NCBI RefSeq assembly: GCF_003334385.1
Contig: NZ_QOWN01000002.1
DNA length: 64,000 nucleotides
From: Escherichia coli
GTDB lineage: Bacteria; Pseudomonadota; Gammaproteobacteria; Enterobacterales; Enterobacteriaceae
Reading direction: 5' to 3' (one strand)
Below, piece after piece: positions 1 through 64,000 of the stretch (positions within the stretch are counted from its first letter, which is position 1; each line of letters starts with the position of its first letter). Both the position numbers and the translations under genes were made by a program. The notes beneath the pieces were generated by a model that saw nothing but the letters and a program-made list of their open reading frames with translations, was not told the DNA's origin and ran no database searches.

Positions 1-1
1 G

Positions 2-1027
2 ACCAATAATTATCTCGGTTTAACCTTTAATCATGATGCCATCAGCGAAGGTCAGGCCGCGTTAGCGGCCCAAGGTACCGGCACCACCGGTTCTCGTATG
101 GCAAACGGCAGTTATGCGCCGCACCTGGCGTTAGAGAAAGAGATTGCCGAGTTTTTCAATCGCCCTACCGCTATCGTTTTTTCAACCGGTTATACCGCTA
201 ATTTAGGCGTCATCAGCGCACTTGCCGACCATAACGCCGTGGTGTTACTGGATGCCGACAGCCACGCCAGTATTTATGACGCCTGTTCTCTCGGTGGCGC
301 GGAAATTATTCGTTTCCGCCATAACGATGCTAAAGATCTGGAACGGCGCATGGTTCGCCTCGGTGAACGGGCGAAAGAGGCGATTATCATCGTTGAGGGT
401 ATCTACAGCATGCTCGGTGACGTTGCGCCGTTAGCGGAAATTGTTGATATCAAACGTCGTCTCGGTGGTTATTTGATTGTCGATGAAGCGCATTCGTTTG
501 GCGTGTTAGGCGCAACGGGGCGCGGACTGGCTGAAGCTGTCGGCGTTGAAGATGATGTGGATATTATCGTTGGCACCTTCAGTAAAAGTCTGGCCTCGAT
601 TGGCGGTTTTGCTGTCGGTTCGGAAGCGATGGAAGTGCTGCGCTACGGCAGCCGCCCGTATATTTTTACCGCCTCTCCTTCTCCGTCCTGCATTGCGACC
701 GTGCGCTCGTCGTTAAGAACTATTGCCACACAACCAGAGCTGCGGCAAAAGCTGATGGATAATGCCAACCATCTGTATGGCGGTCTGCAAAAACTGGGTT
801 ATGAGTTAAGTTCACATATTAGCCCGGTAGTGCCGGTAATAATCGGTTCGAAAGAGGACGGTTTACGCATCTGGCGCGAGCTTATTTCGCTGGGCGTTTA
901 TGTGAATCTTATCCTGCCACCTGCCGCGCCTGCAGGCATCACGCTGCTGCGCTGTAGCGTAAACGCTGCTCACAGTCGTGAGCAAATCGATGCCATCATT
1001 CAGGCATTTGCTACTCTGAAGCAGTAA
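2..1027 (+). CDS. alpha-oxoamine synthase family PLP enzyme (BioF/Kbl/serine-palmitoyltransferase-like); 5' end lies outside the window
   Basis: The frame is open from nt 2 (TNNYLGLTFNHD...GTTGSRMANGSY), so the ATG at 98 is internal. Family motifs present: NNYLGL, DEAHSFGVLG and GTFSKSLASIGGF (putative PLP-lysine codon 584-586). Stop at 1025-1027. Confidence 0.85.
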   Translation, partial: TNNYLGLTFNHDAISEGQAALAAQGTGTTGSRMANGSYAPHLALEKEIAEFFNRPTAIVFSTGYTANLGVISALADHNAVVLLDADSHASIYDACSLGGAEIIRFRHNDAKDLERRMVRLGERAKEAIIIVEGIYSMLGDVAPLAEIVDIKRRLGGYLIVDEAHSFGVLGATGRGLAEAVGVEDDVDIIVGTFSKSLASIGGFAVGSEAMEVLRYGSRPYIFTASPSPSCIATVRSSLRTIATQPELRQKLMDNANHLYGGLQKLGYELSSHISPVVPVIIGSKEDGLRIWRELISLGVYVNLILPPAAPAGITLLRCSVNAAHSREQIDAIIQAFATLKQ

Positions 1028-1033
1028 TGTGAG

Positions 1034-1060
1034 CCCGCCGTGGTGTTGCGCCACGGCGGG
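1034..1060. terminator. GC-rich hairpin between convergent genes
   Basis: cccgccgtgg (1034-1043) and ccacggcggg (1051-1060) form a perfect 10-bp stem followed by ttt. It sits between the stop codons at 1027 (+) and 1062 (-). Confidence 0.6.
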
Positions 1061-1061
1061 T

Positions 1062-2141
1062 TTAATGTTGTCTGTCATACCAATACACCAGGCTCAACGC
1101 CACCAGCACAAACGCTATCGGTAAACCGAGCGCGGTAACAGGTGCGCTCAACGCAAATAGCAATCCCAGATTGACCATGATTTGATAGCTGATCCAGGTG
1201 AGTAAGCCAACGATGACACCTACAGCGAGACGGCTACCCATCCCTGGCGAGCGCGGGGCGCTAAAGGTAAACGGCACAGCCAGCAAAATCATCGCCAGGG
1301 TCAGGATGGGTTGCCCCAGTTTTTCCCACAGTGCAAGGCGGTATTCGCTGCTGGGTTGCCCGGTTTCCTGCAAATAATGGATGTAATGATTAAGCTGACG
1401 GACAGAAAAAGTATTGCCCGGCATTGATAACTCTTCAAGATCCATACTGGTGAAGGCCGATTGCCAGGCAAGATTATCTAATGTTTCCAGCGTTTCTTTG
1501 CCATTCAGCCATTTTTTATGATTCACACCATGCAGGATCCACGTTTTGTCGTCTTCAATGGTGGCACTGCGTGCATAAATGTAGGATTCGAGCGAGAGAT
1601 CGTCGCGATAATGAAAAATCTCCACGCCCACCGGCTGGCCCTGCTCGTTCAGCGATTTCACCGTCACAAATTCATTACCACGCCTGGCCCACAGCATATT
1701 GCCGGTAATGTCATCGTCCTCCCCCAACGCGGTGGCGGTCGATTTGATTTGCAACGCCTGTTGCTGTAATGGCGACGCTACCCACTCATCTATCGCGCCT
1801 AACGAAACAGTCCACAATATCCCTGCAACCAGCGCCACCAGTGCAATACGGAAGATAGAAAACCCCATGCTGCGAATGGCGGTAAGCTCACTGTTTTTCG
1901 ATAACTGCCCCAGGCCGACAATCCCTCCCAATAAGGCGATAAATGGCGAAAGTTCGACCAGTGTGCGCGGTAAGGTCATTAGCACCACCAGCACCGCCTG
2001 AGTCCAGCGATAACCGCCCGGGCTGACATCATCCAGTTCGTTAATCAGGTTGAAGGTGGTAAAAAGCGGCAGCAATAGCCCTGCGGCGGCGGCAAAACCG
2101 AGAAAGAGATGACGGATTAAATAGCGGCTGAAAACATTCAT
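1062..2141 (-). CDS. LptG-like permease (YjgP/YjgQ family), accessory paralogue
   Basis: ORF 1062..2222. The internal ATG at 2141 gives MNVFSRYLIRHLFLGF..., a typical YjgP/YjgQ N-terminus, and makes an ATGA start/stop overlap with the upstream gene (2138-2141). Multiple hydrophobic segments flank a central soluble domain (WARRGNEFVTVKSL...WILHGV). Confidence 0.8.
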   Translation of the reverse strand: MNVFSRYLIRHLFLGFAAAAGLLLPLFTTFNLINELDDVSPGGYRWTQAVLVVLMTLPRTLVELSPFIALLGGIVGLGQLSKNSELTAIRSMGFSIFRIALVALVAGILWTVSLGAIDEWVASPLQQQALQIKSTATALGEDDDITGNMLWARRGNEFVTVKSLNEQGQPVGVEIFHYRDDLSLESYIYARSATIEDDKTWILHGVNHKKWLNGKETLETLDNLAWQSAFTSMDLEELSMPGNTFSVRQLNHYIHYLQETGQPSSEYRLALWEKLGQPILTLAMILLAVPFTFSAPRSPGMGSRLAVGVIVGLLTWISYQIMVNLGLLFALSAPVTALGLPIAFVLVALSLVYWYDRQH

Positions 2142-3208
2142 CGGGAAAATTTCTGCAGCAAAGAGAAGTCGCGTGCGACCAGCATCAGCAGGCCCATTAG
2201 CATGAGTCCGGGTACTAACCACAAACCAGGAATGAGGGGAATCGCGCCGTTAGCCACCAGCGTACGGCAGACGTCACCGCCATAAAAAATGGCAATAAAC
2301 AGCAACGTCAGTGGCAATAACGTTGAAAATCGCCCTTGCCGCGGTTTTACCCGACTTAATGAAATGGCCAGCAGCGCCATCAACAATGCGGTCAGGCCAC
2401 GGCTTTGCCGCCATTGCAGTTCGGCATGATCGGCTGGAAAGACGGAGCGCGCCAGCTCCGTGACCGATTTCGCTTTGCGTTTGACGTTAGGGCTTTGATC
2501 CAGCGGATTCAGATGTAATTGCAGATTACGGTAGATCTGTTCGTTGTCATCACGCCCCTGATGATCGATAAGATAGGCAGTGCCGTTGTGCAACATAACG
2601 GTCGGTTTCTCGGGTGATGGGTCAACCACATCAACCGAACGGGCGCGGAAAATGCGGGTTCGATTGGCAGTAGAAGTATAAATCAGCGCGTCAGTCAGGC
2701 GATTATTATCCTGATCAACCGTCTGCGAAAGGATCATTCGTCCGTTATCGTTAGTGTTAAATTTCTTTGCCCGCAACTGGCGAACATCCAGCTCCGACTG
2801 CGACTGCTGCTCCAGTTGATAAATCTGCGCATAAGCCCACGGACGACCATACATCGACAGAAGGGTGACAAAAATACTTAGCGGTATCGCCAGATAAAGA
2901 ACGGCTTTGTACAAGCGTCCCGGACTGCCCCCCGCCGCAGAGATAGCGGTAATTTCCGAGTCGGTATACATCTGCCCTAGCGTCACGCCAACTGACACAT
3001 ACAGACCAACAGGTAACAACATCTCCAGTGCAATCAGTACTTTGTAGAAAACGATATCCAGCACAACATCAAGAGCTAATGTCCCATTTGCCGCTTCGGT
3101 CAGATAACGCTGTGCGGAGTAGCTGGCGAAAATAAAGATCAGAAAACCGACGATAATCAGCACCAGACGGCGCGTACCACGCATGATGTAGTGTTCAACC
3201 AGCTTCAT
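2138..3208 (-). CDS. LptF-like permease (YjgP/YjgQ family), accessory paralogue
   Basis: 356-aa ORF with ATG at 3206-3208. The N-terminus MKLVEHYIMRGTRRLVLIIVGFLIFIF and the topology (3 TM, soluble domain, 3 TM) resemble LptF/LptG. It is translationally coupled to the next gene. Confidence 0.8.
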   Translation of the reverse strand: MKLVEHYIMRGTRRLVLIIVGFLIFIFASYSAQRYLTEAANGTLALDVVLDIVFYKVLIALEMLLPVGLYVSVGVTLGQMYTDSEITAISAAGGSPGRLYKAVLYLAIPLSIFVTLLSMYGRPWAYAQIYQLEQQSQSELDVRQLRAKKFNTNDNGRMILSQTVDQDNNRLTDALIYTSTANRTRIFRARSVDVVDPSPEKPTVMLHNGTAYLIDHQGRDDNEQIYRNLQLHLNPLDQSPNVKRKAKSVTELARSVFPADHAELQWRQSRGLTALLMALLAISLSRVKPRQGRFSTLLPLTLLFIAIFYGGDVCRTLVANGAIPLIPGLWLVPGLMLMGLLMLVARDFSLLQKFSR

Positions 3209-3238
3209 CTCACTAACGCCCTCAATCCTTTGAGTTTT

Positions 3239-3802
3239 TTATTCATTGATCAGTTTCTGCGCCAACGCAATGACATGATCTACCTCTTCCGGCGTCAGGC
3301 TGCCGTCCTTTGCCCACTGAATTTGCCCGGCTTTATTCAGCACCAGAATGGTTGAACTCTGCTCCGGCAAGCGCCAGGCAACGCGTCCCTGTCCATTGCC
3401 GTCAATAACGAATTGCGCCCACGGATAGCGGCGTTTATTTTTTTCGATTTTGCCAACAACAAAATAGCCAGTACCAAAGATGGCATCATCGGTGTTCACA
3501 ATGGTGGTGGGCTGAAAACGATCCTGCGGAAAGTTTGCCGCTTCAACCGCTTTAATTAACAGTGAGTTCTTTTTCTTCGCCGACTTACGCCCGGCGATAT
3601 ACTGAATAATGCGGACTTTTCCCGCTAATTGTGTGCTGTTCCACTTTTGGTAGTGAATTTCGTCGTCGCTATTCAGAAGCAGCTCGCCGCCTTCCTGGAT
3701 ATAAACAGGGGTAACCGTTTTGCCAGTGACGAAATTGTGTGCCTGCACACCCGGGGCTAAGAGCATGATAATCAACGCAATAATCAAACGAGATGACATC
3801 AT
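3239..3802 (-). CDS. YtfJ/HI0045-family periplasmic protein (signal peptide)
   Basis: 187-aa ORF. The N-terminal signal-like sequence is MMSSRLIIALIIMLLAPGVQA-HN. A GGAG Shine-Dalgarno lies upstream of the ATGATG start. Similarity to E. coli YtfJ is recognised by eye, not by search. Confidence 0.65.
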   Translation of the reverse strand: MMSSRLIIALIIMLLAPGVQAHNFVTGKTVTPVYIQEGGELLLNSDDEIHYQKWNSTQLAGKVRIIQYIAGRKSAKKKNSLLIKAVEAANFPQDRFQPTTIVNTDDAIFGTGYFVVGKIEKNKRRYPWAQFVIDGNGQGRVAWRLPEQSSTILVLNKAGQIQWAKDGSLTPEEVDHVIALAQKLINE

Positions 3803-3810
3803 TGCTCCGG

Positions 3811-4635
3811 CTATAGCGGAAAACGCGAAATCAGCAGCTCTAAGCGCTGACGAATATCGCTATCCAGCGCCACCGGTGCATCATACGACTGGCGGTTTTC
3901 CATATCATCCGCCACCATGTCGTCGTGTTTATCTCCCATCAGGCCATTAATGGCGGCGAGGAAGCGGGATATCTGTAACGCCTCTTTATTTTCAGGATCA
4001 AGCGATCTTAAGGTGTCGTAATAAGAAACCTGCTGGCTGATGATTTTTCGCACATCATGAAATTCCCTACCGGTTAGTCGCGGTTTGGCAATAATCTCTT
4101 TCAGGGTATGCATTTGCTTTTGCCGATAGGCAATAAAACTGCTTACGCTTTCTAACTGGCTATGGCGTAATGAATAGTTCACCAACGACCAGACCGGAGA
4201 GCTTAAATAAATCCGTAACAGGTTGCCGTAATACGACACAATATTTTTCTTACCGTTACGAAAGCCGTCCTGAAAACGCCCCAGAAAAACGGTCGTTTTG
4301 CCGAATAAAAATCCGGCCTGATGCTTCTTTAAATACAGCCGTTGCGCAAAACGCAGGTGCTTGTAGCGCGCTCGCATGTATTTAAATTGTTTGCGCTCAT
4401 CAGCAGTCAGCTCATCGCCTTTGGCTTGTTTGCGAACTAAACGCAGTAACTCCTGACGATCAACGCCATTGAGCCAGAATTGCAGGCATAACGCGTAATT
4501 ATCATGAATGATTTCGGTGGTACAACTTAGTGCAATAGTCGGCGGCAAACTAACCTGTGCATCAACGACATCATCTTCTTCAATCGCAACAAATAGACGC
4601 TCGCTCGCCTCAAGCGGGAAATATTTTCTCATCAT
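3811..4635 (-). CDS. hypothetical cytoplasmic protein (274 aa), no family recognised
   Basis: Long ORF in an operon context. Its ATG overlaps the yghQ stop by 1 nt (TGATGATG at about 4630-4637). No TM segment or signal peptide is visible. Confidence 0.7.
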   Translation of the reverse strand: MMRKYFPLEASERLFVAIEEDDVVDAQVSLPPTIALSCTTEIIHDNYALCLQFWLNGVDRQELLRLVRKQAKGDELTADERKQFKYMRARYKHLRFAQRLYLKKHQAGFLFGKTTVFLGRFQDGFRNGKKNIVSYYGNLLRIYLSSPVWSLVNYSLRHSQLESVSSFIAYRQKQMHTLKEIIAKPRLTGREFHDVRKIISQQVSYYDTLRSLDPENKEALQISRFLAAINGLMGDKHDDMVADDMENRQSYDAPVALDSDIRQRLELLISRFPL

Positions 4636-5984
4636 CAGGATTTCTCTCCGGCTGCGTTATAAAGCAAGGAATGGCGCTGAAAAAATGCCTTTAAGGTTGG
4701 AATTAACGAGAGCGCCACGTCCAGACATTGCCCACCGAAGTAAGCAAACGCTGCTCCCAGCACACCAAACAGATGACAGAACATGAACAGCAATACGATG
4801 TAGCCGATTGAGGCGATGGTTTGCGCCACGAGAAAAGCGCGCTGTTTTCCCGCCATCAATAGCAATGACTCCTGAGGGAAGCCCAGCATCGAAATCACAA
4901 TTGCGCCCAGCATCACCTGAATCAGGTCATACGCTTCGAGATACTTAACGCCAAACACCAGCGAAATGAGCGGCTTGCCGACGATCAACACCGCGAGCGC
5001 CACCAGAATACCGATTCCGCCCGCCAGTAAACCGGACTTCACACCTAACAACCACGGTCTGGTGGTGCGCGGATCTAAACGCATCACCTCTGGGTAAAAA
5101 CTTTTACCCAGCAAACCCGCTGGCGTTCCGGCGGCGTCGAAGAATGTCATGGCGATTTTAAATAACCCGGCGGCAGCGGGTCCTAACACGATCCCCACCA
5201 ACACTGTGCTGCACGAGTTACGCGCCGACCAGATGGAGTGGGCAATGTTGGTTGACCAGACAAAACTCCACGCGCCTTTAATGTATCGGGCAGACTCAAA
5301 CAGATTCAATTTGAAGGCGTTATGGATATTTCGGCGGCGTAATTCGCGCGCGGCAAACCACCAGTACATGGTGCCGCCAACCAGATTCGACACGTACCAG
5401 GCAATAACAAAACCCGCAAAACCAAAGTCAAAATACCAGGCTACGACGCTCCCCGCTGCGCGCAGAAAAGGTTTCGTCGCCTGCTGTACAGCAATTAAAT
5501 CGAAGCGATCTACCGCACGCAGAATGCCGGTCGGCGTGGAGGAAGCCATTGAAGGAATGAGCGTGCAATAGAGCGCTGCCAGCCAAAAACTTTGGTCATC
5601 CAGACCTAATGAATGGGAAAGGAATGGCAGTAAGGCAATGCCACCGACAATCGCCACCGCGCCGCTGACGATATCCAGCGAGAAGGAAAATGAGACGACA
5701 TTGCGGAATTGCTGCGGATTATTGTTGGTTAATGCTGGTGTTCCGTACTGAACCACCAGTTGCCATGTCTGAAACTTAATAAAATCGCTGATCGACTTGG
5801 CGTACGATTGCACAATCACCAGTACGCCAAACATGGCGGGCGTCATCCCTTTACCGGCACACGAGAGCGCCAACAGACCCAGCAAGGCGCTCACGACATT
5901 ACTGGAGCCTAACCAGGCGCTATTGCGAATAATGGTGCGAAACGCGCCATCTGCAAACCAATGTTTGATGTTAAAACCCGCCAA
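4635..5984 (-). CDS. yghQ: inner-membrane MOP/PST-type (Wzx-like) flippase family protein YghQ, full length
   Basis: 449-aa polytopic membrane ORF whose C-terminal part I recognise as K-12 YghQ. The first codon at 5982-5984 is TTG, with AGG about 6 nt upstream. Confidence 0.8.
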   Translation of the reverse strand: MAGFNIKHWFADGAFRTIIRNSAWLGSSNVVSALLGLLALSCAGKGMTPAMFGVLVIVQSYAKSISDFIKFQTWQLVVQYGTPALTNNNPQQFRNVVSFSFSLDIVSGAVAIVGGIALLPFLSHSLGLDDQSFWLAALYCTLIPSMASSTPTGILRAVDRFDLIAVQQATKPFLRAAGSVVAWYFDFGFAGFVIAWYVSNLVGGTMYWWFAARELRRRNIHNAFKLNLFESARYIKGAWSFVWSTNIAHSIWSARNSCSTVLVGIVLGPAAAGLFKIAMTFFDAAGTPAGLLGKSFYPEVMRLDPRTTRPWLLGVKSGLLAGGIGILVALAVLIVGKPLISLVFGVKYLEAYDLIQVMLGAIVISMLGFPQESLLLMAGKQRAFLVAQTIASIGYIVLLFMFCHLFGVLGAAFAYFGGQCLDVALSLIPTLKAFFQRHSLLYNAAGEKS

Positions 5985-6029
5985 TTCAGCCTGACCTTAT
6001 CGTTGATAGTAAAAAGTATCCCGCCAGCC

Positions 6030-6788
6030 TTAAGTTAAACTTCGGCGGTCAGAAACGATGGCAACCAGAGAAACCGCCTTCTGTGCCTGTTCCAGCACTT
6101 CGCTGTAGGGCGCTCTGGAATCAATCTCAAGAATTTTTGTGCCGTTATAGCCAATCTTCGACATGACACCGATTTTGTCCTGCAGCTCGGCATAGTCATG
6201 GTCAGGCTTGCGGGAGATGGCAGTCTCAATATCAATGCCCAGGCGAATAATTAATTCCGGGCGATATTGCGCCATTTGTTGGTATAAACGCCGTTCGCGC
6301 TGCGCCAGAAACATGCTGATTTTCCCGGTCGCACGTTCGACGCCAATCCCCGGTCCATCATAATAAAAGCCCGAAATTTCAGCCTGCGGGAAGCGATCGC
6401 TGACCACCAGAACGCCACTTTGCGCCAGTCGCTGAACCTTGCGTAGATTCGCCATTCTTCGCAGCGAGAAGCAGTACATAATCACCGCCGCCCATAGCGC
6501 CGGAGATTTGGTTTTCATGCTTTGGGTTTTCGAGGATTTGGCCGCCAGTCGCCGTTCCAGCCAGACGCCAACCAACGGCAATCGTTTGATTTTGTCGCCG
6601 TCTTCGCCGGAGAGCAGCCCCAGATAGCGCCGCTCGGTTTGCCAGTGTTGTTGCAGCGATTTCACCAGGTCGGTGGTCAGTGTGGATTTACCGGTGCCAT
6701 CACACCCGACCACCGCAATCAGCCCCGGAATGTAGTTGGGCTGCGGCGCGGTTGTACTATTAACAGTTTGAGTTTGTAGTGCATCCAT
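6030..6788 (-). CDS. yghR: P-loop NTP-binding protein YghR
   Basis: 252 aa. Walker A VGCDGTGKSTL, then SDRFPQ and SRKPDH motifs. Paralogous to the next two genes. Confidence 0.9.
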   Translation of the reverse strand: MDALQTQTVNSTTAPQPNYIPGLIAVVGCDGTGKSTLTTDLVKSLQQHWQTERRYLGLLSGEDGDKIKRLPLVGVWLERRLAAKSSKTQSMKTKSPALWAAVIMYCFSLRRMANLRKVQRLAQSGVLVVSDRFPQAEISGFYYDGPGIGVERATGKISMFLAQRERRLYQQMAQYRPELIIRLGIDIETAISRKPDHDYAELQDKIGVMSKIGYNGTKILEIDSRAPYSEVLEQAQKAVSLVAIVSDRRSLT

Positions 6789-6819
6789 TCGTTAAATCAT
6801 CCCCTATCCATTTTGGTGA

Positions 6820-7533
6820 TCAGGAAAGCGCGGCGTGAATTGCGCGTAGTGACGCTTGCAGAATTTCATCGGCGGGGTGTCGCCCATCCAGTTCAAGGAT
6901 CTTTGCGCCATTGAATGTCAGTTGCGGCGTAACGGCGATTTTTTCCTGTAACGCTGCCAGTTGGTGGTCAGGTTTACGCGCAAACGCGGTTTGTTCATCA
7001 ATGCCAAGACGAATCAACAATACGGGCAAATAAGATGCCATCCATTGGTACAGCTTCAGCTCGCGCTGCCTTAACATTTTTATCCAACCGTTACCGCCCG
7101 TGGTTTTTGCCAATTGCGGGCCATCAAAGCGAAACCCCGGCACTTCAACCTGCGGGTAGCGGTCGGTGATGAGCAGAAAGCCTTGCTGGCTTTTACACAA
7201 CATTTTGCGAAACTTGTACGCCCGCCAGCAGGAAAGCAGATAGATAACCAGTGCAGTAATATTGCCAGGCGGTGTTGAGGGCTTTTCGTGCACATGTGCC
7301 GCTTTACTTCGCAGATAACGCCCAAAAGGTGCGCCAATAACAGGGAGCTGTGAAATCCATTCGCCAATTCGCCCGGACGATTGCCCGAGATAAATGTGTT
7401 CTGTTGGCATTCTTGCTGCCAGTTCATTTACCAGGCTTGCCGTGAGGGTCGATTTACCTGAACCATCACATCCTACAATGGCAATAACACGCACTGGCGT
7501 GGAATTAATTATTGACATATTACGTTGATTCAC
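6820..7533 (-). CDS. yghS: P-loop NTP-binding protein YghS
   Basis: 237 aa with a GTG start at 7531-7533. Walker A VGCDGSGKSTL, then TDRYPQ and ARKPDH motifs. Confidence 0.9.
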   Translation of the reverse strand: MNQRNMSIINSTPVRVIAIVGCDGSGKSTLTASLVNELAARMPTEHIYLGQSSGRIGEWISQLPVIGAPFGRYLRSKAAHVHEKPSTPPGNITALVIYLLSCWRAYKFRKMLCKSQQGFLLITDRYPQVEVPGFRFDGPQLAKTTGGNGWIKMLRQRELKLYQWMASYLPVLLIRLGIDEQTAFARKPDHQLAALQEKIAVTPQLTFNGAKILELDGRHPADEILQASLRAIHAALS

Positions 7534-7706
7534 GAAAAACCCGGCAGTAAATAATGTATTGAATATTACGTGGTCCGTGCTCAGAATATCCGTTCAACCT
7601 TATTGTGACAATGGTTAATTGTGACATTGACCTGAATTACGCTTTCATAAAAACATATTAACCAAATAAATATTTTTAATGGATATTTAAATTAAAGGAT
7701 ATATTC

Positions 7707-17740: not shown

Positions 17741-18716
17741 GATCGTCTCCTCCGTCGTGATGGTCGTTTTTGGTGTTGCGACGAACCAGCACGGTTAAGC
17801 CCGCCAGCACAGCCAGTGGTAGCATCATGCCTTTATACAGGGTGTGTTGAATATTTTCGGAACGCGCACCGGTAGAAAGATCGTCCAGTTTCGGCAGGTC
17901 GAGATTTTCATAAGGCACACCCGTCAGTACCAGAACCTGAGTACCGCCGCCCTCTTTCTCGCCGTACAGATGCGGATAATATTTCGGCACCGTATGCAGG
18001 TAAGTGTCGCCAGATTTCAGCGTCTGACGCGGATAGTGGTATTCGCTGCCAGGCTTCAGCGCCAGACGTTTTTTCGCCTCCGCCATCAGCTCTTCACGCG
18101 TACCGAAAATCACCGCGCCCGCCGGGCACACTTCTACGCAGCCAGGTAGACCGCCTTTATCGAGACGTTCCACACCTTTCTGGTTGCACAGCTCGCACTT
18201 ATGCAGCGCACCAAACGGGTTGTTGTAGTCGTACTTCGGCACGTTGTACGGACAGGCGACCATGCAGTAACGGCAGCCGGTGCACACATCTTTGTCGTAA
18301 TGGACAATGCCGGTTTTCGGATCTTTTTTCAGTGCAGAGACCGGGCACACAGAGACACAGTTCGGATCGACGCAGTGCATACACTGTTTCTTAATGTACG
18401 CGTAGCCGTTCTCCTCCTGGTCTTTGTTGACCCCTGTGCCGCTGGTCCACACCTGAATGATGTTATTGGTATACGGCGACAGTTTGTCGTTGTTCGACCA
18501 GGTCTGTTCCCCTTGCGGGTTACGTTCAGGGAAATTGATATCCTGACACTTGGTGACGCAAGCCTGGCAGCCTACGCACAAGGTCGAGTCGTACAACATC
18601 CCCAGCGATCCCGGAATTGGCGGGCGGTTTTCAGCAGCCGCATGACTGACAGACGGCAGCGCGCCCGTCAGCAATGCCCCGCAGGAGGCTGCTTTAATAA
18701 AATTACGTCTGTTCAC
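17730..18716 (-). CDS. hybA: hydrogenase-2 ferredoxin-type subunit HybA
   Basis: 328 aa. Tat-like [10 protein letters not shown] signal and four CxxCxxCxxxC 4Fe-4S motifs. Confidence 0.95.
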
Positions 18717-18718
18717 GG

Positions 18719-19837
18719 TTATTCTCCCCGTGAGTCAGCGTTATCTTTCTTTTGCTGACGACCCAGTTCACGCACCGCCATCACGCTGACACCGGCAACC
18801 AACCCAACCACACCGCCGAGCAAACCAATAGCGCCTGCAGAGACGTTGCCGCCCTCTTTAGCGTTAACATCCGGTTTCTGTGAACGCGGAGTTTGATTTT
18901 CGACGTTGGCAAGCTGATGGATGCCTTTATGGAAGCCGATACCTTCTTCGTTACAGCCATAGCACGGGTGACCAATCGCCACCGGCCACACACCGCCAAC
19001 ATCGCAGAATTGCAGCGTTGAGCAGTTGCCGTAAGTTTCTGGCCCTTTACAGCCGAGGTGGTACAGGCACCAGCCTTCGCGGTGGCCTTCATCACCGAAC
19101 TCTTTGGCAAAACGACCAGCATCGAAGTGCGGGCGACGTTCGCAGTGTTCGTGAATCAGACGGCCATAGGCGAAGGTCGGACGGTTTTTGTCATCCAGTT
19201 TCGGCGGTTTGCCGTAAGTGATGATGTGCGCAACGGTCGCGAGGAAGTTGTGCGGGTTCGGCGGGCAGCCCGGAATATTGATAACGGTTTTGCCTGGCAG
19301 AACTTCTTGCAGGCTGACTGCGCCAGTTGGGTTAACTCCAGCTGCGGCAACACCGCCCCACGCAGAGCAGGAACCGATAGCGATAATGGCTGCTGCGCCT
19401 TCCGCCGCTTTGCGGATGTGATCCACAATCGGCTCACCGGCAACCATGCAATAAATACCGTTATCTTTTAATGGGATGGAACCATCCACCACTAACACAT
19501 ACTGCCCTTTGTACTTCTCGAGAGCGTTATGTTTGTTCTCTTCGACCTGATGACCGAAGGCGGCGGAAAGCACTTCGTGATACTCCAGAGAGATAGTCTC
19601 CAGTACGAGGTTTTCTACCGTTGGATGCGTTGCACGAAGCAGAGATTCCGTACAACCGGTGCACTCCTGCGCGCCAATCCAGATAACTGGCGGACGCTGC
19701 GGGTTAGTAACCGATTCGGCCATCTCTGCAGCGGCTTTGCTACTTAACCCCATGGTGGCGGCTAATGCTGCACAAAGCTTCATGAAATCACGACGGTTAA
19801 TGCCGTGAGAATGGATGAGGGTGTTATCTCCAGTCAT
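18719..19837 (-). CDS. hybO: [NiFe] hydrogenase-2 small subunit HybO
   Basis: 372 aa. Twin-arginine signal INRRDFMK, small-subunit Cys clusters and a C-terminal TM anchor. Confidence 0.96.
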
Positions 19838-20025
19838 TTATAGTTATTCCGTTGCGAAGACCTGGCATATATTTTGCCTCAATCGCAAAATCAATAATGC
19901 GATCGATGCGCCATTTACCACACATTTATTATGGTTATCGATATCATGATACTGCGGCGGGGCGCTAAAACGAAGGGAAGAAGCATTAGTGTAATTAATT
20001 AAAGCAAGATAATACGTATGTTTGA

Positions 20026-20313
20026 TCAATTTTCGAGGCGATAACCGGCCATAAAAAAGCGCAACGTAGAACAGGAATTATTCTCACGAAAGAAATCCAT
20101 TACCATCTCTTTATCCAGTCCATAGCGGCGCGTCAGAATCCCCGCTTCCCAGGCGCTAAGCTGGCGATCTCCGGTCTTTTCGTACATCCGGTGTGAGTAG
20201 CCTAATACAAAACCGCGTTTATAATCGGCACAGAATTTTGTCACATTAACCGCACTGTCGGCATGCGTTGCTTTTAATCCCGCCATTAAGCCTTTACCAA
20301 AATGGTTATTCAT
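20026..20313 (-). CDS. yghW: DUF2623-family protein YghW
   Basis: 95 aa, recognised by sequence and by its position upstream of the hyb operon. Confidence 0.85.
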
Positions 20314-20431
20314 CGTTCACCTCATTCGCTATATATTGTCATATATAGCGATATTTTAGGCAAAGAACGACTTTTGCGCACGCTATTTTTTCATGCTTGT
20401 TTAAGACGTAATCCCGTAAGAGATAAACCTA

Positions 20432-21316
20432 TCAGGAGAGATATTTATCGAACCATTTCAGTGTCCTTTGCCAGGCAAGATCGGCGGCAGATTTGTCATA
20501 ACGGGGCGTGGAATCATTATGGAATCCGTGATTAACCCCCGGATAGATATACGCCTCATAAACCTTATTATTGGCTTTCAACGCCGCCTCGTAAGCAGGC
20601 CAGCCCTCGTTGATTCGGGTGTCCAGTTCCGCGAAGTGGAGTAGTAAAGGCGCTTCAATCTTCGCCACATCGGCAGTGGGTGCCTGACGACCATAAAACG
20701 GCACCGCGCAGGCCAGTTCCGGATACGCGACAGCCGCCGCGTTCGATACGCCACCGCCATAGCAAAATCCGGTAATACCCACTTTGCCTGTCGCTTGCGG
20801 ATAGCGTTGCATAAACTCAATTGCGGCAAAGAAATCATTCATCAGTTTGTTGGATCAACCTGCTGTTGCAGCTCACGACCTTTATCATCATTTCCCGGAT
20901 AACCTCCAACGGAACTTAAGCCGTCAGGTGCCAGGGCGATATACCCCGCCTTCGCCACTCGCCGTGCCACATCTTCGATATACGGATTCAGTCCACGATT
21001 CTCATGCACCACCACTACGGCTGGCGTTTTGCCGCTCATCTTTGCGGGCTTCACCAGATAACCCCGCACCTCGCCGTGACCATTTGGCGAAGGATACGTG
21101 ATGTACTCAGCAACAATTTCCGGGTCGGTAAACTCTACCTGAGTCGCCAGCGCATAATTTGGCTTGAGCAAATCAAACAACGCTAATGCCGTCATCCCGC
21201 CTACCGCACTTCGCCGCAAGGTTGAGGAACTCACGTTTCGAGATTTTCCCGTGAGCGTAATAGTCATAGTAATCCAGCAACTCTTGTGGGAAATCTTTGG
21301 CGGTTAAACGCGGCAT
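20432..21316 (-). pseudogene. yghX: dienelactone hydrolase-family gene yghX, disrupted by two frameshifts
   Basis: Three consecutive minus-strand ORF pieces together read as one DLH-family protein. They are 21173..21316 ([36 protein letters not shown]), 20842..21267 (..[29 protein letters not shown]..) and 20432..20842 (MNDFFAAIEF..GFCYGGG..GVNHGFHND). Frame switches occur near 21205-21215 and 20843-20850. Confidence 0.85.
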
Positions 21317-21472
21317 CGTTGCACTCCTCAGTTGGTGTTTTTTTAAGCAAAGCATAAGCACGTGTTTTTGCCCAGTTTTTCGTCACTCTGTGAGCCAGAC
21401 TACGGGATACGCGCTGGCGAATCGCTAAACTAGAAACATTGTTTCGAAATTGAACGGTGGAAAGGAGAGGTC

Positions 21473-22513
21473 ATGGTCTGGTTAGCGAATCCCGAACGTT
21501 ACGGGCAGATGCAATACCGCTATTGCGGAAAAAGTGGTTTACGCCTGCCCGCGTTATCGCTCGGTTTATGGCACAATTTCGGTCACGTTAACGCGTTGGA
21601 ATCACAGCGTGCGATCCTGCGTAAAGCGTTTGATTTGGGCATTACGCACTTTGATTTAGCCAACAATTACGGGCCGCCTCCAGGAAGCGCAGAAGAGAAC
21701 TTTGGTCGCCTGCTGCGGGAGGATTTTGCCGCTTATCGCGATGAACTGATTATCTCTACCAAGGCTGGCTACGATATGTGGCCCGGCCCTTACGGCTCTG
21801 GCGGTTCACGTAAATACCTGCTCGCCAGCCTCGACCAAAGCCTGAAGCGTATGGGGCTTGAGTATGTCGATATCTTTTACTCTCATCGCGTCGATGAAAA
21901 TACGCCGATGGAAGAAACCGCCTCTGCGCTGGCTCATGCGGTACAAAGCGGTAAGGCGCTGTATGTCGGGATCTCCTCTTACTCGCCAGAGCGGACGCAA
22001 AAAATGGTCGAGTTGCTGCGCGAGTGGAAAATTCCGCTGTTAATTCATCAACCTTCGTACAATTTACTGAACCGCTGGGTGGATAAAAGCGGCCTGCTGG
22101 ATACCCTGCAAAATAACGGCGTGGGCTGTATTGCCTTTACTCCTCTGGCTCAGGGATTGCTGACCGGAAAATATCTCAACGGCATTCCGCAAGATTCACG
22201 GATGCATCGTGAAGGGAATAAAGTTCGTGGTCTGACACCGAAAATGCTTACCGAAGCCAACCTCAACAGCCTGCGCTTATTGAATGAAATGGCACAGCAG
22301 CGTGGACAATCAATGGCGCAAATGGCGTTAAGCTGGTTGCTGAAAGATGATCGCGTGACGTCGGTATTGATTGGTGCCAGCCGCGCGGAGCAACTAGAGG
22401 AGAACGTGCAGGCGCTGAATAATCTGACATTTAGCACCAAGGAGCTGGCGCAGATTGATCAGCATATCGCCGATGGCGAGCTGAATCTGTGGCAGGCGTC
22501 TTCCGATAAATGA
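21473..22513 (+). CDS. gpr: L-glyceraldehyde-3-phosphate reductase (aldo-keto reductase)
   Basis: 346 aa AKR (yghZ), recognised sequence MVWLANPERYGQMQYRYCGKSGLRLPALSLG. Confidence 0.93.
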   Translation: MVWLANPERYGQMQYRYCGKSGLRLPALSLGLWHNFGHVNALESQRAILRKAFDLGITHFDLANNYGPPPGSAEENFGRLLREDFAAYRDELIISTKAGYDMWPGPYGSGGSRKYLLASLDQSLKRMGLEYVDIFYSHRVDENTPMEETASALAHAVQSGKALYVGISSYSPERTQKMVELLREWKIPLLIHQPSYNLLNRWVDKSGLLDTLQNNGVGCIAFTPLAQGLLTGKYLNGIPQDSRMHREGNKVRGLTPKMLTEANLNSLRLLNEMAQQRGQSMAQMALSWLLKDDRVTSVLIGASRAEQLEENVQALNNLTFSTKELAQIDQHIADGELNLWQASSDK

Positions 22514-22525
22514 CCTGTTAATAAC

Positions 22526-22544
22526 GGGCGCGCGAACCGCGCCC
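22526..22544. terminator. hairpin between convergent gpr and yqhA
   Basis: gggcgcg (22526-22532) pairs with cgcgccc (22538-22544). Confidence 0.45.
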
Positions 22545-22552
22545 GAATCAGA

Positions 22553-23116
<564 letters not shown>

Positions 23117-23237
23117 TCAACATATACGTTAAACCTTTGTCGCATAATTCTGAGGTTTAGGGATCTTCCTGGTTCCCTTATCAACGCATCGAGAACGTCT
23201 ACCCTTAAAGGACGTTGAACCTGAAGGGAGAAAAACG

Positions 23238-24122
23238 ATGTCTCATTTAAAAGACCCGACCACGCAGTATTACACTGGTGAATATCCCAAACAGAAACAA
23301 CCGACGCCAGGCATCCAGGCGAAGATGACACCGGTACCGGATTGCGGCGAGAAAACCTATGTTGGTAGCGGTCGCCTGAAAGATCGTAAAGCACTGGTGA
23401 CAGGGGGCGATTCCGGAATAGGTCGCGCTGCCGCCATCGCTTACGCGCGTGAAGGGGCTGACGTGGCGATCAGTTATCTTCCCGTGGAAGAAGAAGACGC
23501 TCAGGATGTGAAAAAGATCATTGAAGAATGCGGACGCAAAGCCGTTCTGCTGCCAAGCGATTTAAGCGATGAGAAATTTGCCCGTTCGCTGGTTCACGAA
23601 GCGCACAAGGCGTTAGGCGGGCTGGATATTATGGCGCTGGTCGCCGGGAAACAGGTTGCCATTCCGGATATTGCAGACCTCACCAGCGAACAGTTTCAAA
23701 AGACCTTTGCCATTAACGTTTTCGCGCTGTTCTGGCTAACCCAGGAAGCGATCCCCCTGCTACCGAAAGGTACAAGTATCATCACCACTTCGTCAATCCA
23801 GGCATACCAGCCAAGTCCGCATTTACTGGACTATGCGGCTACGAAGGCGGCGATTCTGAACTACAGCCGTGGCTTGGCAAAACAGGTCGCGGAGAAAGGT
23901 ATTCGGGTGAATATTGTCGCGCCAGGCCCGATCTGGACAGCACTGCAAATTTCCGGCGGACAAACGCAGGATAAGATCCCGCAGTTTGGTCAGCAAACGC
24001 CGATGAAACGTGCGGGGCAACCGGCGGAACTGGCCCCTGTATATGTTTATCTGGCAAGTCAGGAGTCGAGCTACGTCACCGCAGAAGTGCACGGCGTGTG
24101 CGGCGGCGAGCATTTAGGTTAA
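23238..24122 (+). CDS. yghA: short-chain dehydrogenase/reductase YghA
   Basis: 294 aa. [10 protein letters not shown] cofactor motif and a YxxxK catalytic motif (YAATKAA). Confidence 0.93.
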
Positions 24123-24126
24123 AAAA

Positions 24127-24155
24127 ATGCCCGGTTGTGAAAAGCAACCGGGCAT
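24127..24155 (+). terminator. yghA terminator hairpin
   Basis: atgcccggttg (24127-24137) pairs with caaccgggcat (24145-24155), immediately after the stop codon. Confidence 0.6.
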
Positions 24156-24188
24156 CATTGTGAATTCACTCTTACCTGATGTGGCGAA

Positions 24189-24385
24189 AACGCCTTATCC
24201 GCCTACAAACGCATGAAGATTCAACATGTTGCAATAGATTTTGTAGGCCTGATAAGCGTAGCGCATCAGGCATTGAGCACCTAATGCCGGATGCGTCGTG
24301 AACGCCTTATCCGGCCTACAAACGCACGAAGATTCAACATGTTGCAATAGATTTTGTAGGCCTGATGAGCGTAGCGCATCAGGCA
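24189..24385. repeat. BIME-like REP cluster containing a direct duplication of about 84 bp
   Basis: Copy 1 (24189-24272) and copy 2 (24301-24385) of aacgccttatccg(g)cctacaaacgca(t/c)gaagattcaacatgttgcaatagattttgtaggcctgat(a/g)agcgtagcgcatcaggca. Each copy has inverted REP arms. Another REP (gccggatgcg) lies between them. Confidence 0.85.
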
Positions 24386-24393
24386 ATTCTACT

Positions 24394-24819
24394 TTACTTC
24401 GCTTTGGCGGTTTCTTCGCCGACCAGACCTATCTTCAGGTAACCCGCCTGATGCAGCGTATCCATTACCTTCATCAACGTCTCGTAATCGACGGTTTTGT
24501 CCGCTCGGAAGAAGATGGTGGTGTCTTTCTTGCCTTCGGTTAACGCATTCAACGCCGTAATCATTGTTTCATCGGTGACCGGATCGTTACCGATAAACAT
24601 CGAGTTGTCTGCCTTCACCGACAGATAAACCGGTTTTTCCGGGCGCGGCTGCGGCGTGCTGGTAGAAGCAGGCAAGTTCACCTTCACATCTACCGTCGCT
24701 AACGGTGCCGCCACCATAAAGATAATCAGCAGAACCAACATCACGTCGATAAACGGCGTCACGTTGATATCATGCATTTCGCCGTTATCGTCGAGGTTTT
24801 CGTTAAGATGCATTGCCAT
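24394..24819 (-). CDS. exbD: TonB-system energiser ExbD
   Basis: 141 aa, recognised sequence (MAMHLNENLDDNGEMHDINVTPFIDVMLVLLIIFMV). Confidence 0.96.
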   Translation of the reverse strand: MAMHLNENLDDNGEMHDINVTPFIDVMLVLLIIFMVAAPLATVDVKVNLPASTSTPQPRPEKPVYLSVKADNSMFIGNDPVTDETMITALNALTEGKKDTTIFFRADKTVDYETLMKVMDTLHQAGYLKIGLVGEETAKAK

Positions 24820-24825
24820 CGGATA

Positions 24826-25560
24826 TTATCCTGCGCGTAATTTTTGTGCGACACGAACCGGATGCGCAGCGGCGCTGGCTTCCAGATCCAGGTCACGGCT
24901 TTGCAGCAACAATACCTGCGCTGCAACATCACCCAGCATCGCTTTAAAGCCGCCAATCTGGCGTGCAAATACGTTATAGATAACGACCGCAGGAATCGCT
25001 GCCACGAGGCCGATTGCCGTTGCTAACAGAGCTTCTGCGATACCCGGCGCAACGACTGCCAGGTTAGTGGTCTGCGTTTGCGCGATACCAATAAAGCTGT
25101 TCATGATGCCCCAGACCGTACCAAACAGACCAACGAACGGAGAAATCGCGCCGATGGTTGCCAGATAGCCGTTACCGCGGCCCATTTGACGACCCACTGC
25201 GGCGACCCGACGCTCCAGACGGAAGCTGGTACGTTCTTTAATACCTTCGTTATCGTCGCTGCCTTCTGACAGTTCCAGCTCATTCTGCGCTTCATTGAGC
25301 AAATGCAGGCTTAAGCTTTTGCTACCAAAATCAGCGGCGATATCGTTGGCCTGGTTTAAGGAACGCGCTTCAGCCAGCAGTTGCTGCTCGCGCTTAAGGC
25401 GACGCTTCTGATTGAAGAACTCTACGCTCTTACTGAAGAAGATTGCCCAGGTGACTACGGAGGCCAAAATAAGCCCAATCATCACGCACTTAACGACAAT
25501 ATCGGCGTGCTGATACATACCCCAGACGGAAAGGTCCGTCTGCATTAAATTATTACCCAC
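24826..25560 (-). CDS. exbB: TonB-system energiser ExbB
   Basis: 244 aa, MotA/TolQ/ExbB family, recognised sequence. Confidence 0.96.
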   Translation of the reverse strand: MGNNLMQTDLSVWGMYQHADIVVKCVMIGLILASVVTWAIFFSKSVEFFNQKRRLKREQQLLAEARSLNQANDIAADFGSKSLSLHLLNEAQNELELSEGSDDNEGIKERTSFRLERRVAAVGRQMGRGNGYLATIGAISPFVGLFGTVWGIMNSFIGIAQTQTTNLAVVAPGIAEALLATAIGLVAAIPAVVIYNVFARQIGGFKAMLGDVAAQVLLLQSRDLDLEASAAAHPVRVAQKLRAG

Positions 25561-25593
25561 TGTGTATCTCCAGGACGCAAGTCACAAAATCTG

Positions 25594-25648
25594 CGCATAA
25601 TAATATCAAAACGACGTCGAATTGATAGTCGTTCTCATTACTATTTGC
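25594..25648 (-). promoter_or_regulatory. putative Fur operator region of the exbBD promoter
   Basis: AT-rich Fur-box-like strings gcataataatatcaaa and ttgatagtcgttctcattac resemble GATAATGATAATCATTATC. exbB is a known Fur regulon member. The exact site is not resolved. Confidence 0.4.
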
Positions 25649-25777
25649 ATACTGCCGTACCTTTGCTTTCTTTTCCTTGCGTTTACGCAGTAAAAAAGTC
25701 ACCAGCACGCCATTTGCGAAAATTTTCTGCTTTATGCCAATTCTTCAGGATGCGCCCGCGAATATTCATGCTAGTTT

Positions 25778-25793
25778 AGACATCCAGACGTAT
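25778..25793 (+). promoter_or_regulatory. tandem MetJ boxes upstream of metC
   Basis: agacatcc + agacgtat are two adjacent 8-bp units close to the met-box consensus AGACGTCT, 19 nt upstream of the metC ATG. Confidence 0.55.
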
Positions 25794-25811
25794 AAAAACA
25801 GGAATCCCGAC

Positions 25812-26999
25812 ATGGCGGACAAAAAGCTTGATACTCAACTGGTGAATGCAGGACGCAGCAAAAAATACACTCTCGGCGCGGTAAATAGCGTGATTCAGCG
25901 CGCTTCTTCGCTGGTCTTTGACAGTGTAGAAGCCAAAAAACACGCGACACGTAATCGCGCCAATGGAGAGTTGTTCTATGGACGGCGCGGAACGTTAACC
26001 CATTTCTCCTTACAACAAGCGATGTGTGAACTGGAAGGTGGCGCAGGCTGCGTGCTATTTCCCTGCGGGGCGGCAGCGGTTGCTAATTCCATTCTTGCTT
26101 TTATCGAACAGGGCGATCATGTGTTGATGACCAACACCGCCTATGAACCGAGTCAGGATTTCTGTAGCAAAATCCTCAGCAAACTGGGCGTAACGACATC
26201 ATGGTTTGATCCGCTGATTGGTGCCGATATCGTTAAGCATCTGCAGCCAAACACTAAAATCGTGTTTCTGGAATCGCCAGGCTCCATCACCATGGAAGTC
26301 CACGACGTTCCGGCGATTGTTGCCGCCGTACGCAGTGTGGTGCCGGATGCCATCATTATGATCGACAACACCTGGGCAGCCGGTGTGCTGTTTAAGGCGC
26401 TGGATTTTGGCATCGATGTTTCTATTCAAGCCGCCACCAAATATCTGGTTGGGCATTCAGATGCGATGATTGGCACTGCCGTGTGCAATGCCCGTTGCTG
26501 GGAGCAGCTACGGGAAAATGCCTATCTGATGGGCCAGATGGTCGATGCCGATACCGCCTATATAACCAGCCGTGGCCTGCGCACATTAGGTGTGCGTTTG
26601 CGTCAACATCATGAAAGCAGTCTGAAAGTGGCTGAATGGCTGGCAGAACATCCGCAAGTTGCGCGAGTTAACCACCCTGCTCTGCCTGGCAGTAAAGGTC
26701 ACGAATTCTGGAAACGAGACTTTACAGGCAGCAGCGGGCTATTTTCCTTTGTGCTTAAGAAAAAACTCAATAATGAAGAGCTGGCGAACTATCTGGATAA
26801 CTTCAGTTTATTCAGCATGGCCTACTCGTGGGGCGGGTATGAATCGTTGATCCTGGCAAATCAACCAGAACATATCGCCGCCATTCGCCCACAAGGCGAG
26901 ATCGATTTTAGCGGGACCTTGATTCGCCTGCATATTGGTCTGGAAGATGTCGACGATCTGATTGCCGATCTGGACGCCGGTTTTGCGCGAATTGTATAA
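25812..26999 (+). CDS. metC: cystathionine beta-lyase
   Basis: [25 protein letters not shown]... is recognised. PLP-lysine context [10 protein letters not shown]. The internal ATG of ORF 25677..26999 is taken, giving 395 aa. Confidence 0.96.
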
Positions 27000-27057
27000 C
27001 ATTGCCACTTTTGGACAATTTTGCAGACATTTTATTGTGAAAAGTCTTAAATTGTTG

Positions 27058-27083
27058 CGTCCGGGATCAAGGCGTCCCGGACG
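27058..27083 (+). terminator. hairpin downstream of metC
   Basis: cgtccggga (27058-27066) pairs with tcccggacg (27075-27083). No clear T-tract. Confidence 0.4.
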
Positions 27084-27138
27084 ATTCAGGAGTACAATAG
27101 GCAGATAAAGGCTTAAACGCTGTTCCACAGGAAAGTCC

Positions 27139-27798
27139 ATGGCTGTTATTCAAGATATCATCGCTGCGCTCTGGCAACACGACTTTGCCGCGCTGGCGGA
27201 TCCTCATATTGTTAGCGTTGTTTACTTTGTCATGTTTGCCACGCTGTTTTTAGAAAACGGCCTGCTGCCCGCCTCATTTTTGCCAGGCGACAGCTTGTTG
27301 ATACTGGCAGGCGCATTGATTGCCCAGGGGGTTATGGATTTTCTGCCTACGATTGCGATTCTGACCGCCGCAGCAAGTCTGGGCTGCTGGCTAAGTTATA
27401 TTCAGGGGCGCTGGTTAGGGAATACCAAAACGGTGAAAGGCTGGCTGGCACAGCTTCCTGCTAAATATCACCAGCGCGCCACCTGCATGTTTGACCGCCA
27501 CGGTCTGCTGGCGCTGCTGGCTGGACGTTTTCTTGCATTTGTCCGTACGCTGCTGCCAACCATGGCGGGAATTTCCGGTCTGCCAAACCGCCGCTTCCAG
27601 TTTTTCAACTGGTTAAGTGGATTGCTGTGGGTCAGCGTGGTAACCAGTTTTGGCTATGCCTTAAGTATGATTCCGTTCGTTAAACGCCATGAAGATCAGG
27701 TAATGACGTTCCTGATGATCCTGCCAATTGCCTTGTTAACCGCTGGCTTGTTAGGCACGCTGTTTGTGGTGATTAAAAAAAAATACTGTAACGCCTGA
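27139..27798 (+). CDS. yghB: DedA-family inner-membrane protein YghB
   Basis: 219 aa, recognised DedA-family sequence. Confidence 0.93.
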
Positions 27799-27808
27799 CG
27801 ATTTTCCC

Positions 27809-27834
27809 CGTTCCCGGTTGCTGTACCGGGAACG
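27809..27834. terminator. hairpin between convergent yghB and yqhC
   Basis: cgttcccggt (27809-27818) pairs with accgggaacg (27825-27834). Confidence 0.55.
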
Positions 27835-27837
27835 TAT

Positions 27838-28794
27838 TTAATTCCCCTGCATCGCCCGCATTCTTGCCGCATCTTCCCCCGGCGTCACACCGAAGTAACG
27901 TTTAAACTCACGGCTAAATTGCGATGCGCTTTCATAGCCGACGCGCATCGCTGCTGCGCTGGCCTTCATGCCGTCATGGATGATCATCATCCGCGCCTTA
28001 TGCAGACGGTAATTCTTCAAATACTGCAACGGCGAGGTACTGGTGACAGACTTAAAATTATGGTGGAACGCCGATACGCTCATGTTGGCTTCTGCCGCCA
28101 GTTGCTCGACGCTCAGGTTTTCGGTGTATTTATTCTCAATCCGTTTCAGCACGCGGCTAATCAGACTGAAGTGAGTCTGGCGACTGACCAGCGCCAGTAA
28201 CGCGCCGCCGCAAGGTCCGGTCAGCACGTAGTACAGAATTTCGCGGATGATCTGTTTGCCGAGAATACGCGCATCCAGTGGTCGCTCCATCACGTCGAGT
28301 AACCGCTCCGCCGCGCATAAAATCTCTTCTGATAACGTGGCGGAGTTAATCCCGCTGGCTGCCATCGACGGCTGGAAATGCTCATCTTCGCCAATGTCCA
28401 TCAACAGTTCCTGTAACTGCAAAATATCGACATTGAGACGCAACCCTGCCAGCGGCACCTCTGACGTGGCATAGGTTTCGCACTCAAACGGCAACGGCAC
28501 CGTCAGCAGCAGGTATTCATTGGCATCATAACGAAACACGCGTTCATTGATATAACCGATTTTATGCCCGGAAAAGAGAATTATGATGCCAGGCTCGTAC
28601 ATCACCGGTGTACGTGCGAAAGGCGTCTCGCCATACAACAAACGCACATCGGGCAACAGTTCTGACAAACTATTTTCTTTATTTTTCAGTTTATTAACTT
28701 TATCCGCCAGCAAGCGGCAAATCTCTTCACGTTTCATATCGCGTAATTTCTTAGGAATAATGCGGCAATTTGATTGTGCGCAATTTTGTAGCAT
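27838..28794 (-). CDS. yqhC: AraC-family activator of yqhD/dkgA
   Basis: [25 protein letters not shown]... with a C-terminal AraC HTH. The internal ATG of ORF 27838..28965 is taken, giving 318 aa. Confidence 0.92.
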
Positions 28795-28930
28795 TTCTCC
28801 AGCACTCTGGAGAAATAGGCAAGACATTGGCAGAAATGAGCATTGAGAGCCAGGGCGCTGGCGATCACAATGAAAAACATCAGGCAGATCGTTCTCTGCC
28901 CTCATATTGGCCCAGCAAAGGGAGCAAGTA

Positions 28931-30094
28931 ATGAACAACTTTAATCTGCACACCCCAACCCGCATTCTGTTTGGTAAAGGCGCAATCGCTGGTTTACGCG
29001 AACAAATTCCTCACGATGCTCGCGTATTGATTACCTACGGCGGCGGCAGCGTGAAAAAAACCGGCGTTCTCGATCAAGTTCTGGATGCCCTGAAAGGCAT
29101 GGACGTGCTGGAATTTGGCGGTATTGAGCCAAACCCGGCTTATGAAACGCTGATGAACGCCGTGAAACTGGTTCGCGAACAGAAAGTGACTTTCCTGCTG
29201 GCGGTTGGCGGCGGTTCTGTACTGGACGGCACCAAATTTATCGCCGCAGCGGCTAACTATCTGGAAAATATCGATCCGTGGCACATTCTGCAAACGGGCG
29301 GTAAAGAGATTAAAAGCGCCATCCCGATGGGCTGTGTGCTGACGCTGCCAGCAACCGGTTCAGAATCCAACGCAGGCGCGGTGATCTCCCGTAAAACCAC
29401 AGGCGACAAGCAGGCGTTCCATTCTGCCCATGTTCAGCCGGTATTTGCCGTGCTCGATCCGGTTTATACCTACACCCTGCCGCCGCGTCAGGTGGCTAAC
29501 GGCGTAGTGGACGCCTTTGTACACACCGTGGAACAGTATGTTACCAAACCGGTTGATGCCAAAATTCAGGACCGTTTCGCAGAAGGCATTTTGCTGACGC
29601 TAATCGAAGATGGTCCGAAAGCCCTGAAAGAGCCAGAAAACTACGATGTGCGCGCCAACGTCATGTGGGCGGCGACTCAGGCGCTGAACGGTTTGATTGG
29701 CGCTGGCGTACCGCAGGACTGGGCAACGCATATGCTGGGCCACGAACTGACTGCGATGCACGGTCTGGATCACGCGCAAACACTGGCTATCGTCCTGCCT
29801 GCACTGTGGAATGAAAAACGCGATACCAAGCGCGCTAAGCTGCTGCAATATGCTGAACGCGTCTGGAACATCACTGAAGGTTCCGATGATGAGCGTATTG
29901 ACGCCGCGATTGCCGCAACCCGCAATTTCTTTGAGCAATTAGGCGTGCCGACCCACCTCTCCGACTACGGTCTGGACGGCAGCTCCATCCCGGCTTTGCT
30001 GAAAAAACTGGAAGAGCACGGCATGACCCAACTGGGCGAAAATCATGACATTACGTTGGATGTCAGCCGCCGTATATACGAAGCCGCCCGCTAA
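28931..30094 (+). CDS. yqhD: NADPH-dependent aldehyde reductase (Fe-ADH family)
   Basis: [27 protein letters not shown]... is recognised, 387 aa. Confidence 0.96.
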
Positions 30095-30198
30095 GCTTTT
30101 TACGCCTCAAACTTTCGTTTTCGGGCATTTCGTCCAGACTTAAGTTCACAACACCTCACCGGAGCCTGCTCCGGTGAGTTCATATAAAGGAGGAACGT

Positions 30199-31026
30199 AT
30201 GGCTAATCCAACCGTTATTAAGCTACAGGATGGCAATGTCATGCCCCAGCTGGGACTGGGCGTCTGGCAAGCAAGTAATGAGGAAGTAATCACCGCCATT
30301 CAAAAAGCGTTAGAAGTGGGTTATCGCTCGATTGATACCGCCGCGGCCTACAAGAACGAAGAAGGTGTCGGCAAAGCCCTGAAAAATGCCTCAGTCAACA
30401 GAGAAGAACTGTTCATCACCACTAAGCTGTGGAACGACGACCACAAGCGCCCCCGCGAAGCCCTGCTCGACAGCCTGAAAAAACTCCAGCTTGATTATAT
30501 CGACCTCTACTTAATGCACTGGCCCGTTCCCGCTATCGACCATTATGTCGAAGCATGGAAAGGCATGATCGAATTGCAAAAAGAGGGATTAATCAAAAGC
30601 ATCGGCGTGTGCAACTTCCAGATCCATCACCTGCAACGCCTGATTGATGAAACTGGCGTGACGCCTGTGATAAACCAGATCGAACTTCATCCGCTGATGC
30701 AACAACGCCAGCTACACGCCTGGAACGCGACACACAAAATCCAGACCGAATCCTGGAGCCCATTAGCGCAAGGAGGGAAAGGCGTTTTCGATCAGAAAGT
30801 CATTCGCGATCTGGCAGATAAATACGGCAAAACCCCGGCGCAGATTGTTATCCGCTGGCATCTGGATAGCGGCCTGGTGGTGATCCCGAAATCGGTCACA
30901 CCTTCACGTATTGCCGAAAACTTTGATGTCTGGGATTTCCGTCTCGACAAAGACGAACTCGGCGAAATTGCAAAACTCGATCAGGGCAAGCGTCTCGGTC
31001 CCGATCCTGACCAGTTCGGCGGCTAA
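30199..31026 (+). CDS. dkgA: 2,5-diketo-D-gluconate / methylglyoxal reductase A (AKR)
   Basis: 275 aa, MANPTVIKLQDGNVMPQLGLGVWQ... is recognised. Confidence 0.96.
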   Translation: MANPTVIKLQDGNVMPQLGLGVWQASNEEVITAIQKALEVGYRSIDTAAAYKNEEGVGKALKNASVNREELFITTKLWNDDHKRPREALLDSLKKLQLDYIDLYLMHWPVPAIDHYVEAWKGMIELQKEGLIKSIGVCNFQIHHLQRLIDETGVTPVINQIELHPLMQQRQLHAWNATHKIQTESWSPLAQGGKGVFDQKVIRDLADKYGKTPAQIVIRWHLDSGLVVIPKSVTPSRIAENFDVWDFRLDKDELGEIAKLDQGKRLGPDPDQFGG

Positions 31027-31225
31027 CATGCAAATTCTCCCGGTGGCGGTAATGTTCCGCTACCGGACTTTTCAGAAATCATTTATTCCCCTCGCGTCCC
31101 GCCCGTTGTTACTCTTCCTTGTTCAGGAATGCCAAATATAAGGACATCATCATGCAGAGCCGGAAGCTCTTAAAAGAACAACTCATCTATATCCGGGATA
31201 AACGCAACGGAGAGGTGAAAAACAG

Positions 31226-32152
31226 ATGAAAATAATACTTCTGTTTTTAGCAGCCCTGGCAAGTTTTACCGTACACGCACAGCCCCCCTCACAGACCGTA
31301 GAACAAACAGTCCGGCATATTTATCAGAACTATAAATCAGATGCCACTGCCCCTTATTTTGGTGAAACCGGAGAGCGGGCGATAACTTCTGCGCGTATTC
31401 AACAGGCGCTTACCCTGAACGACAATCTTACGCTGCCGGGCAATATTGGCTGGCTGGATTATGATCCGGTTTGTGATTGTCAGGATTTTGGCGATCTGGT
31501 GCTAGAAAGCGTTGCGATAACCCAAACTGACGCCGATCATGCCGATGCCGTTGTGCGCTTTCGTATCTTTAAAGATGATAAAGAAAAGACCACGCAGACA
31601 CTGAAAATGGTGGCGGAAAATGGTCGTTGGGTCATTGACGATATTGTCAGCAATCATGGCAGCGTCTTACAAGCAGTTAATAGCGAGAATGAAAAAACGC
31701 TGGCCGCTTTAGCTTCGTTGCAAAAAGAACAGCCGGAAGCCTTTGTTGCCGAACTCTTTGAACATATTGCTGATTATAGCTGGCCGTGGACGTGGGTGGT
31801 TTCCGACTCTTACCGCCAGGCGGTTAATGCCTTCTATAAAACCACCTTCAAGACGGCCAATAATCCCGATGAAGATATGCAAATAGAACGGCAATTTATT
31901 TACGACAATCCGATCTGTTTTGGCGAAGAGTCGCTATTTTCACGCGTTGATGAAATTCGAGCCCTGGAGAAAACCGCCGATTCCGCCCGCATTCATGTTC
32001 GTTTTACGCTGACCAATGGCAACAACGAAGAGCAAGAACTGGTTTTACAGCGGCGCGAAGGCAAGTGGGAAATCGCTGATTTTATCCGCCCGAACAGCGG
32101 CAGCCTACTTAAGCAGATTGAGGCAAAAACTGCCGCCAGATTAAAGCAATGA
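31226..32152 (+). CDS. yqhG: DUF3828-family exported protein YqhG
   Basis: 308 aa. Signal peptide MKIILLFLAALASFTVHA. Position matches K-12. Confidence 0.88.
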   Translation: MKIILLFLAALASFTVHAQPPSQTVEQTVRHIYQNYKSDATAPYFGETGERAITSARIQQALTLNDNLTLPGNIGWLDYDPVCDCQDFGDLVLESVAITQTDADHADAVVRFRIFKDDKEKTTQTLKMVAENGRWVIDDIVSNHGSVLQAVNSENEKTLAALASLQKEQPEAFVAELFEHIADYSWPWTWVVSDSYRQAVNAFYKTTFKTANNPDEDMQIERQFIYDNPICFGEESLFSRVDEIRALEKTADSARIHVRFTLTNGNNEEQELVLQRREGKWEIADFIRPNSGSLLKQIEAKTAARLKQ

Positions 32153-32202
32153 GCTGAATTAAATAACAATTAGCCGGAACAATAAATAAAAGGGAACACT
32201 AT

Positions 32203-32460
32203 ATGAAAACGATTTTCACCGTGGGAGCTGTTGTTCTGGCAACCTGCTTGCTCAGTGGCTGCGTCAATGAGCAAAAGGTCAATCAGCTGGCGAGCAATGT
32301 GCAAACATTAAATGCCAAAATCGCCCGGCTTGAGCAGGATATGAAAGCACTACGCCCACAAATCTATGCTGCCAAATCCGAAGCTAACAGAGCCAATACG
32401 CGTCTTGATGCTCAGGACTATTTTGATTGCCTGCGCTGCTTGCGTATGTACGCAGAATGA
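32203..32460 (+). CDS. yqhH: Lpp-paralogous lipoprotein YqhH
   Basis: 85 aa. Lipobox LLSGC and an Lpp-like coiled coil ([22 protein letters not shown]). Confidence 0.9.
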
Positions 32461-32467
32461 TAAAAAA

Positions 32468-32505
32468 ATCCCCGGTAGCGTGTCAGTTGCCGGGGATATT
32501 TTTTA
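32468..32505. terminator. bidirectional rho-independent terminator (yqhH / ygiQ)
   Basis: atccccgg (32468-32475) pairs with ccggggat (32490-32497). It is flanked by an A-run on the 5' side and a T-run on the 3' side. Confidence 0.7.
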
Positions 32506-34722
32506 ACGTCCAACCGCCGCTTTAGGCCGTTTCTTCGCACCAGCATTCACCGGACGAGATTGCGTAGACGACGCTTTTTTTGCCGTAGCAGGCGTCTGAC
32601 GCTGGGTCGCCATCGGCGTATGTTTCGTCAACGCCGGACGGGTATTGCGGTTCTGGCGACGAGCTTCACGCATCTCTTCAATGGTTGGCGCAGGCACTAA
32701 GCAATCGCGACGGCTGCCAATCAGATGCTTTTTGCCCATCGCTTCCAGCGCCTGGCGGATTAACGGCCAGTTTGCCGGATCGTGGTAACGCAACAACGCT
32801 TTATGCAAACGACGCTGTTTGTCGCCCTTCGGTACGAAGACGTCTTCGCTCTTATAACCAATCTTCGCCAGCGGGTTTTTCCCGGTGTAATACATGGTGG
32901 TTGAGTTCGCCAGCGGCGACGGATAGAAGTTCTGCACCTGGTCGAGGCGGAAGCGGTGCTTTTTCAGCCACAGCGCCAGATTCACCATATCTTCATCACG
33001 CGTACCGGGGTGCGCGGAGATGAAATAGGGGATCAGATACTGCTCTTTACCTGCCTGTTTTGAGTAAGTATCGAACAGCTCTTTAAAGCGGTCATAGCTG
33101 CCCATGCCCGGCTTCATCATCTTCGATAACGGCCCTTCTTCGGTATGTTCCGGGGCAATCTTCAGATAACCGCCGACGTGATGGGTCGCCAGTTCTTTGA
33201 TATAGCGCGGATCTTCTACGGCTATGTCATAACGCACACCAGAGGCAATCAGGATCTTTTTAATGCCTTTCAGATCACGCGCACGGCGATAGAGGTTGAT
33301 CGTTGGTTCGTGGTTCGTGTCCATGTGCGGACAAATATCCGGATAAACGCACGACAAACGGCGACAAGTTTGTTCAGCGCGTGGCGATTTGCAGCGCAAC
33401 ATATACATGTTGGCAGTTGGCCCACCAAGATCGGAAATCACGCCCGTAAAACCTGGAACGGTGTCGCGGATCGCTTCGATCTCATTAATGATCGAATCTT
33501 CGGAACGGCTCTGAATAATGCGCCCTTCGTGCTCGGTGATAGAACAGAAAGAGCAGCCGCCAAAGCAGCCACGCATAATGTTGACCGAAAAACGGATCAT
33601 TTCGTAAGCCGGAATACGGGCATTGCCATAGGCCGGATGTGGCACGCGCTTGTATGGCAGCGCAAAAACGCTGTCCATCTCTTCGGTAGAAAGCGGAATA
33701 GCAGGCGGGTTGATCCACACATAGCGGTCGCCGTGTTTTTGCATCAATGCGCGGGCACAGCCTGGGTTGGTTTCGTGGTGCAGAATACGCGAAGCATGGG
33801 CGTACAGCACTTTATCGCCCTTCACTTTCTCGAAAGAAGGCAGCAACACGTAGGTTTTTTCCCACGGTTTCGGGCGCGGTGGCTGCACGGTTACGGCTTT
33901 GGCTTCCTGCTTTTTCGGTGCCACCGGTTTGTTATCCGCGCACGGCAAATCTTCACCATACGGATGCGGGATTGGGTCGATTTTTCCAGGGGTATCAAGA
34001 CGGGTGGAATCCACGCCGCTCCAGCCAGGCAGCGCCTCTTTCACGATAATCGCGGTATTACGCACATCGCGGATTTCACTAATTGGCTCGCCCATCGCCA
34101 GACGATGCGCCACTTCCACCAGCGGACGCTCACCGTTACCAAACATCAGCATGTCGGCTTTCGAATCCACCAGCACGGAACGGCGCACGGTATCGGACCA
34201 GTAATCATAATGCGCGGTACGGCGCAGACTAGCCTCAATACCGCCGAGGATCACCGGTACATCTTTCCACGCCTCTTTACAACGCTGGGTATAAACCAGT
34301 GTGGCGCGATCCGGGCGCTTACCCGCGACGTTATCCGGCGTGTAGGCATCGTCATGACGTAAACGGCGATCGGCGGTATAACGGTTGATCATCGAATCCA
34401 TGTTGCCAGCAGTAACACCGAAAAACAGATTCGGTTTACCCAGACGCATAAAGTCGTCTTTGCTGCTCCAGTCCGGCTGGGCGATGATCCCGACGCGAAA
34501 GCCCTGCGCTTCCAGCATACGACCGCAAATCGCCATCCCGAAGCTTGGGTGATCGACATACGCGTCGCCAGTAACCAAAATGATGTCGCAGCTATCCCAG
34601 CCAAGTTGATCCATCTCTTCACGAGACATCGGCAAAAACGGTGCCGGTCCAAAACAGGCGGCCCAGTACTGCGGCCAGGAGAACAGGTCGCGATCCGGTT
34701 GGATCAGGGAGATAGAGCTCAT
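32503..34722 (-). CDS. ygiQ: UPF0313 radical-SAM protein YgiQ
   Basis: 739 aa. CxxxCxxC motif in [13 protein letters not shown] and a basic low-complexity C-terminal tail. Confidence 0.92.
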
Positions 34723-34832
34723 TTTGCTTCCAGAAATGATAAAAAAATAATCAAAGGCCGGGGATTATAAGCCGGAACGAAAGAGAAATCGAAAGGTATT
34801 CCATACTCGCCCTCCTCGGGCGAGTATGAAGA

Positions 34833-36245
34833 TTACGGTACCGGATTGACCAACAGTTGCCCAATCGAGCCACGGTCCGCCATTTCCAGCGTCTGACTGT
34901 TGAAGTAGAACGGGAAGTGCGCCCAGGAAGGCTGACCGAAATAAACAAGCAGCTCCACTTGTCCGTCAACCCAAACGGTATCTTTCCAGCCTCTGTCTTC
35001 CGGGAACGGCATCGCGCCATTCACGTTACGGATCTGGAACATTACGCCTTCAATATGGAACGCTTGCGGCTCGTCCGCGCGTACCGTCCAGCGTTCCCAC
35101 GTTCCTTGCTGCGCGGTGACATCAATACGGTTGACGTCCCACAGCTGTCCATTAATACCCGGGTCATCACCCAGACTGATATCGCGACTGCGAATTGGCG
35201 AACCAGCCATGATTTCAGTTGGCAGCAAGCGCATCGGAAGACTGTCTGTGACCAGCGGCAGAAGGCCGGTTGGGCGCAGCGTTAGCACCAGGGTAGAAAC
35301 CAGAATACTGGATGGCTCAAAGAAGCCACGAATACGATCAACAATGCTCGCCGCTTCGCCACAGGTGATCGACACTTCATCGCCGTTGCTCATATCCACC
35401 AGAATCTCGCGGCGCTCGCCCGGTGCCAGCGAAAGTTGCTTCACCGATACAGGAGCAGGCAGGAATCCCTGATCGCCAGAAATCACATGTAACGGGCGAC
35501 CATCGTTCATCTGTAGTTGATAGCGACGAGAGTTCGACGCGTTCAGCAGTCGCAAGCGCACCCAGCCACGCGAGACTTCAACGTACGGGCTTTGTACACC
35601 GTTAACCAGCAGCGTATCACCAACAAAGCCGCCGCTTCCCGGTTCGTTGTATTCTGGCGTACCAAAGTTATCCAGCCGTTTATCCTGGATAATGACCGGA
35701 AAATCATCCACACCATAATGGTTGGGGATAGGCAGCGACTTGCTGACTTCATCTTCCACCAGCCACATTCCGGCAAGGCCGTTATAGACCTGCTGAGCCG
35801 TGCGGTTGGGAGTATTGGCGTGATACCACAGAGTAGCTGCGTTCTGGCGAATGGGCAGTACGGGTGCCCAGTCAGCGTTTGGCGACATCATCCGTGCCGG
35901 ACCGCCCATCAGCGGGCCTGGTACCTGTAGCCCGGCCACCGTCATTGAGACATTTTCTGTCAGGCGGTTGCTGTAAATAAGCTTAACATCGTCGCCCTTC
36001 CAGACGCGGATAGTCGGCCCCAGGTAACGACCATTGATTCCCCAGACCGACGCGCGTGTCCCTGGCGTAAATGACCAGTGCGCACGTTGTACAGTCATAA
36101 ACAGCGGTTGCCCACGGCGAGATTCAAGTAGCGGCGGAACGGGTAGCGGTTGCTGTTGCCCGGCTGCGCTGGCCTTCAGGGGAACAGCGCCTGCACAAAG
36201 TGCAATCCCCGATGCCTGAATGAACTGACGCCGACTGAGTGACAT
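34833..36245 (-). CDS. ftsP: Tat-exported multicopper-oxidase-like cell division protein FtsP (SufI)
   Basis: 470 aa. Twin-arginine signal MSLSRRQFIQASGIALCAGA. Recognised sequence. Confidence 0.96.
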   Translation of the reverse strand: MSLSRRQFIQASGIALCAGAVPLKASAAGQQQPLPVPPLLESRRGQPLFMTVQRAHWSFTPGTRASVWGINGRYLGPTIRVWKGDDVKLIYSNRLTENVSMTVAGLQVPGPLMGGPARMMSPNADWAPVLPIRQNAATLWYHANTPNRTAQQVYNGLAGMWLVEDEVSKSLPIPNHYGVDDFPVIIQDKRLDNFGTPEYNEPGSGGFVGDTLLVNGVQSPYVEVSRGWVRLRLLNASNSRRYQLQMNDGRPLHVISGDQGFLPAPVSVKQLSLAPGERREILVDMSNGDEVSITCGEAASIVDRIRGFFEPSSILVSTLVLTLRPTGLLPLVTDSLPMRLLPTEIMAGSPIRSRDISLGDDPGINGQLWDVNRIDVTAQQGTWERWTVRADEPQAFHIEGVMFQIRNVNGAMPFPEDRGWKDTVWVDGQVELLVYFGQPSWAHFPFYFNSQTLEMADRGSIGQLLVNPVP

Positions 36246-36319
36246 ATTTGCTCCATGTAAAACTGGCTAAAGTAATACCGTGCAGGAAAGTGTTCCCCGC
36301 AAAAATACAGATTGCCGAC

Positions 36320-37057
36320 TTAAACTTTTCCGGCGGCTTCGCGTTCTGCGACTTCTTTATCGAGCTCGGCGATTTTTTGTTCCATTATCGAACGACAATG
36401 GGCAGCCAGCTCACGAACCTGATCTTTGCCATACTGACTGACGTCAATTGGCGGCAGCATTTCGACAATCACCAGACCGTTGTGCAGTCGATTAAGATTA
36501 ATCTTATTCGAAGTTGTAGAGACGCACACGGGAATAATCGGGACGCCCGCCGCAATTGCCGCGTGAAATGCTCCAGTCTTGAACGGTAGCAGGCCGCGAC
36601 CACGGCTGCGGGTTCCTTCCGGGAACATCCAGATGGAAATACGGCGTTTTTTGAAGTGATTCACTACTTCCGCAATGGTGCCGTGAGCTTTAGTGCGATT
36701 GTTTCTGTCGATCAATAAGTTGCCGGTTAACCAGTACAACTGCCCGAAGAAGGGGATCCACAGCAAGCTCTTTTTACCTACCGTCACCGTCGGCGGTTGC
36801 ACGATGTTCGATGCTGTCACCATGTCATAGTTGTTCTGGTGGTTAGCGATATAGATAGCATTGCCGTAGCTTTCAGCGTCTGTAGGTTTACGGCACTCAA
36901 CTTTCAGGCCAAACAGCGGCGCAAGACGGCCAAACATATGCCCAAAGGTGGCCACATGTTTCGGGTTACGCGGGCTGAAAAGGCAGTAAATGGAGCCGAA
37001 TACACAGACTAAGATGCTGTAAATCACGGTAATAATAAGACGAAAGATATATAGCAT
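36320..37057 (-). CDS. plsC: 1-acyl-sn-glycerol-3-phosphate acyltransferase
   Basis: 245 aa. HX4D acyltransferase motif (ANHQNNYD) and a FPEGTR motif. Confidence 0.96.
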   Translation of the reverse strand: MLYIFRLIITVIYSILVCVFGSIYCLFSPRNPKHVATFGHMFGRLAPLFGLKVECRKPTDAESYGNAIYIANHQNNYDMVTASNIVQPPTVTVGKKSLLWIPFFGQLYWLTGNLLIDRNNRTKAHGTIAEVVNHFKKRRISIWMFPEGTRSRGRGLLPFKTGAFHAAIAAGVPIIPVCVSTTSNKINLNRLHNGLVIVEMLPPIDVSQYGKDQVRELAAHCRSIMEQKIAELDKEVAEREAAGKV

Positions 37058-37290
37058 AACACCCTCTGAAGGTCTGAGAGACTGGCATTGTACGTCACCT
37101 GAAATCAGGTTAGGGCATTGTTAAAAGCCGCTCTCTGGAAAAGCGTATTGTTAATCGCAACGCATGAATAAACAACGGTTTCAAGGGAATTTTTATCGTT
37201 TCCGGGGGTTGAATACGCTGCCGGATGACGACTTAACGTTTCATCCGGCGTTCCTTGCAAGCGGGAGGAAACAGCGCCCTCCCCGGCATA

Positions 37291-39549
37291 TTACTCTTCG
37301 CTATCACCGCTGCTGGCACGGCGAGGAGAGTCGATCTCAACACGATCGATACGCTGCAAACCGCGCATCAACGTACCGCGGCGTCCACGTTCGCCAGTGA
37401 CTTTCTGTAACTCTTCCGGGCGCAGTTTAATTTTGCGTTTCCCAACATGAATGGTCAGCGTGCTTTGCGGCGGCAGAACGTACAATTGCGCCAGACCATC
37501 TTCTCCACGCGCGGCTTCTGCCGATGGAATGTTGATAATCTTGTTGCCTTTGCCCTTCGACAGCTGCGGCAGATCACTTACCGGGAACATCAACATACGG
37601 CCTGCCTGAGTGATTGCCAGCAGCATATCGGAAGCATCTTCAATCACCACCGGCGGCATAACATGGGCATTTTCCGGTAAGGTGATCAAAGCCTTACCTG
37701 CACGGTTACGCGCCACCAGATCGTTAAAGGTGCAGACGAAACCGTAACCCGCATCGGAAGCCATCAGCAGTTTCTGATCGTCGCTTTCCATCAGCATATG
37801 GTCAACGGTCGCCCCAGGCGGCAACGTTAATTTGCCGGTGAGCGGCTCGCCCTGACCACGCGCCGACGGCAGCGTAATCGGGTCAATGGCATAGCTACGA
37901 CCGGTGGAATCAACAAACACTACCGGTTGGTTGCTCTTACCTTTCACCGCCGCTTTGAAGCTATCACCCGCTTTATAATTCAGGCCCGGCGCGTCGATAT
38001 CATGGCCTTTAGCGCTGCGTACCCAGCCCATCTGCGACAGCACAATGGTGACAGGTTCAGACGGCAGCATGTCGTGCTCGCTCATCGCTTTCGCTTCTTC
38101 GCGTTCCTGCAACGGCGAACGACGATCGTCACCGTAGGCTTGCGCGTCTGCCTGCAGTTCTTTCTTCAGCAGGTTATTCATTTTACGCTCGGAAGCCAAA
38201 ATGCCCTGCAACTGGTCGCGCTCTTTTTCCAGTTCACTCTGCTCACCGCGAATCTTCATCTCTTCCAGTTTGGCAAGATGACGCAGTTTCAGTTCGAGGA
38301 TCGCTTCCGCCTGGGTTTCCGTAAGGCCAAACCGCGACATCAGCGCCGGTTTCGGTTCATCTTCATTACGAATGATCTCAATCACTTCGTCGATATTGAG
38401 AAACGCCACCAGCAAACCTTCGAGGATATGCAGGCGCTTGAGGACTTTCTCCAGACGATAGTTCAGTCGGCGGCGCACGGTATCGCGGCGGAACACCAGC
38501 CATTCGGAGAGGATTTCCAGCAGGTTTTTCACCGCCGGACGACCATCCAGACCGATCATATTAAGGTTAATACGATAGCTCTTTTCCAGATCGGTGGTAG
38601 CGAAGAGGTGGTTCATCACCTGATCCATATCCACGCGGTTGGAACGCGGCACAATCACCAGGCGGGTCGGGTTCTCGTGGTCAGATTCATCGCGCAGATC
38701 GTCAACCATCGGCAGCTTTTTGTTGCGCATTTGCGCAGCAATTTGCTCCAGTACGCGCACACCTGAAACCTGATGCGGCAATGCGCTGATAACCACCGCG
38801 CCATCTTCTTTCTTCCACACCGCGCGCATACGCACTGAACCACGTCCGTTCTCGTAGATTTTACGGATCTCGGCGCGCGAAGTGATAATTTCCGCTTCAG
38901 TCGGATAATCCGGCCCCTGCACGATATCCAGCAGCTGATCGAGCGTGGTTTTCGGCTGGTCGATTAATGCGATTGCCGCCTGAGCCACTTCACGCAGGTT
39001 ATGCGGTGGAATATCGGTCGCCATGCCGACGGCAATACCGGTGGTGCCGTTAAGCAAAATGTTTGGCAGACGGGCAGGTAGCATTTTCGGCTCCTGCAAA
39101 GTGCCGTCGAAGTTTGGCACCCAGTCAGCCGTCCCCTGCCCCAGCTCGCTCAATAGCAGCTCGGAATATTTCGACAACCGGGATTCGGTGTAACGCATTG
39201 CCGCGAACGATTTCGGATCGTCCGGCGCGCCCCAGTTCCCCTGACCATCAACCAGCGGATAACGGTAAGAGAACGGTTGCGCCATCAGGACCATCGCTTC
39301 ATAACAGGCGCTATCGCCGTGCGGATGGTATTTACCCAGTACGTCACCGACGGTACGGGCCGATTTTTTAAATTTGGCGCTGGCATTCAGGCCCAGTTCA
39401 GACATCGCATACACAATGCGGCGCTGAACAGGTTTCAGACCATCACCAATAAACGGCAACGCACGGTCCATGATCACGTACATGGAGTAGTTTAAGTAGG
39501 CGTTTTCCGTAAATTCATGTAGCGCAAGGCGCTCTGCCATATCGCTCAT
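37291..39549 (-). CDS. parC: DNA topoisomerase IV subunit A
   Basis: 752 aa. Catalytic Tyr context [10 protein letters not shown]. The QRDR reads [12 protein letters not shown], i.e. Ser80 and Glu84 by my residue count. Confidence 0.97.
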
Positions 39550-39686
39550 TAATTCTGATTCCTCAACTTATTCGCCAGCCTTCAAAGGGGCAATATTGCC
39601 GGAGATACTACATTATCTGCCGCGTCGAGTCACAGGAGATCAGCGTGAATAGCGCCGCCGGACGTGCTCCGACGGCGATAAAGGCA

Positions 39687-41294
39687 TCAATGTGCCTTGA
39701 TATACAACTCTTTGCTGTAGACATAATCCTGGGGATTATGCAGCGGAAAACCGCCAACGTAGGGTTTAAGCAGTTTGATTAACGGCTGATAGTAGATAGG
39801 AATCAGCGGTGCCTGTTGGTTGATGATCACTTCTGCCTGCTGATACAACGCATTACGCTTTGTCGCATCAGTGATCTGCGTGGCCTGGTTTAGTAAGGCG
39901 TCATACTGCGCATTTTTCCAGTGACCGACGTTTTCTTCACTATCGCTTTTGAGCGTGTTCAGGAAGCTGGAAGCATCATTGTACGTCGCATCCCACGACT
40001 GCCGAGACAGCATGAAATCACCGGCTCGTCGGGCATCAAGATAGGTTTTCCACTCCATTGTGCGCAGCGTCACCTGTGCACCCAGCCATTTTTTCCATTC
40101 GGAAGACAACGCTATCGCGGTCTTTTCATGCAGATCGTACTTGTTGTAGAACAGCTCAAAGCGTAGCGGATGAGAGGCGTCGTATCCCGCCTGTTTCAGC
40201 AAGGCTTTTGCCATCGCGACGCGCTCACTCATTGGCTTTTGCAGTTCATCGAACGTCGTCGCGCTAAAGCCTTTTACCTCTGGCGGCGTCAGCGTGGTTG
40301 CGGGCGTTCTCAACCCCAGTACCTTTTGCGCAATAAGCTGTCGATCAACCGTAAGATATAGCGCCCGACGCACTCGCACATCGTTAAATGGCGGTTTCTC
40401 AAGGTTGAAGTTGTAATATTCGCTGTTCAGACGCGGAATAATTCGTAGCTCGCCAGGCAGTGATTTTTCAATGGCGGGAATTTGCTGCGCCGGAACCCAG
40501 GTGAGATCGACCTCTCCCGCGCGATAGCGGTTATAGCCGGTGACCGAATTATCTAGCGCCAGATACTCAACCTGTTGCAATACTGTATGTTGCGCATCGC
40601 GGTACTTTGGATTTTTGCGTGCAGTAATCTTTTCGTTAACTACCCACTGATCAAGCACAAAGGCACCGTTGTAAACCATGTTCTCTGGCTTACTCCAGCT
40701 ATCGCCATGTTTAGCGATGACATGATGAGGAACCGGGAACAGCGTCGGCCAGGCGAGCATCGTCGTGAACCAAGGAACCGGCTGCTCAAGCGTAACTTCA
40801 AGAGTACGATCATCCGTCGCTTTGACACCCAGCGATGTAACATCTGCTTTACCCGCAACAATAGCTGCGGCATTGTTAATGTGCGCCTGTGCCAGATAGC
40901 CAGCAAAAGGGCTTGCCGTTTTCGGGTCAACCGCGCGCTGCCAGCCGAGGACAAAATCCTCTGCCGTCAGAGGCTGACCGTCGGACCACTGCAAACCGCT
41001 ACGCAGATGGAAAATATAGCGCTTGCCGCCGTCCAGTATCTCCCAGCGTTCAGCCTGAGCGGGCTGCACCTGGCCTTCACCGTCCATCCATACCAGACCT
41101 TCAAACAGATCCAGCACAATCTGCGCGGCAGTATTCTCCTCCACCTTTTGCGGGTCGAGCGTACCTGGGTCGCTATGATTGTTGTAACGAAAGACTTGTT
41201 GCGGGGCGAGCGGTGTGTTGGCGGGAACGTCAGCAGCGTAGAGAGGAGCCGCACTTACCAGGCTGACCAGCCATAATAAATTTCGCGTATACAT
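39687..41294 (-). CDS. ygiS: periplasmic solute-binding protein (family 5, OppA-like) YgiS
   Basis: MYTRNLLWLVSLVSAAPLYA signal peptide. The internal ATG (41292-41294) of ORF 39687..41357 is taken, giving 535 aa. Confidence 0.92.
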   Translation of the reverse strand: MYTRNLLWLVSLVSAAPLYAADVPANTPLAPQQVFRYNNHSDPGTLDPQKVEENTAAQIVLDLFEGLVWMDGEGQVQPAQAERWEILDGGKRYIFHLRSGLQWSDGQPLTAEDFVLGWQRAVDPKTASPFAGYLAQAHINNAAAIVAGKADVTSLGVKATDDRTLEVTLEQPVPWFTTMLAWPTLFPVPHHVIAKHGDSWSKPENMVYNGAFVLDQWVVNEKITARKNPKYRDAQHTVLQQVEYLALDNSVTGYNRYRAGEVDLTWVPAQQIPAIEKSLPGELRIIPRLNSEYYNFNLEKPPFNDVRVRRALYLTVDRQLIAQKVLGLRTPATTLTPPEVKGFSATTFDELQKPMSERVAMAKALLKQAGYDASHPLRFELFYNKYDLHEKTAIALSSEWKKWLGAQVTLRTMEWKTYLDARRAGDFMLSRQSWDATYNDASSFLNTLKSDSEENVGHWKNAQYDALLNQATQITDATKRNALYQQAEVIINQQAPLIPIYYQPLIKLLKPYVGGFPLHNPQDYVYSKELYIKAH

Positions 41295-41390
41295 GGTATT
41301 CCTTACCGGAGAAATTATAAGCCCAACAACAATACGCCTGTGGCATTGTTCGCTCAAACTTATCGCGAGTGATTTGGCTCACACTCCGGT

Positions 41391-41419
41391 AAAGAAAAAA
41401 GCGAGTTGCCCCCGCTTTT
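41391..41419 (-). terminator. rho-independent terminator of mqsRA
   Basis: On the minus strand, aaaagcg-ggggcaact-cgctttt is followed by ttttctt, 8 nt downstream of the mqsA stop. Confidence 0.7.
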
Positions 41420-41426
41420 CCATTAA

Positions 41427-41822
41427 TTAACGGATTTCATTCAATAGTTCTGGATGCTTATCCAGAACACGTAAAAGTTTGATTGTGGAAGGATGAGGTT
41501 GGGCATTGCCTTTTTCGTAACGCGAAAACGCATTTACACCTCCCCCAAAAATTTCGCTTGCCTCTTTTTGGGTAAGAGAGAGCTTTTTTCGAACCTTCAC
41601 TATAAATTCAGGTGCCACTGTTTCGGCATTTACCGAAGCCCGAAATGCCTTTACTTGCGCCATGAAAGCATCTGACTCTTCTTTATTCATGATGCTCTCT
41701 TCGCAATGGACACAATATAAACCGTGGATACCTTTCAATACTGTTTTTCGTCCACGGAAGGTGTATGGAATATCTTTAATGCCAGAAACCATTTCTCCCT
41801 GGTGGCAAACCGGACATTTCAT
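41427..41822 (-). CDS. mqsA: antitoxin / transcriptional regulator MqsA
   Basis: 131 aa. N-terminal zinc ribbon (MKCPVCHQGE...CVHCEE) and a C-terminal HTH-XRE domain. Recognised sequence. Confidence 0.96.
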   Translation of the reverse strand: MKCPVCHQGEMVSGIKDIPYTFRGRKTVLKGIHGLYCVHCEESIMNKEESDAFMAQVKAFRASVNAETVAPEFIVKVRKKLSLTQKEASEIFGGGVNAFSRYEKGNAQPHPSTIKLLRVLDKHPELLNEIR

Positions 41823-41823
41823 A

Positions 41824-42120
41824 TTACTTCTCCTTAAACGAGACGATCAGTACGTCATGAATTACCGTAATTTTAAGATAAACCTGGCCTGTAACAAGCC
41901 TGGGTCTGTAAACATCCTGCCAGATAGTATGATCAGAGTAGGTGGTCATGCTTTTATAAAAGTCGCTCTCTGATAATCCAATGATAACATTACACATACC
42001 ATCAAAATCCAAACCTAACTCATCTGCATTTAACAGGGCACTACGTGTTGTACGAACTTGCCCGGCATTGACAAGTTTTTTAACCTGACTCAAACGTGTA
42101 TGTGGTGTGCGTTTTTCCAT
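41824..42120 (-). CDS. mqsR: mRNA interferase toxin MqsR (GCU-specific)
   Basis: 98 aa, MEKRTPHTRLSQVKKLVNAGQVRTTRSAL... is recognised. The toxin gene lies upstream of the antitoxin gene with a 1-nt gap. Confidence 0.96.
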   Translation of the reverse strand: MEKRTPHTRLSQVKKLVNAGQVRTTRSALLNADELGLDFDGMCNVIIGLSESDFYKSMTTYSDHTIWQDVYRPRLVTGQVYLKITVIHDVLIVSFKEK

Positions 42121-42148
42121 AACCCCCGCCTCCCTGTTACTTTAGTTA

Positions 42149-42230
42149 TAACCTAAAAGGTTAATTACAGCAATGAAAAAGCACCTAAAAGGTTAATTAC
42201 AGCAATGAAAAAGCACCTAAAAGGTTAGTT
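42149..42230 (-). promoter_or_regulatory. mqsRA promoter/operator with three ACCT-N3-AGGT (MqsA-type) palindromes in a 32-bp tandem repeat
   Basis: acctaaaaggt occurs at 42151, 42183 and 42215. The unit acctaaaaggttaattacagcaatgaaaaagc is repeated perfectly (42151-42182 and 42183-42214), followed by a 13-nt partial third copy. Confidence 0.8.
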
Positions 42231-42295
42231 AGATGTACGGAGATAGTGACCACACAAAACGTATTCTTTAAGGAAAGTGATTGACCATATAAGAA

Positions 42296-42316
42296 AGTGG
42301 CGCATTAGTAGCGCCA
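42296..42316 (-). terminator. putative ygiV terminator hairpin
   Basis: An inverted repeat tggcgc / gcgcca around attagta lies about 40 nt downstream of the ygiV stop. It is followed on the minus strand by ctttctt. Confidence 0.4.
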
Positions 42317-42356
42317 GTTTGAAGCAGGAATTTATAAGGGAAGCTGGAGTCAGGCA

Positions 42357-42839
42357 TCACGCCAACGGCACATAAACATCCGTTTCCAGTCGCTGCTCTG
42401 TCACCCCTTCGGCAAGATTGGTGTAGTGAAACAGAATCGGTGCTTTACGCATTTTCTCGCCGCTTGCAGGCAGCCAGTGGCGAATGATGCCCCATACCGT
42501 GTGTGAAATATCGTCCAGCTCGCCAACGTGGCGGGCCACGGCATAACGTCCACCGGTAAGTTCACCATTGCTCACACCATAACGATTATCGGGAATCGGT
42601 TCGCTAACGCTGCCGCAGATATCAAAGCGAAACGCTTCCGGTGCGGTGGTGGCAGGGTCGTCCCAGGCGACGCCAAAAGTCTGGCTTTGGTTAACAGGAG
42701 AAAGCCCCGTCTCTTTACGCCACATGATAAATTTCGCCACGCTGTAGTTGAGCAATTCAGGGCTACAGCGGTGCGGCAACATCGCCACAGGTATTGATGG
42801 GAAATCGATAATGTTTACATCCAGTGTCAGGTTTGTCAT
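42357..42839 (-). CDS. ygiV: GyrI-like small-molecule-binding domain protein YgiV
   Basis: 160 aa, recognised sequence and position. Confidence 0.9.
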   Translation of the reverse strand: MTNLTLDVNIIDFPSIPVAMLPHRCSPELLNYSVAKFIMWRKETGLSPVNQSQTFGVAWDDPATTAPEAFRFDICGSVSEPIPDNRYGVSNGELTGGRYAVARHVGELDDISHTVWGIIRHWLPASGEKMRKAPILFHYTNLAEGVTEQRLETDVYVPLA

Positions 42840-42891
42840 TTTGCCTCCCTGCGAAATTATTCCCGGGAACGCGTCCCGGGAGCGGTAACAA

Positions 42892-43284
42892 TTACGGATT
42901 TACTTTGCGGATCTGTTTGACGTCAATTTCAACAGAATTCCAGTCTTTATCGACTTCACCCTGAATCTCAACCGTATCTTTCGGCGTCACCGTCACGCCG
43001 TTCCAGCGTTTGTGGTCGATATCAACATTGATAGTACCGCTGGCATCTTTGAACACGTAGAGATCGTCAGAGATGCGTTCAACGATATTGCCGCGCAGGG
43101 TTACCCAGGTGTCGTCACGCAGGGATTTTGCGCTTTCTACAGTCGTTACGCTGCCGTTCGGCCCCTGGAATCCTCCGGCCTGACTTTGCGTTGCCGATGG
43201 GCCAGAAAAACCGCCCTGCTCTGCTGCCATCACCGGTGCGCTGCACAGGGCCATTACTGCGATTACTGCTGCGAATTTTTTCAT
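42892..43284 (-). CDS. ygiW: periplasmic OB-fold (BOF) stress protein YgiW
   Basis: MKKFAAVIAVMALCSAPVMA signal peptide. The internal ATG (43282-43284) is taken, giving 130 aa. Confidence 0.92.
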   Translation of the reverse strand: MKKFAAVIAVMALCSAPVMAAEQGGFSGPSATQSQAGGFQGPNGSVTTVESAKSLRDDTWVTLRGNIVERISDDLYVFKDASGTINVDIDHKRWNGVTVTPKDTVEIQGEVDKDWNSVEIDVKQIRKVNP

Positions 43285-43435
43285 GTTTATTACTCCCTTT
43301 AATGTCTGTTTCCGAGCATTTAACAAGATAGTCCTTAACAACTTCTTAAGGGAAAAAAATAAAATTTAGTGCTGTACAGAGCGCGTTACAACACGGTTTA
43401 CTGGCAGCAAATACGGTTATCGCAGGGATGAAAAA

Positions 43436-44095
43436 ATGCGAATTTTACTGATAGAAGATGACATGCTGATTGGCGACGGCATCAAAACGGGCCTTAGTAA
43501 AATGGGTTTTAGCGTCGACTGGTTTACACAAGGTCGTCAGGGAAAAGAGGCGCTTTATAGCGCACCTTATGATGCGGTGATCCTGGATTTAACCTTACCA
43601 GGCATGGATGGTCGCGATATTTTGCGCGAATGGCGAGAAAAAGGTCAGCGTGAGCCGGTACTGATCCTGACCGCGCGCGATGCGCTGGCGGAACGTGTAG
43701 AAGGGCTGCGTCTGGGAGCTGACGATTATCTGTGTAAACCTTTTGCGTTGATAGAAGTCGCCGCCAGGCTGGAAGCTCTGATGCGCCGAACCAACGGCCA
43801 GGCCAGCAACGAGCTGCGCCACGGTAACGTCATGCTCGACCCCGGCAAACGTATCGCCACGCTGGCTGGCGAACCCTTAACACTGAAACCAAAAGAATTT
43901 GCCCTGCTGGAATTACTGATGCGTAACGCTGGTCGGGTACTGCCGCGCAAACTGATTGAAGAGAAACTGTATACCTGGGACGAAGAGGTCACCAGTAATG
44001 CCGTTGAAGTGCATGTGCATCATCTGCGACGCAAACTCGGTAGTGATTTTATTCGTACCGTGCATGGTATTGGTTACACATTAGGTGAGAAATGA
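43436..44095 (+). CDS. qseB: OmpR-family response regulator QseB
   Basis: 219 aa with receiver and winged-helix domains. Recognised sequence. Confidence 0.96.
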
Positions 44096-45441
44096 AATTT
44101 ACCCAACGTCTTAGTCTGCGCGTCAGGCTGACGCTAATCTTTTTAATTCTGGCCTCGGTGACCTGGCTGCTTTCCAGCTTTGTCGCCTGGAAACAAACAA
44201 CGGATAACGTCGATGAATTGTTCGACACCCAACTGATGCTGTTTGCCAAGCGGTTAAGTACGCTCGATCTCAACGAAATCAACGCGGCGGATCGCATGGC
44301 ACAGACGCCAAATAGATTAAAACACGGTCATGTTGATGACGATGCGCTGACCTTTGCCATCTTTACCCACGACGGCAGAATGGTCCTTAATGATGGCGAT
44401 AACGGAGAAGATATTCCCTATAGCTATCAACGGGAAGGTTTTGCTGACGGGCAACTGGTCGGTGAAGACGATCCTTGGCGTTTTGTCTGGATGACCTCAC
44501 CTGATGGCAAATATCGCATCGTTGTTGGCCAGGAATGGGAATACCGTGAAGACATGGCGCTGGCGATTGTTGCCGGGCAATTGATCCCGTGGCTGGTCGC
44601 ACTGCCGATTATGTTAATCATCATGATGGTACTACTGGGTCGTGAACTCGCGCCGCTGAACAAACTGGCGCTGGCACTACGTATGCGTGACCCTGACTCG
44701 GAAAAACCACTAAACGCGACTGGCGTACCCAGCGAAGTGCGGCCACTGGTTGAGTCGCTAAATCAACTGTTCGCCCGCACACATGCGATGATGGTTCGTG
44801 AACGACGCTTTACCTCCGACGCAGCTCACGAACTTCGTAGCCCGTTAACGGCGCTGAAAGTGCAAACCGAAGTTGCGCAGCTCTCTGACGATGATCCGCA
44901 GGCGCGGAAAAAAGCACTGCTCCAATTACATTCCGGGATCGATCGCGCTACTCGTCTGGTTGATCAACTGCTCACGCTATCGCGGCTGGACTCACTGGAT
45001 AACCTTCAGGACGTCGCGGAGATCCCGCTTGAAGATCTCCTGCAATCGTCGGTGATGGATATTTACCACACGGCGCAGCAGGCGAAAATTGACGTGCGAC
45101 TGACACTCAATGCCCACAGCATCAAACGCACCGGGCAACCGCTATTGCTAAGTTTGTTGGTGCGAAATTTGCTGGATAACGCCGTGCGCTACAGTCCACA
45201 GGGCAGCGTGGTAGACGTCACGCTGAATGCTGATAATTTCATCGTGAGGGATAACGGCCCCGGTGTGACACCAGAGGCACTGGCGCGAATTGGCGAACGC
45301 TTCTATCGCCCACCCGGACAAACCGCTACCGGCAGCGGGCTTGGGCTATCGATTGTCCAGCGAATCGCCAAATTGCATGGCATGAATGTTGAATTTGGGA
45401 ATGCGGAACAAGGTGGATTTGAGGCGAAGGTAAGCTGGTAA
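44092..45441 (+). CDS. qseC: sensor histidine kinase QseC
   Basis: 449 aa. Two TM segments, H-box [11 protein letters not shown] and an ATPase domain. ATGA overlap with qseB. Confidence 0.96.
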
Positions 45442-45450
45442 CTTCTCTGT

Positions 45451-45480
45451 CTATGAGAGCCGTTAAAACGACTCTCATAG
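45451..45480. terminator. hairpin between convergent qseC and ygiZ
   Basis: ctatgagag (45451-45459) pairs with ctctcatag (45472-45480), then atttta. Confidence 0.55.
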
Positions 45481-45486
45481 ATTTTA

Positions 45487-45819
45487 CTAATAGCAAAATA
45501 TAAACCGTCCCCAAAAAAGCCACCAACCACAAACCAGACAAATACCGAGCGAGAATACATATACCCAAAACTCGAACATTTCCCGCATAAAGAGTTTTCT
45601 TAAGATAAGAATAATAAGTGGCGTAAGAAGAAAAAATGCTGCAATCATTGCTTGCAATATACGATCTTCGCCTGAAACGGAAGGTATACTGCAAATATTT
45701 CCTCCCGACTCAAGCATCCAGTCATACTTATTGAAAGCAAAAAAAGAATCTATTAACCAATAAGTAAGCATTATATATAGCAATGCTTCAAATATTGTTT
45801 TAATTTTCTGCTTTAACAT
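45487..45819 (-). CDS. ygiZ: small inner-membrane protein YgiZ
   Basis: 110-aa hydrophobic ORF. Its position between qseC and mdaB matches K-12. Visibly AT-rich. Confidence 0.8.
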   Translation of the reverse strand: MLKQKIKTIFEALLYIMLTYWLIDSFFAFNKYDWMLESGGNICSIPSVSGEDRILQAMIAAFFLLTPLIILILRKLFMREMFEFWVYVFSLGICLVCGWWLFWGRFIFCY

Positions 45820-46057
45820 ATATCAGTACGCTCATAAAAATCCATTTATAATTATCAACATGACACGTTGATACTTTCATCTTTTACTTATTCAAAGCCA
45901 TATTTTCAATCCCCAAAAAAACCGAACCAAACGTGTAAATTATTCCGGTGCGAGTAAGAATTATGAGGAATGGCTATCAGTATTGTCATTTTCAGAAAAT
46001 ATTTATCCTGCATCGGTGAGTCAGAGTAAGATCAGACTTTTGCTAAATTCGCAAAAG

Positions 46058-46078
46058 ACTTTGCACATTTTGCTAATT
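46058..46078. promoter_or_regulatory. candidate MarA/SoxS/Rob box upstream of mdaB
   Basis: actttGCACattttgctAAtt approximates the marbox AYnGCACnnWnnRYYAAAY. mdaB is a reported mar/sox regulon member. Confidence 0.4.
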
Positions 46079-46137
46079 TCACCGTACCGCTCTGTGACGT
46101 ACTATAGTCGGCAAACGTCTCACCTTGAGGTTAAAAA

Positions 46138-46719
46138 ATGAGCAACATCCTGATTATCAACGGCGCGAAAAAATTCGCCCACTCCAATGGTCAACTGAAC
46201 GACACCCTGACCGAAGTCGCGGATGGCACACTGCGCGACCTTGGGCATGATGTCCGCATCGTTCGCGCCGACAGCGACTACGATGTCAAAGCGGAAGTAC
46301 AAAACTTTCTCTGGGCTGATGTGGTGATCTGGCAGATGCCAGGCTGGTGGATGGGCGCGCCGTGGACAGTGAAAAAATACATTGATGATGTATTCACCGA
46401 AGGTCACGGGACGCTGTATGCCAGCGATGGTCGTACCCGCAAAGATCCGTCGAAAAAATACGGTTCCGGCGGCCTGGTACAGGGCAAAAAATATATGCTT
46501 TCTCTGACCTGGAACGCACCAATGGAAGCCTTCACCGAAAAAGATCAGTTCTTCCACGGCGTTGGCGTTGACGGTGTGTATCTGCCGTTCCATAAAGCAA
46601 ACCAATTCCTCGGTATGGAACCGCTGCCGACATTTATCGCTAATGACGTGATAAAAATGCCTGATGTTCCCCGCTATACTGAAGAATATCGCAAGCATCT
46701 TGTGGAAATTTTTGGTTAA
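46138..46719 (+). CDS. mdaB: NADPH:quinone oxidoreductase MdaB
   Basis: 193 aa, MSNILIINGAKKFAHSNGQLNDTL... is recognised. Confidence 0.96.
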   Translation: MSNILIINGAKKFAHSNGQLNDTLTEVADGTLRDLGHDVRIVRADSDYDVKAEVQNFLWADVVIWQMPGWWMGAPWTVKKYIDDVFTEGHGTLYASDGRTRKDPSKKYGSGGLVQGKKYMLSLTWNAPMEAFTEKDQFFHGVGVDGVYLPFHKANQFLGMEPLPTFIANDVIKMPDVPRYTEEYRKHLVEIFG

Positions 46720-46749
46720 CTAGAGCTCAGGCTTTAGAAGGAGTTAACC

Positions 46750-47064
46750 ATGCTTACCGTAATCGCAGAAATCCGTACTCGTCCTGGTCAACATCACCGT
46801 CAGGCGGTATTGGATCAGTTTGCTAAAATCGTTCCAACCGTACTGAAAGAAGAAGGTTGCCACGGCTATGCGCCAATGGTGGATTGCGCAGCTGGCGTGA
46901 GTTTCCAGTCTATGGCACCGGATTCTATCGTGATGATTGAGCAGTGGGAAAGCATCGCGCATCTTGAAGCGCATCTGCAAACCCCGCACATGAAGGCGTA
47001 TAGCGAAGCCGTAAAAGGTGACGTGCTGGAGATGAATATCCGTATTCTGCAGCCAGGGATTTAA
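46750..47064 (+). CDS. ygiN: quinol monooxygenase YgiN
   Basis: 104 aa ABM-domain protein. Recognised sequence. Confidence 0.94.
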   Translation: MLTVIAEIRTRPGQHHRQAVLDQFAKIVPTVLKEEGCHGYAPMVDCAAGVSFQSMAPDSIVMIEQWESIAHLEAHLQTPHMKAYSEAVKGDVLEMNIRILQPGI

Positions 47065-47075
47065 TCCTGCCTTGT

Positions 47076-47100
47076 TTGCCCGGCCATCCTGACCGGGCAA
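47076..47100. terminator. hairpin between convergent ygiN and parE
   Basis: ttgcccgg (47076-47083) pairs with ccgggcaa (47093-47100). Confidence 0.6.
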
Positions 47101-47111
47101 TGTTCTTTCCT

Positions 47112-49007
<1,896 letters not shown>

Positions 49008-49032
49008 TTAAGTTAGTAATTCGAGTTGATCG

Positions 49033-49614
49033 TCAGAGATGGTGCAGACCAAGAAAATCGACGATCGGGTTGAAATAATCTTCGAAGCCCGTGAATGCGT
49101 GGTTGCCGCCTTCTATGACAGTCTGGCGGCAGGAAGCGTAGTACGCCACCGCCTGGCGGTAATCCAGCACTTCATCTCCCGTCTGTTGCAGCAGCCAGAT
49201 CAAATCCGGCGCTTCCAGCGGGTCAATCTGCATGACTTTAAGATCGTAAATATGGCGTGACTCTAGCACATATTGCTGCCCGGTGTAGGGGTTCTCGTTC
49301 TGACCGAGATAGTCCGTCAGCAGTTCAAACGGGCGCACCGCCGGGTTTACCACCACTGCGGGCAGCATAAAACATTGTGACAACCAGGTGGCGTAATATC
49401 CCCCCAGTGACGAACCGACAATACCCAGCGAATCACCGCCATGTTCCAGGACAATGGATTCCAGCAGCTCTGCCGCGTCGGAAGGATACGGCGGCAACTG
49501 CGGAATGATCATCTCAACGTCAGGGTGATGTTCCGCCAGCCAGTTTTTTAACAAGCTCGCTTTTGCAGAGCGCGGCGAGCTGTTGAAACCGTGTAAATAA
49601 AGAAGCGTAGACAT
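49033..49614 (-). CDS. yqiA: alpha/beta-hydrolase esterase YqiA
   Basis: 193 aa with a GSSLGG nucleophile motif. Recognised sequence. Confidence 0.93.
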
Positions 49615-50441
49615 CAGTAGCCTTCTGAAGCGGTATCAGGTTGGAAACGTGTGTCCGCCAGGCGATGCACCTCGGTGGTCAGCGTGCCATCAGCATGTAA
49701 CTCGAGAGTACGCCAGCCGGGCGCGATGGTATCCAGCGTAAAGTTGGAACAGTGCGGCTTAAACTGCACACAGGTCGACGGCGTTGCCAGCAGGCGGCGA
49801 CCATTCCAGTCGAGATCCAGCTCCTGATGAATATGACCGCACAGCAAGTATTTGACGTGCGGAAACTTCGCCAGCACGGTATCCAGTTCGCCCGCGTTAC
49901 GCAGACTGTGTTGATCGAGCCAACTACAACCCGCAGGTAGCGGATGATGATGCAGCAGCAGCAACGTATGGCGTTCTGGCGCATCGGCCAGTTTACGTTC
50001 CAGCCACTCAAGCTGAAACTCGCTCAGCTCACCGTGCGGCACGCCAAACACCTGGCTATCCAGCAACAGGATTTGCCATTGCTCACCAATAAACACGCGC
50101 TTCGCCGGGGAGATACCCGCATCCTGTAACGCGCTGTACATCGCGGGCTGGAAATCGTGGTTGCCCGGCAGCCAGACGCAGGGCGCACGAAAACTTGCGA
50201 TGCCTTCAGCGAAATGCTGATAGGCCGCAGAGGATTGATCCTGCGCTAAATCACCTGTCGCGACAATCAGGTCGAATTCGTGCTGGTGTGGCCGAATCGC
50301 CTCCAGCACCGCCTGGTAACTCTCCCAGGTGTTTACCCCTAACAGGGCTTCGTGCTTTTGTGCAAACAGGTGAGTGTCGGTAATTTGTAAAATCCTGACT
50401 CTGGCCTCACCAGCCAGAGGAAGGGTTAACAGGCTTTCCAA
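49614..50441 (-). CDS. cpdA: 3',5'-cyclic AMP phosphodiesterase
   Basis: 275 aa metallophosphoesterase (DTHL, GDL, GNHD and GHIH motifs). 1-nt overlap with yqiA. Confidence 0.96.
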
Positions 50442-50465
50442 ATGGTGTCCTTAGGTTTCACGACG

Positions 50466-50888
50466 CTAATAAACCGGAATCGCCATCGCTCCATGTGCTA
50501 AACAGTATCGCAACCAGTCCGCTAAAAACTGATTAATTTGATGCTTTTCGTCGCGTTGATGCAACTTTTTATTAGGATAATCATACCGCGCTTTGAAGCG
50601 AAAAATCTGCTGGCTTGAACACACTTCAGCCACCATCGCGTCATGATACAGACGCACCGTCATTGACGGAAGGCTCCAGTAACTGATCGCGGGCGCAGTC
50701 TGTTCTATTGTCACCAGGGTAGTGTATCGGGTCGATTCCACAATCGTCAGCCGATATTGTGCGTTTGCCACCTGATAGCTTACAGTTTCGCCGGGTGCGT
50801 CATTGCGCGGTAACAAACGGCGCAATTGTGAAAAGTTCATCTCGCACAGGCGCATCATTTCAGGAAAGTCAGGTGTGTAACGCTTCAT
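50466..50888 (-). CDS. yqiB: DUF1249 protein YqiB
   Basis: 140 aa, recognised by sequence and by its position between nudF and cpdA. Confidence 0.9.
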
Positions 50889-51518
50889 TTATGCCCACTC
50901 ATTTTTTAACGCTTGATGATGCAGCTGCAGCCATTGCAAAGCGATGACCGACGCTGCGTTGTCGATTTTCCCCTCTTCTACCCACTGGTATGCCTGTTCC
51001 CGGCTTACCACATGAACGCGAATATCTTCGTTTTCATCAGCCAGACCGTGAATACCGCTTGCGGTCGTGGCGTCCACTTCGCCCACCATAATTGACGAAC
51101 GCTCACTGGTGCCCCCCGGGCTTGCCAGGAAACTTAACACCGGTTTGGTCCGTTTGACTATCAGTCCCGCCTCTTCAATCGCTTCGCGACGGGCAACATC
51201 TTCCACACTTTCACCCTCTTCAATCATCCCGGCAACCATCTCCAGTAGCCAAGGGGTTTCGCTGGTGTCGTACGCGGCAATCCGAATCTGCTCAATCAGC
51301 ACAACTTCATCACGCACTGGGTCAAAGGGTAGCAAGACTGCGGCGTGACCGCGCTCAAAAATTTCCCGCCGCACCTCATGACTCATTTGCCCGTTGAATA
51401 GACGATGACGAAATCTATAAAGATCTAATGAAAAAAAGCCGCGATAAAGTGTTTCTCGTGCAATAATTTCTACATCGTTTTTGCCAAATGTAACGGGCAG
51501 GTTGTCTGGCTTAAGCAT
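50889..51518 (-). CDS. nudF: ADP-ribose pyrophosphatase (Nudix)
   Basis: 209 aa. Nudix box [23 protein letters not shown]. Confidence 0.96.
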
Positions 51519-51619
51519 TGTTAATGTCCTGGCACTAATAGTGAATTAAATGTGAATTTCAGCGACGTTTGACTGCCGTTTGAGCAGTCATGTGTTAAAT
51601 TGAGGCACATTAACGCCCT

Positions 51620-51638
51620 ATGGCACGTAACGCCAACC
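51620..51638. promoter_or_regulatory. mar/sox/rob box of the tolC promoter
   Basis: atGGCACgtaacgccAACc fits AYnGCACnnWnnRYYAAAY about 85 nt upstream of the tolC ATG. tolC is a known MarA/SoxS/Rob target. Confidence 0.6.
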
Positions 51639-51722
51639 TTTTGCGGTAGCGGCTTCTGCTAGAATCCGCAATAATTTTACAGTTTGATCGCGCTAAATAC
51701 TGCTTCACCACAAGGAATGCAA

Positions 51723-53204
51723 ATGAAGAAATTGCTCCCCATTCTTATCGGCCTGAGCCTTTCTGGGTTCAGTTCGTTGAGCCAGGCCGAGAACCTGATG
51801 CAAGTTTATCAGCAAGCACGCCTTAGTAACCCGGAATTGCGTAAGTCTGCCGCCGATCGTGATGCTGCCTTTGAAAAAATTAATGAAGCGCGCAGTCCAT
51901 TACTGCCACAGCTAGGTTTAGGTGCAGATTACACCTATAGCAACGGCTACCGCGACGCGAACGGCATCAACTCTAACGCGACCAGTGCGTCCTTGCAGTT
52001 AACTCAATCCATTTTTGATATGTCGAAATGGCGTGCGTTAACGCTGCAGGAAAAAGCAGCAGGGATTCAGGACGTCACGTATCAGACCGATCAGCAAACC
52101 TTGATCCTCAACACCGCGACCGCTTATTTCAACGTGTTGAATGCTATTGACGTTCTTTCCTATACACAGGCACAAAAAGAAGCGATCTACCGTCAATTAG
52201 ATCAAACCACCCAACGTTTTAACGTGGGCCTGGTAGCGATCACCGACGTGCAGAACGCCCGCGCACAGTACGATACCGTGCTGGCGAACGAAGTGACCGC
52301 ACGTAATAACCTTGATAACGCGGTAGAGCAGCTGCGCCAGATCACCGGTAACTACTATCCGGAACTGGCTGCGCTGAATGTCGAAAACTTTAAAACCGAC
52401 AAACCACAGCCGGTTAACGCGCTGCTGAAAGAAGCCGAAAAACGCAACCTGTCGCTGTTACAGGCACGCTTGAGCCAGGACCTGGCGCGCGAGCAAATTC
52501 GCCAGGCGCAGGATGGTCACTTACCGACTCTGGATTTAACGGCTTCTACCGGGATTTCTGACACCTCTTATAGCGGTTCGAAAACCCGTGGTGCCGCTGG
52601 TACCCAGTATGACGATAGCAATATGGGCCAGAACAAAGTTGGCCTGAGCTTCTCGCTGCCGATTTATCAGGGCGGAATGGTTAACTCGCAGGTGAAACAG
52701 GCACAGTACAACTTTGTCGGTGCCAGCGAGCAACTGGAAAGTGCCCATCGTAGCGTCGTGCAGACCGTGCGTTCCTCCTTCAACAACATTAATGCATCTA
52801 TCAGTAGCATTAACGCCTACAAACAAGCCGTAGTTTCCGCTCAAAGCTCATTAGACGCGATGGAAGCGGGCTACTCGGTCGGTACGCGTACCATTGTTGA
52901 TGTGTTGGATGCGACCACCACGTTGTACAACGCCAAGCAAGAGCTGGCGAATGCGCGTTATAACTACCTGATTAATCAGCTGAATATTAAGTCAGCTCTG
53001 GGTACGTTGAACGAGCAGGATCTGCTGGCACTGAACAATGCGCTGAGCAAACCGGTTTCCACTAATCCGGAAAACGTTGCACCGCAAACGCCGGAACAGA
53101 ATGCTATTGCTGATGGTTATGCGCCTGATAGCCCGGCACCAGTCGTTCAGCAAACATCCGCACGCACTACCACCAGTAACGGTCATAACCCTTTCCGTAA
53201 CTGA
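51723..53204 (+). CDS. tolC: outer-membrane efflux channel TolC
   Basis: MKKLLPILIGLSLSGFSSLSQA-ENLMQVYQQARL... is recognised. The internal ATG of ORF 51684..53204 is taken, giving 493 aa. Confidence 0.98.
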   Translation: MKKLLPILIGLSLSGFSSLSQAENLMQVYQQARLSNPELRKSAADRDAAFEKINEARSPLLPQLGLGADYTYSNGYRDANGINSNATSASLQLTQSIFDMSKWRALTLQEKAAGIQDVTYQTDQQTLILNTATAYFNVLNAIDVLSYTQAQKEAIYRQLDQTTQRFNVGLVAITDVQNARAQYDTVLANEVTARNNLDNAVEQLRQITGNYYPELAALNVENFKTDKPQPVNALLKEAEKRNLSLLQARLSQDLAREQIRQAQDGHLPTLDLTASTGISDTSYSGSKTRGAAGTQYDDSNMGQNKVGLSFSLPIYQGGMVNSQVKQAQYNFVGASEQLESAHRSVVQTVRSSFNNINASISSINAYKQAVVSAQSSLDAMEAGYSVGTRTIVDVLDATTTLYNAKQELANARYNYLINQLNIKSALGTLNEQDLLALNNALSKPVSTNPENVAPQTPEQNAIADGYAPDSPAPVVQQTSARTTTSNGHNPFRN

Positions 53205-53211
53205 TGACGAC

Positions 53212-53231
53212 GACGGGGCTTCGGCCCCGTC
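53212..53231 (+). terminator. hairpin (attenuator/terminator) between tolC and ygiB
   Basis: gacggggc-ttcg-gccccgtc lies directly after the tolC stop. No T-tract, so read-through into ygiBC is plausible. Confidence 0.45.
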
Positions 53232-53351
53232 TGAACGTAAGGCAACGTAAAGATACGGGTTATCTGCCGCATTCTTCCCCCTTCTCGCTTCAATTTCGAC
53301 CAGCCATCCTCTATTCTGATGGGTATTTACCACTGGTCCCGGAAGACAAAA

Positions 53352-54023
53352 ATGAAACGGACAAAATCCATACGCCACGCATCGTTCCGCAAAAACTGGA
53401 GCGCACGCCATCTGACACCAGTCGCTCTCGCGGTTGCCACTGTTTTTATGCTGGCTGGCTGTGAAAAGAGTGATGAAACAGTGTCTCTCTATCAAAATGC
53501 TGACGACTGTTCAGCTGCAAACCCAGGCAAAAGCGCCGAATGTACCACCGCGTACAACAATGCGCTGAAAGAAGCCGAACGTACTGCGCCGAAATACGCC
53601 ACCCGTGAAGACTGTGTTGCTGAATTTGGTGAAGGTCAGTGCCAGCAGGCACCAGCCCAGGCTGGCATGGCACCAGAAAACCAGGCGCAGGCCCAGCAAT
53701 CCAGCGGGAGTTTCTGGATGCCGCTGATGGCCGGTTACATGATGGGGCGTCTGATGGGCGGCGGCGCGGGATTTGCACAGCAGCCGCTGTTCTCCTCGAA
53801 AAACCCAGCCAGTCCGGCTTACGGTAAATATACCGACGCGACGGGTAAAAACTATGGCGCAGCCCAGCCAGGCCGCACCATGACCGTACCGAAGACGGCA
53901 ATGGCACCAAAACCGGCGACCACCACTACCGTTACCCGTGGCGGTTTTGGTGAATCTGTTGCCAAACAAAGCACTATGCAGCGTAGTGCAACCGGTACCT
54001 CTTCTCGTTCAATGGGTGGCTGA
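53352..54023 (+). CDS. ygiB: DUF1190 lipoprotein YgiB
   Basis: [37 protein letters not shown] (lipobox LAGC). Gln/Ala/Gly/Met-rich low-complexity centre. 223 aa. Confidence 0.9.
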
Positions 54024-54028
54024 TACCG

Positions 54029-55189
54029 ATGGAAAGAGTCAGTATTACCGAGCGCCCGGACTGGCGTGAGAAAGCCCACGAATACGGTTTCAATTTTCAC
54101 ACCATGTACGGCGAGCCGTACTGGTGTGAAGATGCTTACTACAAGTTGACCCTCGCCCAGGTTGAAAAGCTGGAAGAAGTCACCGCCGAACTGCACCAGA
54201 TGTGCCTGAAAGTGGTGGAAAAAGTGATCGCCAGCGATGAGCTGATGACCAAATTCCGCATTCCAAAACACACCTGGAGTTTTGTGCGCCAGTCATGGCT
54301 GACGCACCAGCCATCGCTTTATTCGCGTCTTGATCTGGCGTGGGATGGCACTGGTGAACCTAAACTTCTGGAAAATAACGCCGATACGCCAACGTCACTA
54401 TACGAGGCGGCGTTCTTTCAGTGGATCTGGCTGGAAGATCAGCTTAACGCCGGTAACTTGCCGGAGGGCAGCGACCAGTTTAACAGTCTGCAAGAAAAAC
54501 TGATCGATCGCTTCGTTGAGCTGCGTGAACAGTATGGCTTCCAGTTGCTGCATCTCACCTGCTGTCGCGACACGGTGGAAGATCGCGGAACCATTCAGTA
54601 TTTGCAGGACTGCGCAACGGAAGCTGAAATTGCTACTGAGTTCCTCTACATCGATGATATCGGGTTAGGTGAAAAAGGTCAGTTCACGGATTTACAGGAT
54701 CAGGTAATTTCCAACCTGTTCAAACTGTATCCGTGGGAATTTATGTTGCGTGAGATGTTCTCAACCAAGCTGGAGGATGCAGGCGTACGCTGGCTGGAAC
54801 CGGCGTGGAAGAGCATTATCTCCAACAAGGCACTTCTACCGCTACTGTGGGAGATGTTCCCGAATCACCCGAACCTGCTGCCCGCTTATTTTGCGGAAGA
54901 TGATCATCCGCAAATGGAAAAATATGTGGTTAAACCGATCTTCTCCCGTGAAGGCGCAAACGTGTCGATCATTGAGAACGGCAAAACCATTGAAGCAGCG
55001 GAAGGTCCGTATGGCGAAGAAGGGATGATTGTTCAGCAATTCCACCCGTTACCGAAATTCGGCGACAGCTATATGCTGATTGGTAGCTGGCTGGTGAACG
55101 ATCAACCCGCCGGAATTGGCATTCGTGAAGACCGTGCATTGATCACCCAGGATATGTCTCGGTTTTATCCACATATTTTTGTTGAATAA
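54029..55189 (+). CDS. ygiC: glutathionylspermidine-synthetase-like ATP-grasp ligase YgiC (substrate unknown)
   Basis: 386 aa. It shares blocks with the Gss C-terminal domain in this same window: [16 protein letters not shown] vs ILPILWSLFPHHRYLL, and [15 protein letters not shown] vs VKPIAGRCGSNIDLV. Confidence 0.93.
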
Positions 55190-55196
55190 GCCACGA

Positions 55197-55222
55197 TACC
55201 GGATGGCACTCGCCATCCGGTA
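55197..55222. terminator. hairpin between convergent ygiC and ygiD
   Basis: taccggatggc (55197-55207) pairs with gccatccggta (55212-55222). Confidence 0.6.
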
Positions 55223-55226
55223 ATTG

Positions 55227-56015
55227 TTAGCCTATCTGCACCGACAGCATACTCAGGCTGCCCATTTCTATACCCTCAACCGGAATGGTAATTGGCTCCT
55301 GCCCATCCCACGCACCTAACACATACAACAACGGCAAATAATGCTCTGGCGTTGGGTTCGATAACGTGCCACCTTCATGGTCGAGGTAATTCACCAGAGG
55401 ATGTTGTTCCACTGGCCCTTGCCACGTCAGATTCGCTTTCACATACTCATTAAACGACGTCGCCCACGGATACGGTGAACTATCACCGTGCCACTTCACT
55501 GTGCGCAGGTTATGCACCACGTTACCGCTGGCGACCAACATTATTCCTTCATCTCGCAGCGCTGCCAGTTTGCGCCCCATTTCGAAATGCCAGGCGGCAG
55601 GTTTGCTACTGTCGATACTCAACTGCACCATCGGGATATCAGCGTCAGGATACATCTTAATCAGCACGCCCCACGAGCCGTGGTCAAAGCCCCAGGCTTC
55701 TTTATCCAGCGTCACCGGGATCGGCGCTAACAGCTCAACCAGACGCTGTGCCAGCGCAGGCGAACCCGGAGCAGGATAATGCGTATCGTACAGCGCCTGC
55801 GGGAAGCCACCAAAGTCATGAATCGTGGGCGGCGTCTCCATCGCGGTCACTCCTGTTCCACGGGTAAACCAGTGAGCCGAAACCACCACAATCGCTTGCG
55901 GGCGTGGCAATGTCATCCCCAACTTCTGCCAGCTGCGGGTATACAAATTATCTTCCAGCACGTTCATCGGACTACCGTGACCTAAAAACAATGCTGGCAT
56001 ACGTGTTGAAGACAT
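55227..56015 (-). CDS. ygiD: 4,5-DOPA dioxygenase extradiol YgiD
   Basis: MSSTRMPALFLGHGSPMNVLEDN... The ORF extends to 56042 (271 aa). The internal ATG giving 262 aa is preferred from memory of the K-12 annotation. Confidence 0.88.
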   Translation of the reverse strand: MSSTRMPALFLGHGSPMNVLEDNLYTRSWQKLGMTLPRPQAIVVVSAHWFTRGTGVTAMETPPTIHDFGGFPQALYDTHYPAPGSPALAQRLVELLAPIPVTLDKEAWGFDHGSWGVLIKMYPDADIPMVQLSIDSSKPAAWHFEMGRKLAALRDEGIMLVASGNVVHNLRTVKWHGDSSPYPWATSFNEYVKANLTWQGPVEQHPLVNYLDHEGGTLSNPTPEHYLPLLYVLGAWDGQEPITIPVEGIEMGSLSMLSVQIG

Positions 56016-56157
56016 GATGATATCCTTAACTAAAGGTGTCATTTTGATATCCTCACAATACGCTTGTTCGGCGGAGTAAGAACCCGGATAACAATGATGA
56101 TGATCATCAGTTATTTTGACGATCTGCCTGAAGGTGAAGATTTATAAGGAGTTGTCG

Positions 56158-56931
56158 ATGTCAGTACCTCTCATTCTGACCATACTGGCGGGGGCAGCCA
56201 CGTTTATTGGCGCGTTTCTCGGCGTTCTCGGGCAAAAACCCTCGAACCGCTTACTGGCGTTTTCGCTAGGTTTTGCGGCGGGGATCATGTTGCTCATCTC
56301 ATTAATGGAAATGCTTCCTGCCGCACTAGCAGCTGAAGGAATGTCGCCTGTGTTGGGTTATGGAATGTTTATCTTCGGTCTGCTTGGCTATTTTGGCCTG
56401 GACCGCATGTTGCCACATGCTCATCCGCAGGATTTAATGCAAAAATCGGTGCAGCCGTTGCCAAAATCGATCAAGCGCACAGCCATTCTGCTCACTCTCG
56501 GCATCAGTCTGCATAACTTCCCGGAAGGGATTGCCACCTTTGTCACGGCGAGCAGCAACCTGGAGCTGGGATTTGGCATCGCACTGGCCGTCGCGTTGCA
56601 CAATATCCCTGAAGGTCTGGCAGTGGCAGGCCCGGTTTATGCGGCAACGGGGTCTAAACGCACCGCGATTCTGTGGGCGGGAATTTCTGGACTAGCAGAA
56701 ATTCTTGGTGGTGTGCTGGCGTGGTTAATCCTCGGTAGCATGATTTCCCCGGTGGTCATGGCGGCAATCATGGCGGCGGTTGCAGGAATTATGGTGGCGC
56801 TCTCGGTTGATGAATTAATGCCGCTCGCCAAAGAGATTGACCCTAATAATAACCCCAGCTATGGCGTACTATGTGGAATGTCAGTGATGGGATTCAGTTT
56901 AGTGCTGCTACAAACGGCGGGAATTGGTTAA
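56158..56931 (+). CDS. zupT: ZIP-family divalent metal transporter ZupT
   Basis: [25 protein letters not shown]... is recognised, 257 aa. The internal ATG of ORF 56116..56931 is taken. Confidence 0.95.
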
Positions 56932-56940
56932 AAACAACAT

Positions 56941-56971
56941 CAGAAGTTGTCCAGCGCATGGACAACTTCTG
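56941..56971. terminator. bidirectional hairpin terminator (zupT / small ORF)
   Basis: Perfect 13-bp stem: cagaagttgtcca (56941-56953) pairs with tggacaacttctg (56959-56971), loop gcgca. Confidence 0.7.
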
Positions 56972-56988
56972 CCAGCTTCACGAAAGCC

Positions 56989-57159
56989 TTATTCTACCTT
57001 TTCGGCTGTCTCTTCTCTCGTACTGTTTAAGTATTTGTTCCGCGCTTCAAGCAGTGCGTCTCTGTCCTGGCGAAACGCCCGACAATAACGTTTCAAATGC
57101 AGGAAATAACCCACCACAACCAGAGCAATCAATACAATCCAGTACCAGGCGATAAACAT
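56989..57159 (-). CDS. small single-pass membrane protein (56 aa)
   Basis: MFIAWYWIVLIALVVVGYFLHLKRYCRAFRQDRDALLEARNKYLNSTREETAEKVE has one TM helix and a charged tail. ATG at 57157-57159 with AAGGG 7 nt upstream. The longer ORF to 57183 would start at TTG. Confidence 0.55.
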   Translation of the reverse strand: MFIAWYWIVLIALVVVGYFLHLKRYCRAFRQDRDALLEARNKYLNSTREETAEKVE

Positions 57160-57348
57160 CCTTTTACCCTTAATATTTAACAATACTAAACATTTAGCGT
57201 ATAAATTTCACATATCCTTTTTCGGATATATTCATATGGTCGCATAATAACGGAACAATTATATGATTTTGATCATAATGAAAAAGAATGCCTGATATTA
57301 ATGAAATTTTCTCATAGAAAGAGAAGCGGAATTAACATCTTGCATAGC

Positions 57349-57388
57349 AGGGAAAAATAAAAACCGAAGCCTGCTACAACTTCGGTTT
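57349..57388 (-). terminator. rho-independent terminator of ribB
   Basis: On the minus strand, aaaccgaag-ttgtagcagg-cttcggttt is followed by tttatttttc. Confidence 0.8.
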
Positions 57389-57420
57389 CTTGATTAAGGC
57401 AGTAAATTAAGCAGCGGTTT

Positions 57421-58074
57421 TCAGCTGGCTTTACGCTCATGTGCCTGACGGTATGCCACCAGGTCTTCAATAGTCACGAGCGCCATATTGTGTTTATTGG
57501 CAAACTCAATACACTCTGGTGCACGCGCCATCGTGCCATCGTCATTAGTCAGCTCACACAGTACACCAGCCGGTTTAAAGCCTGCCAGCGTCATCAGATC
57601 AATAGTTGCTTCAGTATGACCGCCACGCGTCAGTACACCACCTGCCTGAGCGCGAAGTGGGAAAACGTGGCCAGGACGATTCAGATCTGACGGTTTTGCG
57701 CCATCGGCAATCGCTGCGCGAACGGTCGTAATACGGTCAGCGGCAGAAACACCGGTAGTCACACCTTCAGCTGCTTCAATGGTCACGGTAAAACCGGTGC
57801 CATAGGCGCTGGTGTTATTTTCTACCATCATTGGCAGATCGAGTTGTTTACGGCGATCTTCAGTAATGCACAGGCAAACAATACCGCTACCGTGGCGAAT
57901 GGTCAGCGCCATCTGCTCAACAGTCATGGTTTCTGCCGGGAAGATCATATCACCTTCGTTTTCACGGTCTTCATCATCAAGCACCATTACACCGCGTCCT
58001 TCACGCAGCGCAGCCAGTGCATTTTCAACACGTTCGAAAGGCGTACCAAAAGAGGAAAGTAGCGTCTGATTCAT
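57421..58074 (-). CDS. ribB: 3,4-dihydroxy-2-butanone-4-phosphate synthase
   Basis: 217 aa, [42 protein letters not shown]... is recognised. Confidence 0.97.
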
Positions 58075-58177
58075 GGTAAAAAAACCTCACTAAAATTATG
58101 GTTACCAGAATCAGGGCAGTCTTAGGAGTGGCGGCATATAGCCAAAATAACGTGAGCGGGTCCATGCCCGACAGAAT

Positions 58178-58330
58178 CGTTACTCTCTCCCATCCGGACT
58201 CTAACCGTCGGCCCCGGAATTACACCGGATCTGCTGTCCTTTGAGTTCGCACCCAAAGCGCTCGCGGGCTTTCAACTGAGTTGATTTACCGCCGGTGGGG
58301 AATTTCGCCCCGCCCTGAGAATAAGCGGAT
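58178..58330 (-). ncRNA. FMN riboswitch (RFN element) in the ribB 5' leader
   Basis: The minus strand reads gcttattctcagggcggggcgaaattccccaccggcggtaaa...agcccgcgagcg...ggtgtaattccggggccgacggttagagtccggatgggagaga. These are conserved RFN core strings. Boundaries are approximate. Confidence 0.85.
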
Positions 58331-58447
58331 TCACTATAACGCTAATGATTAGCGGCAGCAACGCATAGCTTCACATAATTCTGGTTTATGACTTACCCTT
58401 ATCGCACTACAATGGCACTCAACACCTATCAGTACAGGGAAACTACA

Positions 58448-58738
58448 ATGATTGACCCGAAAAAAATTGAGCAAATCGCTCGCCAGGTTCACGAATCAAT
58501 GCCTAAAGGAATCAGGGAGTTCGGGGAAGATGTGGAGAAAAAAATCCGCCAAACCCTACAAGCGCAGCTGACGCGCCTCGACCTTGTAAGCCGTGAAGAG
58601 TTCGACGTCCAAACGCAAGTCCTGTTACGGACTCGTGAAAAACTGGCGCTGCTTGAACAAAGAATCAGCGAACTGGAAAATCGCAGTACTGAGATCAAAA
58701 AGCAGCCAGATCCAGAGACTCTCCCCCCAACGCTGTAA
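58448..58738 (+). CDS. ubiK: ubiquinone biosynthesis accessory factor UbiK (YqiC, BMFP family)
   Basis: [35 protein letters not shown]... is recognised. The internal ATG (58448) of ORF 58388..58738 is taken. Confidence 0.9.
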
Positions 58739-59021
58739 ACATTCGTCTTTAATGCACTGTAAATTATGAATTAATCCTCTAATTTATAGTGCTTTCTATT
58801 ACCTTATCGCGTAATCCCATTCAGAAAACCATCACAAAAATGAATGAGTACAATTGAAAGTATAATTGCAATGTATTTTTTAAGTTTTACTTAATCGATA
58901 TTTAGATAAACTAATTTTATAAAAAACACAAAATAAAATATCATATTTCAATGATTAGTAGTCCTTAAATAACAGTTACTAATCATTCTCTTTTCTACTT
59001 ATCTTTATATAAAGGAATATT

Positions 59022-59573
59022 ATGTCCGCTTTTAAAAAGTCACTTCTTGTTGCTGGCGTAGCAATGATTCTTTCCAATAACGTGTTTGCTGATGAAGGTC
59101 ACGGTATTGTTAAATTTAAAGGTGAAGTTATCTCTGCTCCATGTTCTATTAAACCAGGTGACGAAGATTTAACTGTAAATCTGGGTGAAGTAGCAGATAC
59201 CGTACTGAAAAGCGATCAGAAATCTTTGGCTGAACCTTTCACTATTCACCTGCAGGATTGCATGCTGAGTCAGGGTGGAACTACTTATTCAAAAGCGAAG
59301 GTTACTTTCACTACAGCAAATACCATGACGGGTCAGTCTGATCTTCTGAAAAATACCAAAGAAACTGAAATCGGCGGCGCCACTGGCGTTGGCGTACGTA
59401 TTATGGACAGCCAGAGCGGCGAAGTAACTTTAGGTACTCCGGTAGTAATTACGTTCAACAATACCAACAGCTATCAGGAACTGAATTTCAAAGCTCGTAT
59501 GGAATCCCCAAGCAAAGATGCCACCCCGGGCAACGTTTACGCTCAGGCTGACTACAAGATTGCTTACGAGTAA
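59022..59573 (+). CDS. ygiL: fimbrial major subunit YgiL
   Basis: 183 aa. Signal peptide, type-1 pilin-like Cys pair and a C-terminal ...YKIAYE beta-strand. Confidence 0.9.
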   Translation: MSAFKKSLLVAGVAMILSNNVFADEGHGIVKFKGEVISAPCSIKPGDEDLTVNLGEVADTVLKSDQKSLAEPFTIHLQDCMLSQGGTTYSKAKVTFTTANTMTGQSDLLKNTKETEIGGATGVGVRIMDSQSGEVTLGTPVVITFNNTNSYQELNFKARMESPSKDATPGNVYAQADYKIAYE

Positions 59574-59580
59574 TCGCATT

Positions 59581-59600
59581 TGGCCGGGTTCGCCCGGCCA
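59581..59600 (+). terminator. intra-operon hairpin after the major pilin gene
   Basis: tggccggg-ttcg-cccggcca directly after the ygiL stop. This is the usual position for an attenuating stem-loop in chaperone-usher operons. Confidence 0.5.
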
Positions 59601-59623
59601 CATCATTAACGGATTAATGATAA

Positions 59624-62137
59624 GTGGATCAGATGTATAAAAAATTAAAATTAACCACAATAAGCGAATTGATTAAAAATATTTATTGTTCATTATCCGT
59701 TATCATCATTGGTTGTGCGTCAGCTTATGCCGTTGAATTCAACAAAGATTTAATCGAAGCCGAAGATCGTGAAAACGTTAACCTTTCCCAATTTGAAACT
59801 GATGGCCAATTACCCGTCGGCAAATATTCACTAAGCACTCTGATTAATAATAAGAGGACGCCAATCCACCTTGACCTCCAATGGGTATTAATTGATAACC
59901 AAACTGCAGTTTGCGTGACACCAGAGCAATTAACATTATTAGGATTTACTGATGAATTTATTGAAAAAACTCAGCAAAACCTGATCGATGGTTGTTACCC
60001 TATCGAAAAAGAAAAACAAATTACAACTTATCTCGATAAAGGGAAAATGCAATTATCCATATCTGCACCTCAGGCATGGTTAAAATACAAAGATGCAAAC
60101 TGGACGCCTCCTGAACTTTGGAATCATGGTATTGCTGGGGCATTTCTTGACTACAATTTATATGCCTCTCATTATGCACCACATCAGGGCGATAATTCGC
60201 AAAATATAAGTTCCTATGGGCAGGCTGGGGTTAATCTTGGGGCCTGGCGCCTGCGTACTGATTACCAGTACGATCAGTCATTTAACAATGGCAAAAGCCA
60301 GGCGACCAACCTGGATTTTCCGCGTATTTATTTGTTTCGCCCAATCCCAGCAATGAATGCAAAACTAACTATAGGTCAATACGATACTGAATCCTCTATT
60401 TTCGACTCTTTCCATTTTTCTGGCATTTCGTTGAAAAGCGATGAGAATATGTTACCGCCAGACCTACGTGGTTACGCACCGCAAATCACGGGTGTCGCAC
60501 AAACGAATGCAAAGGTCACTGTCTCACAGAACAACCGTATTATTTATCAAGAAAATGTTCCTCCAGGCCCATTTGCTATTACCAATTTATTCAATACATT
60601 ACAGGGGCAACTTGACGTCAAGGTTGAAGAAGAGGACGGACGCGTTACGCAATGGCAAGTTGCATCTAATAGTATTCCTTATCTGACGCGTAAAGGGCAG
60701 ATTCGCTACACCACTGCTATGGGTAAACCGACCAGCGTTGGTGGTGATTCCTTACAACAACCCTTCTTCTGGACTGGTGAATTCTCATGGGGTTGGCTGA
60801 ACAATGTATCCCTGTATGGTGGTTCAGTTTTAACAAACCGTGATTATCAATCTCTGGCTGCCGGCGTTGGTTTTAACCTTAACTCATTAGGTTCATTATC
60901 TTTTGATGTCACACGATCTGATGCTCAGTTGCATAATCAGGATAAAGAAACGGGTTATAGCTACCGCGCTAACTATTCAAAACGTTTTGAATCTACCGGT
61001 AGCCAACTCACTTTCGCTGGTTACCGTTTCTCTGATAAAAACTTTGTGACAATGAATGAATATATCAATGACACTAACCATTACACGAATTATCAGAATG
61101 AAAAAGAGAGTTATATTGTCACGTTTAACCAGTATCTTGAATCATTAAGGTTAAATACATACGTAAGTTTGGCTCGTAATACTTACTGGGACGCCAGCAG
61201 TAATGTGAATTATTCATTATCACTTAGCCGCGATTTTGATATCGGGCCATTAAAAAACGTCTCCACTTCTCTAACATTTAGCCGAATAAACTGGGAAGAA
61301 GACAACCAGGATCAACTGTACCTAAATATTTCGATTCCCTGGGGAACTAGTAGAACATTGAGCTATGGTATGCAACGAAATCAGGATAATGAGATTTCGC
61401 ATACTGCTTCGTGGTATGACTCTTCCGATCGAAATAATTCCTGGAGCGTTTCTGCTTCAGGCGACAATGATGAATTCAAAGATATGAAAGCGTCACTACG
61501 CGCCAGTTATCAGCATAATACCGAGAACGGTCGACTCTACCTCTCCGGTACATCACAGCGAGACAGTTATTATTCTCTGAATGCCAGTTGGAATGGTTCA
61601 TTCACTGCGACTCGCCACGGTGCCGCTTTCCACGACTATAGCGGTAGTGCTGACTCGCGTTTTATGATCGACGCAGACGGCACTGAAGATATTCCGTTGA
61701 ACAATAAACGCGCGGTAACTAATCGGTATGGCATCGGAGTTATTCCATCAGTCAGCAGTTACATAACAACATCATTAAGTGTTGATACCCGAAATCTGCC
61801 AGAAAATGTGGATATCGAAAACTCGGTTATCACCACCACCTTAACCGAGGGTGCTATTGGCTACGCCAAACTTGATACCCGCAAGGGCTACCAAATCATA
61901 GGGGTTATTCGCCTGGCAGATGGTAGTCATCCACCACTGGGGATTAGCGTAAAAGATGAAACCAGCCACAAAGAATTAGGACTGGTTGCTGATGGCGGCT
62001 TTGTATACCTCAACGGCATTCAGGATGATAACAAACTTGCTTTACGCTGGGGTGACAAATCTTGTTTTATTCAACCACCCAATAGCAGCAACTTAACCAC
62101 CGGAACGGCTATTTTACCGTGTATTAGCCAAAATTAA
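59624..62137 (+). CDS. yqiG: fimbrial outer-membrane usher YqiG (uninterrupted)
   Basis: 837-aa continuous ORF of the usher family. The start codon choice (59624 or 59633) is uncertain. Confidence 0.88.
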   Translation: MDQMYKKLKLTTISELIKNIYCSLSVIIIGCASAYAVEFNKDLIEAEDRENVNLSQFETDGQLPVGKYSLSTLINNKRTPIHLDLQWVLIDNQTAVCVTPEQLTLLGFTDEFIEKTQQNLIDGCYPIEKEKQITTYLDKGKMQLSISAPQAWLKYKDANWTPPELWNHGIAGAFLDYNLYASHYAPHQGDNSQNISSYGQAGVNLGAWRLRTDYQYDQSFNNGKSQATNLDFPRIYLFRPIPAMNAKLTIGQYDTESSIFDSFHFSGISLKSDENMLPPDLRGYAPQITGVAQTNAKVTVSQNNRIIYQENVPPGPFAITNLFNTLQGQLDVKVEEEDGRVTQWQVASNSIPYLTRKGQIRYTTAMGKPTSVGGDSLQQPFFWTGEFSWGWLNNVSLYGGSVLTNRDYQSLAAGVGFNLNSLGSLSFDVTRSDAQLHNQDKETGYSYRANYSKRFESTGSQLTFAGYRFSDKNFVTMNEYINDTNHYTNYQNEKESYIVTFNQYLESLRLNTYVSLARNTYWDASSNVNYSLSLSRDFDIGPLKNVSTSLTFSRINWEEDNQDQLYLNISIPWGTSRTLSYGMQRNQDNEISHTASWYDSSDRNNSWSVSASGDNDEFKDMKASLRASYQHNTENGRLYLSGTSQRDSYYSLNASWNGSFTATRHGAAFHDYSGSADSRFMIDADGTEDIPLNNKRAVTNRYGIGVIPSVSSYITTSLSVDTRNLPENVDIENSVITTTLTEGAIGYAKLDTRKGYQIIGVIRLADGSHPPLGISVKDETSHKELGLVADGGFVYLNGIQDDNKLALRWGDKSCFIQPPNSSNLTTGTAILPCISQN

Positions 62138-62152
62138 TTCAGGATGAAACTA

Positions 62153-62902
62153 ATGCGCTACTTAAATACAAAGAATATCATTGCAGCAGGAGTATTACTC
62201 TCCTGTATGAGCAGCATTGCCTGGGGTGCCATCATCCCGGATCGTACCCGTATCATAATGAATGAGTCAGATAAAGGCGAAGCATTAAAACTTACTAATC
62301 AAAGTAAAAACCTGCCCTATCTGGCCCAAACATGGATAGAAGATACGAAAGGCAATAAATCGCGTGACTTTATTGTCACTGTTCCTCCAATGGTGCGTTT
62401 AAATCCCAGTGAGCAAATTCAAATAAGAATGATAACTCAGGAAAAAATTGCTCAACTTCCTAAAGACAGAGAAACGCTCTTCTATTTTAACGTGCGAGAA
62501 ATACCGCCCAAAACAGATAAAAAAAATGTGATGCAAGTCACTATGCAGCACGCATTGAAACTATTCTGGCGGCCAAAAGCCATTGAATTAGAAGACGATG
62601 GGGTAATGACTTACGAAAAAGTTGAAATCATTCGTAGAAATGACGGTTCGATCCGCTTTAACAATAAGATGCCTTATCACGTTACGCTGGGTTATATCGG
62701 AACAAATGGGGTAACGATGTTACCACAAACGCAAAGCTTAATGGTAACCCCTTTTAGCTATGCAAATACGCAGTTTAAAAATGTTCCGTCAACTTTTCAG
62801 GTGGGTTATATCAATGACTTTGGTGGATTAAGTTTTTATGAAATAAACTGCCCTGTAGTAAATAACATTTGTAATATTTCTGTAGCCAACCGAGATCAAT
62901 AA
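62153..62902 (+). CDS. yqiH: periplasmic fimbrial chaperone YqiH
   Basis: PapD-like chaperone. The ORF opens at 62144 (MKLMRYL...). The ATG at 62153 gives the 249-aa form I recall for K-12. Confidence 0.88.
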   Translation: MRYLNTKNIIAAGVLLSCMSSIAWGAIIPDRTRIIMNESDKGEALKLTNQSKNLPYLAQTWIEDTKGNKSRDFIVTVPPMVRLNPSEQIQIRMITQEKIAQLPKDRETLFYFNVREIPPKTDKKNVMQVTMQHALKLFWRPKAIELEDDGVMTYEKVEIIRRNDGSIRFNNKMPYHVTLGYIGTNGVTMLPQTQSLMVTPFSYANTQFKNVPSTFQVGYINDFGGLSFYEINCPVVNNICNISVANRDQ

Positions 62903-62903
62903 T

Positions 62904-63968
62904 ATGCGCTACTTGTTAATTGTTATTACTTTTTTTATGGGTTTTAGTTCATTACCTGCATGGGCAATGGACTGCTATGCTGAACATGAAGGTGGAAATA
63001 CCGTTGTCATTGGTTACGTACCAAGAATCTCTATCCCCAGCGATGGTAAAAAAGGTGATAAAATCTGGCAAAGCAGTGAATATTTTATGAATGTTTTCTG
63101 TAATAATGCACTACCAGGCCCATCTCCAGGAGAAGAATACCCATCTGCATGGGCAAATATAATGATGTTGTTAGCATCAGGTCAAGACTTTTATAATCAA
63201 AACTCTTATACTTTCGGTGTAACTTATAATGGGGTTGATTATGATTCTACATCTCCACTACCTATTGCAGCACCTGTATGTATTGATATAAAAGGAGCCG
63301 GAACCTTCGGGAATGGCTACAAAAAGCCCGCAGTCTGTAGTGGCGGTCCTGAACCGCAATTATCAGTAACTTTTCCAGTACGAGTGCAGCTATATATTAA
63401 GCTAGCTAAAAATGCCAATAAAGTAAATAAAAAACTTGTATTACCTGACGAATATATAGCACTTGAATTTAAAGGTATGAGCGGAGCAGGTGCTATAGAA
63501 GTAGATAAAAATCTGACCTTCAGGATTCGCGGATTAAATAACATTCATGTCCTTGACTGCTTTGTTAATGTTGATCTGGAACCAGCTGATGGCGTTGTCG
63601 ACTTTGGTAAAATAAATTCCCGAACAATTAAAAATACCAGCGTGAGTGAGACGTTTAGCGTAGTCATGACCAAAGATCCGGGTGCGGCCTGTACTGAGCA
63701 GTTTAATATTTTAGGGAGTTTTTTCACTACGGATATTTTGAGTGATTATAGCCATCTGGATATAGGTAATGGTCTGCTATTGAAGATATTTCATAACGAT
63801 GGAACAGCAACGGAATTTAACCGCTTCTCACAATTTGCTTCTTTTTCATCGTCTAGTGCGCCTTCGGTCACCGCACCATTCAGGGCAGAACTGAGTGCGA
63901 ACCCGGCAGAAACGGTTGTTGAGGGACCGTTTAGTAAAGACGTAATCCTGAAAATCACCTATAACTAG
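62904..63968 (+). CDS. yqiI: fimbrial adhesin-like tip protein YqiI
   Basis: 354 aa. Signal peptide MRYLLIVITFFMGFSSLPAWA. It is the last gene of the operon, with a 1-nt gap after yqiH. Confidence 0.88.
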   Translation: MRYLLIVITFFMGFSSLPAWAMDCYAEHEGGNTVVIGYVPRISIPSDGKKGDKIWQSSEYFMNVFCNNALPGPSPGEEYPSAWANIMMLLASGQDFYNQNSYTFGVTYNGVDYDSTSPLPIAAPVCIDIKGAGTFGNGYKKPAVCSGGPEPQLSVTFPVRVQLYIKLAKNANKVNKKLVLPDEYIALEFKGMSGAGAIEVDKNLTFRIRGLNNIHVLDCFVNVDLEPADGVVDFGKINSRTIKNTSVSETFSVVMTKDPGAACTEQFNILGSFFTTDILSDYSHLDIGNGLLLKIFHNDGTATEFNRFSQFASFSSSSAPSVTAPFRAELSANPAETVVEGPFSKDVILKITYN

Positions 63969-64000
63969 TATCTAATACAAACACTAAAACGGGCCATCAG

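Follow-up and report, generated by a model that had tools for sequence, protein, structure and literature searches.

Which member of the alpha-oxoamine synthase family is encoded by the reading frame that crosses the left edge of this stretch of Escherichia coli DNA, and what does its presence tell us about the species? A reading made from the letters alone (the sequence-only reading) had likened the product to serine palmitoyltransferase (SPT) rather than to BioF or Kbl, regarding it as a third, accessory member of the family. Starting from the window, that is, the whole analysed stretch of 64,000 nucleotides, we identified the gene, placed its product in a family, mapped the catalytic residues and established where in the genome and in which genomes the gene occurs. 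The SPT identification is correct yet already known, the gene being annotated in RefSeq and its product having been assayed. By itself it adds nothing new, and its value lies in pointing to a conserved enterobacterial gene cluster and to the native product and role of that cluster.

The truncated reading frame is the 3′ part of spt

Translation of positions 2–1030 of the plus strand gave an uninterrupted frame of 341 residues which enters from the left edge and ends with a TAA stop codon at 1025–1027. The translated fragment contains LIVDEAHSFGVLGATGRG and IIVGTFSKSLASIGGFAVG and also includes IVDEAHSFGVLG and IVGTFSKSLASIGGF. It matches the product of ECD_02854 of BL21(DE3) (WP_000524970.1) at 340 of the 341 residues, the sole substitution being D309G, and over its whole length the window runs collinear to the BL21(DE3) chromosome, with a DNA identity of 99.6–99.7%. 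The gene corresponding to WP_000524970.1/ECD_02854 is named ‘spt: serine palmitoyltransferase’ in RefSeq.

In order to follow the proposal of the sequence-only reading that the full gene be recovered, spt was taken from genomes 100% identical to positions 1–4000 of the window. The full-length gene of E. coli C and BL21(DE3) has 390 codons, encodes a protein of 390 amino acids and starts where a gene for an acyl carrier protein, directly upstream of it, ends. The feature at 2–1027 (+), recognized by its translation, its match to the profile NF047599 (see below), its identity to the BL21(DE3) gene and the RefSeq name, is the 3′ 88% of E. coli spt, comprising the C-terminal 341 of the 390 codons and the stop codon. 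This agrees with the earlier estimate that only some 340 C-terminal codons lie in the window; the first 49 codons, together with the upstream genes aasR-epi-acpR, fall outside its left edge. Between spt and the convergent lptG2 gene a GC-rich hairpin with a 16-pair stem, 10 pairs of which are G-C, was found at 1030–1064 (+) and is terminator-like by consensus match only.

Whole-length profiles and solved structures place the product among the SPTs

Curated HMM cutoffs and the ranking of PDB matches were used for the placement of the protein, and on these grounds the spt product is almost certainly a serine palmitoyltransferase of the alpha/beta/gamma-proteobacterial (‘Rhodobacteria’) type, which as an alpha-oxoamine synthase belongs to the fold-type-I PLP enzymes. 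In a phylogeny it would be expected to group with the SPTs of the Nitrosomonas/Caulobacter type. NF047599, the NCBIfam equivalog model for SPTs of the beta-proteobacterial (beta/gamma) type with a cutoff of 500 bits, scored 546 bits with the window fragment (E = 3.8e-164) and 599 bits with the full-length protein. All sister models remained below their own cutoffs with the spt protein, namely the bioF model TIGR00858 (333 bits, cutoff 426), the Kbl models NF005394 (297 bits, cutoff 460) and TIGR01822 (248 bits, cutoff 493), the CqsA-type model NF005526 (222 bits, cutoff 428) and the 5-aminolevulinate synthase (ALAS) model TIGR01821 (219 bits, cutoff 339). The alpha-type SPT model NF047603 gave 428 bits (cutoff 670). 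The broader PF00155 domain was matched over residues 44–385 with 175.7 bits.

When the full-length protein was compared with all PDB sequences, the SPTs of Sphingomonas paucimobilis and S. wittichii were the best matches with 372–375 bits, followed by the S. multivorum SPT with 264 bits and a cysteate-C-fatty acyltransferase with 205 bits. Kbl (185–204 bits), BioF (∼175 bits), ALAS (158–171 bits) and CqsA (125 bits) ranked lower. In a four-way alignment the identity was 47% to the S. paucimobilis SPT, 29% to E. coli BioF and 31% to E. coli Kbl. A score of 546 bits on the SPT model, together with 375 bits against a solved SPT, indicates that the match is not due to chance, and the SPT-like reading was thereby supported.

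Genes for lipid synthesis and transport surround spt

The 5′ part of the locus in E. coli C and BL21(DE3) consists of glcC, yghO on the minus strand, and genes for a fatty acyl-AMP ligase, a reductase of the NAD-dependent epimerase/dehydratase family and the acyl carrier protein, followed by spt. On its 3′ side stand lptG, lptF and genes for a YtfJ-family protein, a hypothetical protein and a yghQ-like protein, all on the minus strand, and the far end is formed by yghR (−), yghS (−) and yghT (+), after which pitB begins. The genes between glcC and pitB form a conserved chromosomal cluster of 13, namely yghO, aasR, epi/cerR, acpR, spt, lptG2, lptF2, a ytfJ-like gene, a gene for a 274-amino-acid protein, yghQ, yghR, yghS and yghT. 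The arrangement of acpR and aasR beside spt was kept in about 40 of the retrieved loci, and aasR-epi-acpR also precede spt in the genomes that are 100% identical to positions 1–4000 of the window. A search of the locus for bio genes and for tdh found neither.

The claim that lipid-transport-type genes adjoin spt was borne out by two genes of the LptG and LptF families which lie convergent to it at 1062–3208 (−). The first, lptG2 (1062–2141, −), encodes a diverged LptG-family permease paralogue that scored 308 bits with TIGR04408, and the second, lptF2 (2138–3208, −), a diverged LptF-family permease paralogue that scored 318 bits with TIGR04407. Both score above the cutoffs of these NCBIfam equivalog models. 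As LptG2 and LptF2 share only 28% and 29% identity with the canonical LptG and LptF of K-12, respectively, the label ‘LPS export ABC transporter permease’ that RefSeq gives them is probably an over-annotation.

Two further minus-strand genes travel together with spt in Enterobacterales, as seen in the co-location matrix described below. One encodes a YtfJ-family protein (3239–3802; TIGR01626 and PF09695), and the other the 274-amino-acid protein (3811–4635), for which searches of NCBIfam, Pfam and PDB gave no match. They are followed by a full-length yghQ (4635–5984, −), whose product is flippase-like and of the MOP superfamily (PF01943 and PF13440), and by yghR (6030–6788, −), yghS (6820–7533, −) and yghT (7707–8399, +), which encode dTMP-kinase-like P-loop proteins scoring below the family cutoffs; a PDB search with YghS gave no match. 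All three are co-located with spt across Enterobacterales.

The cluster is widespread, was lost from K-12 and is under selection

Of 5426 complete E. coli genomes, 4157 contain positions 1–4000 of the window, and many of these chromosomes match them with 100% identity. At least 80% of the 13-kb yghO–yghT cluster is kept, at 96–100% identity, in 4052 of the 5426, so that about 75% of the complete genomes carry the cluster and about a quarter are without most of it. In K-12 MG1655, IS5 replaces everything between yghO and a truncated yghQ, and it is this replacement that makes spt look ‘extra’ against the K-12 reference. The sequence-only reading was right in that bioF and kbl sit elsewhere in the genome (b0776 and b3617 in K-12), and its term ‘accessory’ holds for a gene that K-12 lacks, but not in the sense of a rare gene, given its frequency among complete genomes.

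To obtain a co-location matrix, the 13 E. coli proteins were compared by tblastn with 77 retrieved loci. All 13 genes were co-located in about 35 species of Enterobacterales despite a reshuffled order, among them members of Escherichia, Citrobacter, Pseudocitrobacter, Hafnia and Sodalis as well as Serratia, Mangrovibacter, Pluralibacter, Pantoea and Rosenbergiella. Loci of Pseudomonas retain yghO-aasR-epi-acpR-spt along with lptG2/lptF2. Low tblastn identities were seen at two Shigella flexneri loci (L047 and L078) and one E. coli locus (L063), which might reflect either pseudogenisation or poor assemblies. Comparison of the E. coli spt gene with that of E. ruysiae or E. whittamii gave a dN/dS of ∼0.03, an ungapped measure usable for comparisons within Escherichia only, as other genera are saturated in dS and the Pseudomonas comparison runs out of register. 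The value shows that selection preserves spt and that the gene is not in decay.

These data bear on the proposal that the enzyme is competent while the cluster as a whole is a silent evolutionary remnant with no physiological role in E. coli. The loss of the locus from K-12 through IS5 with no obvious harm would fit such a remnant, as would the quarter of genomes that are without most of the cluster, the degraded appearance of some Shigella and E. coli loci, for which assembly quality may be the cause, and the finding that empty-vector cells of BL21(DE3) yielded no sphingoid compounds in complex medium (PMC9386255). We nevertheless consider it unlikely, because the retention of most of the cluster at near-identity in 4052 complete genomes, the low dN/dS of spt and the cohesion of the 13 genes across rearranged enterobacterial loci together indicate purifying selection for a function that is exerted in circumstances which laboratory culture does not reproduce.

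Published activity of the E. coli enzyme

The assignment of spt as an SPT gene is matched by biochemical work on the protein of BL21(DE3). That E. coli B strains carry spt had already been pointed out in earlier reviews cited in PMC9386255, and Padilla-Gomez et al. (2022; PMC9386255) cloned ECD_02854 (SPT) along with its neighbours ECD_02853 (acpR) and ECD_02851 (aasR). Extracts containing the E. coli SPT converted L-[14C]serine to 3-oxo-sphinganine and used palmitoyl-AcpR far better than palmitoyl-CoA or palmitoyl-AcpP, as judged in crude extracts by TLC co-migration and with the Caulobacter AcpR as the in vitro acyl carrier (PMC9386255). Co-expression of AasR, AcpR and SPT of E. coli led to 3-oxo-sphinganine in vivo, and the E. 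coli AcpR was found to carry 4′-phosphopantetheine (PMC9386255). The same authors assigned ECD_02852 as a likely reductase and yghO/ECD_02850 as a likely N-acyltransferase (PMC9386255). Conversion of L-serine and a long-chain acyl thioester to 3-oxo-sphinganine and CO2 is thus reported for the BL21(DE3) protein, and the window protein, which differs from it at one residue of the fragment, would be expected to catalyse the same reaction.

As only serine and palmitoyl thioesters were offered to the E. coli enzyme, with TLC co-migration as the readout, and a relaxed specificity of such SPTs is discussed in the same paper (PMC9386255), an alpha-oxoamine synthase with native substrates other than L-serine and a C16 acyl chain, such as a different amino acid or an unusual acyl chain carried by AcpR, and yielding a non-canonical long-chain base, might be envisaged. 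Our searches of the literature found neither kinetic constants nor an amino-acid specificity panel for the E. coli SPT. The enterobacterial accessory genes (yghR/S/T, the ytfJ-like gene and the gene for the 274-amino-acid protein) are moreover not the cpgABC set of Caulobacter, from which a different end product appears likely. Altered substrates are nonetheless very improbable for the condensing enzyme itself, against which stand the finding that label from L-[14C]serine entered a product co-migrating with 3-oxo-sphinganine (PMC9386255), a score above the curated SPT equivalog cutoff and active-site strings that match those of characterized SPTs.

Active-site residues are conserved and the motif strings are suggestive

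For an SPT acting on L-serine the catalytic residues should be in place, and alignment with the S. paucimobilis SPT revealed the complete set, namely His137, Asp210, His213, Lys244 and the carboxylate-binding Arg366. The codon of His137, within ADSHASI, lies at 263–265 (+), and residue mapping equates it with His159 of S. paucimobilis SPT, whose side chain stacks on the PLP ring. The motif DEAHSFGVLG (482–511, +) holds Asp210 and His213, which correspond to the PLP-binding Asp231 and His234, and the motif GTFSKSLASIGGF (572–610, +) holds the Schiff-base Lys244, whose codon at 584–586 had been correctly located beforehand and which aligns with the PLP-binding Lys265 and also with Lys236 of E. 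coli BioF. Both strings occur in the translation as the sequence-only reading had quoted them. In the LPPAAPAGITLLR loop (914–952, +), Arg366 corresponds to Arg390 and Leu354 occupies the position of Arg378. Leu354 was considered as a mark of altered substrate binding and rejected, since all of the non-Sphingomonas relatives examined, including those from Caulobacteraceae, have Leu at this position or else one of Pro, Met, Ile and Val, and Leu is the norm among the beta/gamma/Caulobacter-type SPTs examined.

The strings that the sequence-only reading gave for the comparison families were accurate for SPT (VDEAHSMG and GTFSKS in S. paucimobilis) and for Kbl (VDDSHAVG and GTLGKA in E. coli). For BioF, VDDAHG is found in the E. 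coli protein, but in place of the quoted GTLSKA it has VTFGKGF. The discriminating power of the motifs was examined with relatives retrieved from 185,579 species genomes. DEAHS and GTFSKSL were invariant among the retrieved proteins above the NF047599 cutoff, proteins whose best model was the Bacteroidetes-type SPT model carried DDAH[SG] and GTFSKSF, and two Ignavibacteria proteins that best matched bioF (L064 and L065) carried DDAHG and GTFSKALG. GTFSK is therefore common to SPT and BioF-like proteins, and the strings were rejected as a stand-alone classifier. DEAHS marks one SPT clade only, and the strings are a good, suggestive hint for the spt clade but are not diagnostic; it is the whole-length profile scores and the gene context that carry the assignment. 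The notion that spt is a redundant BioF- or Kbl-like paralogue with an uninformative resemblance to SPT motifs, to which the shared fold and catalytic residues of the whole family and the occurrence of GTFSK outside SPTs would lend themselves, is effectively refuted by the bioF and Kbl scores far short of their cutoffs beside an SPT score well above its own, by the lower identities to BioF and Kbl, by neighbours that are acpR, aasR, reductase and N-acyltransferase genes and not bio or tdh, and by the published SPT activity (PMC9386255).

A proposed pathway and its meaning

With spt taken as a genuine SPT gene that encodes the first enzyme of the cluster, the following pathway may be proposed. 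L-Serine would form an external aldimine with the PLP held on Lys244 and then react with a long-chain acyl thioester in a decarboxylative Claisen condensation to yield 3-oxo-sphinganine (3-ketodihydrosphingosine). The preferred acyl donor is acyl-AcpR rather than acyl-CoA, with AcpR encoded directly upstream of spt and loaded by a dedicated acyl-ACP synthetase, AasR. YghO is predicted to be an N-acyltransferase or ceramide synthase, the cluster may make a ceramide-based lipid, and export of this lipid to the outer membrane could proceed through an LptF2G2 transporter powered by LptB. We infer the steps beyond 3-oxo-sphinganine, the export role of LptF2/LptG2 and the mature lipid in E. coli.

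Most natural E. coli strains and many other Enterobacterales keep, under strong purifying selection, a complete 13-gene cluster for the putative synthesis and export of a sphingolipid, which the K-12 laboratory strain is without. Six genes that always accompany the spt cluster, those for YghR, YghS, YghT, the YtfJ-family protein, the 274-amino-acid orphan and YghQ, are without counterpart in the Caulobacter head-group pathway. In the literature that we searched, no paper describes sphingolipids isolated from wild-type E. coli, nor a native product or phenotype of the cluster in this species. We put forward tentatively, and as less than an even prospect, that wild E. coli under non-laboratory conditions may make a structurally new outer-membrane sphingolipid, exported by LptB-F2G2, which was overlooked since K-12 had deleted the locus. 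In other species, bacterial sphingolipids affect the barrier function of the outer membrane, sensitivity to polymyxin and host signalling. A native E. coli sphingolipid, if it exists, would on these grounds matter for envelope biology and for interaction with the host.

Comparison with known systems

The closest known system is the SPT of BL21(DE3) (ECD_02854); its gene is identical in kind and in chromosomal position to the one described here, and the window protein differs from it by D309G. Next come the SPTs of S. paucimobilis (PDB 2JG2 and 2W8J) and S. wittichii (2X8U), which share the soluble homodimeric fold, 47% identity, the DEAHS and GTFSKS strings and the conserved residues His159, Asp231, His234, Lys265 and Arg390. 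In contrast to S. paucimobilis SPT, the E. coli protein has Leu in place of Arg378 and Thr in place of Asn100, and unlike the Sphingomonas enzymes it fits the beta/gamma-type model NF047599 and not the alpha-type model NF047603. In S. wittichii, too, an acyl carrier protein gene adjoins spt (PMC9386255). E. coli BioF and Kbl belong to the same family and share the fold and the catalytic His/Asp/His/Lys/Arg constellation, but differ in genomic context and in their active-site strings (DDAHGTG and TFGKGF in BioF, DDSHAVG and GTLGKA in Kbl).

As a whole, the cluster can be compared with the Caulobacter crescentus locus CC_1152–CC_1168, which holds spt, acpR, aasR, cerR/epi, bCerS/aca, lptF2, lptG2, lptC2 and cpgABC (PMC9386255; PMC11324152; bioRxiv 10.64898/2026.04.12.717747). 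Common to both loci are the five types of ceramide-synthesis gene, the LptF2/LptG2 paralogues and a gene for a MOP-type flippase. The window differs in having neither lptC2 nor a ceramide kinase of the cpgB type with an LCB5 domain, CpgB of Caulobacter being a lipid kinase with this domain (PMC9393093), and in place of the cpgABC set E. coli has the three dTMP-kinase-like P-loop proteins, the YtfJ-family protein and the 274-amino-acid protein. The mature E. coli lipid is therefore probably something other than ceramide phosphoglycerate.

The Caulobacter sphingolipid locus likewise provides second copies of LptF, LptG and LptC (PMC11324152; bioRxiv 10.64898/2026.04.12.717747). There, LptF2 and LptG2, which are implicated in the export of sphingolipids, form a complex that binds the single LptB, and lptF2/lptG2 can be deleted only in the absence of spt, being required once sphingolipids are made; in the same work, the locus of E. 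coli UTI89 was drawn as homologous to that of Caulobacter (bioRxiv 10.64898/2026.04.12.717747).

Sequence features of the spt–lptG2–lptF2 segment

Alignment of the window SPT with the Sphingomonas paucimobilis enzyme placed Leu354 (codon at window 914-916) at the position of Arg378, a serine-carboxylate contact in the crystal structures, and Thr78 (codon at 86-88) at the position of Asn100. Leucine at the Arg378-equivalent position was the rule in all aligned beta-, gamma- and Caulobacter-type SPTs, and thus it is the Sphingomonas enzyme that forms the exception.

Facing spt on the minus strand are the LptG/LptF-family genes lptG2 and lptF2 (window 1062-3208), whose products share just 28-29% identity with canonical K-12 LptG and LptF and nevertheless still pass the NCBIfam equivalog cutoffs, which accounts for their RefSeq name 'lptG/lptF LPS export ABC transporter permease'. 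This LPS-export label probably over-annotates paralogs that belong to the sphingolipid locus. The spt and lptG2 genes converge on a gap of 34 bp that holds a GC-rich hairpin of 16 pairs (window 1030-1064, plus strand), detected by a consensus scan only, which on the strength of that match could serve as a bidirectional terminator.

State of the cluster in other strains

In K-12 MG1655, IS5LO (3,130,146-3,131,340) occupies the exact site at which other strains carry aasR-epi-acpR-spt-lptG2-lptF2-ytfJ-like-hyp274 (hyp274 being the gene for a 274-aa protein) and the 5' part of yghQ, a segment that in the present sequence would begin upstream of the window and run to around window position 5700. 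This makes the laboratory reference strain a deletion mutant for the cluster. The tblastn identities of cluster genes in two Shigella flexneri loci and in E. coli ECMA0423 were 40-70%, far below the within-species expectation, which suggests frameshift-ridden assemblies or pseudogenisation of the Shigella locus.

Separately, reciprocal megablast matches between the window and BL21(DE3) revealed two inverted copies of ∼85 bp, 96% identical, at window 24189-24385, probably REP-type intergenic repeats near yghA/exbD.

Accessory genes beyond lptF2

Window 3239-8399 carries the genes for a YtfJ-family protein, the 274-aa protein, which gave no matches in Pfam, NCBIfam or PDB, the MOP flippase-like YghQ, full-length in the window, and YghR, YghS and YghT, three dTMP-kinase-like P-loop proteins. 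All were co-located with spt in ∼35 Enterobacterales species, with the gene order reshuffled. As none has an equivalent among the cpgABC head-group genes of the Caulobacter sphingolipid locus, these accessory genes may specify an uncharacterised lipid modification.

What the first reader, a model, noticed from the sequence alone, without database searches (positions are those of the whole stretch)
1062..3208. Second LptF/LptG-like permease pair with no cognate ABC ATPase visible
Two adjacent YjgP/YjgQ-type genes of about 356-359 aa are translationally coupled (ATGA at 2138-2141). In the essential Lpt machine, LptF and LptG need the LptB ATPase dimer. No ORF in nt 1-8400 shows an ABC signature (Walker A plus LSGGQ). 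The only nucleotide-binding candidates nearby are the non-ABC P-loop proteins YghR/S/T. Either this pair borrows LptB, or its ATPase lies outside the window, or it is energised differently. Its cargo is presumably not LPS.
Basis: partly seen in the sequence, partly recalled or inferred. Interest (0 to 1): 0.6.

Follow-up and report, generated by a model that had tools for sequence, protein, structure and literature searches.

The report
Sphingolipid-locus LptF2/LptG2 permease pair
This is the second LptF/LptG-type membrane permease pair that most E. coli strains (but not K-12) carry inside their sphingolipid-synthesis gene cluster; it probably exports that lipid by borrowing the LPS-transport ATPase LptB, as recently shown for Caulobacter, so the finding is real but already explained.

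Summary
Two overlapping minus-strand genes (2138-3208, 356 aa; 1062-2141, 359 aa; ATGA at 2138-2141) are full-length LptF-type and LptG-type permeases. They are about 28-29% identical to E. coli's own LptF and LptG. No ABC ATPase is encoded in the 64-kb window or in the 15 kb upstream.

The missing ATPase is not an anomaly. Canonical lptFG lies 1.14 Mb from lptB.

The window starts inside spt (serine palmitoyltransferase). Upstream lie acpR, cerR, aasR and yghO (bCerS), which are the five ceramide-synthesis genes. In 80 genomes of Enterobacterales, Pseudomonas and Azotobacter, the pair is adjacent 80/80 times and spt lies within 10 kb 75/80 times. None of these loci has a stand-alone ATPase gene.

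The glutamates of the coupling helices, which canonical LptF/LptG need to hold LptB, are kept in F2 and G2.

This kind of pair has been published. LptF2/LptG2 were proposed in Caulobacter in 2024. A 2026 preprint showed that they co-purify with the sole LptB and cannot be deleted while anionic sphingolipid is made. Its Figure 2B shows the E. coli UTI89 sphingolipid operons alongside those of Caulobacter.

What remains untested is E. coli itself: its lipid product, and the LptB partnership. Verdict: already known, low to moderate interest.

The parts
2138..3208 (-). lptF2: LptF-type permease of the sphingolipid locus (356 aa)
   Evidence: - PF03739, E = 7e-54.
- TIGR04407 (LptF) scores 318 bits against a cut-off of 230, versus 65 bits on the LptG model.
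- 29% identical to E. coli LptF (E = 3e-22); E = 0.1 against LptG.
- Matches PDB LptF chains at E = 4e-32 over residues 7-343.
- The coupling-helix residue E85 aligns with LptF E84 and is kept in 80/80 sequences of the orthologue alignment, the E. coli protein included.
1062..2141 (-). lptG2: LptG-type permease of the sphingolipid locus (359 aa). Its ATG at 2141 overlaps the lptF2 stop (ATGA at 2138-2141).
   Evidence: - PF03739, E = 9.5e-70.
- TIGR04408 (LptG) scores 308 bits against a cut-off of 240.
- 28% identical to E. coli LptG over 350 residues (E = 2e-38); E = 0.049 against LptF.
- Matches PDB LptG chains at E = 5e-42.
- The AlphaFold2 model (mean pLDDT 61) has six long helices and a beta-jellyroll at residues 150-227. 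The best Foldseek hits are LptG chains, with TM-scores of 0.55-0.70.
- E85 aligns with LptG E88 and is kept in 99% of the orthologue column.
1..1027 (+). 3' part of spt (serine palmitoyltransferase), cut by the start of the window and convergent with lptG2
   Evidence: - PF00155, E = 9e-49.
- RefSeq annotates the gene as spt; the full gene is L001 14855-16027.
- The E. coli BL21 orthologue, co-expressed with AcpR and AasR, makes 3-oxo-sphinganine (PMC9386255).
1030..1064 (.). Hairpin with a 16-pair stem between the convergent spt and lptG2 genes; probably a two-way terminator
   Evidence: It is the top terminator-like site in the scan of 1-8500. The sequence was also read directly. This is a pattern match only.
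3239..3802 (-). YtfJ-family periplasmic protein, 30 nt upstream of lptF2 in the same transcription direction
   Evidence: - PF09695, E = 1.7e-59; TIGR01626 scores 212 bits.
- Present in 56/80 related loci.
- No relative in the PDB by sequence.
- Function unknown.
3811..4635 (-). Conserved hypothetical protein (274 aa) between yghQ and the ytfJ-like gene
   Evidence: - No Pfam, NCBIfam or PDB match.
- Present in 56/80 related loci, always alongside the YtfJ-like gene and next to YghQ wherever YghQ falls inside the fetched flank.
4635..5984 (-). yghQ: MOP/Wzx-type flippase-like membrane protein (449 aa), the candidate flippase for the lipid
   Evidence: - PF01943, E = 7e-11, and PF13440.
- Truncated by IS5 in K-12.
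- Absent from the Pseudomonas-type loci. 16 of the loci that lack it carry a fused ABC_membrane+ABC_tran exporter of about 575 aa instead.
6030..7533 (-). yghR (6030-6788) and yghS (6820-7533): P-loop proteins at the head of the probable operon yghS-yghR-yghQ-hyp-ytfJ-like-lptF2-lptG2
   Evidence: - They have Walker A motifs only and no ABC signature.
- Their matches to dTMP kinase are weak and below the cut-off.
- Gaps between successive genes are 45 nt or less.
- The operon is inferred from spacing and was not shown.
7707..8399 (+). yghT: third P-loop paralogue, divergent from yghS
   Evidence: It travels with yghR/S in 44/80 loci.

Best explanation
The pair is the E. coli version of 'LptF2/LptG2': a second, accessory set of transmembrane subunits of an LptB2FG-type (type VI) ABC extractor, encoded inside the sphingolipid-synthesis cluster.

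**Proposed mechanism**
1. AasR, AcpR, Spt, CerR and YghO (bCerS) make a (dihydro)ceramide at the cytoplasmic face of the inner membrane. Unknown enzymes of the operon may add a head group.
2. A flippase moves the lipid to the outer leaflet. In Enterobacterales this would be the MOP-type YghQ. In Pseudomonas-type loci it would be an MsbA-like fused ABC exporter.
3. An LptF2-LptG2 heterodimer docks through its coupling helices onto a dimer of the cell's single LptB ATPase. ATP binding and hydrolysis then expel the lipid from the inner membrane towards the outer membrane, probably through the shared LptC/A/DE bridge.

**Shown here**
- Family membership and the F versus G assignment.
- Conserved coupling-helix glutamates.
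- Conserved linkage to the ceramide genes.
- Absence of any dedicated stand-alone ATPase in the locus.
- A single full-length lptB in every E. coli genome.

**Shown by others**
- E. coli Spt, AcpR and AasR make 3-oxo-sphinganine.
- Caulobacter LptF2/G2 bind each other and LptB, and can be deleted only when spt or cpgB is deleted.

**Inferred**
- E. coli F2G2 use LptB.
- The cargo is the locus's sphingolipid.
- YghQ is the flippase.
- The route across the periplasm.
For: 1. **Family and assignment.** F2 is LptF-type and G2 is LptG-type over their full lengths, and each passes the NCBIfam equivalog cut-off for its own model. The G2 model has the LptG fold.
2. **Same layout as the canonical pair.** Gene order is F then G with overlapping stop and start, as in canonical lptFG. 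The canonical pair is also not next to lptB.
3. **Coupling helices.** F2 E85 aligns with LptF E84 (80/80 sequences). G2 E85 aligns with LptG E88 (99% of the column). The flanking G93 is invariant in both. Simpson et al. [quoted passage not shown]
4. **No dedicated ATPase.**
   - There is no ABC domain in the window or in the 15 kb upstream.
   - None of the 80 related loci has a stand-alone ATPase inside or beside the cluster.
   - All 5426 complete E. coli genomes have one full-length lptB, and the extra hit shown is a short match to another ABC gene.
5. **Context.**
   - F2-G2 are adjacent in 80/80 loci.
   - Spt and the ACP are within 10 kb in 75/80, and the ligase and reductase in 77/80.
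   - Within E. coli the pair occurs in 4132 genomes and the aasR-spt operon in 4153 of 5426 genomes, so the counts nearly coincide.
6. **Literature.**
   - PMC11324152.
   - bioRxiv 10.64898/2026.04.12.717747. LptF2 and LptG2 co-purify with each other and with the sole LptB. They can be deleted only in a delta-spt or delta-cpgB background. [quoted passage not shown]
   - PMC9386255 for the E. coli enzymes.
Against: - **No direct evidence in E. coli.** There is no interaction, transport or lipid-product data in the searched library.
- **Distance from the studied proteins.** The gammaproteobacterial proteins are distant from the Caulobacter proteins that were studied. The published BLAST gives 24% identity between the Caulobacter and A. 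vinelandii homologues.
  - None of the ten nearest representatives whose sources I looked up carried an alphaproteobacterial name.
  - The two 'F2G2' groups may therefore be separate lineages. Orthology was not tested.
- **The glutamate is not specific.** It is nearly invariant across the whole LptG family. Its presence shows a working NBD interface but does not identify LptB as the partner.
- **No second LptC.** E. coli has no LptC2, and no LptC or LptA homologue was found in the window or in the 80 loci. The periplasmic step is open.
- **Weak model.** The G2 model is poor in the membrane domain (pLDDT 33-50 for residues 1-150). No complex could be modelled with these tools.
Confidence: 0.7

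Rival explanations
1. The pair has its own ATPase partner encoded elsewhere in the genome (an orphan ABC nucleotide-binding protein other than LptB), so it forms a fully separate transporter.
For: - ABC subunits need not be linked. Canonical lptFG and lptB are 1.14 Mb apart.
- The DNA-level search for lptB duplicates would miss a paralogue below about 65-70% nucleotide identity.
Against: - No stand-alone ATPase is linked to the pair in any of 80 loci from three orders. The small ABC hits lie 5-9 kb outside the cluster and in different places in different genomes.
- The only experimental case (Caulobacter) found no second lptB in the genome and a physical interaction with LptB.
- From my own knowledge, LptB is the only ATPase known to pair with this permease fold.
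Confidence: 0.12
2. The pair is a redundant or specialised exporter of LPS or lipid A (for example for a modified LPS form), as its RefSeq names lptF and lptG imply.
For: - Both proteins pass the NCBIfam LptF and LptG equivalog cut-offs, and PGAP names them accordingly.
- Several LPS-contact positions are kept: LptF R33 as R34 (80/80), LptF K317 as R315, LptG K62 as R59, and LptG R136 as K133.
Against: - The pair is tightly linked to ceramide-synthesis genes and not to LPS genes.
- It is dispensable. It is absent from K-12 and gives no match in 24% of complete E. coli genomes, whereas canonical lptFG is in all 5426.
- It appears to be lost together with the spt operon.
- In G2 the lipid-A phosphate and core contacts K34, K40 and K41 are N, D and D. 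K34E is lethal in LptG (PMC6744409). This last point is weak, because those positions vary across the family.
Confidence: 0.05
3. The neighbouring P-loop proteins YghR/S/T energise the permease pair in place of an ABC ATPase.
For: - They are the only nucleotide-binding proteins in 1-8400.
- They lie in the same probable operon.
- They co-occur with the pair in 50/80 loci.
Against: - They have no ABC signature or ABC fold match. Their only matches are weak and to dTMP-kinase-like P-loop kinases.
- No YghR/S/T homologue was found within the fetched flanks in 30/80 loci that keep F2G2.
- F2 and G2 keep the coupling-helix motif that fits the groove of an ABC nucleotide-binding domain.
- A small-molecule or lipid kinase role in head-group chemistry is more plausible.
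Confidence: 0.03
4. The pair is a decaying or silent remnant in E. coli with no current transport role.
For: - No native E. coli sphingolipid has been reported in the searched literature.
- The whole block is lost without obvious cost in K-12.
Against: - Both ORFs are intact.
- The pair matches at 95% nucleotide identity or more in nearly all of the 4132 E. coli genomes that carry it.
- The proteins are 46-75% identical across Enterobacterales and Pseudomonadales, with functional residues kept.
- The E. coli Spt, AcpR and AasR enzymes are active when expressed.
Confidence: 0.05

Closest known systems
Caulobacter crescentus LptF2/LptG2 (CCNA_01214/CCNA_01213 = CC_1156/CC_1155), the sphingolipid-locus paralogues of LptF/LptG (PMC11324152; bioRxiv 10.64898/2026.04.12.717747)
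   Same: - It is a second F/G pair alongside the canonical one.
- It is encoded among spt, acpR, aasR, cerR and bCerS.
- There is no lptB copy in the locus.
- A flippase-like gene lies in the same cluster.
- The preprint's Figure 2B presents the E. coli UTI89 sphingolipid operons beside those of Caulobacter. Its text says lptF2 and lptG2 occur in many sphingolipid loci of alpha- and gammaproteobacteria.
   Different: - Sequence relationship is distant (24% identity between the Caulobacter and Azotobacter homologues), and orthology is untested.
- E. coli has no LptC2.
- The E. coli cluster shows no counterparts of cpgA, cpgB or cpgC (the ceramide-phosphoglycerate genes) among its annotated genes; this was not searched with the Caulobacter sequences.
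- E. coli instead carries YghQ, a 274-aa unknown protein, a YtfJ-family protein and three P-loop proteins, so the head group and final cargo are probably different.
- The interaction with LptB and the spt-dependent lethality have been shown only in Caulobacter.
E. coli LptB2FGC, the canonical LPS extractor (PDB 6MHU, 6MI7, 6S8H and others)
   Same: - Same Pfam and NCBIfam families.
- Same F-then-G order with overlapping genes.
- Same topology, with a periplasmic beta-jellyroll.
- Same coupling-helix glutamates.
- The ATPase gene is unlinked.
   Different: - Only 28-29% identity.
- Accessory rather than essential.
- Embedded in a ceramide cluster rather than standing alone.
- The LptG contacts K34, K40, K41 and R133 are replaced by N, D, D and L.
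Pseudomonas/Azotobacter-type sphingolipid loci (for example A. vinelandii Avin_44240-44370, PMC11324152 S2E)
   Same: They carry F2 and G2 orthologues (46-59% identity to the E. coli G2) next to yghO/bCerS and the aasR-cerR-acpR-spt operon.
   Different: - YghQ, the 274-aa protein and the YtfJ-like protein are absent.
- In 16 loci a fused ABC exporter of about 575 aa (ABC_membrane+ABC_tran) follows spt.
- A. vinelandii has cpgABC homologues next to the pair.

Membership tests
LptF/LptG permease family (Pfam PF03739; NCBIfam TIGR04407 LptF, TIGR04408 LptG) | Full-length match to the family profile above the curated cut-off, with each protein preferring one of the two subfamily models | tested here: met
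   - PF03739: E = 7e-54 and 9.5e-70 over 352 of 353 profile positions.
- F2: 318 bits on the LptF model (cut-off 230) versus 65 bits on the LptG model.
- G2: 308 bits on the LptG model (cut-off 240) versus 87 bits on the LptF model.
LptF/LptG permease family (Pfam PF03739; NCBIfam TIGR04407 LptF, TIGR04408 LptG) | Six transmembrane helices with a periplasmic beta-jellyroll between TM3 and TM4 | tested here: met
   - G2 model: helices at 3-36, 59-82, 96-139, 265-293, 301-329 and 333-358, and strands at 150-227 (jellyroll pLDDT 84-92; membrane part low).
- The Foldseek top ten hits are all LptG chains.
- F2 was not modelled. It aligns to solved LptF chains over residues 7-343.
LptF/LptG permease family (Pfam PF03739; NCBIfam TIGR04407 LptF, TIGR04408 LptG) | Conserved glutamate in the cytoplasmic coupling helix between TM2 and TM3 (LptF E84, LptG E88) | tested here: met
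   F2 E85 and G2 E85 align with these residues. They are kept in 80/80 sequences for F2 and in 99% of the column for G2. Their role is described in PMC5082905.
LptF/LptG permease family (Pfam PF03739; NCBIfam TIGR04407 LptF, TIGR04408 LptG) | Functional equivalence: extraction of LPS (the meaning of the 'equivalog' name that RefSeq gives) | not testable with these tools
   - Context argues against it. The pair is linked to ceramide genes and is dispensable in E. coli.
- The changes at LPS-contact residues are only weak evidence, because those positions vary family-wide.
Sphingolipid-locus LptF2/LptG2 (as defined in Caulobacter) | Encoded within or next to the sphingolipid-synthesis genes (spt, acpR, aasR, cerR, bCerS) | tested here: met
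   - The window starts inside spt, and yghO, aasR, cerR and acpR lie upstream.
- Spt is within 10 kb in 75/80 related loci.
- YghO is listed as the bCerS-type N-acyltransferase in PMC9386255.
Sphingolipid-locus LptF2/LptG2 (as defined in Caulobacter) | A second pair that coexists with canonical lptFG in the same genome | tested here: met
   Canonical lptFG is found in 5426/5426 complete E. coli genomes. The second pair is found in 4132 of them.
Sphingolipid-locus LptF2/LptG2 (as defined in Caulobacter) | No dedicated LptB-type ATPase in the locus or genome | tested here: met
   - Locus: none in the window, none upstream, and none as a stand-alone gene in 80 loci.
- Genome: one full-length lptB per E. 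coli genome at the DNA level. A distant paralogue would not be seen by that search.
Sphingolipid-locus LptF2/LptG2 (as defined in Caulobacter) | Physical complex F2-G2-LptB, and deletion tolerated only when sphingolipid synthesis is off | not testable with these tools
   These were shown only for Caulobacter. No multimer modelling or experiment was available here.
Sphingolipid-locus LptF2/LptG2 (as defined in Caulobacter) | Common descent with the Caulobacter proteins, separate from canonical LptF/LptG | not tested
   - Caulobacter sequences could not be fetched with these tools.
- The published BLAST gives 24% identity between the Caulobacter and A. vinelandii homologues.
- The G2 clade found here contains gamma- and betaproteobacteria only.
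Self-contained ABC transporter operon (permeases plus own ATPase gene) | An ABC nucleotide-binding protein encoded with the permease genes | tested here: not met
   The fused ABC exporter of about 575 aa in Pseudomonas-type loci carries its own membrane domain and stands where the YghQ module sits in Enterobacterales, so it is more likely the flippase.

The most novel reading that the evidence does not exclude
Most wild E. coli strains, and many Enterobacterales, make and export to their outer membrane a sphingolipid that has not yet been identified.
- Its head group would differ from Caulobacter's ceramide phosphoglycerate. It would be built or handled by the uncharacterised YghR/S/T P-loop proteins, the 274-aa protein and the YtfJ-family protein.
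- LptF2G2 would compete with LptFG for the single LptB pool. Sphingolipid and LPS export would then be coupled in the best-studied bacterium, a feature that went unnoticed because K-12 lost the block to an IS5-associated deletion.
Probability: 0.3. Interest if true: 0.6.

Novelty: already known. Interest (0 to 1): 0.3.

Why it matters
- It explains why three quarters of E. coli genomes carry two genes named lptF and two named lptG, and it warns that the RefSeq names overstate the function.
- If the Caulobacter model holds in E. coli, a single ATPase (LptB) serves two lipid export routes. LptB2FG is a current antibiotic target, so this bears on that work and on how outer-membrane composition is balanced.
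- The practical gap is in E. coli itself: the native lipid, its expression conditions and its export have not been described. E. coli is a far easier system for such work than Caulobacter.

Tried and rejected
1. **Cargo from cavity residues.** Relative to E. coli LptG, G2 has N, D and D at the lipid-A contacts K34, K40 and K41. I first read this as strong evidence against LPS as cargo. A control on 141 full-length family representatives showed that acidic residues at those positions are common across LptG in general. I therefore downgraded it to weak evidence.
2. **Fused ABC protein as the missing ATPase.** The ABC hits next to spt in Pseudomonas-type loci looked at first like the missing ATPase. 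They are proteins of about 575 aa with their own ABC_membrane domain. They are therefore complete MsbA-like exporters and not LptB-like subunits.
3. **YghR/S/T as homologues of the Caulobacter ceramide kinase CpgB.** Rejected. CpgB has an LCB5/DAG-kinase domain, whereas YghR/S/T are P-loop proteins.
4. **Orthology with Caulobacter F2/G2.** I could not obtain the Caulobacter sequences. The exhaustive representative search plus a neighbour-joining tree reached only gamma- and betaproteobacterial members. The tool for genomic context does not accept those representatives.
5. **Structure.** The G2 model from a 16-sequence alignment is poor in the membrane domain (pLDDT 61 overall). It is enough to recognise the fold and not enough for interface analysis. 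A complex with LptB cannot be modelled with the tool provided.
6. **Neighbours.** PDB sequence searches for the YtfJ-like protein, the 274-aa protein and YghR gave nothing.
7. **Literature.** Searches for a native E. coli sphingolipid, or for the BL21 locus tags of the two permeases, found nothing.
Full report
**1. The observation**

The two genes exist as described. On the minus strand, an ORF of 356 aa runs from 3208 to 2138. A second runs from the ATG at 2141 to 1062 and encodes 359 aa. The mechanical ORF list extends it to a GTG at 2222. RefSeq uses the ATG at 2141, and the 359-aa form is the one found across homologues. The + strand reads tcat at 2138-2141, so the two genes overlap as ATGA. 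Both match Pfam PF03739 (LptF_LptG) end to end, with E = 7e-54 and 9.5e-70.

The claim about missing ATPases also holds. The only Walker A motifs in the six-frame translation of 1-8400 belong to YghR, YghS and YghT. No LSGGQ-type signature occurs there. A phmmer search with E. coli LptB finds no ABC nucleotide-binding domain in the entire 64-kb window.

**2. Where this is**

The first 8.4 kb are 100% identical to many E. coli chromosomes, for example NCTC86. The annotated region around the NCTC86 match has this order:
- glcC
- yghO (minus strand)
- a fatty acyl-AMP ligase, an NAD-dependent epimerase/dehydratase, an acyl carrier protein and spt (plus strand)
- then, convergently on the minus strand: 'lptG', 'lptF', a YtfJ-family protein, a hypothetical protein, the 'lipopolysaccharide biosynthesis protein' YghQ, YghR and YghS
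- then yghT (plus strand) and pitB

The window starts inside spt. The ORF at 98-1027 is the 3' part of that gene.

In K-12 an IS5 element replaces everything from the ligase gene to the YtfJ-like gene and truncates yghO and yghQ. That is why this pair is absent from the reference strain.

**3. What the two proteins are**

| Test | F2 (2138-3208) | G2 (1062-2141) |
|---|---|---|
| BLASTP vs E. coli LptF | 29% identity, E = 3e-22 | E = 0.049 |
| BLASTP vs E. coli LptG | E = 0.1 | 28% identity over 350 residues, E = 2e-38 |
| NCBIfam LptF model TIGR04407 (cut-off 230 bits) | 318 bits (real LptF scores 385) | 87 bits |
| NCBIfam LptG model TIGR04408 (cut-off 240 bits) | 65 bits | 308 bits (real LptG scores 456) |
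| Best PDB match by sequence | LptF chains, 4e-32 | LptG chains, 5e-42 |

So F2 is an LptF and G2 is an LptG.

An AlphaFold2 model of G2 from a 16-sequence alignment has only moderate confidence (mean pLDDT 61). The membrane part is poor and the jellyroll is good. It shows six long helices and a beta-sandwich at residues 150-227. Its ten best Foldseek matches in the PDB are all LptG chains, with TM-scores of 0.55-0.70.

Gene order (F then G) and the overlap of stop and start copy the canonical lptFG operon.

**4. The ATPase question**

The absence of a neighbouring ATPase is normal for this family in E. coli. Canonical lptFG lies at 4.486 Mb and lptB at 3.344 Mb of the K-12 chromosome.

I fetched 80 loci encoding G2 relatives (46-98% identity) from Enterobacterales, Pseudomonas, Azotobacter and relatives. 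I then labelled their ORFs with phmmer, using the E. coli cluster proteins and LptB, LptC and LptA as queries.
- F2 sits directly upstream of G2 in 80/80 loci.
- No locus has a stand-alone ABC ATPase inside or next to the cluster.
- Small ABC hits occur only 5-9 kb outside the cluster, in five loci and in unrelated positions.
- Sixteen Pseudomonas-type loci have an ABC protein immediately after spt. It is a protein of about 575 aa with its own ABC_membrane domain plus ABC_tran, that is, a complete MsbA-like exporter. It occurs in loci that lack YghQ, the 274-aa protein and the YtfJ-like protein. I read it as an alternative flippase and not as a partner of F2G2.

Across 5426 complete E. coli genomes:
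- Every genome has one full-length lptB. The one extra hit shown is a short match to another ABC gene.
- Every genome has canonical lptFG.
- 4132 genomes (76%) have the second pair.

**5. Can the pair dock on LptB?**

Simpson et al. [quoted passage not shown] In the four-way alignment the motif S-E-[IL]-[TV]-x-x-x-x-x-G is shared by all four proteins.
- F2 E85 aligns with LptF E84 and is present in 80/80 sequences of the alignment (79 orthologues plus the E. coli protein).
- G2 E85 aligns with LptG E88 and is present in 99% of that column.
- The glycine that closes the helix is invariant in both.
- Other functionally important positions are also kept. For LptF, Y80, A90 and G92 are Y81, A91 and G93 in F2. 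For LptG, L83, L89 and G96 are L80, L86 and G93 in G2.

There is a caveat. The glutamate is almost invariant across 141 diverse family representatives. It shows that an ABC-type interface is maintained, but it does not show which ATPase is bound.

**6. The cargo**

Context gives the answer.
- Spt and the ACP lie within 10 kb of the pair in 75/80 loci.
- The ligase and the reductase lie within 10 kb in 77/80 loci.
- YghO lies within 10 kb in 60/80 loci. Several of the rest are cut by the 10-kb flank.
- Within E. coli the aasR-cerR-acpR-spt operon is found in 4153 genomes and the pair in 4132. This fits gain and loss as one block. These are counts only, not a per-genome table.

Published work on the same E. 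coli locus (strain BL21) supports this. AcpR carries phosphopantetheine. Co-expression of E. coli AasR, AcpR and Spt yields 3-oxo-sphinganine. ECD_02852 and yghO (ECD_02850) are listed as the reductase and the N-acyltransferase for dihydroceramide (PMC9386255).

I also mapped the LPS contacts seen in the cryo-EM structure (PMC6744409) onto F2 and G2.
- LptG K34, K40, K41 and R133 become N31, D37, D38 and L130.
- LptG K62 and R136, and LptF R33 and K317, stay basic.
- K34E is lethal in LptG.

The control showed that acidic residues at the K40 and K41 positions are common in LptG proteins generally. This is therefore only weak support for a non-LPS cargo.

**7. What is already published**

- Olea-Ozuna and co-workers (PMC11324152) described 'second versions' of LptC, LptF and LptG in the Caulobacter sphingolipid region. 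These are LptC2, LptF2 and LptG2, and a flippase-like gene lies with them. They proposed that these proteins move phosphosphingolipids to the outer membrane.
- Uchendu, Isom and Klein (bioRxiv 10.64898/2026.04.12.717747) then reported four results:
  - lptF2, lptG2 and lptC2 can be deleted only when spt or cpgB is deleted.
  - LptF2 and LptG2 co-purify.
  - Both co-purify with the sole LptB.
  - No second lptB exists in that genome.
[quoted passage not shown] The text states that lptF2 and lptG2 occur in many sphingolipid loci of alpha- and gammaproteobacteria, while lptC2 appears restricted to Caulobacter.
- I found no paper in the searched library with experiments on the E. coli permease pair or on a native E. 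coli sphingolipid.

**8. Most likely mechanism**

1. Ceramide is made at the inner face of the inner membrane by AasR, AcpR, Spt, CerR and YghO.
2. It is flipped by YghQ, or by the MsbA-like exporter in Pseudomonas-type loci.
3. An LptF2-LptG2 heterodimer mounted on an LptB dimer extracts it from the outer leaflet. It then hands the lipid to a periplasmic route, probably the shared LptC/A/DE bridge.

Evidence status:
- **Shown here:** family, fold, subunit assignment, interface residues, conserved linkage, no dedicated ATPase, and a single lptB.
- **Shown by others:** the enzyme activities of the E. coli biosynthetic proteins, and the LptB partnership and genetics in Caulobacter.
- **Inferred:** all transport steps in E. 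coli.

I put 0.7 on this explanation as a whole.

**9. Rivals**

- An unlinked dedicated ATPase (0.12).
- A redundant LPS exporter (0.05).
- Energising by YghR/S/T (0.03).
- A silent remnant (0.05).

The reasons for and against each are given in the rival entries.

The main weakness of the favoured model is the distance between the gammaproteobacterial pair and the Caulobacter pair. The published BLAST gives 24% identity between the Caulobacter and A. vinelandii homologues. My representative search and tree found the G2 clade only in gamma- and betaproteobacteria, for example Methyloversatilis. Common origin of the two 'second pairs' remains untested.

**10. Verdict**

The missing neighbouring ATPase is not an anomaly. 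The locus is a known sphingolipid cluster, and this kind of pair has been described and tested in another species, in a paper that also figures the E. coli locus. I rate it as already known, with interest 0.3.

The open and more interesting part is specific to E. coli:
- the identity of the lipid;
- the roles of the uncharacterised YghR/S/T, the 274-aa protein and the YtfJ-like protein;
- whether two permease pairs really share one LptB pool.

Noticed in passing
window 3811-4635 (-): A 274-aa protein has no Pfam, NCBIfam or PDB-sequence match. It sits between YghQ and the YtfJ-like gene in 56/80 related loci. It disappears together with them in Pseudomonas-type loci, 16 of which carry a fused ABC exporter instead.
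   Followed up: partly
window 3239-3802 (-): A YtfJ-family protein with an apparent N-terminal signal sequence and no cysteines lies 30 nt upstream of lptF2. It is conserved in 56/80 loci. It could be a periplasmic component of the pathway. No solved relative was found.
   Followed up: partly
window 6030-8399: YghR, YghS and YghT are three paralogous P-loop proteins. RefSeq names YghS and YghT 'dTMP kinase', although they score 24-32 bits against a cut-off of 83 on that model. They are unrelated to the Caulobacter ceramide kinase CpgB, which has an LCB5/DAG-kinase domain.
   Followed up: partly
window 1062-3208; RefSeq records such as NZ_CP019778.1: PGAP names the second pair lptF and lptG ('LPS export ABC transporter permease') because both pass the equivalog cut-offs. 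About 76% of complete E. coli genomes therefore carry two genes with each name. This is probably an over-specific annotation.
   Followed up: yes
L004 (K-12 MG1655, 3130146-3131340) versus window about 1-4900: In K-12 an IS5 element replaces the ligase, reductase, ACP, spt, lptG2, lptF2, ytfJ-like and 274-aa genes. It also truncates yghO and yghQ. This explains why the cluster is missing from the reference strain.
   Followed up: yes
window 1030-1064: A hairpin with a 16-pair, GC-rich stem lies exactly between the stop codons of the convergent spt and lptG2 genes. It is probably a two-way terminator.
   Followed up: no
L047, L050, L052, L059-L066, L069, L071, L073, L082, L084 (about 600-2400 in each locus): In Pseudomonas/Azotobacter-type loci an MsbA-like fused ABC exporter of about 575 aa follows spt, often with a YghR-like P-loop gene after it. 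It takes the place of the YghQ module of Enterobacterales.
   Followed up: partly
protein P0019: A 456-aa E. coli protein is annotated as GspC. It carries a T2SS GspC N-terminal domain fused to the last 72% of LptG2 at 100% identity. It probably results from a deletion joining gspC to lptG2 in some strains.
   Followed up: no
L048 (E. coli ECMA0423, CP178302.1): Every gene of the cluster in this record is broken into several ORFs, and the best segment is only 65% identical. It looks like an error-rich assembly rather than real decay.
   Followed up: no

What the first reader, a model, noticed from the sequence alone, without database searches (positions are those of the whole stretch)
3239..4635. 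YtfJ-like periplasmic protein and a 274-aa family-less protein embedded between the permeases and the flippase
ORF 3239-3802 has a clear signal peptide and resembles the YtfJ/HI0045 family, whose function is unknown. ORF 3811-4635 has no TM segment, no signal peptide and no motif I can assign, yet its start overlaps the yghQ stop (TGATG), which implies stoichiometric co-expression. A periplasmic partner next to LptFG-like permeases could play an LptC/LptA-like bridging or cargo-binding role. The orphan could be a modifying enzyme. Both roles are speculative.
Basis: inference. Interest (0 to 1): 0.5.

Follow-up and report, generated by a model that had tools for sequence, protein, structure and literature searches.

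The report
CHAD-like and YtfJ-like sphingolipid-locus proteins
The two uncharacterised genes sit in the sphingolipid gene cluster that most E. coli strains carry and K-12 has lost: the "family-less" one is a diverged relative of the polyphosphate-binding CHAD domain that always travels with the cluster's lipid flippase, and the other is a cysteine-free, thioredoxin-shaped periplasmic protein found only in the enterobacterial version of the cluster.

Summary
Both ORFs are real. They lie on the minus strand and are 100% identical to E. coli CFT073. They belong to a seven-gene operon, yghS-yghR-yghQ-ORF274-ytfJ2-lptF2-lptG2, that lies tail-to-tail with the ceramide genes aasR-cerR-acpR-spt.

ORF 3239-3802 is a true YtfJ-family protein. 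It has a signal peptide and is 54% identical to K-12 YtfJ. It has no cysteine, and a low-confidence model matches only thioredoxin-like folds, not the Lpt beta-jellyroll.

ORF 3811-4635 hits no Pfam or NCBIfam model. A confident model (pLDDT 92) matches CHAD polyphosphate-binding domains best. 25 of 83 family members hit Pfam CHAD. The family also keeps a twice-repeated basic-helix plus (L/M)GxxxD motif.

In 79 loci from five bacterial orders, ORF274 directly follows the flippase gene yghQ. The stop and start codons overlap or abut in 61 of 73 cases. Two or three dTMP-kinase-like paralogues (YghR/S/T) are almost always nearby, and every host lineage makes or encodes sphingolipids. YtfJ2 follows ORF274 only in Enterobacterales (56 of 58 loci there, 0 of 21 elsewhere).

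Best reading: ORF274 is a cytoplasmic, phosphate-polyanion-binding accessory of a head-group and flipping module. YtfJ2 is a lineage-specific periplasmic add-on. The fold and synteny are shown; the biochemistry is inferred. I found no paper linking CHAD or YtfJ to sphingolipids.

The parts
98..1027 (+). 3' part of spt (serine palmitoyltransferase), the last gene of aasR-cerR-acpR-spt; its 5' end lies before the window
   Evidence: NCBIfam NF047599 serine palmitoyltransferase, E 6e-147. RefSeq annotates spt in CFT073. The E. coli BL21 enzyme makes 3-oxosphinganine (PMC9386255).
1030..1064 (.). 16-bp GC-rich hairpin between the convergent stops of spt and lptG2; a likely bidirectional terminator
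   Evidence: Terminator scan: stem of 16 pairs, 10 of them G-C. This is a consensus match only.
1062..2141 (-). lptG2, an LptG-like permease paralogue; the mechanical ORF extends to a GTG at 2222
   Evidence: TIGR04408, E 6e-92. The RefSeq start overlaps the lptF2 stop as ATGA.
2138..3208 (-). lptF2, an LptF-like permease paralogue
   Evidence: TIGR04407, E 4.6e-95. The Caulobacter homologues are required for sphingolipid export.
3239..3802 (-). ytfJ2: a periplasmic, cysteine-free YtfJ-family protein (RefSeq start at 3799). Signal peptide is residues 1-21, and the mature N-terminus is HNF. An invariant GRxSAKKKN loop sits where thioredoxins carry CxxC.
3811..4635 (-). ORF274: a cytoplasmic, basic, all-helical, diverged CHAD-fold protein. 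Conserved K85/R88/K92/R95 with LG119xxxD123, and H193/R196/K197 with MG234xxxD238.
4635..5984 (-). yghQ, a MOP/Wzx-type flippase; its stop overlaps the ORF274 start
   Evidence: PF01943, E 7e-11. TGATG junction. Truncated by IS5 in K-12.
6030..6788 (-). yghR, a dTMP-kinase-superfamily P-loop protein
   Evidence: TIGR00041, E 7.5e-8, below cutoff. The family profile hits thymidylate kinases best in the PDB. Walker A, DRYPQ and RKPDH motifs are invariant.
6820..7533 (-). yghS, a paralogue of yghR and probably the first gene of the operon
7583..7611 (-). sigma-70-like promoter match upstream of yghS, in the yghS/yghT divergent intergenic region
   Evidence: 9 of 12 matches. The number of such sites in the region is no higher than in shuffles, so this is weak evidence.
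7707..8399 (+). yghT, the third dTMP-kinase-like paralogue, transcribed divergently
   Evidence: best PDB hits are thymidylate kinases, E 8e-6.

Best explanation
The two ORFs are parts of the E. coli-type sphingolipid locus.

ORF274 is a cytoplasmic, diverged CHAD-fold protein. It is made in step with the Wzx-like flippase YghQ through overlapping stop and start codons. Together with the dTMP-kinase-like paralogues YghR/S/T it forms a conserved head-group and flipping module. This module replaces the Caulobacter cpg head-group genes.

Its most likely job is to bind a phosphate-rich anionic ligand. That ligand could be the phosphorylated lipid head group or a phosphoanhydride donor. Binding would use the two conserved basic CHAD-type helices, and the protein would present or retain the ligand at the cytoplasmic face of the flippase.

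YtfJ2 is an Enterobacterales-specific periplasmic paralogue of the housekeeping YtfJ. It has a cysteine-free thioredoxin-like fold, with a basic GRxSAKKKN loop where thioredoxins carry CxxC. It most likely binds or handles the same anionic head group after flipping, before or alongside extraction by LptF2G2-LptB.

Shown: gene identity, fold similarity, motif conservation and synteny. Inferred: ligand, partners and the order of steps.
For: Context:
- spt, aasR, cerR, acpR and yghO flank the operon.
- The E. coli AasR/AcpR/Spt enzymes are active (PMC9386255).
- LptF2G2 with LptB is implicated in sphingolipid export.

CHAD fold of ORF274:
- pLDDT is 91.8.
- The Foldseek top hit is also CHAD.
- 25 of 83 family members hit Pfam CHAD, and no other family recurs. 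Some fused relatives pass the CHAD gathering score.
- Family-wide invariants are R88, D123, H193 and R196, with near-invariant K92, R95, K197, G119, G234 and D238.
- The N and C halves align in register, P = 0.0026.
- The i, i+3, i+7 basic spacing matches the SsCHAD residues H29/R32/R36 whose mutation abolishes polyP binding (PMC6537752).

Coupling to the module:
- yghQ is directly upstream in 72 of 79 loci. Across the 73 measured junctions there are 41 overlaps of 4 nt, 14 overlaps of 1 nt and 6 gaps of 0 nt.
- This holds in Enterobacterales, Xanthomonadales, Sphingomonadales and Cernens, and also in Gluconobacter.
- YghR/S/T-like kinases are present in nearly all loci.
- The family is small, 288 representatives among 1.84 billion. 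Named members all come from sphingolipid-capable lineages.
- Precedent: CHAD genes sit beside dTMPK-like polyP kinases (PPK3 operon, PMC12995831) and beside ppk (PMC8003754).

YtfJ2.
Against: - The E. coli protein itself does not reach any Pfam CHAD score.
- A family profile finds no PDB sequence.
- hhalign against YgiF finds nothing.
- Foldseek E-values are weak (best 0.049) and TM is about 0.5. The relationship is therefore distant, and ligand specificity may have changed.
- No electrostatic surface could be computed, and no binding data exist.
- YghR/S/T are not specifically closer to the PPK3 homologue 5h70/2plr (E 0.012-0.16) than to ordinary thymidylate kinases.
- I found no report of the lipid made by this locus in E. 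coli.
- The YtfJ2 model is low-confidence (pLDDT 48.5).
- The close paralogue YtfJ exists in K-12 and, from my own knowledge, in Haemophilus, which lack sphingolipid genes. YtfJ biochemistry is therefore not sphingolipid-specific.
- YtfJ2 is dispensable for the module outside Enterobacterales.
Confidence: 0.5

Rival explanations
1. ORF274 is a ligand-free adaptor or regulator. It would assemble, stabilise or gate YghQ, or scaffold the YghR/S/T kinases. The CHAD-like shape would be an inherited helical scaffold that no longer binds phosphate.
For: Conserved translational coupling with yghQ implies a stoichiometric partnership. Similarity to CHAD is distant. A conserved acidic N-terminal segment (EEDDxVD...LP) could be a protein-docking element.
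Against: The residues conserved across the whole family are exactly the basic and GxxxD positions of the CHAD repeat. These are the ligand-contact type of residue in CHAD, not a hydrophobic interface.
Confidence: 0.2
2. ORF274 is an enzyme. For example, a metal-dependent phosphotransferase or phosphohydrolase could use the conserved His and Asp residues (H105, D123, H193, H237, D238) to modify the head group.
For: His and Asp residues are invariant or nearly invariant. [quoted passage not shown] Relatives are fused to APH-type kinases and to a cytidylyltransferase.
Against: No CHAD protein has a demonstrated catalytic activity. Lorenzo-Orts et al. found the metal-binding histidines non-conserved and concluded that CHAD is a binding module. 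In the fusions the catalytic domain is the partner, which fits an accessory role.
Confidence: 0.12
3. YtfJ2 acts as an LptC/LptA-like periplasmic bridge or cargo carrier for LptF2G2.
For: It is periplasmic. It lies directly upstream of lptF2 in 38 of 56 enterobacterial loci. LptC2 is restricted to Caulobacter, and the periplasmic steps are unknown.
Confidence: 0.1
4. The two genes have nothing to do with sphingolipids. ORF274 would be a general polyphosphate-granule protein, YtfJ2 a redundant copy of YtfJ, and their position a historical accident.
For: pitB (a phosphate transporter) lies next to yghT. CHAD proteins are usually polyP-associated.
Against: The yghQ-ORF274 pair and the kinase paralogues travel together through five orders, and only in sphingolipid-capable lineages. 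In most loci spt/aasR/cerR/acpR lie within 10 kb. The codon overlap is conserved. pitB adjacency was not examined outside Escherichia.
Confidence: 0.05

Closest known systems
CHAD domain (Pfam PF05235; structures 6QV5 Ricinus, 3E0S Chlorobium, 6RN5 PptA, 5A61 YgiF)
   Same: An all-helical fold of about 270-300 residues. The best structural matches cover 200-214 residues. The signature is duplicated: a basic helix (H/K-x-x-R-x-x-x-K/R) followed by (L/M)GxxxD. The protein is basic. The gene sits beside P-loop kinases of the dTMPK type, as in PPK3 operons.
   Different: The sequence is below every Pfam CHAD threshold, and TM is only about 0.5. It forms a separate small family. It is translationally coupled to a membrane flippase and embedded in a lipid-biosynthesis locus, not a ppk/ppx/TTM polyphosphate operon. 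The ligand is unknown.
Caulobacter crescentus sphingolipid locus (CC_1152-CC_1168: cpgA-D, LptC2/F2/G2, flippase CC_1166)
   Same: The same ceramide core genes, a PF01943 flippase, and LptF2/LptG2 paralogues.
   Different: Caulobacter has no CHAD-like gene, no YtfJ-like gene and no dTMPK-like trio. E. coli has none of the cpg head-group genes, the HIT protein or LptC2. The head-group chemistry is therefore probably different.
YtfJ/HI0045 family (PF09695, TIGR01626), E. coli K-12 YtfJ (b4216)
   Same: Full-length member, above the curated cutoff. 54% identical to YtfJ, with the same signal peptide, AH(N/Q)F mature end and GRxSAKxKN loop.
   Different: It is a second copy, fixed downstream of yghQ-ORF274 in enterobacterial sphingolipid loci. 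The canonical gene stands alone between ytfI and ytfK. No member of the family has a known function.
Archaeal/bacterial PPK3 operon (ppx, sixA, catalytic plus regulatory dTMPK-like subunits, CHAD protein; PMC12995831)
   Same: Several dTMP-kinase-superfamily paralogues are encoded next to a CHAD-type protein.
   Different: There is no ppx or sixA. There are three paralogues, all with intact Walker A, DRx and lid motifs. No specific sequence affinity to the PPK3 structure 5H70/2PLR was found. The module is linked to a flippase and to ceramide genes.
LptC / LptA (OstA-like beta-jellyroll periplasmic Lpt components)
   Same: Periplasmic location and, in many loci, adjacency to LptF/G-type permease genes.
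   Different: No sequence match. The predicted alpha/beta thioredoxin-like topology differs from a beta-jellyroll.

Membership tests
CHAD domain (PF05235) | Scores above the Pfam gathering threshold (25.6 bits) | tested here: not met
   ORF274 gets no CHAD hit even at E <= 10. One of 20 close orthologues reaches E 0.0033. 25 of 83 wider family members hit at E <= 0.01, best 1.7e-8. Fused relatives reach 30.7-40.9 bits.
CHAD domain (PF05235) | Two four-helix bundles related by pseudo-twofold symmetry | tested here: met
CHAD domain (PF05235) | Conserved basic (His/Arg/Lys) residues on the motif helices that form the polyP-binding surface | tested here: inconclusive
   K85/R88/K92/R95 and H193/R196/K197 are conserved across the family. 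Their spacing matches the SsCHAD residues H29/R32/R36.
CHAD domain (PF05235) | Binds inorganic polyphosphate | not testable with these tools
   Needs purified protein (ITC or GCI, as in PMC6537752).
YtfJ/HI0045 family (PF09695 / TIGR01626) | Full-length match above the curated cutoffs | tested here: met
   Pfam 200.5 bits against a cutoff of 24. TIGR01626 212.1 bits against a cutoff of 151.1, covering 2-185 of 187 residues.
YtfJ/HI0045 family (PF09695 / TIGR01626) | Sec signal peptide, giving a periplasmic protein | tested here: met
   Hydrophobic residues 1-23, with VQA|HNF conserved in all 18 aligned orthologues and in K-12 YtfJ. Judged by sequence features only.
Thioredoxin-like redox enzymes (TlpA/ResA/Prx/SCO) | Thioredoxin-like fold | tested here: inconclusive
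Thioredoxin-like redox enzymes (TlpA/ResA/Prx/SCO) | Catalytic CxxC or peroxidatic Cys | tested here: not met
   Zero cysteines in the protein. The loop between beta3 and alpha1 is the invariant GRxSAKKKN.
LptC/LptA (OstA-like) | Beta-jellyroll fold or a match to the LptC/OstA models | tested here: not met
PPK3-type polyphosphate kinase module | dTMPK-like paralogues specifically related to cPPK3/rPPK3, with ppx in the operon | tested here: not met
   YghR/S/T profiles hit ordinary thymidylate kinases best (E 8e-6 to 5e-4). The PPK3 homologue 2plr/5h70 scores only E 0.012-0.16 or is absent. There is no ppx or sixA in the locus. The resemblance is architectural only.

The most novel reading that the evidence does not exclude
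The yghRST-yghQ-ORF274 module builds and exports a sphingolipid whose head group carries a phosphoanhydride chain, that is, a ceramide pyro-, tri- or oligophosphate: a lipid-anchored polyphosphate. The dTMPK-superfamily kinases, whose usual reaction adds a phosphate to an existing phosphate group, would extend the chain. The CHAD-like ORF274 would hold the chain and pass it to a Wzx-type flippase; from my own knowledge, this flippase class normally handles lipid-pyrophosphate-linked cargo. The basic-loop YtfJ2 would receive the head group in the periplasm. Most E. coli strains, though not K-12, would then be able to place a previously unknown polyanionic lipid in the outer membrane.
Probability: 0.12. 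Interest if true: 0.9.

Novelty: new variant of a known kind. Interest (0 to 1): 0.58.

Why it matters
About three quarters of complete E. coli genomes carry this locus (4115 of 5426). They include CFT073, BL21 and, according to the 2026 Klein-lab preprint, UTI89. K-12 lost it through an IS5-associated deletion, which probably explains why these genes are unstudied.

Work on bacterial sphingolipids has so far defined ceramide synthesis, the Caulobacter cpg head-group pathway and LptF2G2. The enterobacterial, xanthomonad and sphingomonad loci carry a different and uncharacterised head-group and flipping module.

Three findings give concrete, testable handles on what lipid E. coli makes and how it crosses the envelope:
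- A CHAD-type phosphate-polymer-binding fold is hard-wired to the flippase.
- dTMP-kinase-like paralogues accompany this pair.
- Enterobacteria add a dedicated periplasmic YtfJ paralogue.

The results also give the first functional context for the YtfJ family, and they extend CHAD biology from polyphosphate granules to membrane-lipid export.

Tried and rejected
1. A sequence-profile search of the PDB with the ORF274 family found no hit at E <= 10.
2. hhalign of the 83-member family against single-sequence E. coli YgiF, a short CHAD, gave probability 0.5%, which is uninformative.
3. The AF2 model of YtfJ2 from 18 close orthologues was poor (pLDDT 48.5). I used it only for fold class and flagged it.
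4. I tested for a specific relationship of YghR/S/T to PPK3. It is not supported; they look like generic diverged dTMP-kinase-superfamily proteins.
5. A PADLOC defence-system scan gave only P-loop noise.
6. Literature searches found nothing on the E. coli lipid product, on yghQ/R/S/T function, on YtfJ function, or on any CHAD-sphingolipid link.
7. I asked whether Caulobacter CC_1157 or CC_1167, called 'probably unrelated' in the paper, could be counterparts of the two ORFs. They are not: one is a HIT protein and the other is CDP-glycerol glycerophosphotransferase-like.
8. The contexts of the fused relatives P0234 and P0180 gave no clear sphingolipid link.
9. The promoter scan gave no more sites than in shuffled sequence, so the operon start is inferred from gene packing only.
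Full report
**Observation**

The window is E. coli DNA. Bases 1-6000 are 100% identical to CFT073 and other strains. Both reported ORFs are present on the minus strand at the stated coordinates. RefSeq annotates them in CFT073 as 'YtfJ family protein' and 'hypothetical protein'.

ORF 3239-3802 matches Pfam YtfJ_HI0045 (E 1.7e-59). It also matches TIGR01626 at 212 bits, against a cutoff of 151. Its only hydrophobic stretch is residues 1-23, ending in VQA|HNF. It has no cysteine, so it is a soluble Sec-exported protein and not a lipoprotein.

ORF 3811-4635 has no Pfam or NCBIfam hit, no hydrophobic segment (maximum 19-residue hydropathy 0.82), and a pI of 9.3.

The other junctions are also tight. 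There are 8 nt between ORF274 and ytfJ2 and 30 nt between ytfJ2 and lptF2. lptF2 and lptG2 overlap as ATGA at the RefSeq start. A 16-bp hairpin at 1030-1064 separates the convergent ends of lptG2 and spt. Gene packing therefore suggests a seven-gene operon, yghS-yghR-yghQ-ORF274-ytfJ2-lptF2-lptG2. The promoter evidence is weak.

The ORF at 98-1027 is the 3' part of spt, serine palmitoyltransferase (NF047599, E 6e-147). Just outside the window, CFT073 has yghO, a fatty acyl-AMP ligase, an NAD-dependent epimerase/dehydratase-family gene and an acyl carrier protein. These correspond to CerS, AasR, CerR and AcpR of the rhodobacterial ceramide pathway.

The E. coli BL21 AasR/AcpR/Spt trio has been shown to make 3-oxosphinganine (PMC9386255). 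In Caulobacter, LptF2/LptG2 paralogues in the sphingolipid locus form a complex and bind LptB. They can be deleted only when anionic sphingolipid synthesis is off (bioRxiv 10.64898/2026.04.12.717747).

That preprint draws the E. coli UTI89 locus but does not mention YtfJ or the 274-aa gene. It states that the periplasmic and outer-membrane steps are unknown.

The Caulobacter locus has no counterpart of either ORF. CC_1157 is a HIT protein, CC_1167 is CDP-glycerol glycerophosphotransferase-like, and CC_1166 is a PF01943 flippase like YghQ. Conversely, the E. coli locus has none of the cpg head-group genes.

K-12 MG1655 carries IS5 between yghO and a truncated yghQ. It lacks everything from aasR through ORF274. 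The two ORFs are present in 4115 of 5426 complete E. coli genomes.

**What ORF274 is**

Close homologues (59-100% identity) are all 'hypothetical' proteins of Enterobacterales. An exhaustive HMM search of 1.84 billion cluster representatives found only 288 relatives at E <= 0.001, so the family is small.

An AlphaFold2 model built on 20 orthologues is confident (pLDDT 91.8, pTM 0.88) and entirely helical, with 11 helices.

- Foldseek also ranks 6QV5 first (probability 1.00, TM 0.51), followed by YgiF and 3E0S. No Foldseek E-value is below 0.001, so the similarity is real but distant.

At the sequence level, 25 of 83 full-length family members hit Pfam CHAD at E <= 0.01, and no other family recurs. 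Several longer relatives pass the CHAD gathering score. UniRef already calls two members CHAD proteins.

Across the 83-member alignment the invariant residues are R88, D123, H193 and R196. Near-invariant are K92, R95, H105, G119, K197, N230, M233, G234, H237 and D238. They form a motif that occurs twice: a basic helix (FKYMRARYKHLRF, then FHDVRKII) followed by (L/M)GxxxD (LGRFQD, then MGDKHD). When the two halves are compared as profiles, they align in exactly this register (P = 0.0026).

This is the architecture described for CHAD: two pseudo-symmetric four-helix bundles with conserved basic residues that bind polyphosphate. Mutating H29/R32/R36/R69 in SsCHAD abolishes binding (PMC6537752). 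The i, i+3, i+7 spacing of K85/R88/K92 matches that pattern.

I therefore file ORF274 as a diverged CHAD-fold protein, not as a certified Pfam CHAD member. The protein itself fails the Pfam threshold. A family profile finds no PDB sequence, and hhalign against YgiF is blank.

**Who it travels with**

A scan of one genome per GTDB species returned 79 loci. I located the 13 E. coli cluster proteins in them by tblastn.

- yghQ lies directly upstream of ORF274 on the same strand in 72 loci.
- In one Luteibacter locus (L058) the second tandem copy follows yghQ, giving 73 measured junctions.
- In those 73 junctions the stop and start codons overlap by 4 nt (41 cases) or 1 nt (14 cases), or abut (6 cases).
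- The loci come from Enterobacterales (58), Xanthomonadales (12), Carnimonas/Cernens (4) and Sphingomonadales (5).
- spt/aasR/cerR/acpR lie within 10 kb in 69 loci. The Sphingomonadales exceptions are lineages whose sphingolipid genes are known to be scattered.
- YghR/S/T-like genes are nearly always present.
- In Sphingomonadales and Xanthomonadales, ORF274 is the last gene of the conserved block, followed by unrelated genes.
- A 31%-identical member in Gluconobacter wancherniae again follows a YghQ homologue (44% identity) and faces two YghRST-like genes.

The conserved core is therefore flippase, then the CHAD-like protein, plus two or three dTMP-kinase-like paralogues.

The three E. coli paralogues all keep Walker A, DR(Y/F)PQ and RKPDH motifs. 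Their profiles hit thymidylate kinases best in the PDB (E 8e-6 to 5e-4).

An operon with dTMPK-like paralogues next to a CHAD gene is the arrangement recently shown to encode the PPK3 polyphosphate kinase in Sulfolobus (PMC12995831). YghR/S/T show no specific affinity to the PPK3 structure, and there is no ppx. The resemblance is in gene arrangement only; I found no evidence of orthology.

Lone extra copies of ORF274 sit in lipid-related neighbourhoods:

- In Carnimonas, the copy sits beside a YghR-like kinase, an ArnT-like PMT_2 protein and a GT2 glycosyltransferase.
- In Pluralibacter, it sits near a hydroxylase of the Asp/Asn beta-hydroxylase family (from my own knowledge, the family that includes the lipid A hydroxylase LpxO).

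Some relatives are fused to APH/choline-kinase-type phosphotransferases or to a cytidylyltransferase.

**What YtfJ2 is**

It is 54% identical to K-12 YtfJ (b4216) over the whole length, so it is a paralogue of a core gene. Orthologues (58-86% identity) share several invariant features: the mature N-terminus AHNF, IAGRxSAKKKN, FQPTTIVNTDD, YPWAQF and WAKDG.

The loop between beta3 and alpha1, where thioredoxins carry CxxC, is the basic GRxSAKKKN. The protein has no cysteine, so a redox role is excluded. A cluster of lysines and arginine at a helix N-terminus is a plausible anion-binding site; this is inference. Nothing resembles LptC or LptA.

In synteny, YtfJ2 follows ORF274 in 56 of 58 enterobacterial loci. 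The two exceptions are lone ORF274 copies. It follows ORF274 in 0 of 21 loci elsewhere. lptF2 comes right after YtfJ2 in 38 of 56 loci. In the other 18, lptF2G2 is divergent or distant, yet YtfJ2 stays next to ORF274.

YtfJ2 is therefore a lineage-specific addition to the flippase/CHAD pair rather than a fixed partner of the permeases. No function is reported for the family.

**Most likely mechanism**

1. Ceramide is made by AasR/AcpR/Spt/CerR/YghO. This is shown in part for the E. coli enzymes; the rest rests on homology.
2. YghR/S/T phosphorylate the head group. This is inferred from their kinase-superfamily membership and their conserved linkage.
3. ORF274 binds the phosphate-rich product or donor through its CHAD-type basic helices at the cytoplasmic face of the flippase. 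It is made co-translationally with YghQ. The fold and motifs are shown; the ligand and the partnership are inferred.
4. YghQ flips the lipid across the inner membrane (inferred).
5. In Enterobacterales, periplasmic YtfJ2 handles the anionic head group (inferred, low confidence).
6. LptF2G2-LptB extract the lipid for the outer membrane (shown in Caulobacter).

I put about 0.85 on the CHAD-fold assignment. I put about 0.5 on the phosphate-polyanion-binding accessory role, and about 0.3 on any specific role for YtfJ2.

**Novelty**

No paper in the searchable library links CHAD to sphingolipids or YtfJ to any function. The preprint that draws the UTI89 locus does not mention YtfJ.

ORF274 is a new, context-shifted variant of a known fold family. 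YtfJ2 is a new, context-defined member of a known uncharacterised family.

The most novel reading not excluded is that this module makes a ceramide with a pyro- or oligophosphate head group, a lipid-anchored polyphosphate. I give that about 0.12.

Noticed in passing
L091 (NC_000913.3 3124000-3136000), compared with window 1-5984: In K-12 MG1655 an IS5 element (insH9) sits between yghO and a truncated 355-aa yghQ. The whole stretch aasR-cerR-acpR-spt-lptG2-lptF2-ytfJ2-ORF274, plus one end of yghQ, is missing. The standard laboratory strain therefore lacks the system.
   Followed up: yes
window 1030-1064: A 16-bp, GC-rich hairpin fills the 34-nt gap between the convergent stop codons of spt (+) and lptG2 (-). 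It looks like a shared bidirectional terminator.
   Followed up: partly
window 6030-8399 (yghR, yghS, yghT): The three paralogues are about 40-45% identical to one another. All keep Walker A, DR(Y/F)PQ and RKPDH motifs, and they resemble thymidylate kinases more than anything else in the PDB. The number of copies varies between lineages: two in Gluconobacter, three in most others. Their substrates are unknown.
   Followed up: partly
L074:5939-10822 (Carnimonas nigrificans) and L025:5946-10804 (Pluralibacter gergoviae): These are second, lone copies of the ORF274 family. In Carnimonas the copy follows a YghR-like kinase, an ArnT-like PMT_2 protein, an unknown 193-aa ORF and a GT2 glycosyltransferase. 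In Pluralibacter it lies near a hydroxylase of the Asp/Asn beta-hydroxylase family (the family that includes LpxO) and a BCCT transporter.
   Followed up: partly
P0234, P0238 (about 980 aa), P0257 (2531 aa), P0122 (564 aa); L054 and L058 (Luteibacter): There are fusion and duplication variants of the family: an APH/choline-kinase-like domain plus an ORF274-like domain plus a further CHAD domain; a giant protein with a cytidylyltransferase domain; and tandem duplicated copies, either as one 564-aa protein or as two adjacent genes in Luteibacter.
   Followed up: partly
window 3737-3748 (mature N-terminus of YtfJ2) and alignment A2: The first residue after the predicted signal-peptide cut is an invariant histidine (A|HNF; A|HQF in K-12 YtfJ). 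An N-terminal histidine conserved this strictly recalls the histidine-brace metal sites of some periplasmic copper proteins. I did not test this.
   Followed up: no
window 4518-4590 (ORF274 residues about 16-40): A conserved acidic stretch (AIEEDDVVD...SLPP; F15, A17, D21, D22, L30 and P31 are invariant among close orthologues, and P31 nearly so family-wide) precedes the CHAD-like core in an otherwise basic protein. It could be a docking or autoinhibitory element.
   Followed up: no
L041 (contig labelled Martelella alba BGMRC 2031): A genome labelled as an alphaproteobacterium carries a locus with Serratia-like gene order and 60-78% identity to the E. coli proteins. This suggests contamination or mis-binning of the assembly, or a recent transfer.
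   Followed up: no
window 1062-2222: The mechanical ORF for lptG2 starts at a GTG (386 aa) and would overlap lptF2 by 85 nt. RefSeq uses the ATG at 2141 (359 aa), which gives the usual ATGA stop/start overlap. The shorter form is more plausible.
   Followed up: partly
P0032 (280 aa): One database protein 85% identical to ORF274 is named 'type II secretion system protein GspM' and carries a PF04612 hit. This is probably a chimeric ORF or a mis-annotation.
   Followed up: no
L081 (K-12 ytfJ region): The canonical ytfJ lies about 3 kb from tamA/tamB and is separated from them by ytfK, paeA and msrA. The sphingolipid locus holds dedicated paralogues of housekeeping lipid machinery (LptF/G, ACP, acyl-ACP synthetase). 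By analogy the canonical YtfJ may also act in envelope-lipid biology; this is speculation.
   Followed up: no

Follow-up and report, generated by a model that had tools for sequence, protein, structure and literature searches.

MqsRA is among the most studied toxin–antitoxin systems, and its physiological role is contested. The antitoxin MqsA recognizes the motif ACCT(N)3AGGT (PMC4894380; PMC5422877) and represses pRA, the promoter of the operon, whereas the toxin MqsR is not a co-repressor and instead destabilizes the MqsA–DNA complex (PMC3920265; PMC4803016). For Escherichia coli K-12, Soo and Wood reported that p-mqsRA "has two palindromes" (U00096.2 3166595-3166609 and 3166629-3166639), both of which were shifted by MqsA in electrophoretic mobility shift assays (EMSA; PMC4894380); the centers of these published palindromes lie 32 bp apart. 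Sun et al. likewise described two palindromes in E. coli and only one in Pseudomonas putida KT2440, and speculated that the number of palindromes affects the efficiency of repression (PMC5422877). The two-operator pRA of MG1655 gives 111 AU under repression (background, 104 AU) and 369 AU once derepressed, and mqsA is transcribed mainly from two constitutive promoters inside mqsR, pA1 and pA2, which are not regulated by MqsA (PMC6918082).

Several repressor sites around the -35 and -10 hexamers are likewise found at the L/S palindromes of yefM-yoeB and at regions I/II of parD, and in such multi-operator toxin–antitoxin promoters the spacing of the sites matters for cooperative occupancy (review PMC4803016). 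In yefM-yoeB and parD, however, the toxin is a co-repressor, whereas MqsR destabilizes the repressor complex (PMC3920265); extra sites at mqsRA are therefore not expected to act via conditional cooperativity. Here, we describe an mqsRA promoter with three operators, found in a 64,000-nucleotide stretch of E. coli DNA (the whole of which is called the window below), and we compare it with K-12, with other complete genomes, and with distant mqsR loci.

The operator array and its promoter

Between 42151 and 42227 the window contains three ACCTAAAAGGT palindromes spaced exactly 32 bp apart. Tandem Repeats Finder reported a single array at 42151-42231, with a period of 32, 2.5 copies, 97% matches, a score of 155, and the consensus ACCTAAAAGGTTAATTACAGCAATGAAAAAGC. 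In the raw sequence, the units 42151-42182 and 42183-42214 are identical without a mismatch and are followed by acctaaaaggtta, so that the plus strand from 42149 to 42231 reads ta-ACCTAAAAGGTTAATTACAGCAATGAAAAAGC-ACCTAAAAGGTTAATTACAGCAATGAAAAAGC-ACCTAAAAGGTTA-gttag and the sense strand of mqsR reads ...ctaac-TAACCTTTTAGGTGC-TTTTTCATTGCTGTAAT-TAACCTTTTAGGTGC-TTTTTCATTGCTGTAAT-TAACCTTTTAGGTTA-TAACTAAAGTAACAGGGAGGCGGGGGTT-ATG. Two 19-nt spacers thus separate three 13-nt repeats, and 30 nt lie between the array and the mqsR start codon. The string ACCTNNNAGGT begins at 42151, 42183, and 42215, which are its only three occurrences in the full 64-kb window; about 0.34 would be expected by chance, and three were reached in 0 of 100 shuffles. 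All three sites are exact matches to the MqsA operator definition, ACCT(N)3AGGT, and to its extended form, AACCT N3 AGGTT. A preliminary description of this DNA had claimed that the mqsRA promoter contains a perfect tandem duplication of 32 bp and, with it, a third MqsA-type palindrome at 32-bp spacing about 30 nt 5' of mqsR; Tandem Repeats Finder and the raw sequence agree exactly with its coordinates and wording of the duplication, and the motif positions and the open reading frame bear out the third palindrome.

Table 1. Coordinates of the features discussed, as positions in the window.
Feature	Coordinates	Strand	Remarks
mqsA, antitoxin and repressor, 131 aa	41427..41822	-	Protein identical to K-12 MqsA
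mqsR, toxin, 98 aa	41824..42120	-	Protein identical to K-12 MqsR
Shine-Dalgarno sequence of mqsR, GGAGG	42129..42133	-	
Putative -10 hexamer of pRA, TATAAC	42145..42150	-	Abuts O1
O1, proximal operator, TAACCTTTTAGGTTA	42149..42163	-	Perfect 6+3+6 palindrome; K-12 "palindrome 1"
Operator array	42151..42227	-	Three copies, 32 bp apart, of the 13-nt direct repeat ACCTAAAAGGTTA (sense TAACCTTTTAGGT)
Putative -35 hexamer of pRA, TTGCTG	42168..42173	-	Within the repeated unit
O2, middle operator, TAACCTTTTAGGTGC	42181..42195	-	Directly 5' of the -35 hexamer
Extra 32-bp unit	42183..42214	-	Not in K-12, which is 32 bp shorter here; since the repeat is perfect, 42151-42182 could equally be named the extra copy
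Orphan second -35 hexamer, TTGCTG	42200..42205	-	Product of the duplication
O3, distal operator, TAACCTTTTAGGTGC	42213..42227	-	Sequence and upstream flank as in K-12 "palindrome 2"
Terminator-like hairpin 3' of ygiV	42298..42316	-	Placed 32 bp farther from the mqsRA promoter by the duplication
Linked marker, synonymous A in zupT	56682	+	Minority allele in E. coli; 14.5 kb from the array

The array lies directly 5' of an mqsR-mqsA operon with a canonical MqsA, which scores 146.7 bits against TIGR03830 (cut-off, 61.8) and matches, over its own full length, the solved MqsA chains PDB 3GN5/3O9X. RefSeq records matching this region name the two open reading frames mqsR and mqsA and place ygiS downstream and ygiV, ygiW, and qseBC upstream. 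Besides the duplication, the operon departs from that of K-12 at a single position, a private synonymous SNP in codon 64 of mqsA (41631).

When aligned with window positions 41950-42450, K-12 MG1655 spans 469 nt against 501 nt, i.e., it is 32 bp shorter, and it contains just two copies of the palindrome, at 32-bp spacing. This agrees with PMC4894380 and with the preliminary description, in which the K-12 promoter was given two such sites; that description had called for this alignment and held that three palindromes in K-12 would remove the novelty, a case that does not apply. Thus, where the canonical PmqsRA has exactly two palindromes 32 bp apart, the window has three. The two promoters share the locus, both proteins, the operators TAACCTTTTAGGTTA and TAACCTTTTAGGTGC, the 32-bp spacing between operator centers, and the core promoter; identity to K-12 extends from the ATG over 109 nt upstream, which leaves the core promoter and the O1–O2 arrangement intact. 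They differ in that the window allele has one more 32-bp unit and hence three operators; a second, orphan -35 hexamer is present, and the distal site is placed at about -82. No description of a three-operator mqsRA promoter was found in the searchable literature, a scope to which the primary MqsA structural papers did not belong. As far as that literature goes, the three-operator promoter has no earlier description, yet as a change in the architecture of a well-known operator it is minor.

The best sigma-70 reading of pRA combines a candidate -35 hexamer, TTGCTG, with a 17-nt spacer and a candidate -10 hexamer, TATAAC. A simple promoter scan does not report this site because it demands that the -10 hexamer end in T. 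Support for the assignment comes from distant MqsR homologues (61-68% identity) with the same layout, in which, for example, TTGCCA is followed by 17 nt with AACC-N5-GGTT and by TAATAT, or a perfect palindrome is followed directly by TATAAT. Given a putative transcription start site near 42138, O1 would lie inside the -35/-10 spacer with its center at about -18, O2 would be centered at about -50, as K-12 palindrome 2 would be, and O3 at about -82. The 32-bp spacing corresponds to ~3.0 helical turns, and O1, O2, and O3 are on one face of the helix.

Copy number in E. coli and in other mqsR loci

The preliminary description had also proposed a survey of the 32-bp unit across E. coli, and we ran it on 5426 complete genomes with allele-specific queries, setting the E-value cut-offs to exclude partial matches from other alleles. 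Two palindromes were found in 2293 genomes and three in 3 genomes, and there was no genome with one or with four. The three-palindrome allele therefore accounts for ~0.13% of the complete genomes that bear mqsRA (3/2296). In ~3100 of the 5426 genomes (~58%), only the ygiV end matched the query (41950-42450), i.e., mqsRA is absent at the locus.

We also examined 80 mqsR loci from metagenomes, 29 of them E. coli-like and 51 distant. All 29 E. coli-like contigs recovered with MqsR had two palindromes 32 bp apart, and the exact three-copy string had no match in the metagenome contig collection. Among the 51 distant loci, 4 (L155, L156, L160, and L181) had a pair of perfect palindromes at a distance of 31-32 bp, joined by unrelated spacers, 9 had a single palindrome, and 38 had a degenerate site only; none had three. 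The recurrence of paired palindromes at ~32 bp in distant loci indicates that the two-site arrangement is old and recurrent. In common with the window, the promoters of P. putida KT2440 (PMC5422877) and of the environmental relatives have the ACCT-N3-AGGT motif in the -35/-10 spacer. In contrast to the window, the relatives mostly have no or one strict palindrome, or else two, with three in 0 of the 80 loci, and their paired operators are joined by unrelated spacer sequence, whereas those of the window form a recent perfect repeat.

Some further features of the distant loci (L154-L204) were observed about 60 nt upstream of mqsR, where a -35 hexamer like TTGCCA, a 17-nt spacer with AACC-N5-GGTT, and a -10 hexamer (TAATAT or TATAAT) abutting the palindrome are conserved. 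Many of the loci with a single site have an additional upstream half-site-like sequence, TTAACCnnnTTGCC, that overlaps the -35 hexamer.

In species-representative genomes, a search for ACCT-N3-AGGT palindromes in groups of three, 15-30 nt from one another, returned at least 120 loci (L005-L124), against ~1 expected by chance. Among the matches listed, these were mostly from Bacteroidota, Chloroflexota (Thermoflexales), and cyanobacterial metagenome-assembled genomes (e.g., L039 6820-6895, L050 1639-1719, and L094 250-335), and none of the matches listed had an MqsR or MqsA homologue within ~4 kb. The clusters listed are repeats unrelated to mqsRA; in appearance they are short palindromic elements, dispersed or in tandem (e.g., AAACCTGTCAGGTTT), or coding tandem repeats.

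Likely regulatory effect of the third operator

We consider it likely that the allele is a rare, heritable duplication that arose in a single event and added an in-phase third MqsA site, with a regulatory consequence that is most likely small. One slippage or unequal-exchange event between the native 13-nt repeats, TAACCTTTTAGGT, would have duplicated a 32-bp unit made up of one operator and the 19-nt spacer with the -35 hexamer. Neither the sequence nor the spacing of the core promoter and native operators is altered, and the added consensus site would sit about three helical turns farther upstream, at about -82, facing the same side of the DNA as the other two. MqsA dimers are predicted to occupy O3, since its sequence exactly duplicates that of a site bound in vitro, K-12 palindrome 2, which MqsA shifted in EMSA (PMC4894380). 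At most, repression of mqsR would become somewhat tighter or slower to lift.

The preliminary description had suggested tighter autorepression or a shifted MqsR:MqsA set-point, but the published expression values (PMC6918082) argue against a large effect. From our reading of the promoter, O3 would lie outside the RNA polymerase footprint. Since pRA is already near background when repressed, O3 is placed outside the footprint, and mqsA is largely uncoupled from pRA, the regulatory effect is most likely small: with repression nearly full, there is little room for tighter repression at steady state, and the supply of MqsA is independent of pRA. Most likely, then, the extra operator has little effect, the most to be expected being a somewhat lower basal level or slower derepression of mqsR.

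We think it unlikely, by comparison, that the third operator is adaptive, with three in-phase, bending MqsA dimers that cooperate or wrap the promoter and so provide markedly tighter repression or more switch-like derepression of mqsR, lowering basal toxin and raising the threshold for toxin activation in this lineage. Such a role would be in line with the placement of all sites on one face at ~3.0 turns and with the persistence of the allele through later divergence of the strains. The bend that MqsA imposes on DNA exceeds 55 degrees (review PMC4803016), and a repression complex of higher order could result from three such bends in phase. In the P. putida study, moreover, it was proposed that the presence of one operator or of two determines how efficient repression is (PMC5422877). 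However, there is no sign of a sweep, the allele being found in 3 of 2296 mqsRA-bearing genomes and in ~1% of its own haplogroup (see below); the K-12 promoter is already near background when repressed (PMC6918082); O3 would lie beyond the polymerase footprint; and three sites occur in none of the 80 metagenome loci. For a larger effect, MqsA dimers would have to cooperate or the complex would have to be wrapped, which the in-phase spacing and the bend make conceivable. Were neighboring dimers to cooperate, the added site, being in phase, could weigh more than assumed here, but in the searchable literature, which did not extend to the primary structural papers, we found no published evidence for cooperativity between MqsA dimers.

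Descent of the duplication and further alternatives

Of the three carriers, two are of human origin, N18-04097 from Canada and SCU-104 from the USA, and one, SW070917, is from wastewater in Galapagos. The window is identical to none of them, differing by 9-12 SNPs per 37-40 kb, and the four three-palindrome sequences differ from one another by 7-12 SNPs in 37 kb. Five SNPs within 37 kb (41631, 23556, 23772, 29262, and 31962) are private to the window and absent from every compared genome, which indicates that its source strain is not among the 5426 complete genomes searched; six SNPs of SW070917 are likewise common to no other genome.

Further differences among the carriers are the IS1 rearrangements seen in the yqi fimbrial region and the content of the selC site. 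The IS1 rearrangements arose independently in two of the three carriers, ~16 kb from the promoter on the ygiV/qseBC side (upstream of mqsR): in N18-04097 (L001 36720-38659), two IS1A copies join ubiK to a yhaL/yhaK segment, an arrangement unique among the 5426 genomes, and in SW070917 (L003 36944-37641), IS1B joins ubiK to glgS. At the selC site, SCU-104 (L206 1-27260) carries an island that encodes an integrase and a phosphoethanolamine transferase and includes iha and ato genes, SW070917 (L207 47174-50000) has an element with a CbtA/YeeU toxin–antitoxin pair, and N18-04097 is arranged as in K-12. Beside this island, in yicJ/yicI, SCU-104 diverges by 1.3-1.5% from N18-04097 and K-12. The dnaA-selC region is star-like, with 6-11 SNPs per 47 kb among N18-04097, SW070917, and K-12; for this comparison, the SCU-104 record is rotated differently and has a different island.

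The substitution A264V in parC (window 38759) is shared by the window and SCU-104 and is absent from N18-04097, SW070917, K-12, 720632, and WCHEC005784; codon 264 lies outside the quinolone-resistance region (around codons 80-84). The window and SCU-104 also have an intact ygiL-yqi fimbrial region in common. These two shared characters make SCU-104 probably the closest relative of the window among the carriers.

Most other local SNPs are private, star-like, and uninformative, and the zupT marker at 56682 is the only informative site. It is A in all four three-palindrome sequences and G in the two-palindrome strains K-12 and 720632. An exact 61-mer with the A was found in 230 of the 2498 genomes matching this segment (~9%), and one member of this haplogroup, WCHEC005784, has two palindromes; the three-palindrome allele occurs in ~1% of the haplogroup. 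Independent random duplications would all fall within a ~9% haplogroup with a chance of roughly 1e-3, which favors a single inherited duplication over recurrent slippage. Thus, one duplication probably occurred within the zupT-A haplogroup and was inherited while the carriers diverged, a reading that rests on one linked SNP.

With R for the 13-nt repeat TAACCTTTTAGGT and s for the 19-nt spacer, the native K-12 promoter is R-s-R and that of the window is R-s-R-s-R without a mismatch. This is the product expected of short-homology duplication, by slippage or unequal sister-strand exchange, when the 13-nt repeats of R-s-R are misaligned, and the junctions thus suggest that replication slippage or unequal exchange, with the two R copies as its substrate, gave rise to the duplication. 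The reciprocal product of such an event, with a single operator and the -35 hexamer deleted, was seen in 0 of 5426 genomes; its absence fits selection against loss of the promoter and could equally mean that event rates are low. The three-palindrome allele apparently persisted during the divergence of its carriers and so is not strongly deleterious, although persistence is also what a mildly beneficial allele would show.

The same repeat structure could make the locus a hypermutable, contingency-like array whose copy number flips by slippage, the three-copy state having arisen separately in each strain. We regard this as highly unlikely. The native promoter is a 1.4-copy tandem repeat flanked by 13-nt direct repeats and is in that respect a substrate for slippage, the carriers differ in accessory islands and geography, and the local SNP pattern is star-like at all sites except one. 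That one site, however, places all carriers within a minority haplogroup, as set out above. Moreover, the spread in copy number is extremely narrow (2293 two, 3 three, 0 one, and 0 four), not the frequent variation among close strains that defines phase-variable loci, and a 32-bp unit in only two or three copies is unlike classical contingency repeats.

We give slightly less credence still to an action of the duplication that is independent of MqsA, in which phased T-tracts and their curvature, the 32-bp upstream shift, or the orphan -35 hexamer would alter basal promoter strength. In addition to a consensus operator, the duplication does add a 32-bp displacement of upstream DNA and two helically phased T-tracts (hence more intrinsic curvature), such that T4/T5 tracts lie at -38, -60, -70, -92, and -102 from the ATG with spacings that are multiples of ~10.6 bp. 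A second TTGCTG is also present (42200-42205) because the 32-bp unit includes the -35 hexamer. Against this, no change relative to K-12 was found from the -10 hexamer to 77 nt upstream, so that the UP-element region is intact, and we know of no upstream activator of pRA. The sequence 17 nt 3' of the orphan hexamer, GCTTTT, matches TATAAT at 2 of 6 positions and does not have A at position 2, and the promoter scan reported no site at the orphan -35; a new promoter built on the duplicated hexamer was therefore rejected, there being no usable -10 at 16-18 nt. Finally, although assemblers can miscount tandem repeats, we rejected an assembly or sequencing artefact as next to impossible, since one short read is longer than the entire array (77-81 bp) and the allele is present in four independent sequences, the window and three complete genomes from different laboratories, no two of them identical.

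Together, the near-invariance of two operators (2293/2296) and the missing single-operator product argue for constraint on the native arrangement. We hold it to be quite unlikely, more so than an adaptive role in general, that operator number is a heritable polymorphism that resets toxin control through a cooperative DNA-bending complex of three MqsA dimers. If this were true, basal transcription of mqsR would be lower and the threshold of MqsR release higher or sharper, and the lineage would differ in MqsR-dependent phenotypes, e.g., phage defence, bile-salt tolerance, and persistence. If, as we expect, the extra site has little effect, the allele is a rare, probably near-neutral cis-regulatory indel. 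As a natural three-operator allele with unchanged MqsR and MqsA, it is a ready-made isogenic test, with which operator number and helical phasing as tuners of autorepression, and cooperation between MqsA dimers, could be tested.
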